Of a stretch of 6,435 bases of DNA, positions 1 through 6,435 are shown one piece after another. Location of the stretch: the IMG/VR virus record IMGVR_UViG_2778260995_000006; one strand, written 5' to 3'. The position numbers and the translations under genes were made by a program. Origin of the DNA: a virus (lineage: Duplodnaviria; Heunggongvirae; Uroviricota; Caudoviricetes). The notes beneath the pieces were generated by a model, which saw only the letters and a program-made list of their open reading frames with translations, did no database searches and was not told the origin of the DNA. How positions within the stretch are numbered: position 1 is the first letter of the stretch; each line of letters begins with the position of its first letter.

Positions 1-2294
1 CGTAACCCGGCTGTAGTCTGGCCTCCAATACGGATAATTGCGGTGTTCTGAATACAGGACCATGTGGTTTTTGTTTCTCTGGATATATGCCCGTTACTTA
101 CTGAGCACGTAGACTGCTCTGACTTTACACGCATCCCCATAACCATTTTTTCAAGCGATGCGTTTTCGTTTACCCGTCTGTTAGCTCCTCCAATATCGCA
201 ATAAGGAAATCCGTCGTAATCTGTTGAACGACCGAAGCCAAGAATAATAGCCGCTCCGGTTTGATGACCGCCGGTATCAAAAACACGTGGCGCTGCATTT
301 GGCGTTTTATACCAGTTCTTATGTACCTCACAAAGAACCGTAAAAGGAAGATTATAAAGATTATTCTTAATTGGAACTGTAACTATATCGCTTGCGCGGG
401 TCGCCGCCGTCGCTCCTGATATAATAAAAGATGATACACAAGGCCCATCTTCTACTTGTGGGGTGGCCAGATAAATATAGTCACCAGATACGGTTGCCCC
501 GCTCTGCTTAGGAGAATACTGTATCTGAGAGCCTATTTTTAACTCCCCATCAATTGCCTGAATTGTTGCCTCTGCAAAAATCCATCCGGTAGCTTCGTCC
601 TTTCTGACTCTCGCTGTAATTCTTGAGGCAGCACCGCCTGTCATATTAATTTCAAGCGTTTGTGTATCAATATACGCATCACCAAGAAAAGTTGTTGCGC
701 TACCGTCATATTTATCAAACCGGATACGCAACCTTACCTGCAGTTCTGTTTTAAAACGACATGAGGTTGTCACGTGTTTATTATCGCCTGAGACATCAAC
801 TGACTTTGTTGCAGCAATTGATGCCATATTAATGGCTGAGGTTTGCCCAATCAGAGAATCGTTGCAGACAAACTTTCCATAGGTAAAACCAAAATTATCC
901 GTCCCGGTTTCGGGCACATCCATATTTGACGATCGCCCCCAACTGGCAGGGCTTTCCGAATTGAGCATGTAGTTTGTTCTTTGCCCCTCAATAAGCAGGC
1001 CATCACGTTCAAATCGTGGCTCGTCAATGGCAGCCTCTGTCAGCACACCAGATTTGTTAATATAGGTTGCTTTCGATGCACGTTTAAACTTAACAATCTT
1101 GTCGCCAGGCATCGTTATTTCATCGTCACCAATAACAATTTTTTTATATGACGGCGAAAAGCCCGTAATCATATCCAGTGAATCGTTAAACGGTATCCAC
1201 ACATCAGGCAGTGGCTGTAAGACATATTTATACGGCTCTGCTGCCTGACTTGCATACTCTCTGGCTGCGTCTTCACTTGCTTTAGCTGCTGTCTGGCTTG
1301 CTGCCGATGCTTTCGCCGAGTTCGCCGCTGCAGTCTCGCTTGTCTTTGCATTGGTTTCACTGGTTTTTGCCGCTTTTTGACTGTTGGCTGATGCAGTGGC
1401 AGAAGCAGCCGCCGCGCTTGCAGAACCAGCTGCCGCGCTCTCGCTTTGGGCTGCTGCAACCTGGCTGTTTTTCGCCGCAGTTTCGCTGGCTTTGGCATTC
1501 GTTTCGCTGGTCTTCGCTGCCGTCTGGCTGGACTTTGCGTTAGTTTCACTCGTCTTCGCTGCTTTCTGGCTGTTAGCCGCAGCAGTTGCTGCTCCAGCTG
1601 CTGAAGTCGCAGAACCGGCTGCTGCGCTCTCGCTCTCAGCTGCTGCAGTCTGGCTGTTTTTCGCCGCAGTTTCACTGGCTTTGGCATTCGTTTCGCTGGC
1701 CTTCGCTGCCGTCTGGCTGGACTTTGCGTTGGTTTCGCTCGTCTTTGCTGCTGTCTCGCTATTTTTCGCGTTGGTTTCTGATTTTTTAGCTGCTGTCGCG
1801 GAATTTGCCGATGCAGTCTGCGAGGCCGCTGCCGCCTGTGCGCTGTTAGCTGCATTCGTTTCTGAGTTTTTCGCCGCGTTCTTCGATGATGCCGCTGCAG
1901 TTTCGGATTTCTTTGCCGCCGCTGCGCTCTGAGAGGCGGCTTCAGCGTTGCGTGCCGCTTCTTCCACCATTACCTCAAAACGACGCAATGCCTCCGGCAT
2001 GGCATCCTCTTCCGTCATGGCACCGAGAAAATCATTCAGCGTGCCTGGTCTGGAACCTTCATAGACGGTAATGGTCCCGGCATGTGAAGGCGGAAAACCT
2101 TCAACCAGCAGGGTGACGCTGTACTGGCCATACTCAACATCCATGCTGTAACGCCCGGCTTCATCCGGATTTTCAGAGGCCACCGTATTCACCAGTACCG
2201 TGGTGCTGTTACGCTTTGCTTTGAGCTGAATAGTGCAGTTCTGTATTGGTTTTCCTGCACCGTCTTTCAGCACGCCTGAAATCTGTACTGCCAT
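1..2294 (-). CDS. stf: Side tail fibre protein (Stf-like), partial: start codon at 2294, C-terminus beyond the window's left edge
   Basis: Hand translation of the minus strand from ATG 2292-2294 gives MAVQISGVLKDGAGKPIQNCTIQLKAKRNSTTVLVNTVASENPDEAGRYSMDVEYGQYSVTLLVEGFPPSHAGTITVYEGSRPGTLNDFLGAMTEEDAMPEALRRFEVMVEEAARNAEAASQ..., which I recognise as closely matching the N-terminus of lambda Stf (from memory). GGAG Shine-Dalgarno at 2300-2303 (minus strand), 5 nt before the ATG. I scanned every in-frame codon from 2294 to 3 and found no stop (764 codons), which is why the supplied track (apparently requiring an in-window stop) does not list it. Ala/Ser/Thr-rich SETNAK repeats follow, then a Cys-containing distal region ending ...WSCIQNTAIIRIGGQTTAGL at the window edge. 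Confidence 0.85.
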   Translation of the reverse strand, partial: MAVQISGVLKDGAGKPIQNCTIQLKAKRNSTTVLVNTVASENPDEAGRYSMDVEYGQYSVTLLVEGFPPSHAGTITVYEGSRPGTLNDFLGAMTEEDAMPEALRRFEVMVEEAARNAEAASQSAAAAKKSETAAASSKNAAKNSETNAANSAQAAAASQTASANSATAAKKSETNAKNSETAAKTSETNAKSSQTAAKASETNAKASETAAKNSQTAAAESESAAAGSATSAAGAATAAANSQKAAKTSETNAKSSQTAAKTSETNAKASETAAKNSQVAAAQSESAAAGSASAAAASATASANSQKAAKTSETNAKTSETAAANSAKASAASQTAAKASEDAAREYASQAAEPYKYVLQPLPDVWIPFNDSLDMITGFSPSYKKIVIGDDEITMPGDKIVKFKRASKATYINKSGVLTEAAIDEPRFERDGLLIEGQRTNYMLNSESPASWGRSSNMDVPETGTDNFGFTYGKFVCNDSLIGQTSAINMASIAATKSVDVSGDNKHVTTSCRFKTELQVRLRIRFDKYDGSATTFLGDAYIDTQTLEINMTGGAASRITARVRKDEATGWIFAEATIQAIDGELKIGSQIQYSPKQSGATVSGDYIYLATPQVEDGPCVSSFIISGATAATRASDIVTVPIKNNLYNLPFTVLCEVHKNWYKTPNAAPRVFDTGGHQTGAAIILGFGRSTDYDGFPYCDIGGANRRVNENASLEKMVMGMRVKSEQSTCSVSNGHISRETKTTWSCIQNTAIIRIGGQTTAGL
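1270..1810 (-). repeat. In-frame tandem repeat inside stf: two near-identical 189-bp (63-aa) units at 1365-1553 and 1554-1742, flanked by degenerate partial copies
   Basis: Direct sequence comparison: gcagaacc at 1420-1427 recurs at 1609-1616, and tggctgtttttcgccgcag at 1462 recurs at 1651, both offset by 189 bp. Encoded units are TSETNAKSSQTAAKASETNAKASETAAKNSQTAAAESESAAAGSATSAAGAATAAANSQKAAK and TSETNAKSSQTAAKTSETNAKASETAAKNSQVAAAQSESAAAGSASAAAASATASANSQKAAK, followed by a partial third copy TSETNAKTSETAAANSAK.... Flanking AAKKSETNAKNSETAAK is degenerate. Confidence 0.9.
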
Positions 2295-2305
2295 ATTCAC
2301 TCCAC

Positions 2306-2333
2306 AAATAAAAAAGGCGCCATTTCTGGCGCC
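2306..2333 (-). terminator. Intrinsic-terminator-like hairpin between J and stf: 7-bp GC-rich stem, 4-nt loop, then a U6 tract on the minus-strand transcript
   Basis: Plus strand 2316-2322 ggcgcca and 2327-2333 tggcgcc are perfect reverse complements around loop tttc (2323-2326). Plus-strand aaaaaa at 2310-2315 gives UUUUUU immediately 3' of the stem on the minus-strand RNA. It lies 20 bp downstream of the J stop (2353-2355) and just upstream of the stf Shine-Dalgarno. Confidence 0.55.
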
Positions 2334-2352
2334 CGTATTTGGGTTATAAAAC

Positions 2353-5300
2353 TCAACTGATACTGATACCGGCTGTTGATTTCTTCATCACGACAACAAG
2401 AAGGTCGCTGATACTGGTCGTTGGCGTCCAGTTATTAGCACCATATGAAGAAACATTGAAAGTCAGGGTGACATGACCGTGTCCGGCAGGCATATCAATG
2501 ACGGATGAAAATACCCTGCTGACATCCGTCGCGGGTTGCTGAAAGATTTCCTGTCCGTTCTTCAGCACCTGCAGCTTACAGGTTGAATACCAGTATGACT
2601 GTTGGTTATTGCTGTTGAAGTTTTCATGCTTACCACCGTGAAACAGAACGGGTGGGATTACTATCTGACGGTCAAAAGCCTGGTCATCGTACACAGTGAC
2701 CGTAATTGTACCGCTGGCATAACTGCCATTTCTCGGAAAGGCTTTTCCCACCGTTTTGACAATATCACCTTCAATCTGGTTGGCAGACAGTTTTCCCAGA
2801 ATCCGACAGTTCTGGTTAATCGTGACATTATTGAGCGTCCCGGAGTTCGCATTCACGTTACCGCTGATATCGGCATTTTTCGCCGTCAGCCGCCCGTCCG
2901 GTGTCAGGGAAAATACCGGCGGATTGCCGCCACTGGTAATGGTGGGAGCCGTCAGATACTTCAGGAACACTTCGTTCATGAATATCTGGTTACCCTGCGC
3001 CACAAACATCGGAGTTTCATTCCCGTTTGCCGGGTCAATAAACGCGATACGGTTAGCGGCAACCAGGAACTGGCTCAGTTTACCTTCCTCCGTATCCTCC
3101 ATACTAAGGCCAAGCCCCGCGACATAATGCCTGCCGTCTTCGGTCTGCTCAATTTTGACGCCCCACATGGCATTCCATTTATCGTTGGCGTCCTTCCACT
3201 CTTTCGAAAACTCCTCCAGTTTGCTGGCGTTATCCTCCGTCAGCTCGACTTTTTCCAGCAGCTCCTTGCCGAGATGGGATTCGGTTATCTGGCCTTTGAA
3301 AAAATCCAGGTAACCTTCCGCATCATCGCTCGCCCGACCGACAGCCTCCACGAATGTCGATTTGCCGACGGTGTTCACACTGCGAACGTAAAAATAATAA
3401 TCATGGCCCGGTTTGATATTGATACTGGCGGCTATCCAGTACAGCGCCGTGCCAAGATAACGCGCGCTGGTTTCAACCTGCCTGATATCCGCAATCCGAT
3501 TTTCCGAGAACCAGAACTCAAACTGTACCGTCGGATCATAAACCGCAAGATGCGGCGTGGCGGTTATCTGAAAATAGCCCGGCGTCAGCTCAATCCGCGA
3601 CGGCGCTGCCGGTGCGGCAATCAGGAACGATACCGATGCCGGATCGCCCTGCTGCCCCCACGCATTTACTGCCCGGACTGTCAGCCTGTAGTTCCCTGGC
3701 GCCAGTTGTGTGAAGCGGTATGTGGTTTCCGCCGTCCGGGCTGTGCTGACCACCCGCTCACTGCCGTCATCCGCTGCCACGGTCAGGCGAAGCATGAAAC
3801 TCACGCCCTTCACCACCTTCGGCGTGTCCCAGCGGGCCAGTACCTGATACTCCCCGCTGTCTGCAGTGACTTCGGCGGTCAGGTGCTGCACTGCTGGCGG
3901 CGTGACACCATTCACCGTGCCGCTCTGGTCACCGTCAAAGTGCGCCCCGTTATCCACGATGGCTTCTTTCTCCGGTACATGCTGCACGGCAGTGATGGCA
4001 TACGTACCGTCATCGTTCTCACGGATACTCACGCAGCGGAACAGGCGCTGGCGCAGCGTCGGCAGCTTCAGCCCCCACACGCTGTATTCAGCAACACCGT
4101 CAGGAACACGGCTCACTTTTACCTTCACGCCGTCGGTGACGGACTGAACCTCCACGCTGACCGGATTGCCACTTCCGTCAACCAGGCTTATCAGCGTGGT
4201 ACCGGAGGATGGCAGCGTGATTTCACGGTCGAGCGTCAGCGTCCGGGTCTGGCTGTTCACCGCCAGCACGCGCCCGCCGATGCTGATACCGGCATAGTCA
4301 TCATCACAGATTTCAATGACATCGCCCGGTACATGGCGAAGCCCTTCGGCCCCCACGCTGAAATCCACGGTCTGCGTTTCCAGCAGTTCCGTTTTAATCA
4401 GCCACAGCCCGGCGCGGTGTGCCTGCCCCCGGCTGGTACAGCCAAAGGCATCCATCTTCGTGACGTTACGACCGTAACGGGCAATGGCCTGCGTGTCCTC
4501 CACAAGCTCTGTCGCCGTCTCCCAGCCGTTATTCGGGTCAATCCAGTTCACCTCAACGGCATTATGGCGGTCCTTCAGGGCGCTGAAGCTGTAGCGGAAC
4601 GGCGCGCCATCATCCGGCATCACCACATTACTGCGGTTATAGGTCCACACCTTATCCGATGGCCGGTCCTGCACGAACGTCAGCGTCTGCCCGTTCCATA
4701 CCGGCATACAGCGCATCGCCGAGCAGAAATCGCTGAGCACATCCCACGCCTTGCGCTGTGTGGTCAGCCAGGCATTACAGGTGATGCGCGGCTCCGTGCT
4801 GCCAAAGCCGTCCGGCACCGACTGGTCGCAGTAGTGGCCGATAACATACAGCGCCCATTTATCCACATCTGCCGCACCAAGACGTTTCCCCATGCCGTAG
4901 CGCGGGTGGGTCAGCATATCCCACAGACACCAGGCCATGTTGTTGCTGTATGCCGGTTTAAACGTTCCGTCCCAGATACCGCTGTATTGCCGCGTCTGCG
5001 GGTTATAATTCGACGGCACCTGCAGAATACGCCCGCGCAGATGATAATTACGGCTCACCTGCTGGCTGCCGAACTGCTCCGAGTCCACCTGCACGCCGAC
5101 CAGTGCCGTGTTCGGGTAGCACTGTTTCACATCGATGATTTCGGTGTATGACGACCAGAGCGTTTTGTTCTGCAGCTGGTCTGTGGTGCTGTCCGGCGTC
5201 ATCCTGCGCATCCGGATATTAAACGGGCGCGGCGGCAGGTTATCCACCACCACTGAGGCCAGATACTGCGACGTGGTTTTGCCCTTAATGGTGATGTCTT

Positions 5301-5751
5301 TTTCTGTCACCCAGCCACCGTTACGTTGTATCTGAACCAGCAGGCGGACTTCCGACGGATTCCTGTCCCCCTTTGAGGTGGTTTCCACCAGTGCCTGCAC
5401 ACCGAAGGTAAAGCGCAGACGGTCGATGTTTGCAGACGTGATGGTCCGGGTAATCGGCGTGTCGTACTTCACTTCCGTACCCAGCACCGTCTCGGAGCCG
5501 GAGGATTCAAATCCCTCCGGCGGTGTCTGCTCCTGCTCACCTGCCCGGAAAACCACCGTGACACCGGAGATATTGGTATTCCCCTCACTGTCCAGCACTG
5601 GCGTACTGTTCAGCAGCACACTTTTTAATCCGTCCACCGGACCTTCAATCGGCCCTTCGCTGATGGCGTCTATCACGCTCAGCATCTGCGTGGACTTCAG
5701 GTTGTCCTTCGCTTCGCGCGGGGTATGCCCCTTACTGCTGCCTTTACCCAT
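2353..5751 (-). CDS. J: Tail tip / host-specificity protein J (central tail fibre), complete, 1132 aa
   Basis: Supplied ORF of 1132 aa starting [54 protein letters not shown]..., which I recognise as near-identical to lambda gpJ over most of its length and of the same length (from memory). ATG at 5749-5751 is the first start after an in-frame stop at 5755-5757; GGAG and GAGGA Shine-Dalgarno motifs lie upstream on the minus strand. The last ~158 aa (about 2353-2830) appear divergent from lambda J. Confidence 0.95.
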
Positions 5752-5773
5752 TCCTCACGCTCCAGAAACGACA

Positions 5774-5793
5774 AAACCGCCCTGAGGCGGTTT
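5774..5793 (-). promoter_or_regulatory. Hairpin in the I-J intergenic spacer (8-bp stem, 4-nt loop); possible mRNA structural or translation-modulating element
   Basis: Plus strand 5774-5781 aaaccgcc and 5786-5793 ggcggttt are perfect reverse complements around loop ctga. It sits between the I stop (5812-5814) and the J Shine-Dalgarno/ATG (5751). There is no clean U tract directly 3' of the stem on the minus strand, so a terminator call is weak. Confidence 0.35.
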
Positions 5794-5811
5794 CACATAA
5801 AACGTTTTTCA

Positions 5812-6435
5812 TCAACGACCAATCACCACAACCTGACCACCGTCCCCCTCGTCTGCCGTGCTGATCTCCTGAGAAACCACCCGCGACCCCACGCGCATTT
5901 CACCGTACAGAACAGGCAGAACATTGCCCTGGGCAACCATGTTATCCAGTGAGGAGAAATAGGTGTTCTGCTTACCGTTATCCGTTGTCTGTGTACGGGG
6001 AGTTCTGGCTTTCGGTGCCAGCATCTGCGCCACACCACCAAGTACCATACTGGCACCGAGAGAAAACAGAATGCCGGTCATACCACCGGCCCCAATGGCT
6101 GTCCCCCATGCTGCAAGGGTGGCTCCGGCGGTAAAGAATGATCCGGCAATGGCGGCTGCCCCCAGGACAATCTGGAATACGCCACCTGACTTGGCCCCGG
6201 CGGCTCTGGGAACGATATGAATCACAGCGCCGTCAGGCAGAGCCTCATGTAACTGCGCCGTTAATCCGGACGTGCTGACATCCTGCCCGGCAATACGTAC
6301 CTGATACCAGCCGTCGCTCAGTTTCTGACGAAACGAAGGGAGCTGTGTGGCCAGCGCCCGGATGGCTTCAGCCCCCGTTTTCACACGAAGGTCGATGCGG
6401 CGGCCAAATCGTTGTAAATCCCCGTAAAGGCAGAT
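5812..6435 (-). CDS. I: Tail assembly protein I, partial: N-terminal residues beyond the window's right edge, stop at 5812-5814
   Basis: The supplied ORF 5812..6384 (VKTGAEAIRALATQLPSFRQKLSDGWYQVRIAGQDV...GGQVVVIGR) begins at an internal GTG. Hand translation of 6385-6435 on the minus strand continues in frame without stops as ICLYGDLQRFGRRIDLR, matching my recollection of the lambda gpI N-terminal region. A Gly/Ala-rich hydrophobic stretch (GAAAIAGSFFTAGATLAAWGTAIGAGGMTGILFSLGASMVLGGVAQ) is present. Gene order I then J on the same strand matches lambda. Confidence 0.9.
   Translation of the reverse strand: MCLYGDLQRFGRRIDLRVKTGAEAIRALATQLPSFRQKLSDGWYQVRIAGQDVSTSGLTAQLHEALPDGAVIHIVPRAAGAKSGGVFQIVLGAAAIAGSFFTAGATLAAWGTAIGAGGMTGILFSLGASMVLGGVAQMLAPKARTPRTQTTDNGKQNTYFSSLDNMVAQGNVLPVLYGEMRVGSRVVSQEISTADEGDGGQVVVIGR

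Follow-up and report, generated by a model that had tools for sequence, protein, structure and literature searches.

The side tail fibre gene (stf) of a lambdoid Escherichia coli prophage carries in its shaft a tandem, in-frame duplication of nine heptads. The explanation that best covers the observations as a whole, and which we consider probable, is that an old duplication within a coiled-coil rod has been followed by loss of one unit through recombination or slippage. The window, that is, the whole stretch of 6,435 nucleotides that was analysed, is the tail-tip end of the prophage. According to the list of open reading frames, gpI, gpJ and stf follow one another in this order, all on the minus strand, and a near-identical prophage in strain MLI121 has the gene order tape measure, M, L, K, I, J, stf. 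The locus was identified through its gpJ-type gene context. The stf gene runs past the start of the window, which by translation includes 764 of its approximately 790 codons. The gap between gpJ and stf measures 58 nt and has a terminator-like hairpin inside it; in phage 21 a terminator is annotated at the corresponding place. Two long open reading frames that overlap the shaft, one on the plus strand (1384-1932) and one in the wrong frame of the minus strand (1169-1855), are not genes and were dismissed as by-products of repetitive GCN-rich codons.

This stf is of the lambda type, with the repeat inside its shaft. It is placed downstream of gpJ within a lambdoid tail module, its product has a collar homologous to lambda Stf residues 1-94, and a long, predicted helical rod comes after a short post-collar linker. 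The protein matches the Pfam family PF08400 (phage_tail_N, "prophage tail fibre N-terminal") over residues 1-131 (E 2.7e-66) and PHROG 1419 over residues 1-763, and the copy in MLI121, 99.9% identical, is annotated as a 790-aa "prophage tail fiber N-terminal domain-containing protein". BLASTP gave 57% identity to lambda orf-401 over the first 293 aa (E 2e-85); the alignment has no gaps from residue 1 to about 250 and stays in register through the shaft. Residues 1-94 were matched by phmmer to the "Tail fiber protein" of PDB entries 9e7m/9mgh (9e7m chain Ta; E 9.2e-49), and the same residues of the Ur-lambda Stf constitute the collar domain (PMC12617516). The role of this domain is attachment of the fibre to the tail tip. 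The distal part (residues 354-764) is presumed to be the receptor-binding region; the NCBIfam domain NF048003 (GTA_spike_fiber) was recognised in residues 434-634 (E 3.1e-13), and at least five unrelated distal domains are attached to the same shaft in different proteins. An NCBIfam match to DnaX was far below the cut-off, and weak matches (E 2e-4 to 3e-3) between the shaft and either depolymerases or the RNA polymerase II CTD reflect low complexity; all of these were dismissed. The coordinates of the features are collected in Table 1.

Table 1. Features of the window; positions are those of the whole stretch.
Feature	Position	Strand	Remarks
stf-like side tail fibre gene	1..2294	-	ATG at 2294; frame ends at base 3
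Distal Stf, aa 354-764	3..1235	-	begins at conserved junction PYKYVLQPLPDVWIPFNDSL
Proximal shaft, 35-heptad array, aa 109-353	1236..1970	-	S-x-x-A/N-A-x-x, no indel
Partial third copy, SETNAKT SETAAAN, two heptads downstream	1320..1361	-	17/21 and 16/21 nt vs unit B heptads 1-2
Repeat unit B, aa 249-311, 9 heptads	1362..1550	-	diagnostic tail SASAAAA SATASAN SQKAAKT
Repeat unit A, aa 186-248, 9 heptads	1551..1739	-	diagnostic tail SATSAAG AATAAAN SQKAAKT
One extra matching heptad upstream of unit A	1740-1760	-	
Stf N-terminal collar domain, aa 1-94	2013..2294	-	phmmer to PDB 9e7m/9mgh
Terminator-like hairpin	2305..2334	-	GGGCGCC AGAAAT GGCGCC + T-run
gpJ-type central tail fibre / tail tip gene	2353..5751	-	1132 aa; ORF list; gpJ annotation in near-identical MLI121 prophage
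gpI-type tail assembly protein gene	5812..6384	-	190 aa; ORF list; MLI121 annotation "tail assembly protein"

The shaft keeps an unbroken seven-residue periodicity over 35 heptads with zero indels, and its sub-repeats are 14-residue elements of the form SETNAKx-SETAAKx. The conserved heptad positions are occupied by Ser (position 1), Ala or Asn (position 4) and Ala (position 5), small residues in contrast to the Leu, Ile or Val that are usual at the a and d core positions; alanine-rich cores of trimers are known. Because Ser and Ala/Asn are conserved rather than large hydrophobic residues, the coiled-coil assignment rests on the periodicity, on the helix prediction and on homology with lambda. 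A single-chain AF2 model, used for secondary structure only (overall pLDDT 61, pTM 0.24), was all helix over residues 101-351 except for one break, with helices at residues 6-133 and 140-256 of the modelled fragment and a mean pLDDT within them of about 60-75, a moderate confidence. The single break may be an effect of folding one chain alone. In the Ur-lambda model, residues 102-393 of Stf form a trimeric proximal coiled coil; on the virion this protein is a trimer, with four fibres per tail (PMC12617516). The shaft described here is thus presumably an alpha-helical, proximal coiled-coil rod, predicted to be trimeric by homology to the Ur-lambda Stf.

Within this array a unit of 189 nt, equal to nine heptads or 63 aa, recurs in frame about 2.33 times over positions 1320-1760, and TRF reported a period of 189 with 1.8 copies and 90% matches at 1420-1760. 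The original prediction had placed a tandem in-frame duplication in the interval 1270-1810, and such a duplication does exist there, with the signal at a lag of 189 nt far above chance. The unit is, as had been proposed, a multiple of three, and its 189 nt comprise whole codons as well as whole heptads. Units A and B agree at 157 of 189 nucleotides (83%; 32 positions differ) and at 55 of 63 residues (87%; eight differ), and the longest exact run common to both is 30 nt. Identity amounts to 91% in the head (heptads 1-6) and to 68.5% in the tail (heptads 7-9), and the term "near-perfect" used at the outset is too strong. Degenerate copies had also been reported on both sides. The flanks do belong to the same family of heptad and 14-residue repeats, but they are not recognisable as 189-nt units, and their nucleotide identity is at most 69% at lags of 2 or 11 heptads. 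As the whole shaft is made of similar heptads and any in-phase lag yields about 50% nucleotide identity, the periodicity might be taken for a by-product of a low-complexity heptad array with no discrete duplication in it. This reading is refuted, with a vanishingly small residual probability: in a 105-nt segment, 98 of 105 bases match at a lag of nine heptads, as against 51.7 ± 6.2 and a maximum of 72 at the other in-phase lags, and the length difference of exactly 63 aa found between alleles maps to the 189-nt unit. Over their best 144 nt the units reach 91.7% identity; the background is 49.7 ± 5.4% and at most 65%.

The general risk that tandem repeats pose in short-read assemblies had raised the suspicion that the second copy is an artefact, a repeat collapsed or expanded by the assembler, with a true number other than two. 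Misassembly has now been excluded, with an extremely small residual probability, by the occurrence of the same two-unit structure in about a thousand complete genomes. The 1145-nt 5' region of stf that includes both units was found with 99.9% identity and the same length in the complete genomes of MLI121 and MLI114, and all full-coverage matches listed (93-99.9% identity; 93-99.7% for the others) leave the length unchanged. At least 80% of this structure is covered in 961 complete E. coli genomes. Unit-A-specific sequence was found by BLAST in 1016 of 5426 complete genomes; the counts of 1016 and 980 genomes, from unit-A-specific, unit-B-specific and one-unit queries, do not separate the one-unit and two-unit classes. 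Several independently sequenced phage genomes also carry the two-unit structure. A and B differ by 17% (32 of 189 positions) and match exactly over 30 nt at most, so that ordinary short reads can tell them apart. Moreover, many Stf fragments from draft genomes include the whole two-unit shaft and break off at 470-640 aa, which indicates that assemblers cross the repeat and fail later.

The likeness of the units had also been attributed to a recent duplication or to ongoing concerted evolution. Between alleles, A and A share 177-188 of 189 nucleotides and B and B 177-187, whereas A and B share 153-164; identity among alleles is 96-97% for A-A and B-B and never above about 87% for A-B. In their DNA, A and B of one allele are just as alike as A and B of different alleles, both in the head (0.910 and 0.913) and in the tail (0.685 and 0.686), and this comparison gave no sign of homogenisation within a genome. 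The duplication must therefore have arisen before these phages diverged. Fifteen A/B differences are fixed in all seven two-unit alleles examined. The same pair is also found in phages whose distal domains are unrelated, in Escherichia species other than E. coli and on phage-plasmids, so the duplication is older than that spread. The duplication is old, with A and B as separately conserved lineages whose heads have diverged by 9% and whose tails have diverged by about 31%. A single duplication of uniform age does not account for this gap (91% versus 68.5% identity). A recent origin in this lineage, or gene conversion that keeps the units alike, would agree with the 91.7% identity of their first 144 nt, with the identical fifth heptads of A and B in P0036, P0045 and P0030, and with fifth-heptad variants common to the A and B positions. 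There is in addition a tiny excess at the protein level, with A-B matches of 56.6/63 within alleles and 56.0/63 between them, but this permutation test (p = 0.0002; 48 two-unit proteins) relied on cluster representatives that are not independent. Against the equal DNA identities, the 96-97% conservation of each unit, the 15 fixed sites and the wide occurrence of the same pair, this reading is largely refuted and is quite improbable.

Copy number was compared among relatives and varies by exactly one unit. Among 112 protein clusters with both anchors, 47 have shafts of 35 heptads (245 aa) and 54 have shafts of 26 heptads (182 aa), so both forms are common and copy number is not invariant in related genomes. 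The anchor-to-anchor length is a multiple of seven in 107 of the 112 representatives and not in the other five. Head-to-tail copy number differs even among close relatives: phage IdasGreatGrand is exactly nine heptads shorter than 2G7b, ev207, PhiR49_1, PhiR46_1, MLI121 and the window, and the distal 411 aa of the one-unit proteins P0110, P0063, P0048 and P0064 are 99.3-99.8% identical to those of the window. Other in-frame variants, between sub-repeats, occur in PhiR40_1, DETEC-S566 and EFF60. WB61 and Esc1 had been considered one-unit alleles from single-piece matches to a one-unit query, but inspection shows two units. A three-unit form was absent among 120 protein representatives, and a synthetic three-unit probe (tail A, head, tail A) found no full-length single-piece match among the best 25 records of 5426 complete genomes; what it matched best were pLF82-like plasmids with two-unit shafts, and a pure-A single. 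Searches of the literature yielded nothing specific on this repeat or on length variation of Stf.

Most of the short alleles examined at the DNA level are chimeric, with a junction inside the repeat. At the 15 fixed A/B sites, six one-unit alleles read A followed by BBBBBBBBBBBBBB at the DNA level; the head contributes one fixed site plus the heptad-5 variants, and with a single fixed diagnostic site the "A head" of these B-like singles rests on little data. P0051 is all A at the 15 sites, and a second pure-A single was found in the complete chromosome of strain FFFEB2. The fifth heptads of the singles are both A-typical (SQNAAAE, SQAAAAE) and B-typical (SQDAAAQ/E), which implies several crossover points. 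The suggestion that unequal recombination would change the number of units fits these data in that the one-unit alleles look like the expected residue of recombination between A and B; it cannot be shown for all alleles which way the change went. The mechanism that we infer is repeated deletion of one unit, by recombination or by slippage during replication, at the heads with their 91% identity. The rod would then have 26 heptads, and its remaining unit would begin as A and end as B. Less often, events close to the heptad-9 junction would leave a pure A unit, and events between shorter sub-repeats could give rods of 20, 24, 28, 31, 33 and 34 heptads. Gain or loss of whole heptads should preserve both the reading frame and the coiled-coil register and change rod length alone, and the collar domain and the receptor-binding end would be unaffected. 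As the rod is one low-complexity heptad array, whole-heptad changes are likely to be tolerated. Unequal crossing-over should also yield a reciprocal three-unit product, and its lack among the best 25 records of the 5426 complete genomes makes selection or a mechanism biased towards deletion more likely than simple reciprocal exchange.

The one-unit form might instead be ancestral, with the two-unit form as a later insertion and the singles as survivors rather than deletion products. A single-unit state must indeed have come before the duplication, 50 of the 54 single-unit representatives are alike (B-like) in heptads 7-8, and the three-unit search just described gives no direct evidence of present-day expansion. 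Under this order of events, nevertheless, the 63-nt tail of A would have to have fixed 14 changes and that of B zero, with heads still 91% alike. It leaves unexplained the pure-A singles P0051 and FFFEB2, the singles in which a B tail goes with a fifth heptad typical of A (IdasGreatGrand, P0048, P0071), and one-unit distal domains 99.3-99.8% identical to those of two-unit alleles, a partial sign that the one-unit alleles are scattered among the two-unit ones. It is therefore considered unlikely, and loss of a unit from an old two-unit shaft is preferred.

The closest known structure is that of the Ur-lambda Stf (PDB 9e7m/9mgh; Yu et al., Sci Adv 2025, PMC12617516). As in Ur-lambda, stf is placed after gpJ, the collar is homologous, and the Ala/Ser/Thr-rich heptad region begins at the same residue. 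The rod is shorter here (about 250 versus about 290 residues) and includes the duplicated nine heptads A and B, for which lambda has no counterpart of this form. Nor is the distal part related to the gp37-like, OmpC-binding end of lambda; it begins at the PYKYVLQPLPDVW junction and carries the GTA_spike_fiber-type domain, and no lom gene lies between J and stf. Temperate coliphages, annotated merely as having tail fibre or side tail fibre proteins, encode the same collar and shaft at 91-98% nucleotide identity, several of them with the same distal domain. Two-unit Stfs were found in 2G7b, HannyBb, Tritos, PhiR63_1, ev207, PhiR49_1 and PhiR46_1, and a one-unit Stf in IdasGreatGrand; among the other coliphages the differences are point substitutions, the distal domain and the presence or absence of lom. 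Motifs are also duplicated, lost and exchanged in other phage fibre shafts built of repeats, such as the long tail fibre proteins of T-even phages. Those shafts are modular rods that change length in whole repeats with both ends intact, and their repeats are mostly beta-structured, whereas the rod considered here appears to be a heptad-based helical bundle with a Ser/Ala small-residue pattern.

The duplication is thus an old, ordinary and expected kind of variation in a repetitive structural protein, and it leaves the view of these fibres unchanged. With 63 residues at approximately 0.15 nm each, one unit probably makes a difference of about 9.4 nm to the length of the proximal rod, roughly 36 versus 27 nm. 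The first contact of a phage with its host, which is reversible, is made by the side tail fibres, and these accelerate adsorption. Rod length sets the reach of the receptor-binding end and may influence adsorption. Rod length could even be a selected, discrete trait rather than the outcome of neutral slippage, with 26 and 35 heptads suited to different depths of O-antigen or capsule. This is hinted at by identical distal domains on both rod lengths and by the length of exactly 26 heptads at which no fewer than three deletions of different structure converge (an A head with a B tail, pure A, and an unrelated deletion from B3 to D3 in P0110), although we regard it as unlikely. If true, the same receptor-binding domain would be held at different distances (about 27 and 36 nm) from the tail tip, and the repeat architecture would let phage populations switch between two rod lengths. 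In either case, the locus offers natural pairs of fibres that differ solely by a 63-residue block of the rod, with which the influence of fibre length on host range and adsorption rate can be tested, and it may guide the engineering of lambda-type fibres of chosen length.

All real genes of the window lie on the minus strand, and the one carrying the repeat was correctly identified as stf. This identification is supported by its product, which matches Pfam family PF08400 ('prophage tail fibre N-terminal'; E 2.7e-66), PHROG 1419 (all 764 residues) and, at E 9.2e-49, residues 1-94 of the solved 'Tail fiber protein' of Ur-lambda (PDB 9e7m/9mgh). BLASTP also aligns the product with orf-401, which is the N-terminal part of Stf in lambda, at 57% identity (293 aa, E 2e-85; without gaps from residue 1 to about 250). 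In addition, the complete E. coli MLI121 genome contains a copy with 99.9% identity, a 790-aa gene within a full lambdoid tail module. No lom gene lies between gpJ and stf in the window, as in phage 21 and ev207 and unlike lambda, 2G7b, IdasGreatGrand and others, where lom occupies this position; in phage 21, a terminator is annotated at the position equivalent to the window's hairpin. Two other open frames through the repeat, of 182 aa (1384-1932, plus strand) and 228 aa (1169-1855, minus strand, wrong frame), were rejected as by-products of the repetitive Ala/Ser codons; the lambda reference annotation has an equivalent antisense 'orf206b' within orf-401.

Features of the window and of its stf gene
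Feature	Position	Strand	Remarks
gpI-type gene	5812-6384	-	
gpJ-type tail-tip gene	2353-5751	-	1132 aa
Terminator-like hairpin	2305-2334	-	strong; 8-bp stem, 6 GC pairs, T-run; in gpJ-stf gap 2295-2352
stf open frame	starts 2294, runs off window start	-	764 residues; 58-nt gap after gpJ gene
Unit A	1551-1739	-	Stf aa 186-248
Unit B	1362-1550	-	Stf aa 249-311
GTA_spike_fiber-type domain (NCBIfam)	Stf aa 434-634	-	E 3e-13; in distal part aa 354-764 (window 3-1235)

Residues 109-353 of Stf consist of an unbroken run of 35 heptads (pattern S-x-x-A/N-A-x-x), with zero indels. Over this whole shaft, a 189-nt lag (nine heptads) gives an identity of 0.667, versus 0.47-0.55 at all other multiples of 21, and 105-nt segments reach 98/105 at this lag, versus 51.7 +/- 6.2 (maximum 72) at all other lags. 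The best 144 nt (1609-1752 versus 1420-1563) are 91.7% identical on a background of 49.7 +/- 5.4%, and TRF independently reported a period of 189 with 1.8 copies and 90% matches at 1420-1760. Matching heptads extend beyond the units, one before A and two after B, giving about 2.33 copies over 1320-1760. The tandem duplication is thus real and in frame, but the original prediction of a near-perfect repeat was too strong, as A and B differ at 32/189 nt and 8/63 aa and their longest common exact run is 30 nt. Heptads 1-6 of the units (the head) are about 91% identical and heptads 7-9 (the tail) only about 68%, tail A being SATSAAG AATAAAN SQKAAKT and tail B SASAAAA SATASAN SQKAAKT. The shaft flanks, described earlier as degenerate copies, are members of the same family of heptad and 14-residue repeats (nucleotide identity no higher than 69%) but contain no recognisable further 189-nt units.

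The suspicion that copy number had been misassembled was not borne out. The 1145-nt 5' part of stf, both units included, has full-length matches of the same size at 99.9% identity in two complete genomes, at 99.2-99.7% in eight more, and at 93-98%, with size unchanged, in all other full-coverage records sampled. At least 80% of this query is covered in 961 complete genomes, unit-A-specific sequence is present in 1016/5426, and the two-unit shaft occurs in the independently sequenced phages 2G7b, HannyBb, Tritos, PhiR63_1, ev207, PhiR49_1 and PhiR46_1. Many Stf fragments from draft genomes contain the whole two-unit shaft before breaking, which indicates that assemblers cross the repeat without trouble. 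Most two-unit draft hits are 'partial' and end 470-640 aa in, contig breaks clustering in the distal domain region and not in the 189-nt repeat, probably because several prophages per genome share parts of that region.

Whole-unit variation among relatives, also anticipated, was confirmed. Among the best 120 protein-cluster representatives, 112 had both anchors flanking the shaft, and the anchor-to-anchor length was 245 aa (35 heptads, two units) in 47 and 182 aa (26 heptads, one unit) in 54. Shafts of 24, 28, 31, 33 or 34 heptads had one or two representatives each, and in 5/112 the length was not a multiple of 7. Collar, shaft and distal junction are shared by phage IdasGreatGrand, which has exactly nine heptads fewer, and the distal 411 aa of the one-unit representatives P0110, P0063, P0048 and P0064 are 99.3-99.8% identical to those of the window, so that length differs between otherwise near-identical fibres. 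PhiR40_1 and DETEC-S566 are six heptads shorter than the one-unit form, and E. coli EFF60 lacks heptads A5-A8; these changes map to SETNAKx-SETAAxx sub-repeats. The EFF60 stf is annotated as separate fragments near IS200 and IS3 elements and that of E. coli WB61 is truncated within unit B, both being decayed prophage copies. A synthetic three-unit probe (tail A, head, tail A) had no single-piece full-length match among the best 25 records of 5426 complete genomes.

The duplication had been taken as recent or under ongoing concerted evolution, a view contradicted by comparison between alleles: A resembles B equally within and between alleles, and A-A and B-B identities are much higher (see table).

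Nucleotide identity between units in six two-unit alleles
Comparison	Whole unit	Head	Tail
A vs A, between alleles	177-188/189	0.958	0.974
B vs B, between alleles	177-187/189	0.966	0.969
A vs B, same allele	153-164/189	0.910	0.685
A vs B, different alleles	153-164/189	0.913	0.686

In seven alleles, A and B show 15 fixed differences, one of them located in the head and the other 14 in the tail. Means for 48 two-unit proteins were 59.0/63 (A-A), 61.0/63 (B-B) and 56.0-56.6/63 (A-B); a small within-allele A-B excess (permutation p = 0.0002, the cluster representatives being non-independent) is due in part to a few alleles whose fifth heptads match. The units have undergone no more than sporadic conversion. 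At least five unrelated distal domains are found attached to the A/B pair, which also occurs in other Escherichia species and, following another N-terminal domain, on pLF82-like plasmids of 106 kb, so the duplication predates this whole spread. Between the two units of the window (1362-1739), heptads 1-6 have diverged by about 9% and heptads 7-9 by about 31%, a strong imbalance that one duplication event of uniform age fails to account for; the heads may have undergone an old conversion, or A's tail may be of mosaic origin.

One-unit alleles would arise by repeated loss of a unit through recombination or slippage between the similar heads, with an occasional crossover at the shared SQKAAKT-SETNAK junction. 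Six of them (IdasGreatGrand, P0063, P0095, P0053, P0071, P0106) match A at the single head site and B at each of the 14 tail sites, a chimeric reading that depends on one fixed head marker; P0051 carries A at all 15, a second pure-A single is found in the complete chromosome of strain FFFEB2, and heptad 5 of the singles is A-typical or B-typical. Together these patterns represent at least three crossover intervals. The state before duplication must have been a single unit, and some one-unit alleles might be its survivors; this is improbable, as it requires that A's tail acquired 14 fixed changes while B's acquired none, and it leaves the pure-A singles unexplained. P0110 (728 aa, 1.2-Mb contig) has a different 63-residue deletion, from mid-B3 to mid-D3, joining SETNA to AA SQTAAKA. 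Its ends are non-homologous at a lag of this size (window, 6/21 nt) and the result is still exactly 26 heptads, which could be coincidence or selection for length. That the two dominant lengths were selected to match host surface depth is hinted at by identical distal domains on both lengths and by the convergence of three deletion structures, including P0110, on 26 heptads, but is unlikely.

Ur-lambda Stf, the closest known object, was divided into five parts, with residues 1-91 as collar domain, 394-422 as hinge, 423-525 as distal coiled-coil domain and a receptor-binding domain beyond, each fibre being a trimer (PMC12617516, 2025). The window's heptad array starts at the same residue as that of lambda Stf and aligns in register. 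The 189-nt repeat is located in the side fibre's proximal rod. An AlphaFold2 single-chain model (18-sequence alignment; low confidence, used for secondary structure only) is helical over aa 101-351, at pLDDT about 60-75 in helices, and by homology the rod would be a trimeric coiled coil. The model's helix is interrupted only at aa 229-234 (about 1593-1610 in the window; pLDDT about 44), a break that coincides with glycine-containing heptads of unit A (SATSAAG A); it may be a single-chain folding effect or a flexible point unique to two-unit fibres. Conserved heptad positions hold Ser and Ala/Asn, not large hydrophobic residues. A helical coiled coil rises about 0.15 nm per residue; one unit would thus add about 9.4 nm, giving a proximal rod of about 36 nm with two units and about 27 nm with one.

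Collar domain, gene position and rod place the window's Stf in the Ur-lambda family; it differs in rod length, the A/B duplication and an unrelated distal part. Same-shaft proteins all join their distal domains at PYKYVLQPLPDVWIPFNDS, a conserved junction that resembles a recombination seam. On E. coli TUM12368 plasmid pMTY12368_pLF82 (106 kb), CDS 1928-4282 carries the A+B heptad shaft and a PYKYVLQPLPDVW junction; its N-terminal domain is entirely different and it lies downstream of a TipJ-family gene. The match recurs on many 106,011-bp plasmids, and pLF82-like plasmids are probably phage-plasmids. A literature search found no published description of this Stf length polymorphism; changes in length by whole repeats are familiar from repetitive fibre shafts. 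Since variants gain or lose whole heptads, reading frame and helical register are kept, and the occurrence of shaft and junction behind a different N-terminal domain indicates that the shaft is a module exchanged between unrelated tail types.

Follow-up and report, generated by a model that had tools for sequence, protein, structure and literature searches.

The distal tip of the stf-like side fibre encoded in this phage DNA is an ordinary, already known phage host-recognition part and represents neither a new enzyme nor a new fold. The window, as we call the whole 6,435-nucleotide stretch that was analyzed, carries the stf-like reading frame on its minus strand, with the ATG at position 2294 and 764 aa encoded up to base 3, where the frame runs out of the window on the left. 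The window is colinear without gaps (97.8% identity) with a prophage in E. coli WP8-S18-ESBL-07, in which the stf-like gene encodes 790 aa. The first-pass annotation correctly recognized that the window cuts the distal domain, but the loss is minimal, as only the final 26 aa (RHLFGHVRNFRIWHKALTDAQVGESI) are missing.

Gene context and composition of the stf-like fibre

The reading frames and the colinear prophage gave the gene order I-J-stf, with no lom gene between J and the stf-like gene. A consensus scan of the J-stf spacer found a hairpin with an 8-pair stem, including six GC pairs, followed by TTTTTATTTG. By its PF08400 domain and its position downstream of J, the fibre is anchored as a lambda-type Stf, and it also has the Ala-rich shaft in common with lambda (Ur-lambda) Stf. 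The two fibres differ in that lambda has an unrelated tip, lom upstream, and Tfa, while in relatives of the fibre described here the next genes encode an acidic protein of 93 aa and another fibre. The shaft DNA contains a 189-bp tandem repeat at 1420-1760 plus 42-bp sub-repeats, and by analogy with DT57C LtfA (PMC10713586) the shaft may form a trimeric coiled coil.

Table 1 Features of the 6,435-nucleotide window. Residues are numbered along the stf-like protein.
Feature	Position (strand)	Residues	Basis or remark
Distal module: junction/neck, then two beta-sandwich domains	3..1238 (-)	353-764 of 790	
Beta-sandwich domain 2, LamG/pentraxin-type concanavalin-A-like lectin fold	3..377 (-)	~640-764	continues to residue 790 outside the window
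Beta-sandwich domain 1, "phage/GTA head spike fiber", CBM4/9-like	393..995 (-)	434-634	NF048003
Junction and first strands of module	996..1238 (-)	353-433	EPYKYVLQPLPDVWIPFNDSL...FKRASKATYINKSG...EP; most conserved stretch of the family
Ala/Ser/Thr-rich repeat shaft, SETNAK-type repeats	1239..1940 (-)	119-352	inside the 55%-identity stretch to lambda orf401
N-terminal virion-attachment domain, lambda Stf type	1902..2294 (-)	1-131	Pfam PF08400 phage_tail_N, E 2.7e-66
Terminator-like GC-rich hairpin and T-run	2315..2334 (-)		in the 58-bp J-stf spacer
J-like central tail fibre gene, 1132 aa	2353..5751 (-)		directly upstream of stf; ORF list; gpJ in colinear prophage annotation

When the protein was compared by BLASTP with lambda orf401, orf314, and Tfa, and with translations of the lambda stf region in its three frames, only aa 1-343 aligned (55% identity, E 1e-74), and no alignment of aa 353-764 was better than E 0.36. 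The earlier claim that the distal region is unlike lambda Stf was thereby borne out. Since aa 353-764 correspond to the first 1238 positions of the window from base 3 on, the extent originally given, 1-1230, was essentially right, and all peptides quoted with it are present. The module spans ~412 aa in the window and ~430 aa when whole. It is not a Tfa-dependent tip of the lambda Stf/T4 gp37 type, having no likeness to orf314 and no adjacent tfa (Caudo_TAP). GC content was 44.1% in the distal part (GC3 37.6%), 57.0% in the repeats, 52.5% in the N-terminal domain, and 56.2% in J, in agreement with the AT-richness noticed previously. As judged from its nucleotide composition and its lack of kinship to the lambda tip, the distal part is a horizontally swapped module, as the first-pass annotation had suggested.

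The same annotation counted at least seven cysteines and called them unusual. The count stood, with exactly seven at aa 477, 512, 619, 655, 699, 730, and 747, but at 1.6% of residues we do not consider this content unusual. Conservation of the cysteines in homologues, also raised there, was not found: their alignment columns were filled in just 1-21% of sequences when relatives were clustered at 50% identity, and conservation was restricted to relatives of at least 74% identity. With the cysteines so poorly kept across the 50%-identity clusters, we rejected them as a disulfide or catalytic signature.

Fold and homology of the distal module

Domain 1 of the window's own translation matched NCBIfam NF048003 over aa 434-634 with 50.6 bits (E 3.1e-13), above the curated cut-off of 36 bits, and the 2G7b orthologue scored 50.3 bits. 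PHROG 1419 takes in the distal module (E 2.5e-216). Against PDB sequences, domain 1 is homologous to Rcc01080 (GhsB), the head spike fibre of the Rhodobacter capsulatus GTA, at ~25% identity (single-sequence E 1.1e-7, family-profile E 1.9e-39), and the family profile also matched Pa193 gp46 (1.8e-19), E217 gp45, and Sf11 gp17. Domain 1 and Rcc01080 have two framing strands in common, F.R.S.ATY...PRFE..GLLIE..TN and Q.E...SS.I...TRA.D. Junction columns conserved in at least 60% of the family read P.PDVW.P..DSL and F.R.S.ATYI.K.G.L..A...EPRFE, and the F.R.S.ATY...PRFE portion aligns with Rcc01080 from residue 45 on. Both sandwich cores are variable and the framing strands are conserved.

An AF2 model of the near-identical P0021 was all-beta (pLDDT 90.7, pTM 0.87), with a fold of tandem concanavalin-A/LamG-type beta-sandwiches, i.e. 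two curved-sheet jelly rolls. Its best matches were non-catalytic lectin or carbohydrate-binding domains, and Foldseek picked out pairs of LG domains in tandem as well as a porcine adenovirus fibre at its tandem-galectin tip. Domain 2 ends in a strand-helix (...GHVRNFRIWHKALTDAQ). Pfam models matched in relatives (Laminin_G_3 in 42/83, CBM_4_9 in 6/83), and the window's own sequence fell below the threshold of every Pfam lectin model. At the sequence level the relatives are CBM40, CBM4/9, and Laminin_G_3. The predicted fold together with this homology makes a lectin-like receptor-binding domain, one of the two roles first suggested for the region, the best reading.

The other suggested role was enzymatic, and such a module would be a glycan-degrading or -modifying enzyme of the ConA clan, for example a GH16/GH7-type hydrolase, a PL lyase, or an esterase. 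The distal module had no match to an enzyme family in Pfam or NCBIfam and none of the catalytic motifs ExDxxE, GDS, HxH, or Cys, nor any other simple motif of the GH16 type. All strong structural and profile matches were non-catalytic lectin, CBM, LamG, or pentraxin domains, and where enzymes were hit, it was a lectin or CBM domain without catalytic function that matched (AbnA domain 4, sialidase CBM40). The module accordingly does not group with ConA-clan glycoside hydrolases or lyases such as GH16. The residues that are invariant in the family (R, G, E, and N of PRFE..GLLIEG..TN, Q.E, S, and R of TRA.D) sit in the framing strands, and fibres of this kind are counted as non-enzymatic by the BASEL authors (PMC11990801). 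Because catalytic motifs, enzyme families, and catalytic structural matches are all absent, we rejected the enzymatic role, which we regard as highly improbable. The tip is essentially the ordinary, widely annotated, non-catalytic distal domain of known fold that the first-pass annotation had set against its own proposal, although it is not of the StfR type.

Proposed host recognition by the tip, and the downstream cassette

Rcc01080, the sole homologue with experimental data, binds the Rhodobacter capsule (PMC7296036, PMC10218006). Like the module, it is a flexible, distal, two-lobed beta-rich unit; its structure is resolved for residues 2-10 only and its body is unsolved. Rcc01080 is a 325-aa monomer that inserts into a capsid pentamer through its N-terminal I-A-(L-G)n peptide, unlike the domain here, which forms the end of a tail fibre of 790 aa that has a lambda Stf anchor and a putative coiled-coil shaft. 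The whole protein is not of the RcGTA head spike type, as its N-terminus is PF08400 and its gene follows J in the tail module.

A module orthologue is found in Gp22 of IrisVonRoten (Bas32, T5-like), with 62% identity over 445 aa when the C-terminal parts are compared. For this region of Gp22, Humolli et al. 2025 (PMC11990801) use the words "galectin-like domain ... additional RBD", and Gp22 was modelled with AlphaFold-Multimer as a proximal fibre that has a protruding possible RBD and carries the distal fibre (PMC11990801). IrisVonRoten shares SETNAK-type shaft repeats, a 92-aa downstream gene (38% identity), and the distal-fibre N-terminal motif with the window's relatives, but the Gp22 anchor is of the T5 pb1/LtfA type rather than the lambda Stf type, and in place of the 346-aa fibre of those relatives it has a T-shaped distal fibre of 574 aa with dual RBDs. 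Two further systems offer analogies only, with no sequence kinship shown: LtfA/LtfB of the T5-like DT57C, a primary fibre bearing a second receptor-binding fibre, and the porcine adenovirus 4 fibre (PDB 2wsu), a trimer with chains that end in tandem lectin domains.

The evidence leans toward the tip being a non-catalytic lectin-like module that replaces the Tfa-dependent lambda tip and serves host recognition by binding glycans. By homology, the PF08400 domain anchors the fibre to the tail tip; the Ala-rich repeats would make up the shaft, and each chain would be tipped by its own two-lobed head, as the fold and Rcc01080 suggest. The head may bind a polysaccharide of the cell surface (O-antigen, capsule, ECA, or LPS core) in a reversible manner that leaves it uncleaved, which would constitute primary adsorption before J engages the terminal receptor. 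What points to glycan binding by the coliphage module is the predicted fold and one distant, capsule-binding homologue at ~25% identity.

LamG-type domains bind proteins too, and LamG/pentraxin and BoNT Hc-type sandwiches number protein binders among them. The ligand could then be a protein receptor such as a porin instead of a glycan, as in the Ur-lambda Stf/OmpC proposal, and OmpC has been linked to lambda-type side fibres (PMC11990801). We consider this improbable. Ur-lambda side fibres deal with O-antigen (PMC11990801), the module's relatives by sequence are CBM40, CBM4/9, and Laminin_G_3, and the one ligand established by experiment, that of Rcc01080, is a polysaccharide capsule.

Genes downstream of the module bear on a further role. 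A ~92-aa acidic protein gene lay directly downstream of the module gene in every relative examined with enough sequence, in place of the tfa-like chaperone gene that the first-pass annotation proposed to look for. Relatives had no intact tfa in the position directly after the stf-like gene, and the truncated tfa remnants that they did have lay farther downstream. In near-identical prophages, the stf-like gene is translationally coupled to the gene for this protein (~93 aa), which had no Pfam match in the colinear relatives. The ~92-aa protein falls into ~1008 sequence clusters, all "hypothetical" and without an informative fold match; a search with the small-protein alignment listed close E. 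coli relatives only. A second short fibre is usually third in the cassette. In near-identical prophages it is a 346-aa protein that begins with a conserved peptide and has an intramolecular chaperone of the S74 type at its C-terminus, and the N-terminus MAT(S/V)T(V/N)IPxDIxxLK is kept on otherwise unrelated bodies of 346, 234, 340, 583, and 574 aa. The fibre gene with this motif lies outside the window and was seen in the colinear relatives, which places the locus among those with a branched-fibre gene. Since genes for the ~93-aa protein and the 346-aa fibre follow the stf-like gene in the near-identical prophages, the complete appendage is probably branched, combining the lectin head with a second exchangeable receptor-binding fibre; the latter would dock near the shaft/module junction, in keeping with the published IrisVonRoten model.

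Such branching raises the question of whether the module is mainly a structural docking platform, with the ~92-aa protein as an adaptor and the separate distal fibre as the real receptor-binding protein. The three-gene cassette is conserved in lambdoid, Seuratvirus, Drexlerviridae, and T5-like phages, and the body of the third gene (346, 234, 340, or 583 aa) is exchanged independently of module subtype while its N-terminal peptide is kept. The best solved homologue, Pa193 gp46, holds a trimeric fibre via a loop, and the BASEL authors modelled the T-shaped fibre on the module-bearing IrisVonRoten Gp22 (PMC11990801). We nonetheless find a mainly structural role unlikely: in P2-like prophages, in which the module is the sole fibre tip, and in a locus class of 86% identity, the module and the 92-aa protein occur without a second fibre gene, and this gene is likewise missing in Buttiauxella and Atlantibacter, where the context is Mu-like or another; capsule binding by the GTA homologue needs no partner; and the variable sandwich cores fit a ligand-binding surface, not a fixed joint. 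Docking is also compatible with receptor binding, and both may hold.

The only homologous domains with solved structures, those of Pa193 gp46 and E217 gp45 (PDB 9b45, 8env), are parts of the myophage baseplate wedge, and this counts against receptor binding: they hold a tail fibre in the baseplate triplex, a structural role away from the fibre tip, and are not receptor binders. In Sf11 the homologous part is an appendage of Dit.

Distribution and significance of the module

The module is far from novel, contrary to the initial proposal. In addition to passing the NF048003 cut-off, belonging to PHROG 1419, and having an orthologue in print in IrisVonRoten, it had matches in 1754/5426 complete E. 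coli genomes and in 218 phage records spanning lambdoid, T1-like, T5-like, rV5-like, and Queuovirinae phages, and is also carried by P2-like prophages. It always occupied the C-terminal ~430 aa in relatives, where it was preceded by lambda Stf-N, P2 gpH-N, or T7 gp17-N anchors. The module family comprises about 1700 clusters, and phages 2G7b, HannyBb, Tritos, and PhiR63_1 are among its inducible or plaque-forming members. The relatives returned by a viral contig scan were all at least 76% identical. A genome contig scan with a narrow peptide pattern gave 16 loci, enough for presence and not for statistics, and these added Leclercia, Silvania, Atlantibacter, Buttiauxella, and Aeromonas to the genera with the ~92-aa partner gene. 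Published accounts of phages Hf4s, KanT1, and DT57C contained nothing specific to this module.

We tentatively propose, as a possibility that is still doubtful, that the module and the ~92-aa protein form a portable Tfa-independent tip cassette that fits anchors of the lambda, T1, T5, Seuratvirus, and P2 types. Within it, the small protein would represent a class of adaptors or assembly factors for fibre tips that has not been described before. In many phages it would also allow an exchangeable second fibre to dock via the conserved N-terminal peptide, and it would then serve coliphages in general as a socket at which host-range modules branch off.

The cysteine-containing region of this fibre is thus a catalogued and extremely common lectin-type fibre tip. 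Elucidation of the receptor of this widespread module, its constant ~92-aa partner, and the docking peptide would aid prediction and engineering of host range for E. coli prophages and therapeutic siphophages alike.

Gene layout and fibre shaft

All genes of the window lie on the minus strand (table), with the Stf-like reading frame, beginning MAVQISGVLKDG, separated from J by a 58-bp spacer. Unlike lambda, the J-stf interval contains no lom gene. It does contain a strong terminator-like hairpin (GGGCGCC-AGAA-ATGGCGCCT followed by a T-run) directly ahead of the stf start, an arrangement suggestive of attenuated transcription into that gene. Over the final ~300 codons of J, GC was 49.7% (GC3 58%) compared with 56.2% (GC3 67.5%) for the whole gene, suggesting mosaic replacement of its receptor-binding end as well. 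In the otherwise near-identical prophage of E. coli GN25, a deletion fuses J and stf, both annotated as partial pseudogenes. The cassette downstream is still intact there, as is the lectin-type tip. Within the Ala-rich shaft lies a tandem repeat of 189 bp (63 aa) with sub-repeats of 42 and 21 bp. Variation in the number of repeat copies may account for the spread of Stf lengths, 774 to 791 aa, among relatives whose tip is identical. Long alternative ORFs across the shaft are most likely by-products of repeat composition and not genes.

Coordinates of features in the window and in comparison loci (handles beginning with L; own coordinates)
Feature	Location	Strand	Remarks
I-like gene	6384..5812	-	ORF list
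J-like gene, 1132 aa	5751..2353	-	ORF list
Last ~300 codons of J	2356-3255		
J-stf interval	2295-2352		
Terminator-like hairpin	2315-2334	-	in spacer
Stf-like ORF, 764 aa in window	start 2294, off left edge at base 3	-	ORF list
Tandem repeat	1420-1760 (also 1471-1572, 1660-1778)		shaft
Long alternative ORFs	1169-1855 (-), 1384-1932 (+), 1298-1543 (+)		other-frame or opposite-strand; 228 aa, Arg/Gln-rich; 182 aa, Ala-rich
J-stf fusion, E. coli GN25	L001:2607-6379		
Downstream fibre genes sharing the N-terminal peptide	L105:7670-8710; L002:6670-7707; L004:5556-6722; L005:5583-6320; L106:6590-8314		
Predicted membrane protein, ~97-99 aa	L105:8753-9046; L002:7747-8046; L086:6070-6363		PHROG 1443; found with the cassette

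Composition, family and fold of the distal module

Similarity to lambda was confined to residues 1-343 (55% identity, E 1e-74) in BLASTP comparisons with orf401, orf314, Tfa, and every frame of the lambda stf region, and residues 353-764 gave a best E value of only 0.36 against the same set. The first-pass annotation had described this distal part as apparently unrelated to lambda Stf, more AT-rich than the N-terminal and repeat parts, and carrying at least seven cysteines, and the data bear this out: all of its quoted peptides are present in the Stf-like translation, the cysteines number seven (1.6% of residues), and GC was 44.1% (GC3 37.6%) against 57.0% in the repeats, 52.5% in the N-terminal domain, and 56.2% in J. 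This compositional break points to a swapped module, as had been proposed. Truncation by the window is real but minimal. An E. coli WP8-S18-ESBL-07 prophage adjoining zinT is colinear and gap-free with the window (97.8% identity over all 6435 bases) and encodes a 790-aa counterpart, so only the final 26 residues, RHLFGHVRNFRIWHKALTDAQVGESI, are missing. The cysteines, whose conservation had been put forward as a check, were retained in relatives with at least 74% identity, and across 50%-identity clusters their columns were occupied in only 1-21% of sequences; they are not a feature of the module family.

The window's own translation passed NCBIfam NF048003 ('phage head spike fiber domain') with 50.6 bits over residues 434-634 (curated cut-off 36 bits), and the distal part belongs to PHROG 1419 ('tail protein'). 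Among PDB sequences, the single sequence matched Rcc01080 (E 1.1e-7), which is the head spike fibre of the gene transfer agent of Rhodobacter capsulatus. A family profile built from 83 relatives matched, in domain 1 (residues 434-634), Rcc01080 (E 1.9e-39), Pseudomonas phage Pa193 gp46 (E 1.8e-19), E217 gp45 (E about 2e-19), and Shigella phage Sf11 Dit gp17 (E 7.5e-14), and in the C-terminal half, S-layer protein 4qvs (E 6.4e-07), the CBM40 of NanA (E 6.7e-05), C-reactive protein (E 0.00032), and botulinum toxin Hc (E about 0.001). Foldseek matched the fold to tandem LG pairs (laminin, neurexin) and to the fibre of porcine adenovirus at its tandem-galectin tip. Pfam assigned Laminin_G_3 to 42/83 relatives and CBM_4_9 to 6/83; the window sequence itself matched neither. 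By these profile and model comparisons, the module consists of a conserved junction and, after it, two concanavalin-A-like sandwiches. Rcc01080 binds capsular polysaccharide experimentally; its PDB entry models residues 2-10 only, and its body is known from predictions and binding experiments (PMC7296036, PMC10218006).

Protein binders exist among LamG-type sandwiches, though we consider a protein receptor improbable for this module. The suggestion of an enzymatic domain fared worse. No enzyme family was matched by the window translation in NCBIfam or Pfam, a motif scan found no ExDxxE, GDS, HxH, or Cys catalytic motif, and matches to enzymes cover the lectin/CBM domains of those enzymes, leaving catalysis highly implausible.

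Distribution of the module

At the DNA level, 1754 of the 5426 complete E. coli genomes matched the region; in 508 of these the match spanned 80% or more of its length, and 117 records reached ≥99% identity. Matches were annotated as 'prophage tail fiber N-terminal domain-containing protein' or 'phage head spike fiber domain-containing protein'. Searches with tblastn found 218 phage records with the module, including lambdoid phages (2G7b, HannyBb, Tritos, PhiR63_1, mEp460-like), Drexlerviridae (tunus, tinuso), Queuovirinae (VogelGryff, KurtStettler), Dhillonvirus, T5-like phages (IrisVonRoten, AKFV33), and rV5-like phages. When representatives of 50%-identity clusters were scanned exhaustively with HMMER, 1733 clusters had E ≤ 1e-3, and in all of them the module formed the C-terminal ~430 aa. 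Anchors seen ahead of it are lambda Stf-N, P2 gpH-N, or T7 gp17-N. IrisVonRoten bas32_0022 contains the same module (62% identity over 445 aa), and the module is already described in print: Humolli et al. present it as a 'galectin-like domain' and possible additional receptor-binding domain, and modelled a T-shaped distal fibre as attached to this protein (PMC11990801). Novelty, as first suggested, does not apply: lectin-type side-tail-fibre tips of this kind are widespread and already annotated, and the distal region is an ordinary one.

Four unannotated records labelled 'Campylobacter phage C11-C15' (MG065692.1, MG065652.1, MG065635.1, MG065654.1) contained the E. coli-type module at 44-80% identity, and their genomes were of sizes usual for coliphage groups. 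Another four phage records, labelled Listeria, also matched. The Campylobacter and Listeria host labels look doubtful.

Downstream cassette and role of the module

The tfa-like chaperone gene sought downstream was not found directly after the module gene in colinear and related loci. There, the module gene shares a TAATG or ATGA overlap with the next gene, which encodes a 92-93-aa acidic protein (pI about 4.1, PHROG 1361) that had no Pfam match and shared 38-53% identity between lambdoid, Seuratvirus, T1-like, T5-like, and P2-like contexts. Among 80 viral-contig loci, it was present in every one with enough downstream sequence. It also occurs, in more diverged form, in Leclercia, Silvania, Atlantibacter, Buttiauxella, and Aeromonas. 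The next gene, usually present, has a conserved N-terminus, MAT(S/V)T(V/N)IPxDIxxLK, and an exchanged body: 346 aa with an S74 intramolecular-chaperone end, 234 aa, 340 aa with a gpH/StfR-like end, 583 aa, or 574 aa and T-shaped (IrisVonRoten). The bodies are otherwise unrelated, most ending in an S74-type intramolecular chaperone. Fibre type was shuffled independently of module subtype, and the shared peptide looks like a conserved docking peptide for a branched fibre. The predicted membrane protein encoded next (~97-99 aa, 81% identity between lambdoid and P2-like contexts) could serve in superinfection exclusion or in masking the receptor.

The second fibre is optional. In P2-like prophages, gpH-N plus the module is followed only by the genes for the 92-aa and 97-aa proteins, and loci of the 86%-identity class have no second fibre either; the module can therefore be the terminal fibre tip, and in P2-like tails the only one. 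This favours the module as a true receptor binder and not just a structural joint. The role of Pa193 gp46 in holding a fibre supports a docking platform only, a reading we regard as unlikely.

We lean towards a lectin-like tip that binds polysaccharide. The PF08400 domain would anchor the fibre, the Ala-rich repeats would form the shaft, and each chain would end in a two-lobed lectin-like head whose reversible, non-enzymatic binding to a surface polysaccharide would provide primary adsorption. In prophages of this type the appendage is probably branched, with a second short fibre docking near the junction, and the 93-aa protein may serve as a dedicated assembly factor or adaptor in place of Tfa. 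That small partner protein, with the apparent docking peptide of the downstream fibre, is the only mildly novel thread.

Follow-up and report, generated by a model that had tools for sequence, protein, structure and literature searches.

A phage-21-type receptor-binding domain on a lambda-like J protein: a probable recombination cassette with LamB as its most likely receptor

Background

In phage lambda, LamB is contacted by four bottom loops, L1-L4, of the tip attachment protein gpJ (Ge & Wang 2024). The window analysed here, a stretch of 6,435 nucleotides from a virus of the Caudoviricetes (IMG/VR record IMGVR_UViG_2778260995_000006), encodes a J protein that follows lambda gpJ over most of its length and departs from it at the C-terminus. 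An initial annotation read this departure as implying a receptor other than that of lambda. Where did this C-terminus come from, and does its divergence tell which receptor is used?

Results and discussion

J was recognised as a lambda-type tip attachment protein of an E. coli prophage by its full domain architecture and genomic position. Six Pfam domains all exceeded their cut-offs and were arranged as in lambda (PF24801, PF13550, PF24421, PF24489, PF09327 and PF12421; in order FNIII-A_GpJ, Phage-tail_3, Ig_J, Ig_J_second, Phage_Tail_Tip and Ig_GpJ_C), and an exact-sequence look-up retrieved an identical RefSeq protein, WP_096953684.1. The gene order I, J, stf (Table 1) was syntenic with those of lambda, phage 21 (phi21) and phage 4A7. 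As in the latter two, stf came directly 3' of J with no lom in between, and the phage 21 annotation has a terminator at the site equivalent to the hairpin found here.

Table 1. Features of the window, with coordinates counted from its first nucleotide.
Feature	Coordinates	Strand	Remarks
Side tail fibre gene stf, 5' 764 codons	1..2294	minus	Open frame continuing past window edge; phage_tail_N, E=3e-66
Intrinsic-terminator-like hairpin	2315..2334	minus	GGGCGCC-AGAAA-TGGCGCCT, then T run; directly past J stop
Gene J (central tail fibre / tip attachment protein)	2353..5751	minus	ORF; 1132 codons and a stop
3' part of J of phage-21 type, not lambda type	2353..2818	minus	End of central straight fibre and whole receptor-binding domain (RBD), residues ~978-1132
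Ig-like beta-sandwich RBD proper	2380..2763	minus	Residues 997-1124; AF2 model, Pfam, Foldseek
Codon H1038	2638..2640	minus	R in phi21, A8, 4A7, Stx-phage 1717 and lambda
Codon I1032	2656-2658	minus	V in phi21; I in A8, 4A7 and 2G7b
Codon I997 (ATT)	2761..2763	minus	Equivalent to phi21 I1025; ancestral state, not the OmpC-enabling T
Conserved central-straight-fibre coding block	2818..3012	minus	J nt ~2740-2934; likely crossover zone upstream of cassette
Lambda/2G7b/4A7-type, not phage-21-type, J segment	3012..3340	minus	Residues ~805-913; breakpoints versus phi21 at 3340 and 3012
Tail assembly gene I, 3' part	5812..6435	minus	Start beyond window end; Pfam Lambda_tail_I, lambda synteny

Alignment with lambda gpJ (NC_001416, 15505-18903) bore out the initial description of a lambda-like body with a divergent end. 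Identity reached 96.3% over residues 1-974 (938/974) and fell to 45% over residues 975-1132 (74 of 163 aligned columns). Both proteins are 1132 aa long, as had been proposed, because three loops carry indels that compensate each other (-4, +5 and -1 residues). Of the two anchor motifs put forward, FDRQIV does occur in both proteins, whereas VIDMPAG reads IVDMPAG in lambda, leaving only DMPAG in common. A recombination junction had been placed near position 2830, within about 12 nt of the sharp breakpoint that a maximum chi-square scan of the DNA located at J nt 2934 (window 2818). Nucleotide differences from lambda amounted to 5.3% upstream of this point and 40.8% downstream, and the chi-square was 544, where 200 permutations gave 19 at most; likewise, the lambda BLAST alignment ended at 2819.

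The AT-richness suggested as a further mark of this junction was only partly confirmed. The GC content of 2353-2830 was indeed lower than that of the remaining J (0.462 versus 0.579), but the main fall starts well before: GC was already down to 0.525 from position ~3550, some 700 nt upstream of the junction. Lambda J displayed a comparable earlier fall (0.526) and a value of 0.542 in its last 478 nt. The additional drop specific to the cassette was about 6-8 points, equal to phage 21 (0.467). Base composition is a weak marker of the junction.

The divergent end is predicted to adopt the beta-sandwich fold of solved gpJ RBDs. An AF2 model, built from an alignment without the lambda sequence, displayed eight to nine strands with pLDDT values of 84-98 over residues ~997-1124, and Pfam Ig_GpJ_C matched residues 1010-1132 (E=4e-37). 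The best Foldseek matches were PDB entries 9wca (E=3e-26), 9wcb (E=9e-23, TMt 0.77), 8xck and 8xcj (both E~1e-21); a literature search for a published description of 9wca/9wcb gave nothing usable. When loops were assigned to the distal face from beta-sandwich topology rather than from coordinates, four alternate loops were identical to lambda in 9 of 35 columns and contained 7 gap columns, versus 10 of 13 for the three opposite loops and 42 of 93 for the strands. The divergence from lambda is thus concentrated in putative distal loops, which fits a receptor-facing surface.

A very close relative of this RBD was found in phage 21 (GenBank OL657228, CPT_21_21). Against residues 1003-1160 of phi21 J, 156 of 158 amino acids were identical (98.7%) without any indel, and the C-terminus can be assigned on this sequence identity, above 95% and indel-free, to a phage-21-type allele. 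At the DNA level, 461 of 477 nt were identical; the 16 differences, 14 of them silent, fell in 14 codons, 12 of which were silent. This near absence of replacements indicates purifying selection and points to a conserved function. The two replacements, I1032 and H1038, correspond to V1060I and R1066H in phi21 numbering. H1038 is the sole non-conservative RBD difference from phi21 and was absent from the other RBD sequences inspected.

Yet the gene is not simply phage 21 J. Over residues ~805-913, identity was 88-97% with lambda and 12-57% with phi21. At about these residues phage 21 J (1160 aa) diverges and is longer by 28 aa, a phi21-specific segment that is lacking here. Taken with the protein length of 1132 aa, the lambda-type character of these residues makes the gene a lambda/21 mosaic. 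Between this segment and the RBD lies a block common to lambda-, 21-, 2G7b- and 4A7-type J genes at ~83-99% nucleotide identity (sliding identities), and the breakpoint against 2G7b was at 2767. On the other side, the phi21-like tract runs beyond the J stop codon to ~2236, with 99% identity to phi21 over 2335-2236. These sequence comparisons support a swapped cassette, namely a different RBD allele on a lambda-like body, joined by recombination near 2818. The cassette would have been gained by homologous recombination, with the upstream crossover in the conserved straight-fibre block (~3012-2818) and a phi21-like tract that crosses the J terminator and reaches ~20 codons into stf, without lom.

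The allele is a very common one. DNA searches at 95% identity or more retrieved the RBD from ~1,082 records in a set of 5,426 complete E. coli genomes, as well as from ~24 phage records; prevalence was taken from these searches, the protein homologue search having returned short fragments only. It is a RefSeq-annotated variant of a textbook host-range protein and belongs to ordinary, already catalogued variation.

What receptor such an RBD would bind is best judged from phage 21. The phi21 ancestor fails to lyse delta-lamB cells, its native receptor being LamB (Borin et al. bioRxiv 10.1101/2023.04.13.536812; Gerbino et al. 2024 PMC11336670), a use that was measured on E. coli K-12, while natural hosts carry other LamB and OmpC variants. 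The view that a divergent C-terminus implies a receptor other than LamB is accordingly not upheld, the RBD being 98.7% identical to that of a native LamB user. Our main reading, to which we give a probability of about 0.7, is that a phi21 RBD allele was gained as a recombination cassette on a lambda-like J and that LamB is its most likely receptor, since phage 21 uses LamB natively with an essentially identical RBD. By analogy with phi21, the allele is probably one or a few mutations short of also using OmpC or OmpF.

The RBD is predicted to cap the trimeric central tail fibre as an Ig-like beta-sandwich. If it works as described for lambda gpJ (Ge & Wang 2024), the distal loops of three RBDs would enter a trimeric porin at its extracellular mouth, and this contact may then spread the bottoms of the RBDs, so that the fibre is rearranged and the tail tip opened for DNA ejection.

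Recognition of OmpC, instead of or besides LamB, was considered since A8 gpJ713, the closest relative with a solved structure, is bound to OmpC of E. coli EDL933 (9wcb). Over the RBD, A8 showed 81.6% identity and no indels, its putative distal loops 1046-1050 and 1105-1116 being the same as here, and A8 chimeras deliver DNA via OmpC into delta-lamB cells (Brodel et al. 2024). That an RBD 82% identical to this one binds OmpC indicates that receptor choice is labile within the subfamily. Phi21 itself acquired OmpC use with one mutation, I1025T (Gerbino et al. 2024 PMC11336670), and the present RBD carries the non-conservative R to H change at 1038. Against this, 28 of the 29 RBD positions differing from A8 have the phi21 residue, and the differing putative distal loops 1004-1013 and 1075-1078 are phi21-like. 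At the positions separating A8 from LamB-using phi21, the RBD is thus not of A8 type. Moreover, the known OmpC-enabling site, I997, is in its ancestral state and ancestral phi21 makes no use of OmpC. Recognition of OmpC in the manner of A8 therefore appears unlikely.

A more specific form of the argument concerns the two replacements. As a single phi21 substitution can alter receptor range, they do count against LamB as the receptor, and H1038 is located at a beta-bulge preceding the 1046-1050 loop. Lambda host-range mutations reportedly adjoin the equivalent of H1038, T1040M being two residues from R1042. Positions 1060 and 1066 were sought among the phi21 J mutations for OmpC or OmpF use, and I1025T was the only one named in the literature found; a similar search for receptor data on mEp460-type phages gave nothing usable. 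Judged from the sequence, it is quite improbable that H1038 and I1032 broaden this phi21-type RBD to LamB plus OmpC; if they did, nature would here offer a parallel to the receptor innovations evolved from phi21 in the laboratory.

A receptor native to neither phi21 nor A8 (OmpF, FhuA, FadL, BamA or another outer-membrane protein) might be envisaged, as gpJ RBD alleles form many discrete types (tiers of 89, 82, 65, 45 and 43% identity) with receptors determined for a minority, and OmpF is within reach of phi21 derivatives after several mutations. The near-identity to the RBD of a LamB user makes this highly improbable. OmpF use in phi21 required at least four mutations of the receptor-binding protein, none of which is documented in this RBD, and FhuA-dependent lambdoid phages have, to our knowledge, tip proteins unrelated to J.

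Finally, divergence in place by a diversity-generating retroelement or by strong positive selection, rather than cassette exchange, would match the concentration of lambda differences in surface loops but is hardly credible, since many phages and prophages that are unrelated and differ in their J bodies carry the RBD sequence at 97-100% nucleotide identity, identity steps abruptly at both ends of the flanking blocks, nearly every difference from phi21 is synonymous and indels set the RBD apart from lambda. In line with the initial annotation, no reverse transcriptase was present among the ORFs or Pfam matches of the 6.4 kb window and no template/variable repeat pair was detected in it; no repeat longer than 25 nt involved 2353-2830. 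A retroelement or hypermutation origin was rejected on these grounds.

The preferred reading, a phi21-type cassette most likely directed to LamB, carries a caution for host-range prediction from genomes. Lambda and phi21 RBDs are 45% identical and differ by indels in presumed contact loops, yet both phages use LamB, whereas phi21-type (LamB) and A8-type (OmpC) RBDs are 82% identical and have different receptors. These comparisons imply that divergence of the gpJ C-terminus reveals cassette exchange, not the receptor used; RBD divergence alone is no receptor predictor.

Comparison with known systems

Among the closest counterparts are two mosaics of the same build, with a J of 1132 aa and no lom. 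Phage 4A7 (NC_049946) combines the same lambda-type body with a 21-type RBD, which is 99% identical to the present one and has R instead of H at residue 1038. The prophage J of E. coli WP8-S18-ESBL-07 (NZ_AP022261, WP_001598873.1) has a 100% identical RBD, and this prophage is 100% identical at the nucleotide level over window ~3335-2036. Both differ from the window by patchy nucleotide differences of 2-10% along gene I and the 5' two-thirds of J. Phage 21 resembles the window in the RBD, the post-J terminator and the immediate succession of J and stf without lom; it differs by the longer J described above.

The lambda gpJ RBD (PDB 8xcj/8xck; Ge & Wang 2024) has the same fold, the same order of FNIII, helical shaft, straight fibre and Ig-like RBD, and shares motifs FDRQ, NG and DMPAG; LamB and the triggering mechanism are probably common to both proteins. 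It differs by its 45% RBD identity, the three loop indels and putative receptor-facing loops that are 26% identical. Phage 434 J (OL657226), the classical OmpC-using h434 allele, has the gpJ architecture and straight-fibre block of the window. Its RBD is 43% identical and represents a separate allele type, and it was discarded as cassette donor.

A8 gpJ (PDB 9wca/9wcb; Brodel et al. 2024) is an engineered fusion of a lambda N-terminus to the C-terminus of a natural E. coli phage gpJ. Like the window J, it has a lambda body with a foreign RBD of the same subfamily and length and is the best structural match; it differs at 29 of 158 RBD residues, including loops 1004-1013 and 1075-1078, and binds OmpC. 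The natural mosaic of lambda body and phage 21 RBD described here has the very design of the gpJ chimeras engineered for DNA delivery.

Divergence and identity of the J C-terminus

The C-terminus of J, the lambda gpJ-like tip attachment protein, is clearly divergent from lambda (NC_001416). Residues 1-974 were 96.3% identical to lambda gpJ (938/974), whereas the last 158 residues (975-1132), which include the receptor-binding domain (RBD), shared only 74 of 163 alignment columns (45%). For the aligned DNA sequences, a maximum chi-square scan placed the change-point at J nt 2934, i.e. window 2818 (chi2 = 544, permutation maximum 19, n=200), with 5.3% differences from lambda before it and 40.8% after it; likewise, the lambda BLAST alignment stopped at 2819. 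The initial annotation was thus correct in coordinates, peptide and approximate length (about 158 aa). The equal length of both proteins, which it also reported, is real but coincidental, since loop indels compensate each other. Among its anchor motifs, FDRQIV is common to both proteins, while only DMPAG is common within VIDMPAG. The divergent region is indeed AT-richer (GC 0.462 versus 0.579 in the remainder of J). Yet, GC was already ~0.525 some 700 nt upstream of the junction and lambda J showed the same fall, so that the GC profile does not place the junction; the extra drop specific to the cassette was ~6-8 points and matched the phage 21 value (0.467).

This segment is not novel and corresponds to the classical, already known phage-21 allele. 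About 24 sequenced phage records carry it at 96-98% nucleotide identity, including phage 21 (phi21, OL657228), mEp460_4F5, 4A7 (NC_049946), 1W/3W, ev017 and several 'Lambda_xx' faecal isolates. The last 158 residues were 100% identical to those of the prophage of E. coli WP8-S18-ESBL-07 (WP8, NZ_AP022261), 99% to 4A7 and identical at 156 of 158 positions to phi21. A search of 5,426 complete E. coli genomes recovered the 478-nt segment at >=95% identity in ~1,082 records (about a fifth of the genomes) and at 100% in at least nine. Relative to the window allele, gpJ RBDs formed discrete identity tiers: 89% (Stx phages such as 1717 and BP-4795), 82% (the allele of engineered 'A8' gpJ, common in Stx1a phages), 65% (2G7b, VT1-Sakai), 45% (lambda) and 43% (phage 434). 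Over the last 477 nt, 16 nucleotide differences from phi21 affected 14 codons, 12 of them silently, a pattern that points to conserved function. The two replacements were V->I1032 and R->H1038; position 1038 is R in phi21, 4A7, A8, the Stx type and lambda, and S in 2G7b.

Gene layout and mosaic structure

Gene order, J architecture and an exact RefSeq match established the window as part of an E. coli lambdoid prophage. J displayed the complete lambda gpJ set of Pfam domains, the last being Ig_GpJ_C ('C-terminal receptor binding domain', residues 1010-1132), and its 1132 residues are exactly those of WP_096953684.1, 'phage attachment tail tip protein J [Escherichia coli]'. Gene lom was absent between J and stf, as in phage 21, 4A7 and WP8, in contrast to lambda, 434, 2G7b and Stx phage 1717, where it occupies this position. 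The best full-window phage match was 2G7b, its alignment being split in two because of this ~680-bp insertion/deletion (lom).

Features of the window, with putative elements indicated as such
Feature	Position	Strand
Tail assembly gene I, 3' part	6435-5812	minus
Mosaic patch in gene I (100 nt)	5936-6035	
Gene J, 1132 aa	5751-2353	minus
Antisense ORF within J, 849 aa	2602-5151	plus
Block identical to WP8	~3335 to ~2036	
Candidate crossover zone (central straight fibre)	~3012-2818	
Divergent segment of J	2353-2830	minus
J-stf intergenic region	2295-2352	
Terminator-like hairpin	2334-2315	minus
Side tail fibre gene stf, first 764 codons	2294-1	minus
Repeat segment of stf (duplicated copies 1326-1514 and 1515-1703)	1326-1760	minus
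Spurious ORF	1169-1855	minus
Spurious ORF	1384-1932	plus

J is not simply phi21 J, which is 1160 aa long and strongly different at ~residues 805-913, where window J is of the lambda/2G7b/4A7 type; breakpoints versus phi21 were located at 3340 and 3012. Since the block coding for the central straight fibre was 83-99% identical across all allele types, it appears as the obvious zone for homologous crossover. The phi21-like tract (96-99%) continued past the J stop codon and terminator to ~2236, and stf beyond was 2G7b-like (94-98%). WP8 was 100% identical over a ~1.3-kb block covering the distal J fibre, RBD, terminator and stf start, but only 91-98% identical farther upstream, save two 100-nt blocks at 100%, which suggests a very recent lateral exchange of this RBD-containing block. 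The lambda-body/21-RBD/no-lom arrangement was also encountered in 4A7. The recombinational junction proposed initially is therefore supported by the breakpoints, the conserved block and the WP8 and 4A7 comparisons, as is cassette exchange as the origin of the J C-terminus. The absence of a diversity-generating retroelement (DGR) also held: within the window, neither a repeat >25 nt pairing with the divergent segment nor a reverse transcriptase ORF was found.

Other observations concerned the surroundings. In the gene I patch, identity was 98-99% with lambda and phi21, against only 85-86% with 2G7b and 4A7, otherwise the closest relatives there; it is another short mosaic patch. The antisense ORF, wholly inside J, GC-rich and devoid of independent support, can almost certainly be dismissed as a shadow ORF without coding function. 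The stf repeat segment, which codes for an Ala/Lys/Glu-rich stretch of the fibre shaft, contained a 189-bp tandem duplication (copies 81% identical) in which periodicities of 21 and 42 bp were nested, and had very strong AT skew (down to -0.68, plus strand); it accounts for the spurious alternative-frame ORFs listed, among others. In the WP8 prophage, a gene for a group II intron reverse transcriptase/maturase (ltrA; not a DGR enzyme) and an IS3 fragment adjoin the tape-measure gene on its upstream side (positions 1-1674 of the NZ_AP022261 prophage sequence), in a part to which the window does not extend.

Predicted structure of the RBD

An AlphaFold2 model of residues 918-1132 (38 homologues in the alignment) displayed a confident beta-sandwich at residues ~997-1124 (pLDDT 84-98). 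The straight-fibre part came out poorly, which is expected when a single chain of a trimeric prism is modelled. The best Foldseek matches were all gpJ fibre structures: 9wca ('Closed state of A8 gpJ 713 central tail fiber'), 9wcb ('Open state of A8 gpJ 713 central tail fiber with OmpC G17 from E. coli EDL933') and 8xck and 8xcj (lambda central tail fibre, closed and LamB-bound). A PDB sequence search was concordant (9wca, E=7.5e-118; 8xcj, E=6.7e-68). The A8 entries, alone and with OmpC, were released on 2026-01-28, and our literature search found no paper describing them.

Loops of the model alternated between the two sandwich ends. At one end, loops 1004-1013, 1046-1050, 1075-1078 and 1105-1116 shared 9 of 35 columns with lambda (7 gap columns), versus 10 of 13 for the three opposite loops (DDxxFD, NG, PAGxG) and 42 of 93 for the beta-strands. 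In lambda gpJ, four 'bottom' loops, L1-L4, insert into LamB (Ge & Wang). Judging from topology rather than coordinates, the four variable loops are the putative L1-L4 equivalents; this would place the anchor motifs in fibre-proximal loops and core strands, which may explain their conservation.

Receptor and mechanism

LamB, also the lambda receptor, is the predicted primary receptor despite the 55% divergence (probability about 0.7). Phage 21 natively uses LamB, its ancestor failing to lyse delta-lamB lawns, and came to use OmpC, then OmpF, only through mutations arising in the course of coevolution (Borin et al., bioRxiv 10.1101/2023.04.13.536812; Gerbino et al. 2024, PMC11336670); the phage of that work is the OL657228 record compared here. 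A single substitution, I1025T, which immediately precedes the RBD, enabled OmpC use (Gerbino et al. 2024, PMC11336670), and the corresponding I997 is unchanged in window J. Together with the mostly silent differences from phi21, these points make LamB the best prediction and argue against the initial proposal of a receptor other than lambda's.

OmpC, alone or additional, is an unlikely candidate, although A8 gpJ, a chimera of the lambda gpJ N-terminus and a natural E. coli phage gpJ C-terminus, used OmpC for DNA delivery into delta-lamB cells (Brodel et al. 2024, PMC11338833) and was solved in complex with it (9wcb). The A8 RBD is 81.6% identical to that of the window, without indels and with two of the four putative distal loops identical, and the non-conservative H1038 occurred in none of the other alleles inspected. 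Yet, at 28 of the 29 positions differing from A8, the window displayed the phi21 residue. Any receptor other than LamB and OmpC is highly improbable.

The steps known from lambda gpJ (Ge & Wang) would apply: distal loops of the trimeric RBD would dock into the extracellular mouth of a trimeric porin, the RBD bottoms would spread while the tops close, the straight fibre would gain new hydrogen bonds, and the signal would travel on until the tail tip opens and DNA is released. No sign of departure from this mechanism was seen in the window.

The feature is already known, as a RefSeq-annotated protein with a classical, widespread allele and solved related structures. As an RBD 81.6% identical uses OmpC, receptor choice is clearly labile within the A8/phi21-type subfamily. 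More generally, gpJ RBD similarity does not track the receptor: RBDs 45% identical both use LamB, whereas RBDs 82% identical use LamB in one case and OmpC in the other.
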